This document shows positions 1-64,000 of a stretch of 64,000 nt of DNA, piece by piece. The stretch comes from Candidatus Acidiferrales bacterium (GTDB lineage Bacteria; Acidobacteriota; Terriglobia; Acidiferrales; UBA7541): the NCBI GenBank assembly GCA_050015335.1, contig JBEKBP010000021.1:18319-82318 (forward strand), written 5' to 3'. The translations under genes and the position numbers were made by a program. Within the stretch, counting starts at the first letter, position 1. Each line of letters begins with the position of its first letter. Under the pieces are notes generated by a model. The model was given only the letters and a program-made list of their open reading frames with translations, ran no database searches and had not been told where the DNA came from.

Positions 1-2
1 AC

Positions 3-2291
3 GGAGGCGGCCTCAGCTCCATTTTTGTGAACACCAATACCCTGACGGCGCTGGTTTCCGCTTCGTTGATTGAGAATCCGGGAACGGCAAACATAGAGGT
101 ATCGACGCCGACGCCGGGCGGAGGGCTAACCCTTGCGGTAACCTTCACGATCAATCCTACGGTAAGCCCCACGCCTTCGATTTCGTCGACGTCACCGTCT
201 TCGGTGCTCGCGGGCTCGGCGGCATTGACCCTTACGGTGCTCGGAACAAACTTCGTGCCGCTTTCGGTGGTGAATGTGGGCAACACGCCTCTGCAAACTA
301 CCTACGAGGGCCCGACTTTTCTGAAAGCCACTTTGCCGGGAAGCAATCTGGCGACCGCGGGTAGCCTACAGATCACCGTGGTGAACCCGGCCAATCCATC
401 GCCCGGAGGCGGGAGCTCCAATCCCTACTCCTTCAACATTAACAATCCGGTGCCAAGTATCACGGCAGTGAGCCCGGCGGCCATTGCTGCCGGGGGAACC
501 GGGACTACGCTTTCCATTACCGGTTCCGGGTTCGCGGCGAACTCCGAGATTCTGGTAAATGGCGTGGCCTACATGACGGTCGCCACATACACAACGGCCG
601 TCGCGAATCTGAACTCTGGCGACCTGAGCGTCGGCGGAATCGATTTAATCCAGGTTTTCAATCCGGGACCCGGTGGGGGCACATCGAACACGCTGACTCT
701 GGCCGTGGACCCGATCGATACGGCCGGCTTGCCGATCCTGGTCGACTACGCGCCCGACGGCACACAGGCTAACAGCGGAATCTGCGGCGGCCTCCTGAGC
801 TGCCAGAACGGTTCCCTGGGCCTTACTCTAACGACCTCGGGACCGTCCAGCAGTTCGACGGGGGAGTTTGTCGCTTTCGCGTCGATTTCAAGCAACCTGG
901 TTGTGAATCAGTCCAGCGCGGCTAGCCAGATTTTTGTGCGCGACACGTGCCTGGGCCAAAGCTGCACGCCGCTCACGTTTCTTGCGAGCGTCGCTTACAG
1001 CGGAGTTGCGGCCAACGGTGCCAACTCCGAACCCTCGATGGACAGCAGCGGCGGGAGCATTGTCTACACGTCGCTTGCGACCAATTTGGTGGATTACGTT
1101 CCCGTCAACGGGGGCACACGCCAATTATACTGGCAGCCCGTGTGCAGGCCGATTAGTGCCGGGAGCAGTTCGAACGGTTCGGTTGCGACTTGCACCACCG
1201 CGACGACGACCACGACCTCCAATGGTTCCAGCACAACTCCGACGAATCAGATCGTGCTTGTTTCGGTCGGGGCCGATGGCAGCGCGGGCAACGGTGACAG
1301 CTATAATCCCGTGCTGAGTCCGGATGGGCAGTTTGTCGCCTTCGTCTCCCTTGCCACCAATCTGGTTTCTGGAGCTACGGTGGATGGCGTGACACCGCAG
1401 GTGTATCTCCGCACGCTATGCGGCGGTGTAACCCCACTTACAGAAACCCCCACCACCACAACGACCACGACGACATCCGGATGCGCGCCGACGACCTATC
1501 TGGTTTCATCGCCGGAGGGTATCACCCCCGGCAACGGCCCCAGCTCGCATCCGGCGATCTCAAGCGGCGGAACCTACGTTTCCTTCGTCTCGTCGGCAGG
1601 CAACCTTGTGGGAGGCCAGAACCCACCCCTGGCCAATCCGCAGATTTTCGAGCAGTATGAATGCCAGCTCACAGGGACCGGTTGTGTGCCGGCCATGGCC
1701 ATCATTTCTTCGCCGGATGGAACAACTCCGGCAGGCGGCATCAACTCGCAGCCTGCCATTTCCTACGACGGCCGCTTCGTCGCCTTTTCCTCCACGGCCA
1801 CCAATCTTGGCGTTGCTTCAGGCGGCATCCAGCAAATCTATGTGCGCGACACATGTACGAACGCTTCAGCCACGACTACAGCGGCGTGCGTACCTTCGAC
1901 CCGGTTGGTTTCTACACCCGATGGGACTACGCCTGGAAACGGACTGAGCGAGAGCGCAAGCATAAACCAAGACAGCACGGGTTCGGGACAGTTGATCGCC
2001 TTCGCTTCGCTGGCGCCCAATCTCTCCGCGAATGCGGCGAACGGCATTGAGAATATTTACGTGCGGAATACCTGCAATACGATTGTGTCCTCCAGTTCTG
2101 CCTGCGCTCCTGGAACCGCTCTGGTAAGCCAGGCGGCCGGAACCTCTCCCCCCGCCTCCAATGGCAGCAGCTATGCGCCTTCGATCAGCGCCGACGGCCA
2201 CACCGTCAGCTTCCTCTCTTTTGCGAGCGATCTGGTGGCGCACGACTCAAACGGGCTCGAGGACGTTTTCCTATCGTCTACAACATTCTAG
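3..2291 (+). CDS. Surface protein with IPT/TIG-like repeats followed by PD40/TolB-like beta-propeller repeats (5' partial; frame open to window edge)
   Basis: The reading frame has no stop from nt 3. The N-terminal part has repeated modules ending in NP.PGGG.SN. The C-terminal part has repeated S.DG..V.F.S.A.NLV units. Poly-Thr linkers are present. Stop is TAG at 2289-2291. Confidence 0.6.
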   Translation, partial: GGGLSSIFVNTNTLTALVSASLIENPGTANIEVSTPTPGGGLTLAVTFTINPTVSPTPSISSTSPSSVLAGSAALTLTVLGTNFVPLSVVNVGNTPLQTTYEGPTFLKATLPGSNLATAGSLQITVVNPANPSPGGGSSNPYSFNINNPVPSITAVSPAAIAAGGTGTTLSITGSGFAANSEILVNGVAYMTVATYTTAVANLNSGDLSVGGIDLIQVFNPGPGGGTSNTLTLAVDPIDTAGLPILVDYAPDGTQANSGICGGLLSCQNGSLGLTLTTSGPSSSSTGEFVAFASISSNLVVNQSSAASQIFVRDTCLGQSCTPLTFLASVAYSGVAANGANSEPSMDSSGGSIVYTSLATNLVDYVPVNGGTRQLYWQPVCRPISAGSSSNGSVATCTTATTTTTSNGSSTTPTNQIVLVSVGADGSAGNGDSYNPVLSPDGQFVAFVSLATNLVSGATVDGVTPQVYLRTLCGGVTPLTETPTTTTTTTTSGCAPTTYLVSSPEGITPGNGPSSHPAISSGGTYVSFVSSAGNLVGGQNPPLANPQIFEQYECQLTGTGCVPAMAIISSPDGTTPAGGINSQPAISYDGRFVAFSSTATNLGVASGGIQQIYVRDTCTNASATTTAACVPSTRLVSTPDGTTPGNGLSESASINQDSTGSGQLIAFASLAPNLSANAANGIENIYVRNTCNTIVSSSSACAPGTALVSQAAGTSPPASNGSSYAPSISADGHTVSFLSFASDLVAHDSNGLEDVFLSSTTF

Positions 2292-2546
2292 GGTTCAGGC
2301 TGTATGGGCAGGGTGAATGACAGCTGCAGAGCCGATGTGTCTGGATGTGGCCTGGAAAAAATAACAAGGGAGATGGACGGGTTGGGGAGCGTGCCCGGCT
2401 CCTTTTCTCGGAAACCGTTGTCCCCGCGTTTGCAGCTCCCAACCCGCACATCCAATGGTGGGGTGCGCGCCGGAATGCAACGATGGCTCGAAAGATATAT
2501 TTTCAGGGTACCGTGGTTCCAGTACCCCCGGGAACGGGTGTGCGGA

Positions 2547-2888
2547 CTAGGGCTTTGGGAACGGGATTCGCAAAGTGACTTGAGTGGCCTTCTTCGAGCG
2601 GATGGGGATGCGCTTCGCCCAGTCCGAACAGGAACCGTTCGAACAGGCGCGGACGTCGTATTGGCCGACAAGGAAACGGCTGAATGAGAATTGACCAGTC
2701 CCGTCGGTGCGTGTGGCGTGGGGATGCTGGCCGTCGGAGGTTTGAATGGTCACAGCCGCGCTAGCAACTGCTCTGCCGCGGGCGTCGATGACAGTTCCTT
2801 CCAGGGCTCCGAGCGCGGTCCTGGCGTTTGAGGCAGCAGGCAAAACACCCATCAAGAAAAGGGCGAGAACTGGGCGCAAGATCTTCAT
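2547..2888 (-). CDS. Small secreted carboxypeptidase-regulatory-like (CarboxypepD_reg) domain protein
   Basis: ATG at 2888 gives MKILRPVLALFLMGVLPAASNA, a signal peptide, followed by G.V.D..G..V..A.V....DG......TD..G.F.F..L..G.Y. Confidence 0.6.
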   Translation of the reverse strand: MKILRPVLALFLMGVLPAASNARTALGALEGTVIDARGRAVASAAVTIQTSDGQHPHATRTDGTGQFSFSRFLVGQYDVRACSNGSCSDWAKRIPIRSKKATQVTLRIPFPKP

Positions 2889-3116
2889 GACCGATTTCAA
2901 GGCTATTTTAGCGCTCGCAGCGGGAGGTTTTTCCGCGAGTTGGCCAGATTTGTTCACCAAGTGCAACCTGTGCGGATGGACAGACAGCCCGGGTAGGCAT
3001 CCCTTCTACGGGAAAAAGCTTGGGTGAGTCGGTGAGTCCACCGATTTGCTTCTCAGCAATGAGCGGGTATATTCGGTTGGCGGACTCACCGTATCACCCG
3101 CTTGAACAGGAGCCCC

Positions 3117-3380
3117 ATGGCTCGATACCTCTCACAACACACGCTTGCCTGCCTAACGCGCCAGGGAGCCGACGAACTGGCCCGGCGCTTGTCCGATGGA
3201 AAAGAAATCGCTGCGAGGCGTGTCCTGGTCAACATGCACGAAGGAAAAATGCTGGTGGAATTCGACGCGCCCGGGCGCGACCAGCTCGAGCAGTGGCTGG
3301 CGGCGCAGAAATTTCATTTCGACTGGCTGTTGCGGATTGAGCTTGAATCGGTCGGGGACAAGTTACAGCCGGTCGGCTAG
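3117..3380 (+). CDS. DUF4242 (SCO4226-like) small protein
   Basis: AGGAG at 3108-3112 precedes ATG 3117. The product MARYLSQHTL...VNMHEGKMLVEFDAP resembles the DUF4242 family. Confidence 0.5.
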   Translation: MARYLSQHTLACLTRQGADELARRLSDGKEIAARRVLVNMHEGKMLVEFDAPGRDQLEQWLAAQKFHFDWLLRIELESVGDKLQPVG

Positions 3381-3401
3381 AGCTAGAGAAGAAAACTGCA
3401 A

Positions 3402-3436
3402 GCGTGAGCGCATCGCCCTGGACGATGCGCCCACGC
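3402..3436. terminator. Hairpin between convergent genes (possible bidirectional terminator)
   Basis: GCGTGAGCGCATCG (3402-3415) pairs with CGATGCGCCCACGC (3423-3436), giving 14 bp with 1 mismatch. T-rich sequence follows on the plus strand. Confidence 0.45.
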
Positions 3437-3452
3437 TTGGTTGCTTCGGTTT

Positions 3453-4316
3453 TTAGTTCCCGCTCGAGGTTGCCGGCTCCCCAACGGGTTTGGGCACGCT
3501 GAGGTAGCCAGCCACTTTGTTCTTCCCAACCTGATTGATCACAATCTCCATCGGCCGATGGGCTCCATGGGCATAGAAGAAGATCGGCTCATTGATGCTG
3601 CGATTGCGCTTTTCGGTGCGCGCATCATCCACGATGATCGCTAGGTTGCATTGGGCCTTCTTGGGATCGGTGCTCTTGAGCTCGACGGTAATGTCACCTA
3701 CCTTTTGAGGAGTGTTCCTGGCCGCAACGGTGAACTCGATATAGTCGCGTTCGCCCAAACGCCGCAAGGTTTCGATGTCGTCATGGTTCTTGGCGATGAG
3801 CGTTCCCATCTCGCTGCGCGCCATCTGCAGATCCTTCTTGGTGCTGTCGAGATCAGTGCGGACAACGGTTACCTGGCCGCTGACTTGCTTTACGTCGTCA
3901 TTGCTGGCTTTGGTGGCGAGCTGGCCGTTGACCTCGCTGTTCATGACCTGGAACTGCTTGGTTTCATCGTCACGGATCTGCTGGGCCTGGTCCTGGGCTT
4001 CCTGACGCGCCTTCTTGAGCTGCCCCTGGGTGATCTGCAGCCGCTTGGTCACGACGCTAAGGTCTCCCATCAGGTCCGCGTTGGTCTTCTCATTCTGCGC
4101 CAGGCGCTGCTGGAGCGAGTTCACGTCGGTGGTATAGCTCTGCTTCACGGCCTGAATGTCGCCATTCAAGGCTTGCCGGCTATCCTGCGCATAGCTTAAA
4201 CCCTTCCACCCCACTCCCAGCCCGACCGCTGCAAGCACTGCTACCAATGCGATCACAGGGACTACCCATGCAGGCTGTCCTTCCTGCACAATCGCCGGTC
4301 CCGTTTGGTTGGTCAT
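3453..4316 (-). CDS. Membrane-anchored coiled-coil protein (hypothetical)
   Basis: GGGAGGGAGA SD lies before ATG 4316. There is one N-terminal TM helix (WVVPVIALVAVLAAVGLGVGW), then a Q/K/D-rich heptad-like region. Confidence 0.55.
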   Translation of the reverse strand: MTNQTGPAIVQEGQPAWVVPVIALVAVLAAVGLGVGWKGLSYAQDSRQALNGDIQAVKQSYTTDVNSLQQRLAQNEKTNADLMGDLSVVTKRLQITQGQLKKARQEAQDQAQQIRDDETKQFQVMNSEVNGQLATKASNDDVKQVSGQVTVVRTDLDSTKKDLQMARSEMGTLIAKNHDDIETLRRLGERDYIEFTVAARNTPQKVGDITVELKSTDPKKAQCNLAIIVDDARTEKRNRSINEPIFFYAHGAHRPMEIVINQVGKNKVAGYLSVPKPVGEPATSSGN

Positions 4317-4562
4317 CTCTAGAGTCTCCCTCCCATAGAATTTCGGCTTGAAACGGCCCGCGTGTGACATGCACGGAGCTCACCAACAAGCGATTGACGC
4401 ACAGTTGCGTACATGACTCCGCGGACGCCACTTAACGGGTCCGCACGCAAAAGGCCGTTTTCTACACGGACAGTCGGTGGCGAGTTTTTACGCGCTTCGT
4501 GTCGATTGTTCACCCCCCCGAGCTGCTTGAGGGCGACACAAACGCGAAACGCGGGCGAAATA

Positions 4563-4591
4563 TTGCTGTTTGGGGCGTCCGGGTGTATCCT
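4563..4591 (+). promoter_or_regulatory. Sigma70-like promoter TTGCTG-17-TATCCT for the polycysteine leader ORF
   Basis: -35 is at 4563-4568 and -10 at 4586-4591. The -10 ends 8 nt before ATG 4600 and there is no SD, so this looks like a leaderless-type start. Confidence 0.4.
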
Positions 4592-4599
4592 CTGGGCTT

Positions 4600-4689
4600 A
4601 TGAAGATCGGCTACCAGAGGTGTGGCTGCGGTTGTTGTTGTTGCCGCTGCACGATGATGTCCTCTGGCAGGGGCAAGCTGGGCGCCTAG
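4600..4689 (+). CDS. Polycysteine leader peptide, 29 aa: MKIGYQRCGCGCCCCRCTMMSSGRGKLGA
   Basis: ATG 4600 to TAG 4687-4689. Seven TGT/TGC codons lie within 4621-4650. The ORF is embedded in a long hairpin, followed by a terminator, and upstream of the rhodanese gene. It is below the ORF-track size cutoff. Confidence 0.5.
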   Translation: MKIGYQRCGCGCCCCRCTMMSSGRGKLGA

Positions 4690-4717
4690 AACCCGACCCC
4701 AGGTACCGATTTTCGAA

Positions 4718-4751
4718 CCCACGCCAGAGCAGATTGGCTGTGGGTTTTTTT
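4718..4751 (+). terminator. Intrinsic terminator / attenuator upstream of the rhodanese gene
   Basis: CCCACGCC (4718-4725) pairs with GGCTGTGGG (4736-4744), followed by T7 (4745-4751). It lies 53 nt upstream of ATG 4805. Confidence 0.65.
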
Positions 4752-4804
4752 ATGCTTGATGGATCTCACAAGGGGAACGACAGATTTTCAGGAGAGGAAA
4801 CGAC

Positions 4805-5668
4805 ATGGCTGACTACGCGCATCCGGAAGTGCTGGTTTCCACGCAGTGGGTGACAGAGCACGCAAGCGATCCCAAGGTTCGGCTGGTAGAGGTCGATGTG
4901 GACACGACGGCGTATGAGCAGGGCCACATCGCCGGCGCGTTGGGCTGGAACTGGCAAACGCAGCTGCAGGACAACATCCGCCGGGACTTGATCGAAAAGC
5001 CGGCACTCGAGCAGCTGCTCGGGCGATCAGGCATCTCCAACGACACGACAGTCGTCCTGTATGGCGACAACAACAATTGGTTTGCCGCCTACGCGTTCTG
5101 GCAATTGAAGTATTACCGACACAAGGACGTCCGGCTGATGAACGGAGGCCGCAAGAAGTGGCTGGAAGAGAAGCGTCCGCTGACGACGGCCACCACCAAG
5201 GTAGCTCCAGCCACCTATCAAGCCACCAGCCCCGACCAATCACTCCGCGCACGCAAGGAGCACGTGTTCGCGATCGTCGACAAGAAAGGCGAAGGGCACC
5301 TGGTCGACGTGCGCTCGGTGGATGAATTCACCGGCAAGATTATCGCGCCCCCGGGAATGTCGGAAACGGCGCAGCGCGCGGGCCATATTCCCGGGGCGGC
5401 CAACGTGCCATGGGCGCAAGCGGCCAACGAGGATGGCACCTTCAAGTCAGCCGATGCGCTCCAACAGCTTTACCAAGCAAAGGGCGTGACCGGGACAGAC
5501 GAGGTGATCGCCTATTGCCGCATCGGCGAGCGGAGTTCGCACACGTGGTTCGTGCTGAAGTATTTGCTCGGGTATGACAACGTGAAGAATTACGATGGCT
5601 CCTGGACCGAATGGGGAAACCTGGTGGGCGCGCCCATCGAAAAGGAACTCGCCGCGGCTGCCCGCTAG
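4805..5668 (+). CDS. sseA: Thiosulfate/3-mercaptopyruvate sulfurtransferase (tandem rhodanese domains)
   Basis: AGGAGAGGA SD is present. The product has two rhodanese domains and the active-site loop CRIGERSSHTWF. The N-terminal MADYAHPEVLVSTQWV is typical of the CysA/SseA family. Confidence 0.85.
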   Translation: MADYAHPEVLVSTQWVTEHASDPKVRLVEVDVDTTAYEQGHIAGALGWNWQTQLQDNIRRDLIEKPALEQLLGRSGISNDTTVVLYGDNNNWFAAYAFWQLKYYRHKDVRLMNGGRKKWLEEKRPLTTATTKVAPATYQATSPDQSLRARKEHVFAIVDKKGEGHLVDVRSVDEFTGKIIAPPGMSETAQRAGHIPGAANVPWAQAANEDGTFKSADALQQLYQAKGVTGTDEVIAYCRIGERSSHTWFVLKYLLGYDNVKNYDGSWTEWGNLVGAPIEKELAAAAR

Positions 5669-5730
5669 CCTTTTATTGTAAGTCTGGGCGACTCTGACAA
5701 AAGGCTGGCTTTGCTTGGGTCAGGAAAGGC

Positions 5731-6273
5731 TCACGGGAGCACGCTGGCGGGTATTCGGTCGCGGCGCGCTTGGTCTCGGAACTCGGAGATTTTGTCCGAT
5801 ATATCGTCGCGCTTCTTGCTGAGTTCATCCAACTCGGAAGCCCAATCGTCGGCGCGAATGCTGTAGGGCCGGACGGATTTTTTCGCGTCGCCGGTCGGCT
5901 TCCCGTCGATGGCCGAATGGAGTTGCGCGATCTGCTCGTCGAGCGGCGCAATTGCGGCCTGCAGCCTGGAAATCTGATCGCGATACCAGGCCTCACTCCG
6001 TCGGGGGGGTGGCGCGGCCGCCTTCGTCGATTTCGCCGATGCCGCGCGGGAGCCGAAAGCCGAAATCTCGGTGTCATTGTGCAAATCCGATAGATTGTCG
6101 TTGGTCCAAACCTTTTTGCCCGAAGGTGGTGGCGCGGCCGGAATTTGCGTTGCCGGTGGGGAGCAATCCTGCGGCGCGGTCGACGGAGCGTTCTGGGCGC
6201 TCAAAGATAGTGCAATCCCCGCAACAGAGCACAGGGCCCAGAGAACAATCGGCAGGCAGGACCTGGCGAACAT
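5731..6273 (-). CDS. Secreted hypothetical protein (Pro/Ala-rich, C-terminal coiled coil)
   Basis: GAGG SD is 6 nt before ATG 6273. Signal peptide is MFARSCLPIVLWALCSVAGIALSLSAQ. Confidence 0.5.
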   Translation of the reverse strand: MFARSCLPIVLWALCSVAGIALSLSAQNAPSTAPQDCSPPATQIPAAPPPSGKKVWTNDNLSDLHNDTEISAFGSRAASAKSTKAAAPPPRRSEAWYRDQISRLQAAIAPLDEQIAQLHSAIDGKPTGDAKKSVRPYSIRADDWASELDELSKKRDDISDKISEFRDQARRDRIPASVLP

Positions 6274-6340
6274 GGCAAACCTCACCGAGACAGGGAGAGA
6301 TCCGGCTGCCTCTATTTTGGACCGGCCGCACGATGGAAGG

Positions 6341-7315
6341 TTATTGGATTTCCGTCATGGGTTTCGTACTTGCCAACTCATTCTGCACCAGGATCAAGGC
6401 TTCCTTGGGCGGTCCCACGCGATGATAACGGCTGGCTTCGACGATCTGGTGTTCGTCGAATGAAAAGAAGAATTTTCGGCCTCCGAAATCGTATTGGTAG
6501 CGCGTGGGCTCCCAGATTCCCGGCGCTACTTCCGCTTGTTCCATCGAGAAAACACCGCCCCGGTACACCTTGCCCAGAATTCCGCCACCAAACGAGATAT
6601 CCCGCGTGATGTGGGCCTCGCCGCGGACCAGCTGATCTGAGTCGGGATCGACCCATGCCTTGGCGCTTATGTGAGAAAGGGCCTCCTGCAACAGGGAGTG
6701 CGGGTGAAAATCCGGTTTGAGGTCCAGCTGAAAAACGTCGCACACACGTCCATTGAACGCTTCCCGGCCCAGCCATTGCGGCGCAAAAGAATCGATCATC
6801 GTGTCGATCAACTCGGCGCGCTGCTGGTTTCGCCTGTCGTACTTCTCATAGGCGCTCTTGGCCCTGGAGTCTTCCGGCCGGAGCATCAATTGAAGAACGT
6901 CTTCCCAAGCCTGCAATTGACGGCGATAGTCGGTTGGATTGGTGGGAGTGCCATTTTCCTTGAGCAGAATTTTCAGCGTTCCCGTGCCGGTGGGCACTAC
7001 TCGGAATGTCCTGTCCTCCATGACGCGCGGACTGGCGCCCCCGGTTAGATCGGCGTGCCGCTCGATGCGCTCATATTGCTTGAGGGCTTCATCATCCCGG
7101 TGCTGGTTCGTGGCAAGCCTTTGGGCGCGAGCATTGATCTCGGCCAAGGAGGGAGGCTCGGGGGGCTGATTCGGCTGCGCGGCTGCCTGGGAGGTTGCAT
7201 GTCTTGTTGTGCCCGTTTGGGCGGTAATAGCACGAGCCCCCCAATACCCGGGCGCAATAGCCGCGGATGTGATGAACCAACTTGCTAAAATCAGGGTGGC
7301 GATGTGCCCCAACAT
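6341..7315 (-). CDS. Secreted hypothetical protein
   Basis: GGGAG SD precedes ATG 7315. The N-terminus is a hydrophobic signal/anchor. The ORF is long with coding-like third-position GC. Confidence 0.5.
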   Translation of the reverse strand: MLGHIATLILASWFITSAAIAPGYWGARAITAQTGTTRHATSQAAAQPNQPPEPPSLAEINARAQRLATNQHRDDEALKQYERIERHADLTGGASPRVMEDRTFRVVPTGTGTLKILLKENGTPTNPTDYRRQLQAWEDVLQLMLRPEDSRAKSAYEKYDRRNQQRAELIDTMIDSFAPQWLGREAFNGRVCDVFQLDLKPDFHPHSLLQEALSHISAKAWVDPDSDQLVRGEAHITRDISFGGGILGKVYRGGVFSMEQAEVAPGIWEPTRYQYDFGGRKFFFSFDEHQIVEASRYHRVGPPKEALILVQNELASTKPMTEIQ

Positions 7316-7444
7316 CTCGTGGCTCCCTGGTAGGATTCCGAGGGCTGGAAGCCGGTTGCAACCTTTATTGTAACGGATTTTCGTTCCCGCGAGACCCTCT
7401 GGAAGTTACCAAGAACCTGGCAAACGGCCTGCGGGATTGGGGGT

Positions 7445-8347
7445 CTAGCGGGGAGCGCGATCGGCGAGCCGCTCGATGGCCATAGGACTGTTTGGATTTA
7501 AACGCGATTTCCCGCCGGGCGCGAGCACGTAGGCGAATCCGGCGGGATCGGCGGGAACGCCGGTTAGCAGACCGGCGGCGACCATGTCCTGAATGGAAGC
7601 AGGATCGTGCCCGAAACGCTTTGCATATTCTGCGGCCAGTTTGTCCAGGTGCGCTTGGTCGTCCTGGGCCTTCAAACTCAGCAACTGTTGTGCCGCGATC
7701 TTTTTGACGTTCGGATCCTTCGTCGATTCATACAATTCGCTCCAGATCATGCGGGAGGTCTCAATGGAACCGCCCTTTTGAGCGATGCGTGCGGCCATTA
7801 ATTTCGCCCAAACCGGCGCTGCGGGATTCTTGCTGGCCTGCCAGTAAGCAGCGGCGGCATTCTTGTAGTCCCGTACCCGCCAGTAGTAGAGAAAACCGAG
7901 GTCGGTCTGCAAACGCCATTCGCCTGGATTGGCGGCGATGCCGCGCTTGACGAGCTCGATGGCGAGGTCTGGCCGGCCGGCCCCCACTTCGCCTTGCTCG
8001 GAGAGAAAAATCGCGCCAAAGCGGTAGGCCGGCATCAGATGCGAATCCAGCGTTGTGGTGACATCAAGAAGCGGCCACAGCAAATCGAAGGTTGCCCCGG
8101 GTAGGCCAACCCTCCCACCGTAATACTGCACCGCCCGGGTCCAGTAAACGTCGGCGAGCAGGGAGTCATAGCCAAGGCTCAGATTTTTCGCTACTCGGCC
8201 GGAGCGAACAAGCAGCTCTTCCTGTTCTTTCGCGATCGTGGAAGTTTGGGCGTCTATGCGCTGCTGGAGCGCTGCGATTGCGACCAAAAGGATCGGGATG
8301 AAGGCAATCGCGGTCCAGAGAGAACGGGATTGGCCGCCGAATGTCAC
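7445..8347 (-). CDS. Membrane-anchored TPR-like protein, third gene of the ABC operon
   Basis: GTG start at 8347 overlaps the permease stop (GTGA overlap at 8344-8347). The product has one TM helix (LWTAIAFIPILLVAIAAL) and then TPR-like helical repeats. Confidence 0.5.
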   Translation of the reverse strand: MTFGGQSRSLWTAIAFIPILLVAIAALQQRIDAQTSTIAKEQEELLVRSGRVAKNLSLGYDSLLADVYWTRAVQYYGGRVGLPGATFDLLWPLLDVTTTLDSHLMPAYRFGAIFLSEQGEVGAGRPDLAIELVKRGIAANPGEWRLQTDLGFLYYWRVRDYKNAAAAYWQASKNPAAPVWAKLMAARIAQKGGSIETSRMIWSELYESTKDPNVKKIAAQQLLSLKAQDDQAHLDKLAAEYAKRFGHDPASIQDMVAAGLLTGVPADPAGFAYVLAPGGKSRLNPNSPMAIERLADRAPR

Positions 8348-9123
8348 TTGAGATTGCGCCTGGAAAATACGGCGGCGGCAGCGAGCAGGACAACCGTGAC
8401 GTAGGCACATGCATACAGCGTGTTCTGCGCGACCAATGAAAAGGGGATGGTTTCACCGTGCGCCGCGACCGCGATGGCGTTGAAATTATGAAAATTCGGT
8501 AACAGATAGTAGAGCGCCCGCATGAATCCTTTCAGCAATGGGCTGCGGGTAAGATCTCCCACCTCGCGAAGATCCGCTGCGAACGAGCCGGTTAGGTAAA
8601 TACCCAGGGTGAACAGCGTCGAGAGCATCGGCGTCGAAAAACAGGAGAAAAACAGCGCGAGCGCGGTGACCAGCGCCAACTCCAGCAGGATAAGGTAGAC
8701 TGCGACCAGAATCGAGAGATCCGAGCGCATGAACGGCCGGCCGACGTAGAAAAGCGCCCCCGCCAGACCAATCGTCATCAGGGCGGTGTTTACCGCGAGC
8801 GTCAGCAGCAGGCCCGCATACTTCCCTACGAGGAATTGCTGGCGGCCGATCGGCTTTGCGAGAAGGCTATAGAGTGTGCGCTTCTCGATTTCCTTGTACA
8901 CGAGCCCTACGCCTATGAATACGGCCATCACCAACCCGAAAAGGGAAATGGCCGAGAGCCCCAAATTGATAATTACCAGGCGGTCGATGCCGATGGAAAT
9001 CTGGCCCACGAGGATCGCCGCGCCAATCATCACCAGCGCGAAAAGCACGAGGTTGTAGAGCACGCGGTCGCGCACCGCTTCGCGAAATGTATTGATGGCT
9101 ACCACGGCCGTCAGCGCGCTCAT
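8344..9123 (-). CDS. ABC-2 type transporter permease
   Basis: Six predicted TM segments. The start ATG overlaps the ATPase stop (ATGA at 9120-9123). Confidence 0.7.
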   Translation of the reverse strand: MSALTAVVAINTFREAVRDRVLYNLVLFALVMIGAAILVGQISIGIDRLVIINLGLSAISLFGLVMAVFIGVGLVYKEIEKRTLYSLLAKPIGRQQFLVGKYAGLLLTLAVNTALMTIGLAGALFYVGRPFMRSDLSILVAVYLILLELALVTALALFFSCFSTPMLSTLFTLGIYLTGSFAADLREVGDLTRSPLLKGFMRALYYLLPNFHNFNAIAVAAHGETIPFSLVAQNTLYACAYVTVVLLAAAAVFSRRNLK

Positions 9124-10079
9124 CGGACCAACACCTCGACCGCGTGCGATTGTGATTTCTCCCGGCCAACGAGGCGGAGGAAATAATCCTCCAGCGTGGG
9201 GCGAACCGGCGTAACAGAAAGAATGCGAGCCTCGCAGGTTCGAAGATGCTCGACAGTCGCATAGAGTTCGTCCTCCGGCACTTCGATGCGATAGCGGCCT
9301 CCCAGATGAACGGCTCGTTCGGCGAGGGAGCGCGGCAACTCGCGGCCCTGTCGCCCTTCGAACAGGATCTCCATTCCGTGCACAGCCATTGAGACGATGT
9401 CTCCGGGAGCGCCCGCTCCTTGCAGTTTCCCGCCGACCAGCACCGCAACGCGATCACACAACATTTCCGCGTCCGAGAGGATATGGGTCGAGAAAAATAC
9501 GGTGCGGCCCTGCTGCTTCAATTGAAGAATGATGTCGCGAACCTCTCGGCGGCCGACCGGGTCAAGGCCCGACATCGGCTCGTCGAGGAAAACCACCTGG
9601 GGGTCGTGCAGGATCGCCTGGGCTATTCCCGCGCGCTGTAACATGCCCTTGGAGAATTTCCGCAGCTGCACATCGGCGGCCGTGGCCAGACCGACCATTT
9701 CGAGAAACCGCCCGACGCGTTTCCGGCGCTCCGCCGCGCCATATCCGAAAAACCGAGCGTAGTAATCAAGCAGCTCGTGCGCGGTGAGGTAGTCGTAGAA
9801 ATAGGGCTGTTCGGGCAGATAACCGATCGCGCGATGCATGCCGACGTCGTCGATCGAACGTCCGCGGATGCGCGCGGTCCCGGCGGTCGGGAAAATGAGC
9901 CCCATCAGCAGCTTCAACGTGGTGGTCTTGCCCGCCCCATTCGGGCCGAGAAAACCCAGAACCTCTCCTTGCTCCACTTCGAGGGTGAGATGATCGAGCG
10001 AGCGGCGGGTCCGCTTGCGCCAGAAACCCACGGGATAATCCTTGGTGAGCCCCAAAATTTCGATCGCCGGCGTGCTCAT
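9120..10079 (-). CDS. ABC transporter ATP-binding protein
   Basis: Walker A GPNGAGKTT, a signature-like FSKGMLQR, and Walker B VVFLDEPMSGLD. Confidence 0.9.
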   Translation of the reverse strand: MSTPAIEILGLTKDYPVGFWRKRTRRSLDHLTLEVEQGEVLGFLGPNGAGKTTTLKLLMGLIFPTAGTARIRGRSIDDVGMHRAIGYLPEQPYFYDYLTAHELLDYYARFFGYGAAERRKRVGRFLEMVGLATAADVQLRKFSKGMLQRAGIAQAILHDPQVVFLDEPMSGLDPVGRREVRDIILQLKQQGRTVFFSTHILSDAEMLCDRVAVLVGGKLQGAGAPGDIVSMAVHGMEILFEGRQGRELPRSLAERAVHLGGRYRIEVPEDELYATVEHLRTCEARILSVTPVRPTLEDYFLRLVGREKSQSHAVEVLVR

Positions 10080-10237
10080 GGCAGTCCTGTTATTTTTTCC
10101 CGGGCGCTAAATGCGTGTCAAGAGCACACCCTGTATGCCAAAAGCACACGCCCGCGCTGGGGGAGCCAGTGAGAAACTCCTGAACAATTGTCGCCGGAAT
10201 CGCCTGCGATGGGAATAGTAGCCGCGCGGCGAGTGTA

Positions 10238-10284
10238 CCACTATAGATAGACAGTTACGACAACGACCACCTAACATTTTGTGG
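10238..10284. promoter_or_regulatory. Candidate tandem NrdR boxes upstream of nrdJ
   Basis: CCACTATAGATAGACA (10238-10253) and ACCTAACATTTTGTGG (10269-10284) each match 11/16 positions of acaCwAtATaTwGtgt. Centre-to-centre spacing is 31 bp. Confidence 0.35.
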
Positions 10285-10302
10285 TTAAACCGCGAATTTT
10301 TC

Positions 10303-10331
10303 TTGACAAGTTTTTCGCGACGCCCGATACT
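10303..10331 (+). promoter_or_regulatory. Sigma70-like promoter TTGACA-17-GATACT for nrdJ
   Basis: -35 TTGACA at 10303-10308 and -10 GATACT at 10326-10331. An alternative, TAGACA-18-TAACAT (10247-10276), overlaps the NrdR-like boxes. Confidence 0.45.
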
Positions 10332-10689
10332 GCGCAACCAGACTCGCAAGAGAAAACGGAAGTCGATTGTCGCCTCAGCCCGCGCGATCGGCCCAACGAG
10401 GCAGCGGGACCGGCTTAGTAAACCAACGCGCAATATCCCCTTCCATCCGCGAGCAGTGTTGCGCGCGGCTTGGCTGGGCTTTTTCATTTTCCCCGGCTTA
10501 GGCGCCGGCTTCGGGGCACCTTCGCTTTCGATTGAGACGTGTGAACCGCTCGTTGCGCGTGCCAGTGACGATCACTCGATACGCGCCACAACTTCCGGCT
10601 TCCGGGAATGGGGAGTAGAATTAGGCAACAAGCCTCCCGCCTGGCACCCCGGCCAACTTTCGACGGCAAGACTGCCGGCGCGGAGGCAG

Positions 10690-13506
10690 ATGATGGCAGA
10701 GACACGGATGGTCCTGAACGGAACCATGCAAACGCAACAGACAACTCGAAAGGCAACCGGCCTGGATTTCCAGCGCTGGTTTACAGACGGCAAGATTGCC
10801 CCGTTCGACAAGGTCGAATGGGAACGCCGGACCGCACTGATCGGCAATGAGAAGGGACAGGTAATTTTCAGGCAGGAGAATGTGGAGGTGCCCAAGAGCT
10901 GGTCGCAGACGGCGACCAACATCGTGGCCTCCAAGTATTTTCACGGGAAACCGAACACCCACGAGCGCGAAACCTCGGCGCGGCAACTGATCGGCCGCGT
11001 GGTAGATACCATCGTGCGCTGGGGAGACGAAGGCGGCTACTTCGCTACTCCGGAATCGAAAAACGCGTTTCGCGACGAGCTGGCCCACCTGCTCGTGGAA
11101 CAGAAGATGGCTTTCAATTCGCCTGTGTGGTTCAACGTCGGCGTGCAGGCCAAGCCGCAGTGCTCGGCGTGCTTCATCAACTCCGTCCAGGACAGCATGG
11201 ACTCCATTATGAACCTCGCCAAGACGGAGGGGATGCTGTTCAAGTGGGGCTCCGGCACGGGCACGAATTTCTCTTCTCTGCGCGGCAGCCGTGAATCTCT
11301 TTCCGGGGGCGGAATCGCCTCGGGCCCGGTGAGTTTCATGAAGGGCTTCGATGCCTTTGCGGGTGTGATCAAGAGCGGCGGAAAAACACGCCGCGCCGCC
11401 AAGATGGTGATCCTCAACATCGATCACCCGGACATCCAGGAGTTCATCGAATCCAAGATGAAGGAGGAGCGCAAGGCGCAAGTCCTGATCGAGCAGGGCT
11501 ATAACTCTTCGATTGACGGCGAGGCCTATTCCTCGGTGTTCTTCCAGAACGCGAACCATTCGGTGCGCGTGACCGACGACTACATGCGCGCCGTGGAAGA
11601 GGATCGCGACTGGTGGACGCGCAACGTGAACGACGGGAAGCCGGTGGATAAATTCCGCGCGCGCGATCTGATGCGCGAAATGTCGGAATCGGCGTGGCAA
11701 TGCGGCGATCCGGGCATGCAGTACGACACGACCATCAATCGCTGGCACACCTGCAAAGCCACCGATCGCATCAACGCATCCAACCCGTGCTCTGAATACA
11801 TGTTCCTCGACGATACGGCCTGCAATCTCGCGTCGCTCAACCTGCTGAAGTTTCTGGGCGATAACGGGCAATTCGATGCGGCCGGTTTCCGGCACGCCGT
11901 CGAGGTAACCATCACCGCGCAAGAGATTCTGGTCGACAACGCGAGCTATCCGACCGAGAAGATCGCGCGCAACTCGCACGATTTCCGCCCGCTGGGAATT
12001 GGCTACGCGAACCTGGGCGCGCTGCTGATGTCGATGGCGCTCCCCTATGATTCTGACGGCGGCCGCGATTTTTGCGGCGCGGTTACGGCTTTGCTGACCG
12101 GCGAGTCCTACGCGCAGTCGGCGCGCATCGCCGAGCGCATGGGCCCGTTTGGCGGCTATCTACGCAACCGCGAACCCATGCTCGAGGTGATCCGGATGCA
12201 TCGCGATTCGCTTCGCCCCATCAAGGAAGAAAACGTGCAGCCCTCCCTGCTGCGGGCCGCGCAGGAATCCTGGGATGCCGCGCTCGAATTGGGCGAGAGA
12301 TTCGGATTCAAGAATTCGCAGGTTTCCGTGCTCGCGCCCACGGGCACCATCGGCTTCATGATGGATTGCGATACCACCGGAATTGAACCGGACCTCGCGC
12401 TCGTCAAGCAGAAGAGGCTCGTGGGCGGCGGCGTGATCAAGATCGTGAACAACACCGTGCCCCAGGCCCTGATGAAGCTGGGGTATCCGCCGGAGCAAGT
12501 GGCGCAAATCGTCGATTACATCGACGCGGAAGGCAAAATCGAAGGAGCGTCAGGTCTAAAGCCCGAGCATCTTCCCGTGTTCGATTGCTCGCTCACCCCG
12601 ATGGGCGGCGGGCGGTCCATTGCCTGGCGCGGCCACCTCAAGATGATGGCGGCGGCGCAACCATTCCTCTCCGGCGCCATCAGCAAGACCATCAACATGC
12701 CGGAAGAATCCACGGTGGAAGATATTTCCGAGGCTTACATCGAATCCTGGAAGCTCGGCCTCAAAGCCGTAGCCATCTACCGCGACAATTCCAAGCGCTC
12801 GCAACCGCTCTCGGCCGCAGGAAAGAAGGACGAAGGAAAACCAGCGGCAGTCGATGCTGTCGCCGTAAAGGCAGCGCTGCCCGAAGTGCCTGCTCCCGAG
12901 CAACAGGAGCTTTTTGTGCCCAGCGCGCATCGCCGCAAGCTGCAGAACGAGCGCAGCTCGATCACCCACAAGTTCTCTATCGGCGGCCACGAAGGCTATT
13001 TGACCGTCGGGAAGTACGAGGACGGCACGCCCGGTGAAATCTTCATCAAGATGGCGAAAGAGGGGTCGACGCTTTCTGGCATCATGGATGCCTTTGCGTT
13101 GTCGGTTTCGATTGCCCTGCAGTACGGCGTGCCGCTTCGCGCGCTGGTCGATAAGTTCGTGAATTCGCGCTTCGAACCCTCGGGTTACACCGGCAATCCC
13201 GAAATCCGCTACGCGAAATCCATCGTGGACTACCTCGGGCGCTGGCTCGGCGGGAAATTCATCTCTCGTGATTACTTGGATGCCGATGTGATCGAAGAGA
13301 TCACTCCAGTGGCGTCGGCTCCAGCGGCCGCTTCCAAGGCACCGGCGGCAGGCGTAGCCGCCAAAGTTGGTGAACCGGAACTTGCCACGCGTCCGCGTGC
13401 AGCAATCGACGATGCGCCATCCTGCTCGGAATGCGGAATGCTCATGACGCCGAACGGCAGTTGCTACAAATGCGCGAACTGCGGCAGCACTTCGGGTTGC
13501 AGTTAA
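10690..13506 (+). CDS. nrdJ: Adenosylcobalamin-dependent ribonucleoside-diphosphate reductase (class II RNR)
   Basis: GGAGG at 10682-10686 precedes ATGATG at 10690. Conserved class II blocks are present (FNSPVWFN, CSACFI, GSGTGTNFS.LR, NPCSEY). The C-terminus is a Cys-rich tail, CSECG...CYKCANCG. The start is uncertain within about 40 nt. Confidence 0.85.
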   Translation: MMAETRMVLNGTMQTQQTTRKATGLDFQRWFTDGKIAPFDKVEWERRTALIGNEKGQVIFRQENVEVPKSWSQTATNIVASKYFHGKPNTHERETSARQLIGRVVDTIVRWGDEGGYFATPESKNAFRDELAHLLVEQKMAFNSPVWFNVGVQAKPQCSACFINSVQDSMDSIMNLAKTEGMLFKWGSGTGTNFSSLRGSRESLSGGGIASGPVSFMKGFDAFAGVIKSGGKTRRAAKMVILNIDHPDIQEFIESKMKEERKAQVLIEQGYNSSIDGEAYSSVFFQNANHSVRVTDDYMRAVEEDRDWWTRNVNDGKPVDKFRARDLMREMSESAWQCGDPGMQYDTTINRWHTCKATDRINASNPCSEYMFLDDTACNLASLNLLKFLGDNGQFDAAGFRHAVEVTITAQEILVDNASYPTEKIARNSHDFRPLGIGYANLGALLMSMALPYDSDGGRDFCGAVTALLTGESYAQSARIAERMGPFGGYLRNREPMLEVIRMHRDSLRPIKEENVQPSLLRAAQESWDAALELGERFGFKNSQVSVLAPTGTIGFMMDCDTTGIEPDLALVKQKRLVGGGVIKIVNNTVPQALMKLGYPPEQVAQIVDYIDAEGKIEGASGLKPEHLPVFDCSLTPMGGGRSIAWRGHLKMMAAAQPFLSGAISKTINMPEESTVEDISEAYIESWKLGLKAVAIYRDNSKRSQPLSAAGKKDEGKPAAVDAVAVKAALPEVPAPEQQELFVPSAHRRKLQNERSSITHKFSIGGHEGYLTVGKYEDGTPGEIFIKMAKEGSTLSGIMDAFALSVSIALQYGVPLRALVDKFVNSRFEPSGYTGNPEIRYAKSIVDYLGRWLGGKFISRDYLDADVIEEITPVASAPAAASKAPAAGVAAKVGEPELATRPRAAIDDAPSCSECGMLMTPNGSCYKCANCGSTSGCS

Positions 13507-13532
13507 CAACTCAAGCAAGCTTCAGTCGTGTG

Positions 13533-13567
13533 AGGGCACTGCCAGTACGGGGTGCCCTTTTCTATTT
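13533..13567 (+). terminator. Intrinsic terminator after nrdJ
   Basis: AGGGCAC (13533-13539) pairs with GTGCCCT (13552-13558), followed by TTTTCTATTT. Confidence 0.65.
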
Positions 13568-13780
13568 CCATTTGGAAAAAATAGCGGCAGGAAACCTGCG
13601 GCGAAAAAGTCGGGGGCCCACCCGGGCCCCCATTTGCTCCACCCCCCGAAAACCGGCCTCGGCGCAACGAAACCGGCCCACCCCGGGAAATAAAGACAGC
13701 CGCAGGACTAGTTGCACGCCTGATGCCACCGATCAATGATTTCGATTGAATGCCGGGTCGCTGATTTCACAGGACTTAGG

Positions 13781-13818
13781 AAAGCAAAAGACGAACCGAT
13801 ATCACATGCTGGTTCGCC
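13781..13818 (-). terminator. Intrinsic terminator downstream of glmM
   Basis: The minus strand reads GGCGAACC-loop-GGTTCGTC followed by TTTTGCTTT. Confidence 0.5.
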
Positions 13819-13935
13819 GGAATCCAATTTCTGAAAGCAAGCTCTCTTAATCCTACATTCTTTGGAAGAAACACCGCCATCCCGGTCGAGGGGCCGCAGT
13901 TGAGGTAAGCGGTGTCTGAAAAATTCGAACGATCG

Positions 13936-15276
13936 TCAACCGATCGAGGATTGCAGTGCCGAAGCCAGGGATTCTGTCCATCGCGAGACATCCTCTTCCC
14001 GCTCGGCTTCCACCATCACACGGGCCAGGGGTTCTGTGCCGGAGTATCGGAGGACGATTCGTCCGGAGTTGCCAAGGGTCTTTTCAGCTTGCTGCATCAG
14101 AAATGCAATCTCAGGCAAGGAATCCAGTGACGGTTTTGACCGTACACGCACATTGACGATCTTCTGAGGGAAGATTTTCAAATCCGCCACCAGCGCATCC
14201 AAAGGGGCGGCCAGGGAAACCAGAGAGGCAATCTTTACGGCGGTCAACATGCCATCGCCGGTCGTGGCGTCGTCCAGAAATAGGATGTGCCCGGATTGCT
14301 CGCCGCCCAGATTTGCTCCGATACGCCGCATTTCTTCCAGGACGTAGCGGTCACCGACGGCTGTGCGCGCGAGCTGGAGTCCCGATTTCGCGAGGGCGCG
14401 TTCCAAACCAAGGTTGGCCATGGTTGTACCGACAATGACGTTGCCCTTCAATTGGCCGGCTGATTTTAGATAACGTCCGGCGATCAGCAGAACGCCGTCC
14501 CCGTCGACGAGCTTGCCCGAAGCGGTCGAGAAAATCGCGCGGTCTGCATCGCCGTCGAAAGCCACACCGAGCGCCGCTCCGTTTTCCACGACGACCTTCT
14601 GCAAACCCTCAGGGTGCAGGGAGCCGCAACCGGCATTGATGTTCCGGCCGTCCGGGGAATCATTGATCGCGATCACCGTAGCGCCCAGCGAAGCGAACAA
14701 CTCCGGCGCCAGTTTGCTCGCAGCTCCATTCGCGCAATCGAGAACGATGTTCATCCCGGCGAATTTCGCGCCGGGAAAAATGGCGGCCCGCAATCCCGCC
14801 AGGTACTGTTCGGAGAGCTTCTGGTCGCCGTTGAGCGGCGCTTGCTGCAAAGCGGAAACGTTGCCGTTTCTGGAAAGAATCACCTTTTCGAGCGCCGCTT
14901 CGATGGAATCGGGAAATTTCATCCCAGAAGACGAAATGAGCTTGACCCCATTGTCGTGATAGGGATTGTGGGAGGCTGAGATGACCACGCCGGCGGAAAA
15001 CCCGTCGTGGTTGACAAGCCAAGCTACTCCGGGAGTGGTCAGCACGCCTGCCGACACCGGCTGCGAGCCAGCGGAGACGAGCCCTCTCGCGATGCACTGG
15101 GCAATGTGGCGCCCGGATTCGCGCGTGTCCCGGCCGATCAGAACCTTGGGGTTGGCGGATCGCTCGCGAAGATGCTTCCCGAGCGCCAGCCCAACGCGTT
15201 CGAGCGTCGCGTCGTCGAGCGGATACTCCCCCGGAATCCCGCGGATCCCATCGGTGCCGAACAGCTCTTTCCCCAT
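13936..15276 (-). CDS. glmM: Phosphoglucosamine mutase
   Basis: N-terminal FGTDGIRG, phosphoserine loop SASHNPYHDNG, and DGDADR metal-binding loop. Confidence 0.92.
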   Translation of the reverse strand: MGKELFGTDGIRGIPGEYPLDDATLERVGLALGKHLRERSANPKVLIGRDTRESGRHIAQCIARGLVSAGSQPVSAGVLTTPGVAWLVNHDGFSAGVVISASHNPYHDNGVKLISSSGMKFPDSIEAALEKVILSRNGNVSALQQAPLNGDQKLSEQYLAGLRAAIFPGAKFAGMNIVLDCANGAASKLAPELFASLGATVIAINDSPDGRNINAGCGSLHPEGLQKVVVENGAALGVAFDGDADRAIFSTASGKLVDGDGVLLIAGRYLKSAGQLKGNVIVGTTMANLGLERALAKSGLQLARTAVGDRYVLEEMRRIGANLGGEQSGHILFLDDATTGDGMLTAVKIASLVSLAAPLDALVADLKIFPQKIVNVRVRSKPSLDSLPEIAFLMQQAEKTLGNSGRIVLRYSGTEPLARVMVEAEREEDVSRWTESLASALQSSIG

Positions 15277-15312
15277 TGTGCCGCCTATGCTCTGGTTGAA
15301 GGTGAGTAGGCA

Positions 15313-15321
15313 ATTCTAACA
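15313..15321 (-). promoter_or_regulatory. Extended -10 (TGTTAGAAT) promoter element for glmM
   Basis: The minus strand reads TGTTAGAAT about 36 nt upstream of ATG 15276. Confidence 0.4.
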
Positions 15322-15486
15322 CTCCGCAACTCCGAAGATAGGCGAGCGTGCCGCGCATACATCCAAAATGTAAACTTTTGGCAGAACCTAAGGGCTTTAT
15401 GAATGTGGGAGTGAAACTTCCTGATCCTAGTGTCCGACAAGCACCTCTGCATCCGCGCGCGAGACGCTGTGCTATCTTTACAGATA

Positions 15487-16545
15487 ATGCCTCTTGAAGA
15501 GTCCAAAGTGATTACCGCCAGCTCGGCGAGCGCGCGAATCATCGCGGTAGGAATCGCGATGGCATTCTGCTATTTCGCGTCCACCGTGCTGGTGACGCTG
15601 CTGATGGCGGTTCTGATGGCCTACTTTCTTGATCCGCTGGTGACCTGGCTCGAAAGGGTGCGCATACCGAGGGCGTTGGGCTCGCTTTTGATGGTTCTGT
15701 TCACGCTGGCGCTCATGGCAGTGCTCGGCTGGACGCTCGTCGAGCGCGCGGATCAATTCAGTACCGACTGGCCCAAGTATCGCGCTCCTCTGCGAGCCGC
15801 CTCTGCCGACTTTGAGCGCAGGCTCGAGAACCTGGAAGCCCGCGTGTCGGAGATTGAACCGGGCCAACTACCAGGTCCACGCATCATTACGGTAACCGAT
15901 CCGCATCCGGTGCGGACGGCGCTTGTGGGAAGGCTCAATTCGCTCTACTCCTTCCTATTTGCCGCTACTTTCATGCCCTTTCTGGTCTTTTTTATGCTGG
16001 CGGCCAAGCGGCAAGTATGGCACGCCACCATGCAGCTGTTCCCTGCTGCGGAGCGCACCGAGGTGAAGGATGCTCTCTCAGACGTCACGCGAGTCCTGCG
16101 CAGCTACCTGATGGGCACCGCCCTTGTGGGGTTGATCCTCGTCGTTGCGAGTTGGCTGTTTTTTATGGCTCTAGGGCTGGACTTCCCGTTCCTGACGGCG
16201 CTTGTTTCGGGCATGTGCAACCTGGTCCCTTATCTTGGGGCCGTAATGGCATGGATACCCCCGCTCTTTATCGGGTTGAAGCAATATCACAGCGTGGCGC
16301 CCTATCTGGGAATTGTGGCCGTGCTCACCTCGTTCCATATCGTGACAGCGAATCTGTTGATTCCGGCGCTGATCGGCTGGCGCGTTCGCCTCAACGCCCT
16401 GGCGGTCACCGTTTCTTTGTTGTTTTGGGGATGGCTGTGGGGAGCCATGGGACTGGTTCTCGCCATTCCCATCATGGCGGTGTTCAAGGTGATCTGCGAT
16501 CACGTGGAGCGCCTGCAGCCAGTGGGACGGTGGCTCAGCGCTTAG
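15487..16545 (+). CDS. AI-2E family transporter (PerM/UPF0118)
   Basis: Multi-TM protein with the conserved C-terminal block LLFWGWLWGAMGLVLAIP. An extended -10 TGcTATCTT (15470-15478) ends 8 nt before the ATG. Confidence 0.75.
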   Translation: MPLEESKVITASSASARIIAVGIAMAFCYFASTVLVTLLMAVLMAYFLDPLVTWLERVRIPRALGSLLMVLFTLALMAVLGWTLVERADQFSTDWPKYRAPLRAASADFERRLENLEARVSEIEPGQLPGPRIITVTDPHPVRTALVGRLNSLYSFLFAATFMPFLVFFMLAAKRQVWHATMQLFPAAERTEVKDALSDVTRVLRSYLMGTALVGLILVVASWLFFMALGLDFPFLTALVSGMCNLVPYLGAVMAWIPPLFIGLKQYHSVAPYLGIVAVLTSFHIVTANLLIPALIGWRVRLNALAVTVSLLFWGWLWGAMGLVLAIPIMAVFKVICDHVERLQPVGRWLSA

Positions 16546-16551
16546 CTGGAT

Positions 16552-17235
16552 TTATCGGGGTTGCATTCGCTGCAGGCGATCAACCGACTGCTTCAGTGAC
16601 GCTGCGTCTTCCGATTGCTGGAACAAACGAATGGCGGCGATTCCGGTCGCCCCCGCTTGCAGCGCTGCGGAGGCATTTTCTTCCGTCACTCCGCCAATCG
16701 CCATCACAGGAACCCCCACGGCACCGCACACGGCGGCGAGCCGGGCAACTCCCCGGGGCGGTCCAAAAGCGCGTTTCGCAGGTGTATCGTAAACCGGCCC
16801 GAAGAAGACGTAGCTTGCGCCAGCCCCTTCTGCTTCGAGCGCTTCCTCAATCCGATGGCACGAAACCCCCACTAGAAATCCCGGCGGCGCATTCCCGCCG
16901 CGGCACCAGCGAACCACTTCAGAAGCAGCAACCGATTCACGGCCAAGATGCACTCCCGCCGCGCCGGCGGCCACCGCGACGTCGAGCCGGCCGTTCACGA
17001 TAATGCGCGCGCCTCCGGCGGCCTCTTCGGCCGTGCAAATGGCGTCTCGGGTCAGTGTGAGCAATTCGCGAGCAGACAAATCCTTTTCGCGAATCTGGAT
17101 CCAATCGATTCCCGCCTCGGCGGCAATGCGGATTCTACCGATGAGGCCCAGCGAACCAGTGGCCTGCAGCGCTTGGCGGTCTGTAACGTAACAGAGCGTC
17201 GGAGGGTGAGGGGCAAGGTTGCGGCGGGAAATCAT
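16552..17235 (-). CDS. thiE: Thiamine-phosphate synthase
   Basis: ThiE-like blocks: IQIREKD, VNGRLDVA...GVHLG, FGPVY.T..K and AIGG. Confidence 0.8.
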   Translation of the reverse strand: MISRRNLAPHPPTLCYVTDRQALQATGSLGLIGRIRIAAEAGIDWIQIREKDLSARELLTLTRDAICTAEEAAGGARIIVNGRLDVAVAAGAAGVHLGRESVAASEVVRWCRGGNAPPGFLVGVSCHRIEEALEAEGAGASYVFFGPVYDTPAKRAFGPPRGVARLAAVCGAVGVPVMAIGGVTEENASAALQAGATGIAAIRLFQQSEDAASLKQSVDRLQRMQPR

Positions 17236-17274
17236 TCTGGGCGATCCGCATCAAAAATTCCAGGCGCGGCCTAG

Positions 17275-17520
17275 CTAGCCAGGGCCTGGAACAACCACTG
17301 CGCGGCGGCGAAATGCTCCCACCGAGAGAAGAACGTTGATGAGCCCCAATCCAGAAATTGCCCCGCGCAGAAAGGGATTCTTAAGCAAAACGCCCAGCGC
17401 GGGATACTGGAAGAGAAAATAATTGGCTTCCCAGATATCCGACCAGGGCACCAGAATCAGCGTCAATCCGAGTTCGAGCCAGACCATCAGCATGGCGACG
17501 CGGAGCAGTCGATTTAGCAT
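17275..17520 (-). CDS. Small integral membrane protein (hypothetical)
   Basis: ATG 17520 gives MLNRLLRVAMLMVWLELGLTLILVPW and a second TM segment. CATAAT lies 9 nt upstream of the ATG and there is no SD. Confidence 0.45.
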   Translation of the reverse strand: MLNRLLRVAMLMVWLELGLTLILVPWSDIWEANYFLFQYPALGVLLKNPFLRGAISGLGLINVLLSVGAFRRRAVVVPGPG

Positions 17521-17588
17521 CGGGTTAGAATTATGGGAGATTCCAGCCGGGCTGGCAACCCGCGCTTGGCGCGCGGACCAGACCAAGC

Positions 17589-20375
17589 TCAGTGGTGCTG
17601 CAGCGTGGCGATGCGGTCAGAGACGTCGCGGTAATCGATATTCATCGCATAGACCTGGCGGAAACAATCGAGCGCCTCATCGGAGTCACCCGACGTCTCA
17701 AGAGAAATGCCCAGATCATATCGCAGTGCGAGAATTGTTTCCTGCTCAAGACCCGGTACCTCGAGAGCGCGCTTATACCAGAGCGCCGCGATCTTCGGCT
17801 CGCCCTTATCTGCGAAGGAGAGCGCCAATAGGACCGCGCAATTCATGGCGTAACGGAAGGGCTTTCCCTTCTGCACCGCTTTCGCCACTTTTTGAAATTC
17901 GCCGATGGCCTCATCGAGCAGTCCCATTTCACGATAGGCGATGCCCAGATTGTAATGGGTTTCGAGATCCTCGTCTTCTTCTTCCCCAAGTTCACCCAAT
18001 TCGTCGCGAAACTCTTGGAAGACTTCTGACAGTTCATTCAAGCTTTCGGCTTTCGGCTCGGTGGCCAGCGCGGAACCGGCCGGCTCAGAGGTTTGCGCGG
18101 CGGCCGGTAAGGAAATCTTTCCCCCGATACCGCCCGGAGGGTCGCTGTTGACGGGTGCCGGTAGTTCCAACCCGTCCACTTCTAAAGCGAGCTCGCCGAT
18201 GAAATCTTCTGTCGTAGATGCCCCTTTTTTTTCGCCGGCCTCGGACGGTGCGGGGGTCAGTTCAAGCTCGAATTCAGCACTCTCCGCGGCGGCTTCGTCG
18301 GCCGAGGGCGCTTCGGGCGCGAGCGGATCGGCAAACCCGAAAAGCTCTGCCGCCGCAGGCTGCTCCTCCGCAGCTTCTTCGTGAATCTCGTAAACCTCCG
18401 GTTCCAAGGACAGGGAAGCGGCCGCTTCAGGCTCGAAGGCGCTTTCCAGATCGATTGTTTCCGCCGTTTCAAGGGCGGCAATGAGCGGCTCGGCGGGCGG
18501 AAGAGTGGACGCCTCGACGATCGCCGGAGGCGGGGGCTCAACAACTTCCTGCACCATCGCTTCCCATTCGTCGGAGAGATCTACCTCTTCTGCCAGCCCC
18601 GCTGGTTGAGCGCTCGGCTGAGACTGTTCGGCTGGCGTCTCGGGTGAAATTTCAAATTCCTTTGTTTCCGTTTCCTGCGACTCAGGTTCCATGTCCACAG
18701 GAACCGCCCCTGCGGAGGCCGGCTCGACTGTATGGGTCCCCGGTAGGGCGGGGACCGAAATCGCATCCCCTGGCGTTTGCGGTCGATCGCCCGGCGCGTC
18801 TGCGGCATTCTGAAAACTCTTGCGGAGTTGGGCGAATCGCTCGGCATTGGTTCCATCGTTCCGCTCACGGTAAATCTGCTCGAGCGTGGCGGCTAATTGC
18901 GCCGTTCGTGGATCGTCTCCGGCACCCACCGAGAGATCCAAAAGCCGTTCCAGAGTCGGCGCGTGTCGAGGCGCGCGTTGCAACACAGCCTCGAGCAGGT
19001 TGGCGGCCTTCTGTGCCAGACCATAGCTGGAGAACAAGTCCACGTCGGTGAGCGCCTGCGCAATATAGTGGCGTGTTTCGGGATCGAGGACGTCCTGGTT
19101 GGCCGGCGCATCGGCAGAAGAATCTCTCTGCTGGTGAGTGGGGGCGAGGCAGATCGAATCGGGGTTCGGCGGCGCCGCAGGTTCGCTTTCCGACTTGGGA
19201 AGTTTGCCATTCCGGATACGCACCGATGCAAGGCGCGCCGCGAGACCCTCGTTATCGCGATTCCGGTCGACCAATTCTTCCAGGAGTTGTTCGACGCGCT
19301 CGTTGTTTCCTGCCGCTTCGTAGATATCGGCGAGCTGGGTAAGCGCCACCGTTAGCGGAAAAGGATCGCTGGTGTGGCGGCAGAAATCAGCGAGCAGCTC
19401 GAGAGCCTCGGTATTGCCCGGGAGGCGTTCGGTCGCCCCCGAGAGCGACTTCACAAACTTGTCGTGCTCGCCCACTTCGATCATGGGATCGCGAAGTTCC
19501 CTGAACAGCGGAAGCGCTTCCTCGGCCTGCCCCTTTTCCACAAGCGTCTCGGACACGCGGAAAAGCAGGCCAAAGTGCGAATTGCCGCGCACCAATTGGT
19601 TGCGCGCGCGATCCGACGCAGCTTCAATTTGTCCCGTCTTCAGTTCAAGATCGACAAGGAGGTTTGTAACTTCGGTGCCGGCATCGGCTTCCGGGTGCTT
19701 CTCGAGAATCTTGATGGCCCCCGCGTCCTTCCCGGTGGATGCCAGGATCTTGGCCTTCAGCAGCAGAGCACAGGAATCACCGGGAGCTACTTCCAGGGCG
19801 CGTTCGACCAGCTTTTCAGATTCCGCATGGTCGCCACGATCAAACAGGCGCTGGCCATACCCGAGGTAGGTCTTCGCCGCGTCGACCTTCTGGCCCATGA
19901 CGTTGTAGAGCTCGGCGAGACGCATTTGCACCCGTGGATTTTCAGGCTCCACTTCGAGCAGGCGGTGAAGCACCTCGACGGCCTTGGGAGCGCGATGGGC
20001 CTTCAGGTGCGCTTCTGCAATTTGCAAAAAGAGGGGGCGCGCCTCGCTAAGCACTCCTTGCTGCACGTATAGATCGGCGAGCTTCTCAAGAGGAGAGAGC
20101 TCCAAAGGCGCTAATTTGGCGATTTTCTTGTAGATGGCGATGGCTTTGCTGTTGAAGCCATCGGCGAGATATACCTGCGCCAGGCGCTCGAAGTATTCCA
20201 GCGCATGGGACATGTCACCCTGGCGGGCGAACAGGTCGCCCACCGTCATCAGGGTGGCCTGATCCTTGGGGTCGTTGCGGAGAATCTGTTGGTACTCGGC
20301 GATGGCCTGATTGACCCTGCCTTGGTTCAAATACTTGAGAGCGCTCTCAAGCGCTTTGCTCTTATTGAAGGCCAT
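17589..20375 (-). CDS. Large tetratricopeptide-repeat protein with a central acidic low-complexity spacer
   Basis: TPR units at the N-terminus (about 400 aa) and C-terminus (about 190 aa). The central segment of about 330 aa is E/P/A-rich. Confidence 0.7.
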   Translation of the reverse strand: MAFNKSKALESALKYLNQGRVNQAIAEYQQILRNDPKDQATLMTVGDLFARQGDMSHALEYFERLAQVYLADGFNSKAIAIYKKIAKLAPLELSPLEKLADLYVQQGVLSEARPLFLQIAEAHLKAHRAPKAVEVLHRLLEVEPENPRVQMRLAELYNVMGQKVDAAKTYLGYGQRLFDRGDHAESEKLVERALEVAPGDSCALLLKAKILASTGKDAGAIKILEKHPEADAGTEVTNLLVDLELKTGQIEAASDRARNQLVRGNSHFGLLFRVSETLVEKGQAEEALPLFRELRDPMIEVGEHDKFVKSLSGATERLPGNTEALELLADFCRHTSDPFPLTVALTQLADIYEAAGNNERVEQLLEELVDRNRDNEGLAARLASVRIRNGKLPKSESEPAAPPNPDSICLAPTHQQRDSSADAPANQDVLDPETRHYIAQALTDVDLFSSYGLAQKAANLLEAVLQRAPRHAPTLERLLDLSVGAGDDPRTAQLAATLEQIYRERNDGTNAERFAQLRKSFQNAADAPGDRPQTPGDAISVPALPGTHTVEPASAGAVPVDMEPESQETETKEFEISPETPAEQSQPSAQPAGLAEEVDLSDEWEAMVQEVVEPPPPAIVEASTLPPAEPLIAALETAETIDLESAFEPEAAASLSLEPEVYEIHEEAAEEQPAAAELFGFADPLAPEAPSADEAAAESAEFELELTPAPSEAGEKKGASTTEDFIGELALEVDGLELPAPVNSDPPGGIGGKISLPAAAQTSEPAGSALATEPKAESLNELSEVFQEFRDELGELGEEEDEDLETHYNLGIAYREMGLLDEAIGEFQKVAKAVQKGKPFRYAMNCAVLLALSFADKGEPKIAALWYKRALEVPGLEQETILALRYDLGISLETSGDSDEALDCFRQVYAMNIDYRDVSDRIATLQHH

Positions 20376-20522
20376 GTGTGAGTTCGTTTGTTCCGAGCTC
20401 GGTGTCGCTGAGGTGGTGAAGGGAGCTCAAATGAAAGGTTAGCATGCGAGAAACCCAAGTCAACGAAGCGCAAGGGGAGAGGTGAGGAAGGGGATAACAG
20501 GTCGGAAGCCCGTCTTGAGGCT

Positions 20523-21203
20523 CTAGGAACCTTCCGCCGAGGCAAGCCCCGAGAGATCAAGGGGTAGCCGATTCTGGACCGCCCCCGCGCCCCAGCAGCG
20601 CGACTCCCTCACCGGGGCGTAGGAGAACCGGTGCAGCGAGGTGGGGCCATACAACCGCAGCGCTGCAAGATGTTCCGGGGTACCGTAGCCCTTATGCTGC
20701 GCAAGTCCATAGTGGGGATAGAGCTGGTCGAACTCTTCCATGCGCCGGTCGCGCTCCACCTTGGCCAGGATCGAGGCAGCGGCAATCGAAACCGATCGTG
20801 CGTCGCCGTGGATCAGGGCCTTCTGCTCGATAGGAAGATCGAGTTCGATGGCATCGAGCAGCAGGTAATCGGGAAGCGGGCTCAGCTGGGAGACCGCGGC
20901 GACCATCGCCTGGCGGCTTGCCTGGTAGATATTCCACGCGTCGATGCGGCTGGCATCGACTTCCGCAGTGGCCCACGCCAGGGCGTGTTCGCGAATGCGC
21001 TGAGCGAGCTCGCGGCGGCGCTCAGCAGGCAGCTTCTTCGAGTCATCGAGCCCGACGATACGGCGCTTGGAGTTGAGAATTACCGCGCCCGCTACGACAG
21101 GGCCGAACAGGGAACCCCTCCCTGCTTCGTCCAGTCCGGCGATTCGCAGCCAACCCCGCTGGCGCGCCTCGCGCTCGAATCGAGTACAGCAGAGCCGTCC
21201 CAT
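20523..21203 (-). CDS. rnhB: Ribonuclease HII
   Basis: IAGLDEAGRGSLFGPVVAGAV and DSKKL motifs. The extended -10 TGCTAGAAT (21212-21220) ends 8 nt before ATG 21203. Confidence 0.9.
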   Translation of the reverse strand: MGRLCCTRFEREARQRGWLRIAGLDEAGRGSLFGPVVAGAVILNSKRRIVGLDDSKKLPAERRRELAQRIREHALAWATAEVDASRIDAWNIYQASRQAMVAAVSQLSPLPDYLLLDAIELDLPIEQKALIHGDARSVSIAAASILAKVERDRRMEEFDQLYPHYGLAQHKGYGTPEHLAALRLYGPTSLHRFSYAPVRESRCWGAGAVQNRLPLDLSGLASAEGS

Positions 21204-21326
21204 CGGCGGGAATTCTAGCACATTGCGCGAACCGCCGATGGAGGGATGACTGCAAAAAGCCTTTGACACAAGTGAAGAAAATGCTTCCGAGGTTCGAAGC
21301 GGGCAGGATCGGGGAAAATGACGGCC

Positions 21327-21713
21327 TTATTCCGCCACCGTAGTAGCGGGAACCGCCTCGAACTTCTCGACGCGCTTGATGCGGGCCGCCTTGCCCTTGC
21401 GTCCGCGAAGATAACCCAGCTTGGCGCGGCGCACGCTGCCCTGGCGAACCAGCTCAATCGAGCTGATCATCGGCGAATGGGTCGGGAAAATGCGCTCAAC
21501 CCCGATGCCGAAGCTCACGCGGCGCACCGTAAAGCTCTGCCCCAAAAGCTCGCCGCGGCGGCTCATGACCACACCCTCAAACGCCTGAATGCGTTCCTTG
21601 TCGCTCTCGCCTTCCTTTAACCGGACATTCACGCGAATCGTGTCGCCGGGACGGAAGGCGGGATGGTCTTTGCGGAGTTGTGACTCCTGCACTTTTGCAA
21701 TAATCGGCTTCAT
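21327..21713 (-). CDS. rplS: 50S ribosomal protein L19
   Basis: [11 protein letters not shown]...[10 protein letters not shown]...[15 protein letters not shown]. Confidence 0.95.
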
Positions 21714-21845
21714 TATCCTTATTCCAGGCAGACCCGCTCAGGTGGGGCCAGCACAACGCACGAAAAGTGAGTATAGCGAAATTGCCAGAGTATGACTAGG
21801 CGAAACTGCCCGGGTGGGTGCCGCGTGGCGTGCTCTTCGCGGAGG

Positions 21846-22709
21846 CTATTCGGCTTGGGGGGCCGCGCCATGGATTAAATCCGGGCGATTGCGCAATGTC
21901 TTTTCCAGGGCCTTCTGGCGGCGCCAACGGCGGATTTCCTCATGGTTTCCGCCCAGCAGTACCTCCGGCACGTCCCAGTTGCGAAATGACGGCGGCCGTG
22001 TGTAGTGGGGGCAGTCCAGAAGCGTCGGGCTCATGGCACCTGATACGTGATGGGTCTTGGCGTAGGCATTGTCTGGAGCTGCCTGGTCGCCTGGAAAGGC
22101 CTGATTTGTGGGTCGCGGCTTTGGTCGCGACCCGGCAGCTTCCCCATCCGGCGCTTTAGCCCCGGAGGCAAACCTTGCTTCGCTGAAGGATTCGTTGACG
22201 GTGGAGTCCTGGTTGCCGAGCGCGCCGGGAGTGAGCCGCGTAACGGCGTCGACAATCATCGCCGCAGGCATTTCTCCCCCGGAGAGAACAAAATCGCCTA
22301 CACACAATTCGTCCGTGGCGAGATGTTCGGCGACGCGCTCGTCGACGCCTTCATAGCGGCCACAGAGCAGAATGATTCGTTCAAGCGCCGCAAATCGCCG
22401 TGCCGTCTGCTGCCGGAACAGCTTCCCGGAGGCCGACAGCAGGACGATTGCGGTTCGGTGAGGAACAGCCGCGCCTTGGCCCCCCGTCAGCGATTCGACA
22501 GCTGCAAAGAGCGGCTCGGGCTTCATCACCATGCCTTCGCCGCCGCCAAACGGGCGGTCGTCCACGGTGCGGTGGCGGTCGGGCGTAAAGCTGCGCAGAT
22601 CGTGGATGTGCGTTTCGATCAGGCGGGATTGGCGCGCGCGGCGCACGATGCCGTAATCGAGCGGCCCGTTAAAAAACTCCGGAAAGATGGATATGAGATC
22701 GAAACGCAT
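21846..22709 (-). CDS. trmD: tRNA (guanine37-N1)-methyltransferase with an expanded interdomain linker
   Basis: MRFDLISIFPEFF, DDRPFGGGEGMVM, CGRYEGVDERV, SGGE.PA and LLDCPHYTRP motifs. There is an insertion of about 50 aa between ESF and LLDCPHY. Confidence 0.9.
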   Translation of the reverse strand: MRFDLISIFPEFFNGPLDYGIVRRARQSRLIETHIHDLRSFTPDRHRTVDDRPFGGGEGMVMKPEPLFAAVESLTGGQGAAVPHRTAIVLLSASGKLFRQQTARRFAALERIILLCGRYEGVDERVAEHLATDELCVGDFVLSGGEMPAAMIVDAVTRLTPGALGNQDSTVNESFSEARFASGAKAPDGEAAGSRPKPRPTNQAFPGDQAAPDNAYAKTHHVSGAMSPTLLDCPHYTRPPSFRNWDVPEVLLGGNHEEIRRWRRQKALEKTLRNRPDLIHGAAPQAE

Positions 22710-22715
22710 CGCTTG

Positions 22716-22743
22716 ATAGTAGCGCAAAGCTGCCGCTGCTCAA
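22716..22743 (-). promoter_or_regulatory. Internal promoter TTGAGC-16-TACTAT directly abutting the trmD ATG
   Basis: On the minus strand, -10 TACTAT (22716-22721) ends 6 nt before ATG 22709. -35 TTGAGC is at 22738-22743. Confidence 0.4.
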
Positions 22744-22783
22744 TAAAAGAGCCGACCAGACACCGGCGCCGCACAAACCGCCG

Positions 22784-23335
22784 CTATGGGCGATTGAGTT
22801 CGCGCAGGCCTTCGGGAAAGACCACCTCGATGAGCCGGGCACCGGTATCAATATGAACGCAAATATCCTGGGCCAGCGGCACGAGCAATTCGCCTTGCGG
22901 AGAATCCACCACGAGTATGGGCGTCCCGGCGACGCCTTCGCCGGGAAATTGCACGTCCGCCACAGTTCCCACCGGGGCGCCGTCTTTCTCGCGGACTTCA
23001 CACTCGATCAGATCGGTCACGTAGTAGCTGCCGGAGGAAAGCTGCATGCGGTCGGCGAACGGAATCTGCACTTCGAGTCCGACAAGCTTTGCCGCATCGG
23101 AGATGGAATCGGAGCCTTCGAAATGAAAAATCGCTTGGCCCCCGCGGCTCTGGCTAAGCCAACAGCTGCGCACCTTTGTCTGCCGGGGTTCTGAGCGGCC
23201 ATCCCAAAGTGCCGCTCGAGAGAGAGTTTTGAGACGTTCGGGAAAATCGGTGAGGATCTCGGCGGCTACTTCTCCCCGCCTTCCGTGCGGACGCAGGATG
23301 CGCGCCACAGTTAGGGGGAGGGCTTGCGCAGCCAC
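22784..23335 (-). CDS. rimM: 16S rRNA processing protein RimM
   Basis: VARILRPHGRRGEV motif and a PRC-barrel C-terminus. The GTG start is adjacent to the stop of the KH-protein gene. Confidence 0.85.
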   Translation of the reverse strand: MAAQALPLTVARILRPHGRRGEVAAEILTDFPERLKTLSRAALWDGRSEPRQTKVRSCWLSQSRGGQAIFHFEGSDSISDAAKLVGLEVQIPFADRMQLSSGSYYVTDLIECEVREKDGAPVGTVADVQFPGEGVAGTPILVVDSPQGELLVPLAQDICVHIDTGARLIEVVFPEGLRELNRP

Positions 23336-23336
23336 G

Positions 23337-23567
23337 CTATTCGAGGATTTCCAACGTAAAGCGCTTTCTCAACTTCATTCCAGCGGCCCCCAGCAGTGTA
23401 CGAATTGATTTCGCGGTGCGTCCCTGGCGTCCAATCACTTTTCCCAGATCGTCTGGAGCAACCTTCAACTCCAGTACGGTTACCTGCTCACCATCGACTG
23501 CATGGACCTGCACCTGTTCAGGATGATCGACGAGCGCCCTGGCAATCGCCTCTACGAGTTCCTTCAT
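23337..23567 (-). CDS. KH domain RNA-binding protein (UPF0109/YlqC family)
   Basis: The product is MKELVE...[20 protein letters not shown]. The gene sits in the conserved position between rpsP and rimM. Confidence 0.85.
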
Positions 23568-23672
23568 GGCCCTTTCCCCCACGGCTTGACGCGCCCAGCG
23601 CGGAAATTCGCTCGAGCGTGTATACGGATATGAGCTATAGATGCCTACTACAGTAGGACGCCGGGGGGAGGG

Positions 23673-23924
23673 TTAGGGTTGCGCTGGAGCGGCCTTGGGT
23701 TTGCGAAGCAGGGTGCGAACCGTGTCGCTTGGCTGGGCGCCCTTGCTCAGCCAGTACTGCACTCGCTCGTTATCGACTTCCACAAGCGCGGGTTTCTTCT
23801 GAGGGTCGTAGGTGCCGACGATCTCGACAAAGCGGCCGTTGCGCGGACGCGTCTTCTCGGTCACCACCACGCGATAAAATGGGTGCTTCTTCTTGCCAAA
23901 CCGCGACAGCCGAATCATTAACAC
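23673..23924 (-). CDS. rpsP: 30S ribosomal protein S16
   Basis: AGGAGG is 8 nt before the GTG start. The product is MLMIRLSRFGKKKHPFYRVVV... Confidence 0.92.
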   Translation of the reverse strand: MLMIRLSRFGKKKHPFYRVVVTEKTRPRNGRFVEIVGTYDPQKKPALVEVDNERVQYWLSKGAQPSDTVRTLLRKPKAAPAQP

Positions 23925-24002
23925 TCGAAATTCCTCCTAAGTCGAATCCTGGCATTATAGCCAAGCCCGCGCGATTCACCAATCGCTATCTTGGGGCTAG
24001 AG

Positions 24003-24420
24003 TTACCGCAGCAGCCACAGCGGGAGGGCGGCCTCGGCGCAGTGCTCGATCACTTGCTGGTCGCGGACCGAAGAGGCGTTTCGCTGATCGCTTTCGACAT
24101 CAACGGTGCCGATCACATAGCCACCTGCAGGAGATAGAACCAGGACGGATTTCCGAAACAGTGCTGCCAAAGGCGGTCTGGCACCGGAAGGCGGTCCGCA
24201 CGTCACCCTCGATGACCGCCCGTTTCTGTCAAATCGCCGCACCTGTCAATCCCTGACCGACCGGGAACGATGGATGCTCGGGAGCGCCTGCGCCGCTCCA
24301 GGCGATGACCGACACCGTCTCGGCGCCTACGTCGTATACGCCCACCGAGCGATACTGGCCCAGCTTGCCGATCAACTCGGCCAGGCGCTTGGCCTTCTCG
24401 AGGCGGCCATCGCCACCCAT
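24003..24420 (-). pseudogene. GAF-domain protein (free Met-R-sulfoxide reductase-like family), disrupted
   Basis: Two ORF fragments in different frames together rebuild one GAF domain. There is an in-frame TGA at 24229-24231 after GLTGAAI, and a 1-nt frameshift near 24147 between ...FGSTVSEI and VLVLSPAGGYVIGTVDVES. Confidence 0.6.
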
Positions 24421-24478
24421 GGCCAGCCGAGCGAATCTGATGCAAGCGTGTTATCGACGATAATCGGCACGAGGCAAC

Positions 24479-25819
24479 CTACTTCAAGCCAGCAAACTTG
24501 CCCCAGCCGCGCATCTTCATCTTCGCCATGCTGCCATACTGCTTCATCATGCGGCGCATGTCGGCGTACTGCTTGAGCACCTGATTGACCTCCTGCACGG
24601 AGGTGCCGCTTCCGCGCGCGATGCGCTTGCGCCGCTTGCCGTCGATCAGGTTGGCGTCGGAGCGCTCCGAAGCGGTCATGGAATCGATGATGGCCTCGAT
24701 GGATTTCAGTTGCTTCTCGTCTACGTGTGCGTCCTTGGGAATCTTCGCGAACGGTCCGACCTTCGGCAGCATTCCCATCAGCTGCTCGATCGAGCCCATT
24801 TTGCGGATCTGCTGCAACTGATCGCGGAAATCGTGCAGCGTGAAGTCGTCTTCCCAGAGCTTGCGCTCGAGGTCACGCGCCTTGTTAAGGTCAATGGTTT
24901 TCTCGGCCTTTTCAATCAGGCCGAGAACGTCGCCCATGCCGAGAATGCGCGATACGATCCGGTCGGGCAGGAAGGGCTCAAGCGCGTCGTATTTTTCACC
25001 CACGCCCACGAATTTCACCGGGGCGCCTGTCACTTTGCGGATCGAGAGTGCCGCGCCGCCGCGCGCATCGCCATCGAGTTTCGTGAGGATCACGCCCGTA
25101 ATTCCCAGGCGCTTATGGAATTCACTCGCCGAGCGCACGGCATCCTGCCCAATCATGGCGTCGGCGACAAACAGGATCTCCGAGGGATTTAATTCGTGCT
25201 TGAGCTGCGAAAGTTCGTTCATGAGCTCATCATCGATGTGCAGGCGGCCGGCCGTGTCAACCAGGATCACGTCGCACGCGGAGAGCTTGGCCTCGCGCGT
25301 CGCGCCGCGAACGATTTCCAGCGGCTTGTCTGTGCCTGTGCCAGGCCACAGGGAGGTGCCCGTGGACCTGGCTACCTGCGCCAGCTGTTGGCGGGCGGCA
25401 GGGCGGTAGACGTCGGTGGAAACTACAATCGGACGGTGGCCGTGCTCACTCAACCATTTGCCGAGCTTGCCGGTCGAGGTCGTCTTGCCCGAGCCTTGCA
25501 GTCCGCAAAGCAGCCATACCGACGGGGGTCGGGAAGCAAACTGGGGCCGGGCCTCGCGTCCCAGCAGGTCGCCCAGCTCGTCGCGCACAATTTTCACGAC
25601 TTGCTGATCCGGCGAAAGTTGCAGCAGGACTTCTGAGCCGAGTGCTTTCTCGCGGACGTGGGAGATGAACTCGTCCGCCACGCCGAGGTTGACGTCGGCA
25701 TCGAGCAGCGAATCGCGGATCTCGCCGAGCGCCGCGTCCAGATGTTCCTCGGTCAGCTTTCCCTGACCGCGGAGGTTCTTGAAGGCGCGCTGCAGCTTGT
25801 CGGTCAGTGTTTCAAACAT
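24479..25819 (-). CDS. ffh: Signal recognition particle protein Ffh
   Basis: GLQGSGKTT, DTAGR and TKLDGDARGG motifs, with a Met-rich M domain. Confidence 0.95.
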   Translation of the reverse strand: MFETLTDKLQRAFKNLRGQGKLTEEHLDAALGEIRDSLLDADVNLGVADEFISHVREKALGSEVLLQLSPDQQVVKIVRDELGDLLGREARPQFASRPPSVWLLCGLQGSGKTTSTGKLGKWLSEHGHRPIVVSTDVYRPAARQQLAQVARSTGTSLWPGTGTDKPLEIVRGATREAKLSACDVILVDTAGRLHIDDELMNELSQLKHELNPSEILFVADAMIGQDAVRSASEFHKRLGITGVILTKLDGDARGGAALSIRKVTGAPVKFVGVGEKYDALEPFLPDRIVSRILGMGDVLGLIEKAEKTIDLNKARDLERKLWEDDFTLHDFRDQLQQIRKMGSIEQLMGMLPKVGPFAKIPKDAHVDEKQLKSIEAIIDSMTASERSDANLIDGKRRKRIARGSGTSVQEVNQVLKQYADMRRMMKQYGSMAKMKMRGWGKFAGLK

Positions 25820-25863
25820 GAATGTCCCGCGGGTTCGAGAATTCCCCGTCCGCGCAATGGTTG

Positions 25864-25892
25864 ATTCTAGGCAACGCCGCTCAGCCGGTCAA
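25864..25892 (-). promoter_or_regulatory. Sigma70-like promoter TTGACC-17-TAGAAT for ffh
   Basis: On the minus strand, -35 is at 25887-25892 and -10 at 25864-25869. This gives a leader of about 44 nt to ATG 25819. Confidence 0.55.
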
Positions 25893-27031
25893 ACAGACTT
25901 TGGTCCATTCGCAATCGGTGAGGCCTTTCTCTTCAATGAGTAAAAGCTTTCCCGCAGCAGATCGACTGCCAGATGGTGGAGCAAGGCAGTGAACTTGCCC
26001 TCTTGCTTCCTGCTTTCCGCACGCCCGCGAGCCCCTGGGACACGCGTTTCTCGCTGTGTGTCGGGTATCTGTGGGGTTGACACGCGTTCGGCCTGAGCAG
26101 CGGCCTTCCCTCCTCATTTTTCGGTCAACGGCTTGCCGTCTTCCTCCAGCACCCCTTTTTCTTCGGTGAGCCGGAAGTAGGCAACCCAACCGCGCAATAT
26201 GGGGTTGAGTTCGGCGATGACTTGTCTCACACTTTGGCCCTGAGCGCCACGCAACGTCTGGCGGATTTTCTCTGCCAAGCGTTGGCGGCTGGCTGGTGCG
26301 ATTTTCAGCTTCGGATTCCGGTGCCACGTGACACTGTAGCCCAGAAACTTCCGCTGCCACGGTCGGGCCACTGCGCTTTTGTCGGCATTCACTTTGAGTT
26401 TCAGCCTTTGCTCCAGAAACGCAGTGATTCTTCACCACGCGCTCGTAGGCTCCCAGCATGTTGCTGCGTTCCACTGCGGCTTCCATTAGCCGCAGCCCTT
26501 CCGGTTTCGTTCGCCCACCAGCCGCCGTACGTGCCTCCGCACCCGCAGCAGTTCCCGGCAGATTCCGTCCGCCTTTGCCTGTGCTGGCCGCACTTGCGTG
26601 CGCTTCTGCTTCATCGGCTCGCATCGAGGTCTGTTGTCCTACTCCCGTGTTTCATGTTCGGGCCTTCGTCCGATTTCCCGGACTACTATGCCCTCAGCTG
26701 ACTTCTGGCGATTCGTCCCCACGTCTCTCAACGCAGGTAGCACTGAGGCAAACCGCCAGATCTCCCCGGGTATTGCGCACTCACCTTCTCGCTTATGCCT
26801 GTCGGATCTACGTCGCAGCGTTCCGTGCAAGGATGGGGCTTTGCATCTATTGGCCTGCTTACCCCGCTGCTCCGCCTCTATCCGCTTCCTGTGCGTCAGA
26901 CCAGCGTTTTGCCTTCAGCTTCCTTCGGATTCCGCCTCGCGGCGGACACCCTTGCTGTTCGGCTAACACTTCCCCTTGCCGGGTGTGTAGAGGACTTTCA
27001 CCTCCAAGTGAGTGCGCCCTGCCGGGCGCAC
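25889..27031 (-). mobile_element. Degenerate composite group II intron remnant (5' ribozyme part, RT-deleted IEP, and a second RT N-terminal fragment)
   Basis: The minus strand starts GTGCGCCC at 27031, followed by GGAGGTGAAAGTCCTC. The IEP ATG at 26486 gives [20 protein letters not shown], fused out of frame to FLEQRLKLKVNADKSAVARPWQRKFLGYS...LNPILRGWVAYFRL (to 26114). A separate fragment, KFTALLHHLAVDLLRESFYSLKRKA, lies at about 25900-26010. I could not recognise a domain V. Confidence 0.7.
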
Positions 27032-27066
27032 CAACAAAAAGGCTGCCGCTTTGAGGCGACAGCCTT
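27032..27066 (-). terminator. Intrinsic terminator of the micro-gene, immediately 5' of the intron remnant
   Basis: The minus strand reads AAGGCTGTCGC-CTCAAA-GCGGCAGCCTT followed by TTTTGTTG, then GTGCG of the intron. Confidence 0.7.
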
Positions 27067-27107
27067 GAGTAACTTTGTACAGCCGACTTTTCCGGTAAGC
27101 GACCCTG

Positions 27108-27158
27108 CTACTTGCCCTTGGCTGCTTTCTTGGCTGGCTTCTTGGCTTTTTTTGCCAT
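27108..27158 (-). CDS. 16-aa lysine-rich micro-protein MAKKAKKPAKKAAKGK (candidate)
   Basis: GGAGAC is 5-6 nt before ATG 27158 and the stop TAG is at 27108-27110. The ORF has its own TGGACT-17-TATAAG promoter (27200-27228) and its own terminator (27032-27066). Confidence 0.4.
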   Translation of the reverse strand: MAKKAKKPAKKAAKGK

Positions 27159-27306
27159 TGGTGTCTCCGTGTCAGGATTTGCCCGTGGGCATGGCTTACC
27201 TTATACGTAATCTATGAGAACAAGTCCATCGAGAACCGCACAAACTGAGATTTTGGACGCCGAATTCTTGCCGCCGGTCATCAGCGATGTGGAGTTGGCG
27301 GCGAAT

Positions 27307-28266
27307 TCAAGAGCTGCCGATCAGGATTCCAACCAGGAATACCATCACGCCACCCACCACCACCTGGAAGGTGGACGAGAGCAGCGGCGTGTCCATGTAG
27401 CGATGGCGCACCCAGCTGATGATGGCGAGTTCGATGGCAACCACGATCAGGGCGGCGGCCAATGCCACATGGAAATTGTGGATCAAGAAGGGCAGAGTGT
27501 GGCCGAAACCGCCGGCAGCCGTCATCAGGCCGGTAACCACTCCGCGGGCCAGGGGCCGCCCCCGGCCCGTCAGAGTGCCGTCGTCTGAAAGTGCCTCGGC
27601 AAATGCCATAGAAATGCCCGCGCCGAGAGAAGCCGCGGCGCCGACCAGAAATGCGTCCCGGGTCTGATGCGTCGCAAAGGCCGCTGCGAATATAGGCGCA
27701 AGGGTCGAAACGGACCCGTCCATCAAACCCGCCAGGCCGGGTTGAATGATCTGCAGCATGAGTGCCTGTTTGCCGGCCTTCTCTTCTTCGGTTCGTGCAC
27801 CTTGATCGAGATGTTTTTCTTCCAGCGATTTTGCGAACTCCGAGTGCTGGCGCTCGATTTCCGCCAAATCGCCGAGCAATTTCCGCGTGGCTGCATCCGA
27901 TACATTGTGCACAGCTTTTTCGTAGAAGCGGCGCGTTTCAAGCTCCATTTCTTCGGCTTGCCTGCGGACGGTCTTCATTCCGAGCGGGCGCACGAGCCAA
28001 ACCGGCCGGCGTTCGATGAACCCCTTCACGTCCTGGCGGCGGATCAATGGGATGTGCTCACCGAACCGCTTCCGGTGCATGTCGAGCAGGGCCTGGCGAT
28101 GCCGCGATTCCTCGGCCTGCATCTGTTCAAAGACTTTAGCCGTCGCCGGGTAGGACTCCCGAAGTCCTTCGGCAAAGTCTCCGTAGACGCGGCTATCCTC
28201 TTCCTCAAGTTGAATGCCTAGCGCGAGGATCTCCCGCTCGGTGAGATCCTTGAACCTCTTTGCCAT
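27307..28266 (-). CDS. mbfA: Erythrin (ferritin-like) - VIT1/CCC1 fusion protein, MbfA-like iron exporter
   Basis: GAGGAG SD is present. The N-terminal di-iron four-helix region contains E..H motifs (QAEESRH, IERQH). The C-terminal part is a VIT1-type membrane domain. Confidence 0.7.
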   Translation of the reverse strand: MAKRFKDLTEREILALGIQLEEEDSRVYGDFAEGLRESYPATAKVFEQMQAEESRHRQALLDMHRKRFGEHIPLIRRQDVKGFIERRPVWLVRPLGMKTVRRQAEEMELETRRFYEKAVHNVSDAATRKLLGDLAEIERQHSEFAKSLEEKHLDQGARTEEEKAGKQALMLQIIQPGLAGLMDGSVSTLAPIFAAAFATHQTRDAFLVGAAASLGAGISMAFAEALSDDGTLTGRGRPLARGVVTGLMTAAGGFGHTLPFLIHNFHVALAAALIVVAIELAIISWVRHRYMDTPLLSSTFQVVVGGVMVFLVGILIGSS

Positions 28267-28460
28267 CGTCAGTCTCCTCAAGGAAAGGGGTTATTATATC
28301 CAGGTTTCGAAGGCTCCAAGCAGCCAAGCGGCAGGCAATTCGGACTTTCATGAGCCAAAGTGATTGAGCGGCGCATCCAAACTCTGTGGATTGCTACTGC
28401 TATTCCCTGCTGAATTTGCTCGCAGAAGCCGGTCTCAGCTGGAAATAAGGTCGTGAACCG

Positions 28461-29462
28461 ATGAAAGCATGCGTGCTACGGTCACCGGCTCCGGTTGGGA
28501 GCAACCCGCTTGCGTTGATCGATGTGCCCGACCCGAATCCCGGGCCTGGTGAACTGCTCGTGCGCGCTCACGCTTGCGGCGTCTGCCGCACCGATCTGCA
28601 CGTGGTGGAAGGTGAGCTCCCCCAGCGCAAATCGCCGGTGATCCCCGGACATCAAGTGGTCGGGATCGTCGAAAGACTCGGCCATGGCGCGCATCGCTTT
28701 TCGGCCGGGGCGCGCGTCGGGATTCCCTGGCTCCATCGCACCGATCAAACCTGCGAGTACTGCCGTGCCGGGAAGGAAAACCTGTGCGATAGCCCCACGT
28801 TTACCGGCTACACGGTTGATGGAGGCTATGCCCAATACGTGCTCGCGCCCGAAGACTTCGTCTATGCCATCCCGGAAGCGTTTCCCGACGAGCATGCGGC
28901 CCCGCTTCTTTGCGCGGGAATCATCGGCTTTCGCTCGCTCCGGTTGACGGGAATGCAGCGCGGCGGCCGCCTGGCCTTCTATGGATTCGGAGCGGCGGCC
29001 CATGTGGCCATTCAGGTAGCTCGCCATTGGGATATCGAAGTCTACGTTTGCACGCGTGGCGCCAAGCATCAGCAGCTAGCCTTGCAGCTAGGGGCTGTGT
29101 GGGCCGGCGAAGCCGCCGACGAGCCTCCCGCCAAGCTGGACGCGGCAATCATCTTCGCTCCCGCGGGCGAACTTGTCCCCCCCGCCTTAGAAGCACTCAA
29201 GAAGGGCGGCGTATTGGTCCTCGGCGGTATTCATATGAGTCCGGTTCCATCATTCGATTACGATTTGCTTTATCAAGAGCGCGTGATCCGTAGCGTGGCC
29301 AACAACACCCGCCAGGACGGCGAGGACTTCTTGCGGGTCGCAGCGGAAATTCCGGTTCGGACGCAGGTGACCATTTTTCCCTTGCGCGAAGCAAACCGTG
29401 CGCTTAACGATCTGAAGAATGACCGAATTAACGGGGCCGCGGTGCTCGATTGCCGGGTGTAA
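28461..29462 (+). CDS. Zinc-dependent alcohol dehydrogenase family protein
   Basis: [20 protein letters not shown], a structural-zinc Cys cluster (C.YC..G..NLC) and a GFGAAAH Rossmann motif. Confidence 0.85.
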
Positions 29463-29632
29463 CTCACCTCCGTTTCTGCCCATCCTTCCAAGGACGCGCT
29501 GGCTTGTGCGCGCGCCCCCTCCTCCCCGACGACAAAGGGGTCGCAGCCCGCCCTCGGGTAGACTAGGAAGAAGGAGTTCGCGCCATCCATTCAACGGGAG
29601 CCATCGCCCATCCAGCCAGGAGCCGGCGCAGT

Positions 29633-30097
29633 TTGCTGCTCCACGATAGCTTTCGAGCCGGCATCACGCTCAAAGGGGTCGATGGCATTCTCGAGGCCAT
29701 CGGCGGCATCGTGCTGTGGTCGATCAAGCCTTCGGCTCTGAATAAGATCGCGCTGAAATTTCTCGAAATCGATCTGCCCTTCGATCGCCACGATTTCATC
29801 ACCCTGCACCTGTATCGGGCGACCGAACACCTCGCATACGGAGGCAAGCACTTCGCGTCGCTCTATCTGCTGATGCACGGCCTCATCAAAGCACTGCTGG
29901 TCACGGCACTGTGGTTTGACGCGCTATGGGCCTATCCCCTCACCATGTTTGTGTTCGGACTTTTCTCCGTCTATCAAATTCACCGATTCCTACACACCCA
30001 TTCCGTGACCCTGCTCCTGATCACCGTCTTTGACGTGCTGATCATCTGGCTGACGTCGCGGGAATACCACGATCAGAAGGCCGCCCGCCACAAGTAG
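29633..30097 (+). CDS. DUF2127 family membrane protein
   Basis: TTG start with AGGAG 10 nt upstream. The product has LKGVDGILEAIGGIVLW and several TM helices. Confidence 0.55.
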   Translation: MLLHDSFRAGITLKGVDGILEAIGGIVLWSIKPSALNKIALKFLEIDLPFDRHDFITLHLYRATEHLAYGGKHFASLYLLMHGLIKALLVTALWFDALWAYPLTMFVFGLFSVYQIHRFLHTHSVTLLLITVFDVLIIWLTSREYHDQKAARHK

Positions 30098-30224
30098 CGG
30101 TGCATCCCCGGGCGAAGCGCTGCAGAACCCAGGAGGGGGAAGATTTGCCCGGGCCGCAGGGTTGGGTTAGAGTGGCCGCGCGCATACTGAAGACGCGGGA
30201 GCGCGGTTGGCTATTTCCGTAAAG

Positions 30225-31223
30225 ATGACCTCGAGCACATTCACGATCGGCGTCGATCTTGGCGGCACGAATCTGCGAATCGGAGCCTACTCACAGGATT
30301 CCGGACTCCTCGATACGATTCCGCTGGCCACGCGGCTCGCCGATGGGCGAGATGCTGTGACGGCCGATATGTGCAATGCCATCCGGCAGTTGCTCGGTCG
30401 CTACGCTCCGCAGCGACGGCTCGCGGGAATCGCCATTGGCTCCCCTGGCCCCCTCGAATTGCCGGAAGGCGTGCTCCGGAGACCTCCGAACCTCCCCGGT
30501 TGGGATGGCTTCCCATTGCGCCGGACGGTCGAAGGCGCTTTGGGCCGGCCTGTGCTCGTGCAGAATGACGCAAACGTTGCCGCATTCGCTGAGTGCCTTT
30601 TGGGCCGGGGCAAAATGTTGGGGGTCGATTCACTATGCATGTTCACCTTGGGAACGGGGGTGGGCGGCGGAATTATTTTACGCGGGAAGATTTGGGATGG
30701 CGTGACCGGGATGGGCGGAGAAGTGGGGCACCTCAACATCTGGACCGAGGGCGGCATGCCTTGCGGCTGTGGAAGCCAGGGTTGCCTGGAACCACATGCC
30801 TCGGCCACCGGGGTGCGCAAAATGGCGGATGCCATGATCGCGCGTGGAACCGCTCCGGGACTGGAGGCTCTGCGAGCGGCCAATCCCGCCTTTTCGGCTC
30901 GAGAAGTCGCAGAGCTGGCAGCCGACGGGGACACCGATGCCCAGGCGATTTATCAAAGCGTGGGGCGTTCGCTCGGAATCGGTCTGGCGAGTCTTGTCAA
31001 CACGTTGAATTTGCCGCTCTATGTCCTGGGCGGGGGAGTCGCCAAGGCGTGGGATATTTTCTCGCCGGCGCTCTTCGAGCAACTCACCCAGCGCAGCTAC
31101 ATCTATCGGTTGACGTCCGGCACGACGCACGTTACGCCGTCTGTCCTGGGGCCGGATGCCGGGCTTCTGGGCGCCTGCCTTCTTCCCTTCACCACGGCTA
31201 TCTCGGGGTCGCAATCGGTCTAG
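30225..31223 (+). CDS. glk: ROK family glucokinase/sugar kinase
   Basis: IGVDLGGTNLR ATP-binding motif, and the ROK zinc motif GHL......C.CG..GCLE. Confidence 0.8.
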   Translation: MTSSTFTIGVDLGGTNLRIGAYSQDSGLLDTIPLATRLADGRDAVTADMCNAIRQLLGRYAPQRRLAGIAIGSPGPLELPEGVLRRPPNLPGWDGFPLRRTVEGALGRPVLVQNDANVAAFAECLLGRGKMLGVDSLCMFTLGTGVGGGIILRGKIWDGVTGMGGEVGHLNIWTEGGMPCGCGSQGCLEPHASATGVRKMADAMIARGTAPGLEALRAANPAFSAREVAELAADGDTDAQAIYQSVGRSLGIGLASLVNTLNLPLYVLGGGVAKAWDIFSPALFEQLTQRSYIYRLTSGTTHVTPSVLGPDAGLLGACLLPFTTAISGSQSV

Positions 31224-31364
31224 GAGAGTTTTCCAGAAAGCATCGGCTCTCTCCGCGGCCGCTATCGAACCGGCTGATAGAGGGCCCTCGATCTGGATTT
31301 CCCTTTCCGGTGTCAGATTGCTAGGATCATTGGGTTCGAAATCTGAACGATTCGGCGGTGAAAG

Positions 31365-32537
31365 ATGGCGCAAGTGAAAAAAATCGGGATTCTCACCGGC
31401 GGTGGTGACGTTCCGGGGCTGAATTCAGTGATCAAGTCCGCGGTCTATCGCGGAAGCGAATTTGGAATGGGCGTGGTGGGCATTCGCAGGGGATGGAAAG
31501 GCCTTACGCACCTCGATCCGGCCAATATCGCCGATCCGACCTACACCTACGAGCTCACCCGCGAGAATACGCTGACGATTGATCGAACCGGAGGCACCAT
31601 CCTCCACACCTCCCGCACCAATCCCCGGCGCATGGCTGAATCCAAGATTCCCGAGGGCTTCCCACGCGAGCGCCTGCAGACGCTTGGCTTCGACGGCAAG
31701 TACTACGATTTCACTCCGATCGTGATTGAAAATCTCCAGGCGCTGAGCATCGACTGCCTGATCGCGATTGGCGGCGACGACACGCTCAGCTTCGCCTCGA
31801 TTCTTACCGCGAACGGCTTTCCCGTCATCGGCGTCCCGAAGACGATGGATAACGACGTTCAGGGCACGGAATATTGCATCGGGTTCTCCACGGCAGTCAC
31901 CCGGGCAAGGGATGCAATCACGCGCCAGCGGACCACCATCGGCTCCCACGAACGCATTGGCATCTTTCGCATCTTCGGCCGCGACGCCGGCTTCACGGCT
32001 GTTTACACAGCGTATGTGACCGGATCGCGCTGCCTGATCCCGGAATACCCCTTTGATCTGGAGCACGCGATCAGTCTCCTGCTTGAAGACAAGCGGAACA
32101 ACCCCAGCGGTTATTCGCTGGTGGTGGTTTCCGAGGGCGCCGTTTGGAAGGAACGGGAGGTCCAGGAAACAGGCGAAGCCGATGCCTTCGGGCACCGCAA
32201 GAAAGTTGATATCGGGCAGGCGCTATCGGCCGAGATCCAGAAGCGCACCGGGGAAGAAACGATTGCCAGCGATCTGACCTATGATCTGCGCGGCGGCGCG
32301 CCCGACGTCATCGACCAGATCGTAGGCGGCACGTTTGGAAATATCGCCGTCGATCTGATTCATGAGGGCGTTTCGGGCAGAATGATCGGAATCCTCAATG
32401 GCGTTTACACCCATACGCCACTGTCCCCCACGCCTCTGCCGCCTCGCCGAGTCGACACCGTAAAGCTCTACAACACGGAACGCTATCGCCCGAATTACGC
32501 CTCGAAGCTAGGCCTGCCGCTGCTGTTCGGCTTCTGA
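31365..32537 (+). CDS. pfp: 6-phosphofructokinase, PfkA family, with residues typical of the pyrophosphate-dependent type
   Basis: GILTGGGDVPGLN, IGGDDT (Asp where ATP-dependent enzymes have Gly) and PKTMDND (Lys where ATP-dependent enzymes have Gly). Confidence 0.8.
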   Translation: MAQVKKIGILTGGGDVPGLNSVIKSAVYRGSEFGMGVVGIRRGWKGLTHLDPANIADPTYTYELTRENTLTIDRTGGTILHTSRTNPRRMAESKIPEGFPRERLQTLGFDGKYYDFTPIVIENLQALSIDCLIAIGGDDTLSFASILTANGFPVIGVPKTMDNDVQGTEYCIGFSTAVTRARDAITRQRTTIGSHERIGIFRIFGRDAGFTAVYTAYVTGSRCLIPEYPFDLEHAISLLLEDKRNNPSGYSLVVVSEGAVWKEREVQETGEADAFGHRKKVDIGQALSAEIQKRTGEETIASDLTYDLRGGAPDVIDQIVGGTFGNIAVDLIHEGVSGRMIGILNGVYTHTPLSPTPLPPRRVDTVKLYNTERYRPNYASKLGLPLLFGF

Positions 32538-32683
32538 CGGGACTTTCAATGACTGGAATGACTGGCTTCTAAGTGGCGTGGGTAGCGGCATTCGGCTATA
32601 CTTACATTTCCGCCGACCTAGCGACGCGATTCGGTGTGCCCGTGTTCACTCGCGCAGACCGGTCGGCAAAAAAGGGGTCTCTC

Positions 32684-32917
32684 ATGAAAGAAGGAATCCA
32701 TCCCGATTACCACGCCGTGACGGTGCATTGCGCCTGCGGCAACACGTTTGAAACCCGCTCCACGTTCAAGGGCCAATTGATCCGGGTTGAAATCTGCTCG
32801 AATTGCCACCCGTTCTTCACGGGCAAGCAGAAGCTGATCGACACCGCGGGCCGCGTCGAACGATTCCAAAAGAAATACGCGGATAAAGCCGCCTCGGTCG
32901 CCAACGCCAAGAAGTAA
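32684..32917 (+). CDS. rpmE: 50S ribosomal protein L31 (Zn-ribbon type A)
   Basis: [10 protein letters not shown], with C.C at CACG and C..C at [10 protein letters not shown]. Confidence 0.92.
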
Positions 32918-33195
32918 CTGGTACAGATATCAACTGTTGAAATAGCCGGGGCCTGAAGTGTGCGCGCTCGGGCTAGCGTAGCGGGGCAAGCTCTCTGCAG
33001 GGCCAAAAATCGAAATTTCCGGTACTCTACGCGGCCGGGGAGGACGACGCGCCCGGACACGGCCAAAGCAAGGCCCTGCGCGCGGGCCCCCATGTCCTGG
33101 CTAAGCCGCGACCCGCAGAGTTTTTCGCGTTGCGGCGCGGAAGAAGCGTTACGGCGCGCGACCGAACCCTGACTTGCGGTGTACAATCTCGCCAG

Positions 33196-34776
33196 ATGGC
33201 CACGCAATTGTCTTCGCAGCCCGACTCCCCCGGTTCGCTGGTTGAAGCCGCGGCACCGCGCGTTACGCTGAGGAATTATTTCGCGCATCCGTTTGACTCC
33301 GCGATTGCGGCGGCCCGGACCTGCTATTCGAGCCACCTGGTGAATCCGGACGAAGTTACCGAGAAGCAGCGCGTCATGATAGGGTCGGGGACGTTTTTCG
33401 GCGGACATCACACCGTCTATCAGCACGCGCATTTCGAATTTGGGCTCGAGAACGTCAGCCGGCAATTTGTGTGGTCGTTCCTGCACGCGCACCCCTTTTA
33501 TAACTCCGAGCAGCAGAGCCAGCGCTACGTCCGCCTCGACCGCGCCCAGGCTTACGTTCCTCCCGTGGAGACGCCCGGCTTCGGCCCGGCCGAGCGTGCC
33601 ATTTATGAAAAGTCTATCGTGCGGGCCTGGGACCGTTACCGCGAGCTCACCACGCTGCTGGCACCCAACGCGCGGGAGATTCTGGGCGATATCTGGCACC
33701 TCAGCCCCCTGTCGCATGCCAAGCGGGTGCAGAAGGTCGAGCGGCAATCGGAGAAGCGCGCCATCGAGGTAGCGCGCTACGTGTTGCCGGTGGCAGCGTT
33801 CACCACCATGGTGCATACGATTTCCGGGATCGTCCTGTACCGGTTGTGGCGGATGCAGGCGGCTAGCGATACGCCGTCGGAAACGCGGCAAATCGTCGGC
33901 GAAATGGTGGCTCGGGTGCGCGAGGCCGACCCGCAGTTTTTTGACCGCTTCGACAACGAGCCGATGGAGCAGTTGCCCGAATGGCGGCAGCGGCCGCATG
34001 ACGGGGAGGCGTTTGCGCGGGAGTTCGACGCGCGACTGGGCCATTCTACCTCGCGCCTGATTGATTATTCCCCGAACGCGATGGCGTCAGTGGCGGGGGC
34101 GTATCGCGCCGTCCTGGGATTGACGGCGGCGGAATGCTCCGACGCGGAAGCTGTCGACCGTCTGCTCAATCCTGCGCGCAATCCCTATCGCCACGAGACT
34201 CTCAACGTGGGCGTCCACGCGCCGATGATGCGCGCCCTGCAGCACGCGAATTTCACCTTTGCCAAGAAGATCAGTCACACTGCAGACAGCCAGGATCAGC
34301 GGCACCGCATGGTTCCGGGCTCGCGTCCGCTACTCACGCTCGCCGACGCGCGCTCGCCCGACTACATCCGGCCCATGCTGATCCGCGATAATCCGCGCGC
34401 GCTCGAAATCTATCAGCAAGCCATGGAAGAAGCCTGGTCGGCGAAAAATGAGTTGCTCGACCGGGGCGTCTCGCGGGAAGTCGCGCTCTACCTGCTTCCC
34501 AACGCCAAGTCGATACGGCTGGTCGAGACGGGTTCGCTGCTGCACTTGCTGCATAAATGGACGATGCGGACCTGCTTCAACGCGCAGGAGGAGATCTACC
34601 AGTCTTCGCTCGAAGAGGTGCAGCAGGTACGGGCGGCTTTCCCCGAACTCGGCCGCTACCTCGGGCCTCCCTGCTTCATCCGGGCGGGAATCTCGACGCC
34701 AATCTGCACCGAAGGCTCGCACTTCTGCGGCGTCAAAGTGTGGCTCGAGTTCCCCCATATCCAGCGCCGGATATGA
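33196..34776 (+). CDS. thyX: Long (526 aa) ThyX-family FAD-dependent thymidylate synthase-like protein
   Basis: ThyX-like elements are split across two halves: HHTVYQHAHFEF...S....SQRYV in the first half and SQDQRHR in the second. TACAAT (33182-33187) lies 8 nt before the ATG. Confidence 0.55.
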   Translation: MATQLSSQPDSPGSLVEAAAPRVTLRNYFAHPFDSAIAAARTCYSSHLVNPDEVTEKQRVMIGSGTFFGGHHTVYQHAHFEFGLENVSRQFVWSFLHAHPFYNSEQQSQRYVRLDRAQAYVPPVETPGFGPAERAIYEKSIVRAWDRYRELTTLLAPNAREILGDIWHLSPLSHAKRVQKVERQSEKRAIEVARYVLPVAAFTTMVHTISGIVLYRLWRMQAASDTPSETRQIVGEMVARVREADPQFFDRFDNEPMEQLPEWRQRPHDGEAFAREFDARLGHSTSRLIDYSPNAMASVAGAYRAVLGLTAAECSDAEAVDRLLNPARNPYRHETLNVGVHAPMMRALQHANFTFAKKISHTADSQDQRHRMVPGSRPLLTLADARSPDYIRPMLIRDNPRALEIYQQAMEEAWSAKNELLDRGVSREVALYLLPNAKSIRLVETGSLLHLLHKWTMRTCFNAQEEIYQSSLEEVQQVRAAFPELGRYLGPPCFIRAGISTPICTEGSHFCGVKVWLEFPHIQRRI

Positions 34777-34827
34777 TCGGCGGCGGGCAGAACCCTTGCC
34801 GCGGCGAACTTCCTACAATAGCCGCCT

Positions 34828-36138
34828 TCAGCGGCCTAGTATGCGAGTGCTGGTCGGCGATATGAGCTCGTAGCGAACCCCGCGCCAGCGCATGCGCCTG
34901 GTCAGCAACGATGCGATAAAATTCCACGCAAACAGGAAGGGAACAATGGGCGCAAGGAGCATCCACACCCAGTTCCACTTCTTCAGCGGACCTCTCCACT
35001 GCGGCAGCAGTTCATCGGCGGCCACCGTGCGCAAGGCCCCCTTCATGGCAGCCAGCAGCGGAATCAGCAGCGTCATCAGCGCGAGTTCTATCCAAGTGTC
35101 GCCGCCGATCATCATGATCAAAATCACGGCGAATGCGTAGAGCAGAGTAAGCGAATACGCCCAATTCGCCAGAGCGCCCATCACCCAGCGCTTGAACGAA
35201 TACACCCGCGTGATTAAGATCTGCCGGTTCGTAAACTCCAGAAGGCTCCGTCCAGTCCAGGGTTGCAGACTCGGCGCCAGGCATTCCGCGCAAAAGACAA
35301 TCGGCTTGCGGGCGGCTTCGAGGGCCTGCGTCATGGCGAAATCGTCGCTGCAGGCGCCTTTCCAAGCCTCCAGTACTTGCGCATCATCGAACGTTTGGCG
35401 CCGGATCGCGGTGCCGCCGCCCCAGCAGAAATTCTCGCCCGCGCGGCCCAGGAGCGTGGCAATCGCGGCGTTCCAGGCAGAAGCCAGGGCGCTGGCGAAG
35501 CCGCCGGTTCCCATGGCGCCGACCGGGATGATCCACCGATAGCCCGTCGTCGCGCCGATCCGCGCGTCCTGAAGAGGGGCGACGATTCTCTTGAGCCACC
35601 CTCGCGGGAGCCTGGCATCTGAATCGGTGAAAACGAGAATGTCGACGCTGGGCGGAAGCGATTCGACCGCCCGCCGCAGGTTGAAAACCTTTTCGCTGCA
35701 TTCTTCCGCGGGTCCGGCGATCACAATATGAACGGGACGCTGGCTGATTGCTTTCACTTGCTCGATGACCTTCAGCGCGGGATCAAGGCTTGATGCGATC
35801 GCGAGGTAGATGTCGTATTGGGGATAGTCAAAATTGACAAGCGCCGAAAGATTCTCCTCGAGCCCCGGCTCGTTGCCCTTGCAAGGGCAAATCACGGCCG
35901 CAGCGGGGGCGTAAAACCCCGTGTAGGATGCCATCCGCTTCCGAACAAGCCGCAACCACTGAAAGCCATCCCAAAGCGAATAGGTCCCCACCGCGATTTG
36001 CACGATGACGAGAATGTAGAAGAAGTCGATCACCCATCGCGAGAATAGCAAAACCACGGGCGCACTGGCGGAATTGCCGCGATGGACTTGCCAAATCGCC
36101 ACGGGTAGATTGGCGCCGATGCGAGATAGATTACCCAT
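34828..36138 (-). CDS. Membrane glycosyltransferase, GT2/GT21 (ceramide glucosyltransferase/HpnI-like)
   Basis: N-terminal TM segment, then PCKG...DY, a D.D motif (FTDSD) and C-terminal TM helices. Confidence 0.65.
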   Translation of the reverse strand: MGNLSRIGANLPVAIWQVHRGNSASAPVVLLFSRWVIDFFYILVIVQIAVGTYSLWDGFQWLRLVRKRMASYTGFYAPAAAVICPCKGNEPGLEENLSALVNFDYPQYDIYLAIASSLDPALKVIEQVKAISQRPVHIVIAGPAEECSEKVFNLRRAVESLPPSVDILVFTDSDARLPRGWLKRIVAPLQDARIGATTGYRWIIPVGAMGTGGFASALASAWNAAIATLLGRAGENFCWGGGTAIRRQTFDDAQVLEAWKGACSDDFAMTQALEAARKPIVFCAECLAPSLQPWTGRSLLEFTNRQILITRVYSFKRWVMGALANWAYSLTLLYAFAVILIMMIGGDTWIELALMTLLIPLLAAMKGALRTVAADELLPQWRGPLKKWNWVWMLLAPIVPFLFAWNFIASLLTRRMRWRGVRYELISPTSTRILGR

Positions 36139-36416
36139 CTCACCGTACTGGAAGCGAACTCATGTCCAGAGCCGCCCTCCACCCCTGCGCCCGTCAATGA
36201 AGCAAAACGGCATGAGTTCGCGACCAAGGCCGTCGGCGCAATGGGGCCGCCATGAATGCGGCGCGTATCGTCATCGGCGACTAAGTGGGCCTCTAGAAGG
36301 CGATGGCCGGCTTCACGCGCGTGCGGCGAGCCGCAGAAACGCCTTCCCCCATTGTGTGGGAAGCGTGGACGGCAGAGACTTTTAACCTTCGCTTAGGCGG
36401 TGGCCGCTGTGAGTTT

Positions 36417-37085
36417 TCAGTTAGCCCGGTGGCGGGAAAACACTTTCTGTAATACGCGGTCGGCGGCTGAATTAAGCTCTGCATGGAACTTCCCGGCCTC
36501 GCGCCGGGCTTGATCCATCAGGGAGGCGTCCAGTACCAGGCCTACTCGGTCGACGAAAGGCCCCGACGCAACCCCCTTTGCAGCGCCTCCCTGCCGCGCG
36601 GGGCCGCGCGCGGCAGGTGAGCCAAGCTGTTCGTAGAGCTCCAGGTCGCGCCAGAATTCCTCGGCGTCCTCATCGGTCCACTCCAAAGCCTGTCCAAGAG
36701 CCACGAAAAATTCCTCGCGAAAAAGGTCGAGAAAAGGGATTCCCAATTCCATGGAAGGCTTATTCGCGGCCTTGGGCTTTGCGCCCGTCCTTCCCTTCTT
36801 GGATTTCGTGGGGCGGCGCTTGGTGCCGCGCATCGTCACGCTCACTTTCAGTCGCGTCGGCAGGGACGATTCAATGCGCGACACCATGGCCAGAATCGCT
36901 TCGCGGCGAATGGTTTGGAGCTGCTCGCGATAGAGCACCGGCTGGTCGGCGCGCCCCGGCCTCCGAAACTCCCCGGCGTACATATCGAGAAAGCGCTGCA
37001 CGAGCTCGTTGCGATCGATGGTCGCAAGCAGCAGGGTGGCGGTGTCGCGCGCGCGGATCACCAGCTCTCGTGGACGGTAGGGCAT
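36417..37085 (-). CDS. Hypothetical protein with a central Lys/Arg-rich tract
   Basis: ATG-initiated ORF with coding-like composition. I recognise no family. Confidence 0.4.
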   Translation of the reverse strand: MPYRPRELVIRARDTATLLLATIDRNELVQRFLDMYAGEFRRPGRADQPVLYREQLQTIRREAILAMVSRIESSLPTRLKVSVTMRGTKRRPTKSKKGRTGAKPKAANKPSMELGIPFLDLFREEFFVALGQALEWTDEDAEEFWRDLELYEQLGSPAARGPARQGGAAKGVASGPFVDRVGLVLDASLMDQARREAGKFHAELNSAADRVLQKVFSRHRAN

Positions 37086-37198
37086 CAGACGTGTCTACCT
37101 CTTACGCGAATACGCGGCGCTCCGCAACAAGAAACGTTGTCCGGGCTCCCCTGTCGCGCTGGCTGCACGCTTGCCAGTAAAATAGTTCGGTGCGGCAT

Positions 37199-37231
37199 AA
37201 AAAAAGGGCCCGGAGATTTCTCTCCGGGCCC
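37199..37231 (-). terminator. Intrinsic terminator after lon
   Basis: Perfect 11-bp stem GGGCCCGGAGA/TCTCCGGGCCC with a 4-nt loop, followed by T7 on the minus strand. Confidence 0.85.
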
Positions 37232-37280
37232 CGGTTGAGTTTTGGTTGTCGTAGGCGCCCGTACCGGGCGAACCGGCTAT

Positions 37281-39707
37281 TTAGTGGAGCGGGCCCGCCA
37301 CGGGCGGCCTGTTCTCGCCGGGCATTCCGCCGGTTACCGAGCGCACCGGCTTGTCGAACTTACCGAGCGCGATATCGAGAGCCTGCTCGGCCGTCCGCAC
37401 GAAGTGGATTTCAATCCCCTCGAGCATTTCCGGCTGCAGGTCCTCCTTCACGTTCGGCTCGTTCTCGCTGGGCAGGATCACTTCCTTGATTCCCGCCCGC
37501 TTTGCGCCAAGCACCTTTTCCTTCACACCCCCGATCGGCAGCACGATTCCGGACAGTGAAATTTCCCCGGTCATCGCTACGCGCGGCCGCACCGGACGCC
37601 CCGTCAAGAGGCTGACCAGGGCCGTCACCATCGCGACGCCTGCCGACGGCCCGTCCTTGGGGATCGCTCCCGAGGGAACGTGGACGTGCAAGTCGAGCTT
37701 GCGGAAGAAGTCCGGATCGATGCCGTAACGATCGGCGTTCGCGCGTACCCAGGTAAGCGCCGCCCGCATGGACTCCTGCATCACTTCGCCCAGATGCCCG
37801 GTCATCGTGAATCCTTTTCCACCGCGCATCTTGCTAGCTTCGATGAAGACGATATCGCCGCCCACCGGCGTCCATACCAGCCCCACCGAAACTCCCGGCT
37901 TGCTGACGCGTTCCTCCACTTCTTTTTCGAGGCGAAACTTCGGAATGCCCAGCGCTTCGCGAATCACGTCGGGGGTGACGATGAGCTTATCCGTCTTGCC
38001 CTCGGCGATTCTCCGCGCCTGCTTCCGCACGAGAGTGGCGATTTCCCGTTCGAGGTTGCGCACTCCCGCTTCCCGCGTGTAGTGGTGAATCAGGTCGTGC
38101 AACGACAGGTCGGTGAATTCGATCTGCTCGCCCAAAGTCAACCCGTGCTCCTTGGTCTGCCGCGGGATCAGGAACCTCTTCGCAATGTGAACCTTCTCCT
38201 CCTCGGTGTAACCTGCGAGTTCGATGACTTCCATGCGGTCCCGCAGCGGTTCCGGAATTGGATCCATCCAGTTGGCCGTCGCGATAAACAGAACCTTCGA
38301 CAAATCAAACGGCACATCCAGATAGTGATCGCGGAATGTGGAGTTCTGCTCCGGATCAAGCACCTCCATCAACGCCGCCGACGGATCGCCGCGGAAGTCC
38401 CGGCCGAGCTTGTCGACCTCGTCGAGCATCAGGACGGGATCCATCGTCTCGGCGCGGCGGATTCCCTGGATGATCTGGCCGGGCAGCGCCCCGATGTAGG
38501 TGCGGCGGTGTCCGCGGATCTCCGCTTCATCGTGCATTCCGCCAAGCGAAATGCGCACGAATTTGCGGCCCATCGCGCGGGCAATCGATTTCCCGAGCGA
38601 GGTCTTCCCCACTCCCGGAGGCCCGACAAAGCACAAGATCGGTCCCTTCATACCGGGCTGGAGCTTTTTCACCGCCAGGTAATCAAGCAGGCGCTGCTTC
38701 ACCTTCACCAGGTCGTAGTGGTCCTCGTCGAGGATCTCCTGCGCCTTGCTGATGTCGATGGCTTCTTCGCCTGTGCCGGAAGTTTTGTTCCATGGCAGCG
38801 AGGTCATCCATTCTAGGTAGGTCCTCGATACCATGTATTCCGCCGAAGCCGGCGTCATCTTCGCGAGCCGCTTCAACTCGCGCTCACACTCCTTCTTGGC
38901 TTCCGCGGACATGCCCGATTCTTCGACCTTCTTGCGGAGTTCGTCGACTTCGGCGACGCCGTCGTCGGATTCGCCCAACTCCTTCTGAATGGCCTTCATC
39001 TGCTCGCGCAGCAGGAATTCGCGCTGGCTCTGGTTCACCTGCTCCTGAACCTGCTCGTGAATCTTGTTGCGCAGCTCAAGCACTTCCTTTTCCTTGGAAA
39101 GCTCGTTGACGAGCGTTTCAAGCCGTTTGCGCACGCTAAAGGTCTCCAGCAACTCTTGCCGCACCATTGTGTTGAGCGAAGGCAGAGTCGAAGCGACGAA
39201 ATCGGCCAGCCGGGACGGCGAGTCGATATTGGCAACTTCGGTCTGCAAATCGTCGGAAAGCTGCGGCGAACGGGCCACCACATCCCGGAACAGCTCCTGT
39301 ACGTTGCGTTCCAACGCCGTTAACTCCGGATCGCGCTCCTCCCCCGCATTCGGCTGCAGCTCAATCCGAGCCCTCATATAGGGCTTCAAACCGACCACCT
39401 CGACCACGCGGAGACGGTCAAGCCCCTCCAGGAACGCCACCACATTGCCGTTGGGCATACGAACCATCTTATGTACCTTCGCCAGCGTTCCCACGCTGTG
39501 AAGGTCGGCGCCGCCGGGCGACTCAATTCGTGGGTCTAATTGCGCGACGACGCCAAGCAGCTTCTCAGGACCCTCCAACGAGTCCAGCAGGGCTAGAGAG
39601 CTTTCCCGGCCAACCGGAAGCGGCATCACGGCTCCTGGAAAAAGAACGGTGTCGCGCACGGGCAGAACTGGAAGCTCTGGCGGAACGACTCTGGTTGCTT
39701 TGCTCAC
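37281..39707 (-). CDS. lon: ATP-dependent Lon protease
   Basis: GPPGVGKTS Walker A and PKDGPSAG catalytic Ser. AAGGGGGA SD precedes the GTG start. Confidence 0.95.
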   Translation of the reverse strand: MSKATRVVPPELPVLPVRDTVLFPGAVMPLPVGRESSLALLDSLEGPEKLLGVVAQLDPRIESPGGADLHSVGTLAKVHKMVRMPNGNVVAFLEGLDRLRVVEVVGLKPYMRARIELQPNAGEERDPELTALERNVQELFRDVVARSPQLSDDLQTEVANIDSPSRLADFVASTLPSLNTMVRQELLETFSVRKRLETLVNELSKEKEVLELRNKIHEQVQEQVNQSQREFLLREQMKAIQKELGESDDGVAEVDELRKKVEESGMSAEAKKECERELKRLAKMTPASAEYMVSRTYLEWMTSLPWNKTSGTGEEAIDISKAQEILDEDHYDLVKVKQRLLDYLAVKKLQPGMKGPILCFVGPPGVGKTSLGKSIARAMGRKFVRISLGGMHDEAEIRGHRRTYIGALPGQIIQGIRRAETMDPVLMLDEVDKLGRDFRGDPSAALMEVLDPEQNSTFRDHYLDVPFDLSKVLFIATANWMDPIPEPLRDRMEVIELAGYTEEEKVHIAKRFLIPRQTKEHGLTLGEQIEFTDLSLHDLIHHYTREAGVRNLEREIATLVRKQARRIAEGKTDKLIVTPDVIREALGIPKFRLEKEVEERVSKPGVSVGLVWTPVGGDIVFIEASKMRGGKGFTMTGHLGEVMQESMRAALTWVRANADRYGIDPDFFRKLDLHVHVPSGAIPKDGPSAGVAMVTALVSLLTGRPVRPRVAMTGEISLSGIVLPIGGVKEKVLGAKRAGIKEVILPSENEPNVKEDLQPEMLEGIEIHFVRTAEQALDIALGKFDKPVRSVTGGMPGENRPPVAGPLH

Positions 39708-39917
39708 CTTATCCCCCTTTGGGCCCTATCTCTTATTCTATGAGTCCTTAGACCTGTCATACACCGTTAGATGCGGGCAAAAGGAAAAAGATTTCCCAAT
39801 ATTTCGCGTCTCGATATAAGCAGATGTTAGTCTATCCCACTAAAGAATGTCCCTTCAACTACACAGCTTGGTTGACTTGCCCTGAACGCCAAGGATAAAC
39901 GAAAGAAATCACGCCGC

Positions 39918-41264
39918 TTATTTATTCCCGAACGAGCTCTGCACTAATTGTAGGGCCTCCTCCTTAGTACGGATTTTCCCGTTGAGTTGGGCTTCCTCTA
40001 CAGCTTCCAGGATCAGCTTGAAGGGGGGCCCGGGAGCAAAACCCAAGGCCTTCAAGTCGTTTCCGCCCAAAAGTCTTGGTGGCCTGACCTGCTCAGGCGG
40101 GGTCTCGGTCAGAAATTTTCGGACAAAGTTATAAGCCTCCAAGCTGCCATGGCTCGAAAGACAGTCCAGCCGATGCAATTCCAGATGCTCTTCGAACCGA
40201 CTCAGGCGCACGAACCGCTTGAGCGTGGACGACTTCATCTGGGCTACGTCTTTGAACCGCAGATGATTGGCGACCAGCGCGGCAATCTGCTCGGTATCTT
40301 CATTGGAGAAGCGCAACCGGCCGCAGATCGCCTCCGCCATACGGGTGCCGACTTCCACATGCTCGTCAAAGCGAATGCGGCCACCCGGGCCCGCGGGCGG
40401 CTTAAACGTGGGCGGCTTGCCAACATCATGGAGCAACACGCCCCAGGCGAGGGTCGGCGAGCAGCCGGGCGGCAACCCGCCCAGCATCAGGAGGGTGTGA
40501 ATCCAAACGTCCCCTTCGGGATGAAATTGCGGCGGTTGCTCCACACCTTTCATGCGCGCAATTTCGGGCAGGATTTCCGGCAGCAGCCGGCTCTCCTCGA
40601 GAAGCTCGAACGCGCGCCGGGCGGCGCCTTCGGTGAGCAGTTTGGTCAATTCGTCGCGGATGCGCTCGGCCGAGACTTGGTGAAGCTCGGCGGCTCGTTT
40701 CGCGATCGCCGCAAACGTCGCGCCCTCGATCGCGTACCGGAAGCGGGCGGCGAAGCGAACCGCGCGAATCATGCGGAGCTTGTCCTCGCCGAATCGCTTC
40801 TCCGCAACGCCAATGGCGCGCACGATTCCTGCTGCCAGATCCTTGCGTCCTCCGACGAAATCGAGTATCTCGCCGGTTTCAGGATCAAGCAGCAACGCGT
40901 TGATGGTAAAGTCGCGCCGCCAGACGTCTTGCTGCGGGGACGCCGCAAAGAGAACCTTGTCCGGGCGGCGGCCGTCGGAATAGCCGGCGTCTGAGCGAAA
41001 CGTCGCCACCTCCACCGTCGCCAACGGTTCTGCAGGTTTCCGGGTCCAATCCGGCACGAGCATTACGCCGAATCGAGCTCCCACGCCAATCGCCGGCGGA
41101 AAGAGCCGCTGCACCTGATCGGGCTTCGCATCCGTGGCAACGTCGTAATCCACCGGCTCGCGCTTGAGAAGGATATCCCGCACGCAGCCGCCCACCAGGT
41201 AAGCCTGCTGCCCCGCCGCCCGAAGCGTGCGGCAAATTTGTTCCGCAAGTGCGCGCGCGTTCAT
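39918..41264 (-). CDS. cca: CCA-adding tRNA nucleotidyltransferase with HD domain
   Basis: GGCVRD and DYDVAT motifs, plus an HD region (LLHDVGK). CATAAT lies 6 nt upstream of ATG 41264. Confidence 0.85.
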   Translation of the reverse strand: MNARALAEQICRTLRAAGQQAYLVGGCVRDILLKREPVDYDVATDAKPDQVQRLFPPAIGVGARFGVMLVPDWTRKPAEPLATVEVATFRSDAGYSDGRRPDKVLFAASPQQDVWRRDFTINALLLDPETGEILDFVGGRKDLAAGIVRAIGVAEKRFGEDKLRMIRAVRFAARFRYAIEGATFAAIAKRAAELHQVSAERIRDELTKLLTEGAARRAFELLEESRLLPEILPEIARMKGVEQPPQFHPEGDVWIHTLLMLGGLPPGCSPTLAWGVLLHDVGKPPTFKPPAGPGGRIRFDEHVEVGTRMAEAICGRLRFSNEDTEQIAALVANHLRFKDVAQMKSSTLKRFVRLSRFEEHLELHRLDCLSSHGSLEAYNFVRKFLTETPPEQVRPPRLLGGNDLKALGFAPGPPFKLILEAVEEAQLNGKIRTKEEALQLVQSSFGNK

Positions 41265-41344
41265 GGCTCGATTATGAGCGCAACCCGAAGGCGATGGGAA
41301 GCCTTGCGGGCAACCAGCGTTCAACAATGATGCGGCAGCCGCGA

Positions 41345-42586
41345 TCAGTCATCACGACGCTGGCGATTGCCCAGTGAACCGCCGAATTGCAGCTTGGAGA
41401 AGCCGAATTTGTCGCGCAGGCGGTCGGTCGCGCGCGCCAGGCGCTCGAGCTTTTCGCGCCTGCCCGGATCGAGCAGGTCGAGCTGCCCTGACGATCCCGC
41501 CGAGAAGTGAGACAACGCCACTCCCACCAGGCGCACGGTCGCAACACCATCCCACGCGCGCAGGAACAGATCGCGCACGGCCGCAAGAAGCACCGTGTCT
41601 AGGGCGGAGGGTTCTGCGAGCGTGCGGCTGCGCGAAATTGTTCGGAAGTCGCAGTCGCGCAGCGTCAGGGTTACCGTGCGCGCATACAAACCCGCATCCC
41701 GCAGGCGCCGGGAGGCTTTCTGACACAGAAAACTCAGTGTCGCTTCCAGCAGCCCGCGGTCGTTGGTGTCTGCGCCGAACGTTTGGTTGTGCGACAGAGA
41801 CTTCGGCTCCGCATCGACGAAGAACTCGTACGCATCGATTCCGCGCGACTTTCGAAAAAGAGCCGCGCCCCATTGTCCGAAATTTTCTTCGAGCCGCTCG
41901 GGCGTCGCCGTCTGCAGCTGCGCGATCGTTTCGATGCCAAGTGCTTTCAACCCGCCTTCGGTTACTCTTCCGATGCCGGGAATTCTCCTCACCGGCAGCG
42001 GCGCGAGAAACGCCACCTCGCTTCCGGGTGCCACCCACAGAAGCCCGCGTGGCTTGGCCTGCTCGCTGGCCATTTTGGCGATGAGACGTGATGTGCCCAC
42101 CCCGATCGAGCAAGGCAGCCCTGTGGTGGAAGTGATTTCCCGCGAGAGCTTGTCCGCCACGGCCAGCGAGGGACCATGCAGCCGCTCGGTTCCGGCCAGG
42201 TCGATGTAGGCTTCGTCGACAGAGGCCATTTCCACGACGGGTGAATACTTCGACAGGATCGAGGCGATGCGGTCGCTTAAGCGGCCATACCGTTCGTGAT
42301 GGCAATCGAGGAACACGGCCCGGGGACAAAGCTTCGCCGCCGTGCGCAGCGCCATCGCCGAATGCACGCCAAACCTCCGCGCCTCGTAACTGGCAGAAGC
42401 AACCACGCCACGCTGGTCAGGTGGGCCTCCCACCACAACTGGCAGCCCTTTGAGTTCCGGACGCGCGAGAAGCTCCACGGAGACGAAAAATGCATCCATG
42501 TCGATGTGGAGAATGGAAGCCGGAGAATCTGGCGTCGCGGCTTCAGGCGGGCCGTGTTTCGCGCGAAAATGAGCCAGTTGGGGCAT
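41345..42586 (-). CDS. dinB: DNA polymerase IV
   Basis: ILHIDMDAFFVSVE, SASYEAR.FGV and SVDEAY motifs. Confidence 0.92.
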   Translation of the reverse strand: MPQLAHFRAKHGPPEAATPDSPASILHIDMDAFFVSVELLARPELKGLPVVVGGPPDQRGVVASASYEARRFGVHSAMALRTAAKLCPRAVFLDCHHERYGRLSDRIASILSKYSPVVEMASVDEAYIDLAGTERLHGPSLAVADKLSREITSTTGLPCSIGVGTSRLIAKMASEQAKPRGLLWVAPGSEVAFLAPLPVRRIPGIGRVTEGGLKALGIETIAQLQTATPERLEENFGQWGAALFRKSRGIDAYEFFVDAEPKSLSHNQTFGADTNDRGLLEATLSFLCQKASRRLRDAGLYARTVTLTLRDCDFRTISRSRTLAEPSALDTVLLAAVRDLFLRAWDGVATVRLVGVALSHFSAGSSGQLDLLDPGRREKLERLARATDRLRDKFGFSKLQFGGSLGNRQRRDD

Positions 42587-42657
42587 GGCGGAACGCTAGC
42601 GCCGGGATTGACCGGCCGGTGGAATCGGATCGAGACCGTTTCCCATTCGATCGATCA

Positions 42658-43626
42658 TCACGGCCGTCTCTCAGCGGCGAGCACGCGGGGAATCCCGGCT
42701 AGATCGTGGGTGACGCTTAGGTTCACCCAGCCGGGCGCCTCGCGGATGATTTTGAGAACGGCGTCGGCGGAGTGGTAGCCCAATTCGAGCACCAGAATTC
42801 CGCGCTCGCCAAGCAGCGACGCGGCCTGCTCGATCAGCCCTCGGTACATCTCGGTGCCCGTTGGCCCCCCAAAGAGCGCCGCAGGAGGCTCGTGCTCGCG
42901 CACTTCGCGCGCGAGTGTGGGGGCGTCATCGAGCGCTACATAAGGCGGATTGCTCACAATCACATCGAACCGATGGGATTGGTCCTCCCCAGGCGTTGAC
43001 GCCGGAATCAGCGCATCCAGGAGATTGGTTCGAACGAGATGGACGCGGTGGGCGAGGTGGTGGCGCGCCGCGTTTCGGCTCGCCACAACGAGCGCCGCTT
43101 CGGAAATGTCGGTCGCCACGACGTCTGCGTGCGGCAATTCGTGCGCGAGAGCAACCGCGAGGCAGCCGGAGCCCGTTCCTATATCCGCAATCCGAAGATG
43201 CGGACTCGGCGCACCCGTATCGAGACCGATCTTGATCCCGCGTGCGCCCAGCCGCTCGAGCGCCACCTCGACCAGATGCTCTGTCTCTGGCCGCGGAATC
43301 AGCACCGCGGGAGTCACCTCGAATTCCAGTCCCCAAAATTCCTGCCGGCCGGTCAAATACTGTGTGGGCTCCCCGCCGGACCGGCGCGCCACAAGCGCCC
43401 AATACTTTTCCACCATTACCGGATCCAGGGATTGCTCGGGATGCGCGTATATCCACGTGCGGTCGCGGCCCAGAGTATGAATCAGCAACACCTCCGCAGC
43501 CAGCGTATAGGAGGAAACCTTCGCCGCCCGCAGCCGCGCGATTGCTTCCTTCAGGGCCGCGCGAATATCGAAGCCGCCGGGAGCCAGGCTTCGGGCGGCC
43601 GAACGGGCGATGTTTTCCTGCGGCAT
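42658..43626 (-). CDS. prmC: Release factor glutamine N5-methyltransferase
   Basis: DIGTGSG SAM-binding motif and NPPY motif. ATG 43626 lies 1 nt after the prfA stop. Confidence 0.88.
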   Translation of the reverse strand: MPQENIARSAARSLAPGGFDIRAALKEAIARLRAAKVSSYTLAAEVLLIHTLGRDRTWIYAHPEQSLDPVMVEKYWALVARRSGGEPTQYLTGRQEFWGLEFEVTPAVLIPRPETEHLVEVALERLGARGIKIGLDTGAPSPHLRIADIGTGSGCLAVALAHELPHADVVATDISEAALVVASRNAARHHLAHRVHLVRTNLLDALIPASTPGEDQSHRFDVIVSNPPYVALDDAPTLAREVREHEPPAALFGGPTGTEMYRGLIEQAASLLGERGILVLELGYHSADAVLKIIREAPGWVNLSVTHDLAGIPRVLAAERRP

Positions 43627-43627
43627 C

Positions 43628-44719
43628 TCACGCCTCGACCAACTCTTGCTTAAGACGCTCGGATTCATAGTGCGTCACCAGCGCGTCGACCAACGGGGCG
43701 AGCTTGCCTTCCATCACTTCGGTGAGCTGGTGCAGCGTGAAATTGATGCGATGATCCGAGACGCGGTTCTGCGGGTAATTGTAGGTGCGGATTTTTTCCG
43801 AACGGTCGCCGGTCTTGATTTGTCCGCGGCGCTCGGCGGCAATGGCTTCGTGCTGCTTGGATTGCTCCATTTCATAGAGGCGCGCGCGCAGCACGCGCAT
43901 GGCCTTGGCGCGGTTCTTGATCTGCGATTTTTCGTCCTGCTGCGACACGACGAGCCCGCTCGGGATGTGCGTGATGCGCACCGCCGAGTAGGTCGTGTTC
44001 ACCGACTGGCCGCCAGGGCCGGAGGAGCAAAACGTATCGATGCGCAAATCCTTGGGCTCGATCTTGATGTCGATCTCGTCGGCCTCCGGCAGCACGGCCA
44101 CCGTCGCCGCCGACGTGTGGATGCGGCCCTGCTGCTCGGTGGCAGGAACGCGCTGCACGCGGTGCACGCCGCTTTCATACTTCAGCTTCGAATACACGTT
44201 CTTTCCCTGAATCGCCGCCACCACCTCCTTCATGCCTCCGATCGACGACGCGGAACTTTCCAGGATTTCCACGCGCCAGCCCTGGGTTTCCGCGTACCGC
44301 GAGTACATCCGGAAAAGCTCTCCCGCGAAAAGAGAAGCCTCGTCGCCGCCCGTGCCGGCGCGGATTTCGACGATCACGTTTTTTTCGTCGTTGGGATCTT
44401 TGGGAATCAGCAGCAGCTTGAGTTCCCTCTCGACGATTTCGTGGCGCGCCTCAAGGGCGTGCTCCTCGTCGTGGGCCATCTGCTTCATCTCCGCGTCGTC
44501 GGTTTCGACAAGCAACTGCTTGGCGCCCTGCAGTCCCTTCTCGATTTCCTTCCATTCTCGGTATTTGGCCACCATCTGAGCCATCTCGGCGTGCGTCTTG
44601 GCGAGCTTCTGATAACGCGCTGAATCCGAGAGTATCTCGGGTGAGGAAAGCTGCTGCGTCATTTCCTCATAGCGGGCCTCGATGTGATTGAGTTTTTCAA
44701 AAAGCGTCAGATTCGCCAT
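43628..44719 (-). CDS. prfA: Peptide chain release factor 1
   Basis: PAT tripeptide (RVPATE) and [11 protein letters not shown]. Confidence 0.95.
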
Positions 44720-44983
44720 GGTATTCGTCCGTAATTCAGCCTAGTGAAAGAGTGCACGGATCACTAAAGGATTTGTGAAAAAGGGACCAACCGGGCTCGC
44801 CTGGAGCCGGCAGAGAAGAACGTGCTAATAAAATGCCGTAGACATGGTGCGTGGACCTGCCGACAGAATAGCGGCAATCGCTTTCCTAGTCAAACCACTC
44901 GCCCCCTGATCCCCCCTGATTCATTTGGTTACCGCCTTTGATCTTTGATAATGATCTGAAGCGACGTCAACTGAAATGGGCAC

Positions 44984-45014
44984 TGTGGAAAAGTTGTGAA
45001 TTATGTGTGGACCG
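44984..45014. promoter_or_regulatory. DnaA-box-like cluster upstream of dnaA (3 same-orientation boxes)
   Basis: TGTGGAAAA (44984-44992), TGTGAATTA (44995-45003) and TGTGGACCG (45006-45014), scored against TGTGGATAA. The region is locally AT-rich. Confidence 0.5.
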
Positions 45015-45204
45015 TATTCAAATATTCCGCTCAGTTTTCTCTTGCTCAAGACGTTACTTTTAGGCAGAATCCCCGCTCGCGTATCCGATGTTGCTGCCAC
45101 CTGAGGCCAGCAGTCATCAGATGTCGCTAATGCGGGGCGCTTTTTTGCGGCATCGAACCCGATAGGCCAAACCAAAATAACCTCCCTACACGTGTAGGGG
45201 TGGC

Positions 45205-45235
45205 TTTTCCACAAGATTTCCACGCCAGTGGAAAT
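45205..45235. promoter_or_regulatory. DnaA boxes at the dnaA 5' end (probable autoregulation)
   Basis: TTTTCCACA (45205-45213), ATTTCCACG (45216-45224) and an inverted AGTGGAAAT (45227-45235). Confidence 0.55.
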
Positions 45236-45253
45236 CCTACTGAGGCTGATTTC

Positions 45254-46567
45254 TTGACGAATATTTGGGATAAGGTACTTCAACATACAGAGCGTCGCGT
45301 AAACCCTCATAGTTTCGCTACCTGGTTTCGGCCCACCCGGCAGGAGCGTTTCGAAGATGATCGCATCGTGGTCCGCGTGCCGACGCGCTTGTTCTGCAAG
45401 CGGCTGAGCGAAACCTACGGCGAGCTGCTGAAAGCGGTGCTTACCGAAATTGGCAAACCGGAAGTCGCTCTGGAGTTCATCTGTGCCGAGCCGGAACCGG
45501 TGCCGGCCAACCCGTCAGCGGCCCAGGCCAAGCTCGATTTCGAGTCGTCGAACCATCAGCTGAATCCACGCTACACCTTCGATTCGTTTATCGTCGGCAC
45601 GTCGAATCAGTTTGCGCATGCGGCCGCCGTCGCCGTCGCCGAGCAGCCGTCTAAATCCTACAACCCACTGTTTCTCTACGGCGGAGTCGGGCTCGGCAAG
45701 ACGCACCTGATGCAGGCAATCGGCCACACGCTCAAGCGCCATAATCCGGCCTTGCGCCTCACCTACATCAGCGCCGAAAAGTTTACCAATGAAGTGATTG
45801 CATCGATCCGCTTTGAGCGTATGGCCGCCTTCCGCGAGCGCTTCCGCAACATGGACGTGCTGATGGTCGACGACATTCAGTTCATCGCCACGCGCGAGCG
45901 AACCCAGGAAGAGTTCTTCCACACCTTCAACGCGCTCTACGACCAACAGAAGCAGATCGTCATCTCATCGGACTGCCCGCCCAAAGAGATATCGGCCATT
46001 GAGGAGCGCCTTCGCTCCCGGTTCGAATGGGGACTGATCGCAGACATCCAGCCGCCCGACCTGGAGACGAAAATCGCCATTTTGCAGAAAAAAGCCGAAC
46101 GCGAGCATGTGCGTTTGCCCGATGAGGTCGCCGACTACATCGCCCGGGCCATCAAATCGAACGTTCGCGAACTTGAAGGCGCGCTGATCCGCCTGATGGC
46201 GTATGCCTCGCTCACCGGTATGGAGATCAACCTCCCGACAGCCCAACAGGTTCTCAAGGCCATCGTCGAGATTCAAGAAAAGAAGGTCACTATCGAGCAG
46301 ATTCAGAAGCGCGTCGGAGAACATTTTGGCCTTCGCGCGCAAGATCTGAAAATTCGCAGCAACTCGAAAGTTATCGCGTTCCCGCGGCAGGTCGCCATGT
46401 TCCTGGTGAAGCAATTGACATCCGCCTCGCTCCCTGAAATCGGGAAACAGTTCGGAGGAAAGCATCACACCACCGTTCTGCATTCCATTAACAAGATCGA
46501 CACTCTTCGGCAGGTCGACAAGGATTTAAACAAAACGATCAACAGGCTACTGGACTCGTTTGGTTAG
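45254..46567 (+). CDS. dnaA: Chromosomal replication initiator protein DnaA
   Basis: GGVGLGKTHL Walker A, a DDIQF box and the C-terminal DNA-binding block HTTVLHS. I prefer the TTG start at 45254 (GAGG 8 nt upstream), because the longer GTG 45200 ORF would encode the DnaA boxes. Confidence 0.9.
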   Translation: MTNIWDKVLQHTERRVNPHSFATWFRPTRQERFEDDRIVVRVPTRLFCKRLSETYGELLKAVLTEIGKPEVALEFICAEPEPVPANPSAAQAKLDFESSNHQLNPRYTFDSFIVGTSNQFAHAAAVAVAEQPSKSYNPLFLYGGVGLGKTHLMQAIGHTLKRHNPALRLTYISAEKFTNEVIASIRFERMAAFRERFRNMDVLMVDDIQFIATRERTQEEFFHTFNALYDQQKQIVISSDCPPKEISAIEERLRSRFEWGLIADIQPPDLETKIAILQKKAEREHVRLPDEVADYIARAIKSNVRELEGALIRLMAYASLTGMEINLPTAQQVLKAIVEIQEKKVTIEQIQKRVGEHFGLRAQDLKIRSNSKVIAFPRQVAMFLVKQLTSASLPEIGKQFGGKHHTTVLHSINKIDTLRQVDKDLNKTINRLLDSFG

Positions 46568-46605
46568 GCTTAGGTGAAACGAGAAGGGCCAGCGCCCCTC
46601 CCGCC

Positions 46606-46756
46606 TGTGGATTAGGTGTGGAATAGGTCCCCGGGGTTTGGAGATGCCCGGATCAGCGGGGGGTTTTCCGGTGTTCGGTTGGAGTCTTCCACAAGACAGT
46701 TTTGATGGCAATCACAGCGCGCTCCGCAAGTTGCAGTGTTTTCCGCGCTTTCCACA
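46606..46756. promoter_or_regulatory. oriC DnaA-box cluster in the dnaA-dnaN spacer
   Basis: TGTGGATTA (46606-46614), TGTGGAATA (46617-46625), TCTTCCACA (46685-46693) and CTTTCCACA (46748-46756), plus weaker TTTTCCGnG sites. Confidence 0.6.
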
Positions 46757-46775
46757 CATGCGGCGGCGACGGCGG

Positions 46776-46812
46776 TTTATTGTAAATATCTATTATAAGT
46801 ATTCTAAAAAGC
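46776..46812. other. AT-rich DNA unwinding element candidate of oriC
   Basis: TTTATTGTAAATATCTATTATAAGTATTCTAAAAAGC follows a GC-rich clamp (GCGGCGGCGACGGCGG) next to the last DnaA box. Confidence 0.55.
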
Positions 46813-46861
46813 AGTAGAGTATCGGCAGCACAGACAGAGAAACCACGAGGGACTGCAGGCA

Positions 46862-47974
46862 ATGGAATTCAGCGTAAAGAAATTCGATCTACTCGACGAG
46901 CTTTCTCTCACACAGGGTGTTGTCGAACGGAAGACGACGATTCCGATCCTGTCCAATCTTCTTTGCGAGGCCAAGGGGAACCGCCTCTACATCACCGCGA
47001 CCGATCTTGAGCTCAGCATCCGCACATCGTGCGAAGCCAAGGTTAAAAAGGAAGGCGCCGGCACGATCCCGGCAAAGAAGCTTCTGGAACTCGCGCGGCT
47101 GCTCCCGGACGAGGAAATTAAATTCAAGCTACTCGAAAATCATTGGGTACAGGTCACCTGCGACCGCAAGTCGTACAAATTAGTGGGCATGTCCAAGGAT
47201 AATTTCCCTGCGCTACCCGGCTTTCCGCACGCGCTGGTGCAAATTCCTGCCAAACTACTCGCGGATGTGATTGCCAAGACGACGTTTGCTATTTCACTCG
47301 AAGAATCGCGCTACACGCTCAACGGCGCGCTGCTGGTGCTAAAACCCGGATCGATTACGATGGTGGCCACCGACGGCCACCGCCTTGCCATGGTCGAGAC
47401 CGATCACAGATTTGAGGGTTTCTCGGCTGAGACGCGTGTTTTGATTCCCAAGAAGGCCATGACCGAAGTCCAGCGGCTCGCGGCTGACGGCGGCGACGAG
47501 GGTTTGGTCGAATTCGCGCAGGACGAAAGCCACCTATTCTTCCAGTTTGGCGGCCGCCTGCTGACCTCGCGGAAATTAACCGGTCAATTCCCCAATTACG
47601 AAGCGGTTCTGCCGCGCGACGTGGACAAAACACTGGTCCTTGAGCGCGGAGAACTTCAGGACGCACTGCGCCGCGTGTCGCAGCTGGCCGACCAGCGTTC
47701 CCACGCCGTGAAGTTCATGCTCGCAAAGGAAGGTCTGGAGATTTCCGCATCCAGCCCGGAATACGGCGAAGCCAAAGAATCCATCGACAAGGAGTTCAAG
47801 GGCGAGCCCATAGCGATCGGCTTCAATGCGCAGTACCTTCTTGATTTTCTTGCCGCCGCCGCCGACGGTCCCATCAGCTTCGAGCTGAAGGATGAACAGT
47901 CGGCAGGCCAGTTGCGCCCCATCGCAGACGAATCCACGCGCTACCGCTACGTCGTCATGCCCATGCGCATTTGA
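46862..47974 (+). CDS. dnaN: DNA polymerase III beta sliding clamp
   Basis: Three-domain clamp of 370 aa in the conserved position after dnaA. The C-terminal MPMRI is typical. Confidence 0.92.
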   Translation: MEFSVKKFDLLDELSLTQGVVERKTTIPILSNLLCEAKGNRLYITATDLELSIRTSCEAKVKKEGAGTIPAKKLLELARLLPDEEIKFKLLENHWVQVTCDRKSYKLVGMSKDNFPALPGFPHALVQIPAKLLADVIAKTTFAISLEESRYTLNGALLVLKPGSITMVATDGHRLAMVETDHRFEGFSAETRVLIPKKAMTEVQRLAADGGDEGLVEFAQDESHLFFQFGGRLLTSRKLTGQFPNYEAVLPRDVDKTLVLERGELQDALRRVSQLADQRSHAVKFMLAKEGLEISASSPEYGEAKESIDKEFKGEPIAIGFNAQYLLDFLAAAADGPISFELKDEQSAGQLRPIADESTRYRYVVMPMRI

Positions 47975-48142
47975 TTGATCCGCCCTTGCATCTACATCCG
48001 AGCAGATGTCACCCGGCAGGCGGCCCCAACGGGACGCGCCTCCCGGGGCGGGGGGGTAAAGGCCACGCAAAAGCTGCATCTATCTATTACAGAAGTCGTT
48101 TTATATCATAGACTTATAGTTAGTATCGACGGTAGAATCACC

Positions 48143-48171
48143 TTGTTAAATGCAGCCTGTTCCGGTAAGAT
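48143..48171 (+). promoter_or_regulatory. Sigma70-like promoter TTGTTA-17-TAAGAT ahead of gyrB
   Basis: -35 at 48143-48148 and -10 at 48166-48171. A second candidate, TAGACT-18-TAGAAT, lies at 48109-48138. Either implies a leader of about 280-320 nt. Confidence 0.4.
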
Positions 48172-48442
48172 TTAGTCGTTGCGAAATCGGTCAGAAGCGT
48201 GTGCGATTCGCAATGATTCGCCATGAAATGTAGGCTTCGCCGCGCCTCCCCGAAACTTCGGAACGGGGCGGGATGGAGCGAGAAACCCCTTCGAGTCCCA
48301 GCTCGAACGTGAGCGAGACGGGGCCAATGGGCAAGGCAAGTTCGAGCACATCCGCGCGACAGCCTTCCCGAATTAGACCAAGCAACGGTTGACCAGTCGT
48401 CGAAAAATTGCTCTTGTTGAGCCACGCTAGCGAGCACACTGA

Positions 48443-50866
<2,424 letters not shown>

Positions 50867-50935
50867 ATTGGTTTTGGCTGCCCTAACCGAGCGCCGCGAG
50901 GGGATCTCTGGTGGGGCCGCCCAGCTGGCAAGGGG

Positions 50936-51292
50936 ATGCGATCGGTTCGAAGCCAGGCACAGCAACGAGGTCTTCGGTGGCTGAATGTAGGCCGATGGTG
51001 GCTCTGTGGCACGGGGCTTTTCGTGCTCGCGCCGCTCGTGCCGGAAATCATTCGGAATTACCGTAAGTGGCACGCGGCGCTGGGTTCCGATCCGTCGGCG
51101 GCCGGTTTTTGGCGGACGGCGTTTAATCTAGGGCTGGCGCGATTGGCGCTGGAGATGCTTCTGGTCGTGGCGATCTTTTTCATTCTAAAGCCGCGACCCG
51201 GCATGTTGGGCTCTGCGGCGGATTCTCAATCAAGCGCCAGAGCCGCAAATGACGCGAGGGGCTCACGGGCCGCTCAAAATAATAAGAGGTAG
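50936..51292 (+). CDS. Small two-TM hypothetical membrane protein between gyrB and gyrA
   Basis: ATG-initiated ORF with two hydrophobic segments. No SD is evident, so coding status is uncertain. Confidence 0.35.
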   Translation: MRSVRSQAQQRGLRWLNVGRWWLCGTGLFVLAPLVPEIIRNYRKWHAALGSDPSAAGFWRTAFNLGLARLALEMLLVVAIFFILKPRPGMLGSAADSQSSARAANDARGSRAAQNNKR

Positions 51293-51328
51293 CAATCCGA
51301 TTACTACCTACCAGGAACTGAGGGCCGA

Positions 51329-53995
<2,667 letters not shown>

Positions 53996-54317
53996 GAATG
54001 CGAACCAAGACGAGGGGTCGCTGGGGTTGACGGCTGCACGAGCGGGGTGGCTCGTGGTGCTGGCGGAAACCAAATGCGCCCCGTTCCGCTACAAACTTAG
54101 TCAATCACGTTGCGGCGGCGGCCGGTTCTGCCGGAAGAACCCCCAGACAGTTGCCGTCTGAGGTTTCGGTCCCGTCATCGAGTGTGCCCGGTCTGAAACC
54201 CGCCGAGGAGAAGTCGCCAAACAGGACAATCTCGAAGCCTGCGCAGCCAGCGGGTCGGCATCTCTAGCGGCACCGCCAGCGTAATTCCCGATGACGCCGA
54301 GCTCGATCGGAAAGGGC

Positions 54318-55472
54318 TTAACGGAGTGGCGTGTGGTCTTCGTTCGGCGGAGGCAAGTAGTATCCCGGGCGCGTGCGGACGGTCACTCCGGGACGATGCA
54401 CCTGGACTTTGATTTCGTGGTAGCCGGAAACTTGGTCGCCTGCCGGGCGATAACCGAGCGTGTACTGCGCATGGAGTTCGCCGCCGATTTCATCGATCGC
54501 CTCCTCGATCGAGCGGTCTTTCATGATGTTCAAATGCAGGCCGCCGGTCGCTTTGCTCGCCACTGCCAGAGAATTCGGCCCGAGCGCGTTCATTCCCGTC
54601 TTCACTAGCAATTCCGCCAGCGCGAGCAGATCCACGTTCTGTTGCATCTGGCGCTCAATGTCGGGCGTTTGCGGCATGCCGTTCGGCGTGGGCACGGGAA
54701 ATGTGCCCGGGGGGCCGATCTGGGTCGGGGGCGGTGGGTTTGGCTTCGAGCGAAACGCGGCCGCTGCCGTGCTGAGCCCGATCGAATAAATCGTCACGTT
54801 TGCCAGCTGTGCCTGCCGCAACACCTCGCCCAATTTGTTTTCGCTGCCCGTATCCTGCGCCTCGGCTAAGACCACCAGGATCCGCCGCCTCGTCGTTGCG
54901 CGTTCGTCGAGCAGCGAGACGCCCCGTGCCATCGCATCATAGAGGCGAGCGCCCGACATTCCCATGCGAAGGTGGTCGATGGTATCCTGCACGCGATCCC
55001 GATCCGTCGTGAATTTATCGAGCACGTCGACCTCGTCGTCGAATCCGATCACCGCCGCCTCTGCCGTCGGCGCCACGACCGTTTGCGAAAAAACGATTCC
55101 CGTCTTCCGGACAGCGGGAAGCAGCGGTTCGATGCGCGAACTCTTCTCGATGGCGAGGACCACCGAAAGCGCGTCGCCTCCCAAGTCAAAATGCTCGATC
55201 TTCTGTTCGGCGCCATCGTCGAATACGCGAAAATCCTTCTGCGTGAGATCGAACACCATTTCGCCCGAGCGGTCGACTACCGTGACCGGCGCGATTACTC
55301 CGTTCACGCGCACGCGGATGGACGGCTTGGGCGCACCCGGTGGCGTTTTTTCCGGCTGAACGCCGGGTTCTGGCGCAAGCGGGCCCGGCGGCGCGCCTTG
55401 GGCCAGTGCGCCTGGAACACATGTGAGAACAGTGAGTCCCAGCAGCGCCACGACACTTCTGAGGATGGTCAC
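54318..55472 (-). CDS. Secreted VWA (von Willebrand factor A) domain protein, acidobacterial type
   Basis: Signal peptide ...LLGLTVLTCVPGALAQ, then a beta-rich N-domain and a VWA fold (LVLAIEKSS, ILVVLAEAQDTGS). The start is uncertain; I chose GTG 55472, and the ATG at 55550 is the alternative. Confidence 0.65.
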   Translation of the reverse strand: MTILRSVVALLGLTVLTCVPGALAQGAPPGPLAPEPGVQPEKTPPGAPKPSIRVRVNGVIAPVTVVDRSGEMVFDLTQKDFRVFDDGAEQKIEHFDLGGDALSVVLAIEKSSRIEPLLPAVRKTGIVFSQTVVAPTAEAAVIGFDDEVDVLDKFTTDRDRVQDTIDHLRMGMSGARLYDAMARGVSLLDERATTRRRILVVLAEAQDTGSENKLGEVLRQAQLANVTIYSIGLSTAAAAFRSKPNPPPPTQIGPPGTFPVPTPNGMPQTPDIERQMQQNVDLLALAELLVKTGMNALGPNSLAVASKATGGLHLNIMKDRSIEEAIDEIGGELHAQYTLGYRPAGDQVSGYHEIKVQVHRPGVTVRTRPGYYLPPPNEDHTPLR

Positions 55473-55643
55473 AGCTGCTCTGATTCCCAACAAGGCTGCC
55501 GCGTTGCAACCCACAGGTCGCAGCGCTGCTGATCTCCCGGAATGACACATAGGAACGGCGCGCGGCTTTTAACCAACTGCGATGATCCGATTGCGCCTTA
55601 AGCAGCTTAGAATGGACCGTTTGCATTTATCGAGGGGGAATGA

Positions 55644-56510
55644 ATGGCGCGTCCGCATCACTTGCCCATGCCGAATCTGGCTTACGAAGATCCGAAGTTC
55701 ATGCACAGCCTGGGTGCCCGGCCGTTGCGCATACTGGCGGAATATTTTGATCCGCTGATCCGGTTGCGGCGGGCGAACGTGGGGGACACGATCGTGATGT
55801 TCGGCTCGGCGCGCATTCAATCGCGCGGTCAGGCGATGGCCAAGCTCAAGCAAGTCCGGCAGAGGGCCAGGGGACGGAAAACCCCCGAATGGCGTCTCAG
55901 GGTTCGCGCCGCGCGTTCCATCGTAGAGATGTCGCGCTACTACGAAGACGCGCGCGAGCTCTCGCGCCGAATCACCGAGTGGTCCATGACGCTTGGGACG
56001 CACCCCAAGCGCTTCGTCATCTGCTCGGGCGGCGGCCCCGGAATTATGGAAGCGGCCAATCGCGGCGCGGCCGAAGCCGGCGGCCATTCAGTTGGCCTAA
56101 GCATTCAGCTCCCGCACGAGCAACGCCCGAATTCCTACATCTCGCCTGAGCTGAATTTCTGCTTTCATTATTTCTTTATGCGCAAGCTGTGGTTTGCCCA
56201 GATGGCCAAGGCCCTCATCGTTTTTCCGGGCGGATTCGGCACGATGGACGAGCTGTGGGAGTTGCTGACGCTGTTACAAACGGGCAAGCTTTCGTCGCAC
56301 CATTTGATCTTGATCTATGGCCGGAAGTACTGGGATAAGGTTCTTAACTGGCGCTACATGGTGCAGAGCGGGACCATCAACGAGAAGGAGTACAAATTGC
56401 TGCAATTTGCCGACACGGTCGATGAGGCCTTCGACCACGTGCGCAAGGACCTGGAAACCCACCACTTAACCCTCGACGCGGAGTGGGAAACTCTCGCGCG
56501 TCACCTCTAA
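55644..56510 (+). CDS. LOG/TIGR00730-family nucleotide phosphoribohydrolase-like protein
   Basis: GAGGGGGA SD is present. The product has GGGPGIMEAANRGA and PGGFGTMDELWE motifs. Confidence 0.8.
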   Translation: MARPHHLPMPNLAYEDPKFMHSLGARPLRILAEYFDPLIRLRRANVGDTIVMFGSARIQSRGQAMAKLKQVRQRARGRKTPEWRLRVRAARSIVEMSRYYEDARELSRRITEWSMTLGTHPKRFVICSGGGPGIMEAANRGAAEAGGHSVGLSIQLPHEQRPNSYISPELNFCFHYFFMRKLWFAQMAKALIVFPGGFGTMDELWELLTLLQTGKLSSHHLILIYGRKYWDKVLNWRYMVQSGTINEKEYKLLQFADTVDEAFDHVRKDLETHHLTLDAEWETLARHL

Positions 56511-56523
56511 CACCGGGCGCGCC

Positions 56524-56838
56524 TTAGTTGTTGGAGACTTCGAGGTCCGCGGAAAAGACTGCCTTGAACCGGCGGGTTTCATCCTGGTCGTGCAGCAGCA
56601 CAACCGGCGAAAGGCGCAGCGAATGCCTGCATTCGCGGCAAGCCGTCATCTCACCTTGTAAATCCTGCACGAAGCCGTCACTCAAGTGATATTCCGACCG
56701 TGGGCGCCGTGCCGCTTTAGCTCCCTTGGCGCCGCAATGCGGGCAGGTAAACTCCACCAGGTCATCGGCAGGGTCACGGTGCAGTGCCGCCCAGCCGGTG
56801 TAGCGGAATCCGATTGTTTCCAAAGATGTTCTACTCAT
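56524..56838 (-). CDS. Small zinc-ribbon protein (CPHC...CREC), hypothetical
   Basis: AGGAGG is 8 nt before ATG 56838. The product has two CxxC pairs. Confidence 0.5.
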   Translation of the reverse strand: MSRTSLETIGFRYTGWAALHRDPADDLVEFTCPHCGAKGAKAARRPRSEYHLSDGFVQDLQGEMTACRECRHSLRLSPVVLLHDQDETRRFKAVFSADLEVSNN

Positions 56839-56975
56839 ATCAGCCGCCTCCTTTCCGCACAATATCCATATCGGGTTAGACGCAAAGCATAGACAATCGA
56901 TTCACCGGGCGGCAAAATCGCTGGCCGTCTCAAACCATTCTGGACGCAGCCGGGAGGAAGGTGTCTGCCAGAGTC

Positions 56976-57491
56976 CTAGAACCGGTAGATAATGCCCGTC
57001 CCAATTCGAGTGTTATGTTCCGCAAGGCCGCCGACGCGAGTCTGAATGATGTCGGCTTCGATGATGCGCCAGGACCATCTCGCCTTAATCTTCGCATCGA
57101 CTCCCAAGCCGAAGCCTGACGCGAGCGATTTACTCGCATAGCCCCCGCCGGTAAAGTACGCTGCACCAACCAACACGTGAGCAAAAGGCGAGATGCGTCC
57201 CCGCGGCCAACAGACTTGGGGGCCGAAAAGATAGGTGTACAAGCGGGAGTTGACACCCCCTACGTTGCCAAGTTCGCCTCCGAGGTCCGCCGCGACGCCC
57301 AGCCAGTTCCGAAGCTTGTACTGTCCGGAGAAATCCAAGCCGTTCAGGTTCACTGACGGTGAACTTTTAAAGTGCATGTAGGCGTACTCGCCAGAAAGCT
57401 CAATCTTGTCGCTCGGATCCTGAGCCCGCGCGGGAGCCAGCGCACCGCACATCAAGCCAAACAGCACCAGCAGGCATAGCTTTCGCAGCAT
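56976..57491 (-). CDS. Small outer-membrane beta-barrel protein (OmpW/porin-family-like)
   Basis: AAGGGGGA SD is present. Signal peptide is MLRKLCLLVLFGLMCGALAPARAQ. The protein has alternating beta-strand patterns and a C-terminal IIYRF. Confidence 0.7.
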   Translation of the reverse strand: MLRKLCLLVLFGLMCGALAPARAQDPSDKIELSGEYAYMHFKSSPSVNLNGLDFSGQYKLRNWLGVAADLGGELGNVGGVNSRLYTYLFGPQVCWPRGRISPFAHVLVGAAYFTGGGYASKSLASGFGLGVDAKIKARWSWRIIEADIIQTRVGGLAEHNTRIGTGIIYRF

Positions 57492-57905
57492 CAAATTCCC
57501 CCTTGGTCGAATCGTGCGCCCCTCCGAGCGCACTAGCTTACGTCGTCCGACGTCTCGTGCGCCAGTGCCTTCTGAAAATTCAAGACTCCTGCCAGGCCGT
57601 TTCTGCCCGCAAGCGGCGCTGCTTATAAACCCACGCAAGCGATCAATGGGAAGCGCAATACAAGAATTTTTCTGTAGCATACATCAATACTCAAAAACAT
57701 ATCTCTTCGAAATTACATATATGAGTTGATCGATGCAGTTTACTGTGCGAATTTTAGACTTGAGCGTGTCTCATTCGTATCTCTTGCGCTTGCCGCTCAA
57801 GGCCGATTTGGTAACCGACGTGCGAATTCGTTCCCGTCAGATCCGCTGGGGGGCAAGGGAGCGACGACACAACTGCGGACTCTTGCAGCGCAAAAGGGGG
57901 CTCGT

Positions 57906-60900
57906 GTGCCAAGACAAGCTACGCTTTGGTCCTTTCTTTTGGGAATTCTGACCGCGTCCCTGCTAGCCACCAGCACTGCAAGAGCGGATGTTTACGCCCG
58001 CATCCGCGGAACGGTCACCGATCCGACCGGGGCTGTCGTTCCTCGCGCTAGAATCATTGCGACAAACACCGCGACAGGGATTGCCACAGAGACGATCTCG
58101 GCCGCCGACGGCAGTTACCAATTCCCTCAACTTGTGGCCCCCGGAATATATTCGGTCTCGGCGGCGGCGACCGGGTTCAGGAGGGCTCAAATCACCGGCA
58201 TTCATCTAAGCCTGAATCAGATCTTGGTCGCCAATCTTAAACTGGAGCTTGGCACCGCGAGCGAGTCGGTCACTGTATCCCAACAGTCGATGGCTCAGGT
58301 CGAAGCGACCAGCATGGAACTGGGTGTCGTCGTTAACAGCAGCACGATCATCAACATGCCCCTGAATGGTCGCTATTGGACCGACCTGATGCAGCTGGAA
58401 CCCGGGGTCGTATCTGCCTCCGACGGCCGAGGCGGGAACGGACACGGAGGCTTTGCCACCAACGGCTCCCAGGCCGACCAGAACAGCTACCTCATCAACG
58501 GCACCGACAACAACGATCTGCCGTTGAACTCGGTGTCGCTCAACCCCAGTCCTGACGCCATAGCCGAATTCAAAATGGTAACCAGCACGATGAATCCCGA
58601 GTACGGCCGGAATTCGGGAGCCATTTTGAACGCGGTCATCAAGTCCGGAACCAACCAGTTTCACGGCGACGGGTTCGATTTCTACCGGGACACGAGTCTG
58701 AACGCCCGCAATTACTTCCAGCCCCTGCCTGCGGTATTCCATCGGAATACGTTCGGAGCTACGATCGGCGGCCCGATCCGCAAAGATCACACTTTCTTTT
58801 TCTTCTCCTACCAGGGAACTCGCCAGCGGCGTCCGGAAACTTCGGGAGATTGCGCTTGCGCTTCACCGGGCACGGTTCATGTCTTTAGCAGCGCTCAGCG
58901 CAGCGGCATTTTCCCAGATATTGCTTCCTCGGCCGATGTATCGCCATTCCCCTTGGTCGGCCCAAACGGAATCACATATCCTGCGGGAACAGCCTACGCG
59001 GTCATCTTCCCGACCGGACAGATTCCCGCGGCGGACATCAATTCGGTTTCAAGCAAACTGCTAAGCTTGGTTCCGGCGCCGACCGTTGGGAATGATTTTG
59101 AGTTCAATCCCGTCGTCGCAGCGTTAGACGACGAGTATCTTGTTCGACTTGATCATGCTCTTAGCTCCCAGGATGCCATTTGGGGCTATTTTTTGTGGGA
59201 GCGCTATGCGGACAATGAGGCGCTTCCGTTCCTGGGAGCGACCTTGCCGGGCTTCGCGCAAACCGATTCTGACCATTGGCAGCAGTACACGCTCGCGTGG
59301 AGCCATACCTTCAGCCCCACCACGATCAACGAAGTGCGCGGTGGCTACACGCGGCTCAACTACCAGTCGGTTATTCCGGCCACCCCGGCCTCGCCCTCCT
59401 CGGTTGGCTTCACGGGCATTACTCCTCAACTCACCAGCGGCGAGGGGCTTCCCGTCGTCTACGTCACCGGCCTATTCGATCTAGGTTTTTCTCAGGATGG
59501 TCCCCAGCCGCGCATCGATCAAACCTATCAGTTCACCGACAACTTCACGAAAATCGTGGGGCCCCATGCTCTGAAGTTCGGCTTTGAAATGAGGCGCTTC
59601 GAGGTGTACGCCCCGTTTGCTTCCCGGAACGACGGCTTCTTCAACTTCGGCGGCTCCGGTACGTTTTCAACCGGGGATGCCGGAGCGGACTTTCTGCTGG
59701 GCATTGCTGACAGTTATGAACAGGGCAGCGGTGACATCTTGAATGAAAGGGCCCAGGAGTATTACTCCTTTGCTCAGGACCAATGGAAGGTTCGCCCCAA
59801 CCTCACGCTCACATACGGGATGGGGTGGTCGATCGACACACCCATGGTGGACAACTACCATGACAATCACGCCGGAATCGCCTTCAGGCCAGGCCAGCAA
59901 TCCACCGTCTTTCCGACCGCTCCTGTCGGTTATGTGTTTCAGGGCGATGCTGGCGTCAACGCTTTCGGGACCACCAAGTATGACCATTTCGGTCCCCGGG
60001 TGGGCTTTGCATATTCGCCGCATTGGGGCCCTCTGACCGGAGACGCCGGCAAGACCAGCATCCGCGCAGGGTACGGTATTTACTACAACCGGTTCAACGG
60101 AGAGACGGCGCTGCAAACCGAGGGTTCTCCGCCATTCGCCGAGTTTTCCTTCGGGATCGGCGATCTCGGCGGATCGCCGAGCTTCGCCAATCCGTTCGCG
60201 GGATACTCACTGGGCACAGGGAAGACGGTGAGTGCGCTGTCGGAACCCAACAAGTTTCCCTACACTCCCGGCAAGACCCCCGATTTCTCTGTTCTCGAGC
60301 CCTTGGAGGTAAGCGTTTACGATCCCCACATCACCATCCCTTACTCGCAGAATTATAATGTCACCATCCAGCGTCAACTTGGTGCCGACACGGTTCTTGC
60401 CCTTGGCTATGTGGGAGCGCAGGGCCGGCATTTGCTTGAAACTCTCGAATTGAACCCCGGAATTAACCCTGCCGGCTGTGCGGCCAATCCCACGTGCGTG
60501 TCTAATCGCGCGTTCCAGCCAGTCGTATTCCCTGGCAACTTCAAGTATCCCGGGGACATATTTGCCTCCGTTGGAGACGTCACCACCGCGGGCAGTTCCA
60601 ACTACGATGCATTTCAGACCTCCCTGAACAAGAATCTTTCACACGGCCTGCAGTTTCTGGCCTCCTACACCTGGTCCCACGCGCTCGACATATCCTCAGG
60701 GTTTGAGAATTCCGGATTCGGCGGCAGCGGCTCCGGGGGCTTCGGGCAGCTCCGATCCACAAATCCGTTTGACCCGCATGTGGATTACGGGAGCTCGAAC
60801 TATGACGCAAGGCACCGTTTGGTCATCAGCTACGTCTACCAGTTTCCGAGCCTGCACCGCTCCCCGTGGATGCTTGACCGGTTTGTGGATGGGTGGCAGA

Positions 60901-61370
60901 TCAGCGGCATCACAACGTTCCAAAGCGGGTTCCCCCTTGACGTCGTAGATAGCAGCTATCCCTCTTTGACGTCGAGCGCCTACACGTTCTACACATACAG
61001 CGGCGGCGCTGGTTGGGACGTGCCCAACGTGGTTGGTCCAATCCAGTATATGAACCCTCGGACAAGCGCTAACAACGCATGGGTTAGTCCCAGCGCATTC
61101 CAACACCCTGCCTTCGGCGTTGAAGGCAACGCCGGCCGCGACATCCTGCGCGGGCCAGGACTGGACAACTTCGATTTTGCGGTGATGAAGGAGACAAAAG
61201 TCACCGAGAGCACCCGGATCGAAATGCGGTTGGAATTCTTCAACCTCTTCAACCACACTCAATTTGATCCGAATGGAATCACCACGGACATCAATTCTCC
61301 CGCATTCGGGGAAGAAACCGCGGCGCATGACCCGCGCATCATCCAGCTTGCCGGGAAGTTCTATTTCTAG
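57906..61370 (+). CDS. CarboxypepD_reg-domain TonB-dependent-receptor-like outer membrane protein
   Basis: AAGGGGG SD precedes GTG 57906. A signal peptide is followed by the GTVTDPTGAVVPRARI..TN..TG......AADGSY.F..L..G.Y block, a plug-like region, a long beta-barrel, and a terminal GKFYF. Confidence 0.8.
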   Translation: MPRQATLWSFLLGILTASLLATSTARADVYARIRGTVTDPTGAVVPRARIIATNTATGIATETISAADGSYQFPQLVAPGIYSVSAAATGFRRAQITGIHLSLNQILVANLKLELGTASESVTVSQQSMAQVEATSMELGVVVNSSTIINMPLNGRYWTDLMQLEPGVVSASDGRGGNGHGGFATNGSQADQNSYLINGTDNNDLPLNSVSLNPSPDAIAEFKMVTSTMNPEYGRNSGAILNAVIKSGTNQFHGDGFDFYRDTSLNARNYFQPLPAVFHRNTFGATIGGPIRKDHTFFFFSYQGTRQRRPETSGDCACASPGTVHVFSSAQRSGIFPDIASSADVSPFPLVGPNGITYPAGTAYAVIFPTGQIPAADINSVSSKLLSLVPAPTVGNDFEFNPVVAALDDEYLVRLDHALSSQDAIWGYFLWERYADNEALPFLGATLPGFAQTDSDHWQQYTLAWSHTFSPTTINEVRGGYTRLNYQSVIPATPASPSSVGFTGITPQLTSGEGLPVVYVTGLFDLGFSQDGPQPRIDQTYQFTDNFTKIVGPHALKFGFEMRRFEVYAPFASRNDGFFNFGGSGTFSTGDAGADFLLGIADSYEQGSGDILNERAQEYYSFAQDQWKVRPNLTLTYGMGWSIDTPMVDNYHDNHAGIAFRPGQQSTVFPTAPVGYVFQGDAGVNAFGTTKYDHFGPRVGFAYSPHWGPLTGDAGKTSIRAGYGIYYNRFNGETALQTEGSPPFAEFSFGIGDLGGSPSFANPFAGYSLGTGKTVSALSEPNKFPYTPGKTPDFSVLEPLEVSVYDPHITIPYSQNYNVTIQRQLGADTVLALGYVGAQGRHLLETLELNPGINPAGCAANPTCVSNRAFQPVVFPGNFKYPGDIFASVGDVTTAGSSNYDAFQTSLNKNLSHGLQFLASYTWSHALDISSGFENSGFGGSGSGGFGQLRSTNPFDPHVDYGSSNYDARHRLVISYVYQFPSLHRSPWMLDRFVDGWQISGITTFQSGFPLDVVDSSYPSLTSSAYTFYTYSGGAGWDVPNVVGPIQYMNPRTSANNAWVSPSAFQHPAFGVEGNAGRDILRGPGLDNFDFAVMKETKVTESTRIEMRLEFFNLFNHTQFDPNGITTDINSPAFGEETAAHDPRIIQLAGKFYF

Positions 61371-61535
61371 AGGGCTGTATCCGCGCCGAGATTCCCCCAG
61401 GGACCAAGAACACCTCGGGCCGATGTTCCCGAACCGGCCGGAAACCGCCTCCCGAAACTCCGTCTCAACCTCCGGGAGTATACTTCCAGTAGGGCGCCGA
61501 GGCCCCCGGATGCTAGACCGAAGAAGCTCCCCACG

Positions 61536-62777
61536 ATGCCCCGCACCACATCGATGACCTTCGGCGAAGCCCTACGCCTGGCCACGGCCAGCCTCTGGGC
61601 GCACAAGCTCCGCACCGTGCTCACACTGTTAGGAGTCGTGATCGGCGTCATGTCGGTGATCGCCGTCGTGAGCGTGGTGAACGGGCTGAACCGTTACGTC
61701 GGCGAACAGCTTTTTAACCTCGGCGCCGATGTCTTTCTGGTGAGCCGCGGTCCCGCGATCATCACGAACATCGATGAGTATGAGCAGACGCAGAAGCGCC
61801 GTAAATTCACGATGACAGACTTTGAAGCGGTGCGCGATGGGTGCCGCCGTTGTGCCGAGGTGGGCGGTTCGGTCGAACATCACGGCGCGCAGGTGAAATA
61901 TGGAGGCGATTACGTTTCAAACGCCGATATCCACGGCTGGACCGCCGAGATGCCCTCTCTCTACAACTATGATCTCGAAATCGGGCGCCACATCAATCAG
62001 ACCGACGTTTCGCAAGCCTCGCCGGTCTGCACCGTGGGCTACGACATCCCCGAGAAACTGTTTCCGGGGCAAGACCCGATCGGCCGGGGGATCCACGTGG
62101 ACAACGCGGATTGCCAGGTCATCGGCGTAGGCAAGAAGCTCGGCTCGGTGATGGGAACCTCGCGTGATGCGTGGATCGTTATGCCGGTCACCACGCTGCG
62201 CAAGATTTACGGCACCGACGATTCCGTGCGGCTCTGGATCAAAGCGGGCGGAACGCAGGCGCTCGACCCGGTGATGGATGAAGTGCGCATGATCGTGCGC
62301 GGGCGCCGGCACCTCCCCTACGCCGCTCCCGACGATTTCGTGGTCGAGACCAACCAATCCTTTCTGACGATCTGGGGCCAGCTGAGCGGCGCTTTCTTCG
62401 GCGTCACCATTCTGATCGCTTCGATTTCGCTCGTCGTGGGCGGCATTGTCATCATGAACATCATGCTCGTCTCGGTGACGGAGCGAACCCGCGAAATCGG
62501 CCTGCGAAAATCTCTGGGCGCGCGGCAGAGCGATATCCGGCTCCAATTCCTGATCGAGTCTTCCACCGTTGCCGCCATTGGAGGCCTCTGGGGAGTCGCG
62601 CTGGGGATTCTGCTCGCGAAGGTCGTCACCTGGACTACCGAGCTTCCCAACGTGATCCAACCGTGGTCTGTTCTGATGGGATTGCTCGTCGCCACGAGCG
62701 TGGGCCTGTTTTTCGGCATCTATCCGGCGGCAAAAGCGGCGCGGCTTGATCCCGTGGTCGCGCTGCGTTCGGAATAG
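61536..62777 (+). CDS. MacB/FtsX-type ABC transporter permease
   Basis: N-terminal TM (LRTVLTLLGVVIGVMSVIAV), a periplasmic MacB_PCD-like domain, and an FtsX domain with MNIMLVSVTERTREIGLRK. Confidence 0.8.
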   Translation: MPRTTSMTFGEALRLATASLWAHKLRTVLTLLGVVIGVMSVIAVVSVVNGLNRYVGEQLFNLGADVFLVSRGPAIITNIDEYEQTQKRRKFTMTDFEAVRDGCRRCAEVGGSVEHHGAQVKYGGDYVSNADIHGWTAEMPSLYNYDLEIGRHINQTDVSQASPVCTVGYDIPEKLFPGQDPIGRGIHVDNADCQVIGVGKKLGSVMGTSRDAWIVMPVTTLRKIYGTDDSVRLWIKAGGTQALDPVMDEVRMIVRGRRHLPYAAPDDFVVETNQSFLTIWGQLSGAFFGVTILIASISLVVGGIVIMNIMLVSVTERTREIGLRKSLGARQSDIRLQFLIESSTVAAIGGLWGVALGILLAKVVTWTTELPNVIQPWSVLMGLLVATSVGLFFGIYPAAKAARLDPVVALRSE

Positions 62778-62853
62778 CGGTTGGTCGTTCAAGAACACCC
62801 ATTTCCCCGATGGGCGGGGTGAACAGGGACGGGGAGAACGATGGGTTTCAACG

Positions 62854-64000
62854 ATGAACGGCGCTGAAAAAGAGCAAAGCCGCGGATTTCATGAACTCAG
62901 GGAAGCGGTCGAGCTATCCTTCGACGCGCTTCGCAGAAATCCGCTGCGGTCTTTTCTCACCGTGCTCGGCATCGTCATCGGCGTGAGCACTGTGATCGCC
63001 ATTGGCGCGATCGTCAACGGACTCAATACCAACGTGGTCGGCCAGATCGAATCGCTGGGCTCAAACGTCGTGATCTGCTACCGCTTTTCGTTCGTCACGC
63101 TCGGCCGCCGCTCCGCCGAGGAAATCCAGCGGAAAGAACTGAAAGCCGAATGGGCCGAGGGCATGTCCTATCTTCCCCACGTCGTGGCCGCCGCGCCTTC
63201 GGCTCGCATCCAGAATCCGGAGTTCGGCACCGGCACGAGCTTGGTTCGCCGCGGCGATATCCGCGTGCAGAACGTGATTCTTCAGGGCAATACGCCCTCC
63301 ATCGCGGATGTCAACAATCTCGTGGTCGAGCGCGGCCGTTTCTTCAATGACACCGACCAGCAGCATCGCTCGCCCGTCGTCGTCCTGGGATGGGACACGG
63401 CCGACACGCTTTTCCCCGCCCACGAAGATGCGCTTGGCAAAGAGGTATTGGTCGAGGGACAGGGCTTTACGGTGATCGGCGTCCTCGCCCACCAGGGCCA
63501 GGCTTTCGGCAACGGGAAGAATCCCAATGACAACATCGCTATCTTTCCCCTGTCCACGTTGCTGCGGCTGCATCCTGAGTACAAAGACTTCGCGATTTTC
63601 GTCAAAGCCGACGACGCCAACAACGTTCCCGAAGTCGCCGATGAGGTTCGCGGCTATTTGCGCCGGATGCGCCGCCTGCCCTCGGATAAGCCCGATGACT
63701 TTGCCGTGTTCACCACGGATTCCTTCATCGATCTGTGGAAGAAGATCTCCGATGGGATCTTCGCCGTGATGTTTGCGGTGGGCTCGGTCGCGCTTCTGGT
63801 GGGTGGGGTCGGTGTGATGAACATCATGCTTGTCAGCGTGACCGAGCGTACGCGCGAAATCGGCGTGCGCAAAGCCATCGGCGCGCGGCGTGCGAATATC
63901 TTGATGCAGTTCCTGCTGGAAGCGATCACGCTGGCGCTGATCGGTGGAACCCTCGGCGAACTCCTGGGAGCCACGCTGAGCCTTGCGGTCCGCGTCTTCT
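62854..64000 (+). CDS. Second MacB/FtsX-type ABC transporter permease (3' partial, runs off the window)
   Basis: My own translation from ATG 62854 gives MNGAEKEQSRGFHELREAVELSFDALRRNPLRSFLTVLGIVIGV...MNIMLVSVTERTREIGVRKAIGA. No stop occurs before nt 64000, so the ORF is absent from the track. Confidence 0.75.
   Translation, partial: MNGAEKEQSRGFHELREAVELSFDALRRNPLRSFLTVLGIVIGVSTVIAIGAIVNGLNTNVVGQIESLGSNVVICYRFSFVTLGRRSAEEIQRKELKAEWAEGMSYLPHVVAAAPSARIQNPEFGTGTSLVRRGDIRVQNVILQGNTPSIADVNNLVVERGRFFNDTDQQHRSPVVVLGWDTADTLFPAHEDALGKEVLVEGQGFTVIGVLAHQGQAFGNGKNPNDNIAIFPLSTLLRLHPEYKDFAIFVKADDANNVPEVADEVRGYLRRMRRLPSDKPDDFAVFTTDSFIDLWKKISDGIFAVMFAVGSVALLVGGVGVMNIMLVSVTERTREIGVRKAIGARRANILMQFLLEAITLALIGGTLGELLGATLSLAVRVF

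Follow-up and report, generated by a model that had tools for sequence, protein, structure and literature searches.

Introduction

The hallmark of leader-peptide attenuation is a set of regulatory codons that match the pathway under control. To our knowledge, cysteine has long been a notable gap among the amino acids governed in this way: the only experimentally proven Cys leader that we know of is mycobacterial and acts on translation, and the only terminator-coupled one is a prediction made for cysS. In the Cys-specific T-box leaders of Firmicutes, it is the RNA itself that reads uncharged tRNA, with neither a ribosome nor a leader peptide taking part. The Acidobacteriota are among the most abundant and least genetically understood phyla of soil, and a survey of bacterial attenuators left almost none of those predicted for this phylum with an assigned function (PMC2965389).

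Three earlier studies concern comparable leaders. The Cys tract of the mycobacterial leaders lies at the 3′ end of a short open reading frame (sORF) and pairs with the Shine-Dalgarno (SD) sequence of the gene that follows; experiments there showed translational rather than transcriptional control, and the equivalent of an independent-SD reporter construct was unresponsive to cysteine (Canestrari et al., 2020; bioRxiv 10.1101/834739). In Rhodobacterales, uORFC-8-2 was predicted before cysS as a Cys uORF followed by an intrinsic terminator and was read as Cys-tRNA attenuation (Brewer et al., RNA Biol 2021; PMC8632094); this case, which is a prediction only, has two tandem Cys codons at about positions 14–15 in stem 1 and is confined to cysS in alpha-proteobacteria. 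Finally, a 2005 study described short ORFs with runs of Cys codons before cysteine-metabolism genes, found no terminators and left the mode of regulation open (PMC1262725).

Here we analyze a leader upstream of a rhodanese gene in a 64-kb stretch of DNA from a soil acidobacterium, hereafter the window, and conclude from its conservation and modeled folding that it is very probably a transcription attenuator of the classical ribosome-mediated type, with cysteine, or more precisely the Cys-tRNA(Cys) supply, as its signal. A preliminary description of the locus had invoked the leaderless polyCys sORFs of mycobacteria as a precedent, and this parallel is confirmed, down to the same CysA2-type target family, with a mechanism there that is translational. 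It had also stated that no terminator-coupled version was known in this lineage. The concept itself is not unprecedented, since uORFC-8-2 of Rhodobacterales is a predicted Cys uORF coupled to a terminator (PMC8632094).

Results

Layout of the leader and its downstream gene

The gene proposed to be regulated (4805–5668, + strand, as are all features below unless noted) encodes a two-domain rhodanese of 287 aa, of the CysA2/CysA3 type of thiosulfate sulfurtransferase. Pfam domain PF00581 matched twice in this protein, and its PDB matches included 1UAR (E = 6e-110) and the M. tuberculosis structures 3HWI and 3AAX (~1e-100). Upstream lies an sORF of 29 codons plus TAG (ATG 4600 to TAG 4687–4689) with the product MKIGYQRCGCGCCCCRCTMMSSGRGKLGA. 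Its codons at 4621–4650 read C G C G C C C C R C, and this cluster, in which seven of ten codons are TGT or TGC, is the proposed stalling site. The cluster is preceded by region A (CCAGAGG, 4614–4620, Q-R codons), the putative anti-antiterminator strand, and is followed by region B (CCTCTGGC, 4661–4668, S-S-G codons), to which A is complementary; B contains CCTCTGG at 4661–4667 and CTCTGGC at 4662–4668 and may pair with either A or C. Region C (GCCAGAG, 4723–4729) lies in the 5′ arm of an intrinsic terminator and has two possible partners, B in an antiterminator and D in the terminator. Folding places a stop-codon hairpin between B and C (4678–4702), formed by CTGGG (4678–4682) with CCCAG (4698–4702) and carrying the TAG in its loop. 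The terminator itself (4715–4751) was predicted by folding as a stem of 4715–4726 with 4735–4747, in which U4739 is bulged, and a T7 run at 4745–4751. The T7 run is separated by 53 nt from the rhodanese ATG (4805), which has its own SD sequence (AGGAGAGGA, 4790–4798).

All coordinates of the preliminary description were re-checked against the sequence, and both the sORF and its seven Cys codons in ten were correct to the base. Two longer ORFs that run over the leader (4413–4853 on the + strand and 4510–4722 on the − strand) were rejected as genes, as they have no Pfam match and lie outside the conserved frame. No further polyCys leaders or regulon genes were found in the 64-kb window.

The leader recurs before orthologous genes

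Of 80 orthologous Acidobacteriota loci, at least 36 had the unit of sORF and terminator in front of the gene, with homologous sORFs of 25–34 codons, and ~35 were without the element. When both strands of ~1.2 Mb were scanned, the unit occurred 33 times at the position of the orthologous gene and 3 times anywhere else. On these two counts a chance origin was rejected; the recurrence is far beyond chance. Cys-rich sORFs, which the preliminary description had proposed to look for in relatives, were thus present before the orthologous rhodanese genes and also before genes of sulfate assimilation (see below). At one locus (L010), the Cys run, region B and the U-tract have all been lost together.

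The promoter-like element of the window consists of a −35-like hexamer, TTGCTG (4563–4568), and a −10-like hexamer, TATCCT (4586–4591), which are separated by a 17-nt spacer; the latter ends 8 nt before the ATG, and no purine-rich SD was present in the 8 nt upstream of ATG 4600. A consensus promoter scanner did not call this element (8 of 12 consensus positions matched), and for this reason its support comes from conservation. Among the leaders from genomes, 28/31 kept TTGnnn, a spacer of 17 or 18 nt and TAnnnT, as did 99/116 of those from metagenomes, and an in-frame start codon 6–10 nt past the −10 box (mode 6–7) was likewise found in 28/31 and 99/116. In the other two frames, the same promoter-to-start pattern occurred in 0 and 1 of the 31 genome leaders and in 1 and 6 of the 116 metagenome leaders. 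A start codon at this distance from the −10 box implies a leaderless or near-leaderless mRNA, and we infer a transcription start at ATG 4600 or no more than a few bases from it, and translation of the leader sORF. The SD-less promoter TTGCTG-17-TATCCT had been proposed before at the correct positions, and the leaderless start is now backed by the conserved spacing.

Codon-level and RNA-level constraint

Cysteine accounts for 165 of the 803 leader codons across the family (20.5%; 96 TGT and 69 TGC). At these codons, positions 1 and 2 are conserved and the third position alternates only between T and C; judged by this pattern, the Cys codons are constrained as codons. The peptide tail presents another picture. 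The four-fold degenerate third positions of region B are held almost constant (T in 30/31, C in 28/31), the amino acids of the tail vary where the stop hairpin covaries, and in leader L086 region B is read in a different frame with the RNA element and the polyCys ORF both retained. For these reasons, the conserved S-S-G tail is, on comparative grounds, an RNA-level constraint. The stop codon falls exactly 6 codons past B in 106/120 leaders.

This distinction bears on the possibility that the sORF encodes a Cys-rich micropeptide with a function of its own, such as a rhodanese partner that binds metal or carries persulfide, and that the hairpin is its leaky terminator. The ORF is indeed conserved, probably translated and adjacent to genes for sulfur-transfer enzymes, and the peptide could have a dual role. 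Yet conservation at the amino-acid level is confined to the Cys codons, whose number (3–11 per leader) and spacing vary, and the tail that a peptide function would have to explain answers to RNA and changes frame in L086. Furthermore, B is complementary to the 5′ arm of the terminator, with compensatory changes, the same scaffold bears non-Cys peptides before ilvC and aspartokinase genes, and no separate promoter was detected in the 53 nt preceding the rhodanese gene, either in the sequence or by the consensus scanner. We therefore consider a gene for a micropeptide or a RiPP very unlikely.

Alternative pairings of the leader RNA

The preliminary description placed the Cys codons inside a long hairpin closed by CCAGAGG and CCTCTGG. 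These two strands are complementary at the positions given for them, but the minimum-energy fold of the window leader encloses the sORF in a larger helix (4602–4614 with 4702–4714) and is not simply A:B. Across the family, the A:B helix was 85.9% paired (alignment A1), and an alignment-free test on 144 leaders gave an upstream duplex with B of −11.2 kcal/mol on average (z = −1.77 versus shuffles). In ribosome-free folds, A:B prevailed in only about half of the members; B:C is favored in such folds in about half of the family, so A:B is not a universal default, and the model allows that an untranslated transcript might read through the terminator.

The core of B:C was at least 87% paired in the family alignment and is nearly invariant, so that covariation rests on two flanking pairs and two loci. 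The flanking pairs covaried (86/118 paired versus 76.4 ± 2.8 in shuffles, and 45/118 versus 34.3 ± 4.1, where the shuffles ignore phylogeny). L054 carries a concerted change at B97, C168 and D187, from C, G and C to U, A and U, and L007 a compensatory change of C93:G172 to U:A. In the stop hairpin, 7 of 8 pairs were changed on both sides across the family, and a helix enclosed the stop codon in 137/143 leaders by an alignment-free test. The terminator, which in the window folds alone at −15.7 kcal/mol, was 93.5% paired in the family with compensatory changes, and it was recovered independently by RNAalifold. RNAalifold on a MAFFT alignment returned the terminator only, and neither A:B nor the stop hairpin, because the alignment loses register near A and the stop hairpin; explicit helices with slide and shuffle controls were assessed instead, together with the alignment-free tests. 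Of the trp-like 1:2 / 2:3 / 3:4 layout previously suggested for this leader, the B:C and terminator complementarity and the compensatory changes held up, and the 1:2 element has to be qualified, with about half of the family lacking a dominant A:B.

These pairings also speak to a translational attenuator of the Ms5788A kind, in which stalling would unmask the SD of the rhodanese gene and the terminator-like hairpin would play no part. The leader does share its inputs and its target enzyme family with the proven mycobacterial system, and in five more distant orthologues (L064, L068, L072, L074 and L078) the sORFs end in CCC-stop and the terminator is absent; folds of these five with and without a ribosome mask showed no consistent switch in SD sequestration. 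In the window, however, the SD (4790–4798) lies 40 nt beyond the terminator, and an extended fold showed no pairing between it and the leader or its Cys tract; the hairpin and U-run are the best-conserved part of the element, and B is complementary to the terminator arm and not to the SD. For the leader studied here, we judge translational control through the SD a shade less probable even than a micropeptide gene.

Ribosome position and the predicted switch

For transcription attenuation, the outcome should depend on where the ribosome stands. When the full-length leader was folded to equilibrium, the terminator (−16 to −25 kcal/mol) won at every ribosome position; the switch can therefore only be kinetic, like that of the trp leader. 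Since such folds are uninformative on a kinetic switch, we used co-transcriptional folds in which the sequence ended before the 3′ arm of the terminator and the ribosome was represented by a 30-nt mask. In the masked folds of the window leader, C was free with no ribosome or with a ribosome at Ser22 or the stop codon, and B:C formed with a ribosome at Cys8, Cys12 or Cys17. Across the family, P(B:C) stayed at ~0.9 for ribosome positions through the last part of the Cys run and was 0 beyond the next few codons; a ribosome placed at the stop codon allowed B:C to re-form in 8/29 members, in a model without steric effects. A metric that scored C as paired with anything upstream was rejected as too crude and came out inverted for the window; the specific B:C probability was used in its place. 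The earlier proposal that stalling frees region 2 is borne out to the extent that a mask on the Cys codons lets B capture C; no switch is visible in the full-length equilibrium folds, where the terminator wins.

In the mechanism that we propose, the 29 codons of the leader are translated by a ribosome as RNA polymerase heads for the terminator. With Cys-tRNA plentiful, the ribosome would pass the seven Cys codons to region B and then reach the stop codon 18 nt on, leaving B either under the ribosome or re-paired with A behind it. C would then be free, the terminator hairpin (4715–4747) with its T7 run would form, and the transcript would end before the rhodanese gene. With Cys-tRNA scarce, the ribosome would halt on the Cys codons and cover or displace A, leaving B naked to capture C once C is transcribed, with the stop-codon hairpin bringing B and C together. 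The 5′ arm of the terminator would thereby be occupied and polymerase would continue into the sulfurtransferase gene. Stalling, termination and the response to cysteine are thus predictions from the leader sequence and its modeled folds. Also in favor of this attenuation mechanism, the codons of the leaders match the pathway of the downstream genes.

The scaffold precedes other genes and carries other codons

A metagenome scan, whose pattern required identical B, C and D cores, returned at least 120 copies of the scaffold on taxonomically unassigned contigs. Those with Cys-rich leaders lay upstream of genes for sulfite reductase (24 contigs), CysD-like proteins (18), single-domain rhodaneses (13), CysH-like proteins (4), porins (3) and TauE (2). 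Scaffold leaders with zero Cys codons were L/V/I-rich before ilvC and T/K/I-rich before aspartokinase. Seven leaders from the other gene classes were compared with Rfam, and only tRNAs were matched at the gathering threshold. On this evidence from sequence comparison, the rhodanese leader is one member of a regulon-wide family, in an acidobacterial regulon not described before. A broader reading, in which the B/stop-hairpin/C-terminator scaffold is a single homologous leaderless "attenuator cassette" that was copied around acidobacterial genomes and re-coded (Cys; Leu/Val/Ile; Thr/Lys/Ile), is tentative, and we put its chances slightly below even.

The zero-Cys leaders also bear on another kind of RNA switch, in which a protein or ligand would bind the UGY repeats, as TRAP binds (G/U)AG repeats, and no ribosome would read them. 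Triplet repeats at fixed spacing can bind protein, and the window leader RNA is structured (z = −2.97). Against this stand the in-frame start codon 6–10 nt past the −10 box in 28/31 and 99/116 leaders and the conserved position of the stop; the restriction of the third triplet position to T or C, which avoids stop and Trp codons; and the L/V/I and T/K/I versions, which have no UGY repeats and still have codons that match the downstream pathway. A search of window region 3500–6500 against Rfam also gave no relevant match at E ≤ 10. We hold such a switch to be extremely improbable. Equally improbable in our view is that the same attenuator hardware serves another signal (translation stress in general, oxidants that damage the tRNA(Cys) or thiol pools, or an indirect readout of sulfur/thiosulfate status), for although stalling at Cys codons reports charged tRNA(Cys) only, which several stresses can lower, and the targets reach beyond biosynthetic enzymes to rhodaneses and the TauE exporter, the commonest targets are the core sulfate-assimilation genes (cysD, cysH and sulfite reductase), which fits end-product control.

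Discussion

Ribosome-mediated transcription attenuation by Cys codons, the reading that we prefer for this locus, provides a concrete and testable model for the control of sulfur assimilation in Acidobacteriota. A terminator-coupled, apparently leaderless Cys leader precedes the main sulfate-assimilation genes of the phylum, cysD, cysH and sulfite reductase, as well as rhodaneses and TauE; the porin and an unknown 626-aa protein are candidate members of the regulon that annotation has missed. If the cassette reading is true, one RNA chassis would be the general amino-acid sensor of the phylum, with Cys codons serving the sulfate-assimilation and sulfurtransferase regulon, Leu/Val/Ile codons ilvC and Thr/Lys/Ile codons aspartokinase, and transcription attenuation, not a CysB- or CymR-type regulator, would be the main control on cysteine biosynthesis. 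The same RNA scaffold with different regulatory codons also offers a natural series for the study of attenuator evolution and for synthetic amino-acid sensors.

Among the known systems, the Cys T-box shares with the acidobacterial leaders its proposed input, tRNA(Cys) charging, and its output, terminator versus antiterminator; the acidobacterial leaders have no T-box match in Rfam. The Cys-run ORFs of the 2005 study differ in that the terminator is the best-conserved part of the acidobacterial element, and uORFC-8-2 is set apart from our leader by its described gene, its lineage and its layout.

The acidobacterial leaders also resemble the mycobacterial Ms5788A/Rv0815A "Cys ribulon". Both consist of leaderless polyCys sORFs in many copies before cysteine and sulfur genes, and they share a target in the CysA2-type thiosulfate sulfurtransferase. 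Unlike in mycobacteria, the acidobacterial Cys tract is internal, a conserved terminator follows it, and the antiterminator strand is separate from and downstream of the Cys codons; nor does the acidobacterial leader sequester the downstream SD in the predicted fold.

In its logic, the leader stands nearest to the attenuators of Proteobacteria (trp, his, leu, thr, ilv and pheA; the Yanofsky model), with which it has no sequence similarity, and it matches no Rfam leader family. It differs from them in apparently sensing cysteine, in appearing leaderless and without an SD, in belonging to the Acidobacteriota, in having a stop-codon hairpin between regions 2 and 3, and in that about half of the members do not have A:B as their dominant default. 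What it shares with them is a leader ORF rich in codons for the end product followed by an intrinsic terminator, a region 2 (B) that would pair with region 1 (A) or region 3 (C) according to the position of the ribosome, and a terminator that wins at equilibrium, so that the decision is expected to be kinetic, as it is in the trp-type attenuators.

Leader elements and target gene

We checked the elements of the preliminary description, which had proposed a cysteine-sensing attenuator, against the window sequence and found all of its coordinates correct. On the plus strand, a -35-like TTGCTG (4563-4568), a 17-nt spacer and a -10-like TATCCT (4586-4591) lie 8 nt upstream of the ATG (4600) of a small open reading frame (sORF; 4600-4689, TAG 4687-4689) encoding MKIGYQRCGCGCCCCRCTMMSSGRGKLGA, with 7 Cys among the 10 codons at 4621-4650. 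A simple promoter scanner made no call at this promoter, where 8 of 12 consensus positions match. The leader RNA contains region A (CCAGAGG, 4614-4620), region B (CCTCTGGC, 4661-4668), region C (GCCAGAG, 4723-4729) and a terminator hairpin (4715-4726 with 4735-4747; T7 run 4745-4751) that ends 53 nt before the rhodanese ATG (4805). Hereafter, A:B denotes the anti-antiterminator, B:C the antiterminator and C:D the terminator. The leader fold, with the terminator present, was more stable than shuffles (z = -2.97), and no family matching the window leader was found in Rfam.

The downstream gene encodes two rhodanese domains; among solved structures its closest relatives are a Thermus rhodanese (1UAR, E = 6e-110) and two CysA2/CysA3-type thiosulfate sulfurtransferases of M. 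tuberculosis (3HWI and 3AAX, ~1e-100). Surroundings are ordinary housekeeping (10279-13506, plus strand; 8344-10079, minus strand), including a class II (B12-dependent) ribonucleotide reductase and an ABC-2 transporter pair, and the 64-kb window holds no further sulfur-assimilation genes. The sole other match in the window to a small Cys-containing ORF plus terminator (43785-43877, plus strand) is probably due to chance, since it overlaps a 363-aa minus-strand ORF and lacks the family features. A 92-aa ORF (3102-3380, plus strand) ending in ...FHFDWLLRIELESVGDKLQPVG has no significant Pfam match; in many orthologous loci (e.g. L037, L042, L045, L055) a homologue of it immediately precedes the rhodanese or its leader, and in the window a 305-aa minus-strand gene (3453-4370) lies between this ORF and the leader.

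The leader recurs upstream of orthologous rhodaneses

The comparison sample comprised 80 loci with rhodanese orthologues of 66-85% identity (designated by L-numbers), nearly all from Acidobacteriota MAGs, of which many bear the label Candidatus Acidiferrales (an order in class Terriglobia). The Cys-rich sORFs that the preliminary description had suggested seeking in relatives are present in at least 36 of the 80 loci, where they span 25-34 codons, stop ~110-150 nt upstream of the rhodanese start, and are followed ~55-60 nt downstream of the stop by a hairpin and T-run. A pattern scan of both strands (~1.2 Mb) placed 33 leader units directly 5' of a rhodanese versus 3 elsewhere.

Two loci carry decayed copies (L010:2740-3000 and L013:2740-3000). 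Compared with its relative L007, L010 carries an in-frame stop and a mutated B and lacks both the Cys run and the U-tract, a concerted loss; compared with L011, L013 has lost the start codon and Cys run and kept the terminator hairpin. Among more distant Terriglobia orthologues, L064, L068, L072, L078 (~2850-3000) and L074 (~2250-2401) have a different leader, with sORFs of 23-25 codons ending Cys-Cys-Cys-stop in the first four and an sORF ending CCSC-stop in L074. These sORFs lie ~72 nt upstream of the rhodanese and are followed by a CU-rich tract and no terminator. The layout of these five leaders resembles that of mycobacterial C-terminal polyCys sORFs, and no clear switch sequestering the Shine-Dalgarno (SD) sequence emerged when they were folded with or without a ribosome mask. 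Other Cys-rich sORFs of differing architectures precede the rhodanese in L058 (2213-2326; 11 Cys in 36 codons), L066 (2815-2955; 9 Cys, with GC-rich hairpins inside) and L070 (2890-3002; overlapping the rhodanese start), and Cys-sensing leaders may have arisen independently in these loci. In L042, L045, L050, L051, L052, L055, L057, L059, L063 and L071 the Cys sORF is absent and a conserved box, TTGAATC(N)CGATAAAAAAGAGGGTGATTT, is found ~80-110 nt 5' of the rhodanese start (position 3001; 423 in L055). Akin to it are GAATC...GATTC palindromes in L030, L038, L043, L044, L047 and L048; the box may be a transcription-factor operator substituting for the attenuator in those lineages.

Codons and RNA pairing are under separate constraint

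Cysteine accounts for 165 of 803 codons (96 TGT, 69 TGC) in the 31 genome leaders, which come from the orthologous rhodanese loci. In aligned Cys columns the first two positions are conserved and the third exchanges T and C freely, almost never becoming A or G, a constraint on codon identity. The leader tail, seemingly conserved as V-S-S-G-x-G-R-L-G, is an RNA element rather than a conserved peptide, because its TCT and GGC codons keep fixed four-fold degenerate third positions (T in 30/31, C in 28/31), its amino acids vary wherever the underlying helix covaries, and the frame has changed in the rhodanese leader of L086 (1562-1824, plus strand; polyCys ORF MISCCQKAAGDGCCTCCYTCPLARAG). There, B is crossed in a frame unlike that of all other members, the shared tail nucleotides read ...CPLARAG-stop, and the stop comes earlier than in other members, within the stop hairpin's 5' arm; L086 retains the RNA element and has lost the tail peptide.

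Metagenome contigs were scanned with the scaffold TCTGGC-N(45-75)-CCACCGCCAGA-N(8-20)-GGTGGG, which matched at least 120 contigs. TTGnnn, a 17/18-nt spacer and TAnnnT, followed 6-10 nt on by an ATG/GTG in the Cys frame, occur in 28/31 genome leaders (0 and 1 in the other two frames) and 99/116 metagenome leaders (versus 1 and 6), with a modal -10-to-start spacing of 6-7 nt in the latter. As transcription usually starts ~7 nt downstream of the -10 box, this spacing supports a leaderless or near-leaderless mRNA.

Explicit helices were evaluated on an alignment of the 31 sequences (A1), in which the terminator was 93.5% paired, A:B 85.9%, and 7 of the 8 pairs of the hairpin around the stop codon had changed on both strands. 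B:C was 83.6% paired, with a nearly invariant 6-bp core (UCUGGC with GCCAGA) and an adjoining pair that is C:G in 8, U:A in 8 and U:G in 4. Overall covariation in A1 exceeded all 500 shuffles and all slid registers, and two core-flanking pairs covary among 118 distinct metagenome leaders (86 paired versus 76.4±2.8 shuffled; 45 versus 34.3±4.1). Just 3' of the B core, 94 of these 118 have a G, which pairs with a fixed C. Changes are concerted in two loci: L054 has U, A, U in place of C, G, C at B97, C168 and D187, which preserves both antiterminator and terminator pairs, and L007 has U:A in place of C93:G172. Blind RNAalifold recovered the terminator as the sole helix, and we therefore repeated the tests alignment-free on 144 distinct leaders: a helix enclosing the stop codon was found in 137/143, and a B-complementary segment lies upstream of B (mean -11.2 kcal/mol, z = -1.77 versus shuffles). 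Because the shuffles ignore phylogeny, all these figures serve as indications, not as formal probabilities.

In pre-terminator models, folding depends on ribosome position

Full-length equilibrium folds showed no switch, the terminator (-16 to -25 kcal/mol) winning at every position of a 30-nt footprint. The trp leader likewise shows no equilibrium switch, its choice being kinetic. We therefore folded the transcript just short of the terminator 3' arm. With the ribosome absent, or its A site at Ser22 or the stop codon, GCCAGAG in the window was unpaired; with the A site at Cys8, Cys12 or Cys17, CUCUGGC paired with it, closing over the stop hairpin. Across the family, modelled P(B:C) was ~0.9 with the ribosome anywhere from the start codon through the end of the Cys run and 0 from a few codons past the last Cys, a drop that is partly trivial since B is then masked. 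Three features we judge not trivial: free B prefers C as its partner, the Cys run stops at just sufficient distance 5' of B, and in 106/120 leaders among the matches listed the stop follows the B core by exactly 6 codons (18 nt, roughly half a footprint). Without a ribosome A:B dominated in only about half of members, and with one at the stop codon modelled B:C re-formed in 8/29. The case for a switch rests on a kinetic argument.

The best-supported reading, which we hold with considerable confidence, is the originally proposed ribosome-mediated attenuator in which stalling on Cys codons gives readthrough. When Cys-tRNA(Cys) is scarce, a translating ribosome would stall on the Cys codons, occupying A and leaving B free to capture C as it emerges, so that the terminator would be blocked and the sulfurtransferase gene transcribed. 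A ribosome running on would cover B and melt the stop hairpin, or A:B would re-form behind it; C would then pair with D, and transcription would end at 4745-4751. Translational control of the mycobacterial type is unlikely at this locus, since the rhodanese SD (4790-4798, plus strand) is located past the terminator and shows no pairing with the leader.

The scaffold precedes other sulfur genes and appears to be re-coded

Among the scaffold matches listed, only 28 have a two-domain rhodanese downstream. Pfam assigned the downstream product to sulfite reductase (NIR_SIR) in 24 contigs, CysD-like PAPS_reduct proteins in 18, CysH-like PAPS_reduct proteins in 4, Porin_5 in 3 and TauE/SafE in 2; a 106-aa single-domain rhodanese follows in 13, and a 626-aa protein with no Pfam match in 2. 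Leaders of these classes are all Cys-rich, typically with 4-11 Cys. The Porin_5-family outer-membrane proteins (L090:1202-2842, L171, L188) and the 626-aa secreted proteins (L137:2824-4701, L154), which start ~370-390 nt past the terminator, are candidates for as yet unannotated sulfur-regulon members.

Three contigs among the matches listed have leaders with zero Cys on the same B/C-terminator scaffold (L117:5254-5512, plus strand; L126:5077-5344, plus strand; L124:3682-3948, minus strand). The Leu/Val/Ile-rich leaders MNSRNNLRISLLTLLTVGVRVRLAISGWGQG and MATIFMLTGQNAIRLSVSVGVRVRIWVSGREADR lie upstream of ketol-acid reductoisomerase (IlvC), and the Thr/Lys/Ile-rich leader MISVSQKTKRITAPVTTDKAKRITLSSGGGHLLS upstream of aspartokinase; the sORF of L117 and of L126 appears to be preceded by a longer 5' leader and hence not to be leaderless. 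These sequences suggest that several amino acids are served by re-coded forms of a single attenuator chassis. Ribosome-mediated attenuation is classically marked by regulatory codons that match the pathway downstream, and because the scaffold leaders' codons do so, with zero-Cys versions before IlvC and aspartokinase, a micropeptide gene or a protein-binding repeat is very hard to reconcile with them. Together, the observation is confirmed, and its interpretation as an attenuator is supported by conservation, separate codon and RNA constraint, complementarity, position-dependent folding and pathway-matched codons.

Comparison with known systems

Mechanistically, the proposed device works like the trp, his and leu attenuators. 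Biologically, it stands nearest to the mycobacterial 'ribulon' of polycysteine leaderless sORFs, which controls, among others, a cysA2-containing operon (bioRxiv 10.1101/834739) and thus shares the cysA2 enzyme family as a target with the window. In mycobacteria, unlike in the window leader, it is the SD that the Cys tract pairs with, and regulation was demonstrated at the level of translation; the authors considered uORF-mediated attenuation for cysteine previously undescribed (bioRxiv 10.1101/834739). Earlier, Seliverstov et al. had reported, in Actinobacteria, leader peptides with Cys runs "without obvious terminators" (PMC1262725). A terminator-coupled Cys uORF, the uORFC-8-2 motif, was later predicted 5' of cysS in Rhodobacterales (PMC8632094), so the preliminary description's statement that it knew of no terminator-coupled version in this lineage stands for the lineage and does not extend to other bacteria. 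Neither the literature searched nor Rfam yielded a description of the acidobacterial leader family. The novelty is therefore not one of principle: it lies in a new variant, apparently leaderless, terminator-coupled and Cys-sensing, in a new phylum, together with a regulon spanning sulfate assimilation and a shared scaffold apparently re-coded for other amino acids.
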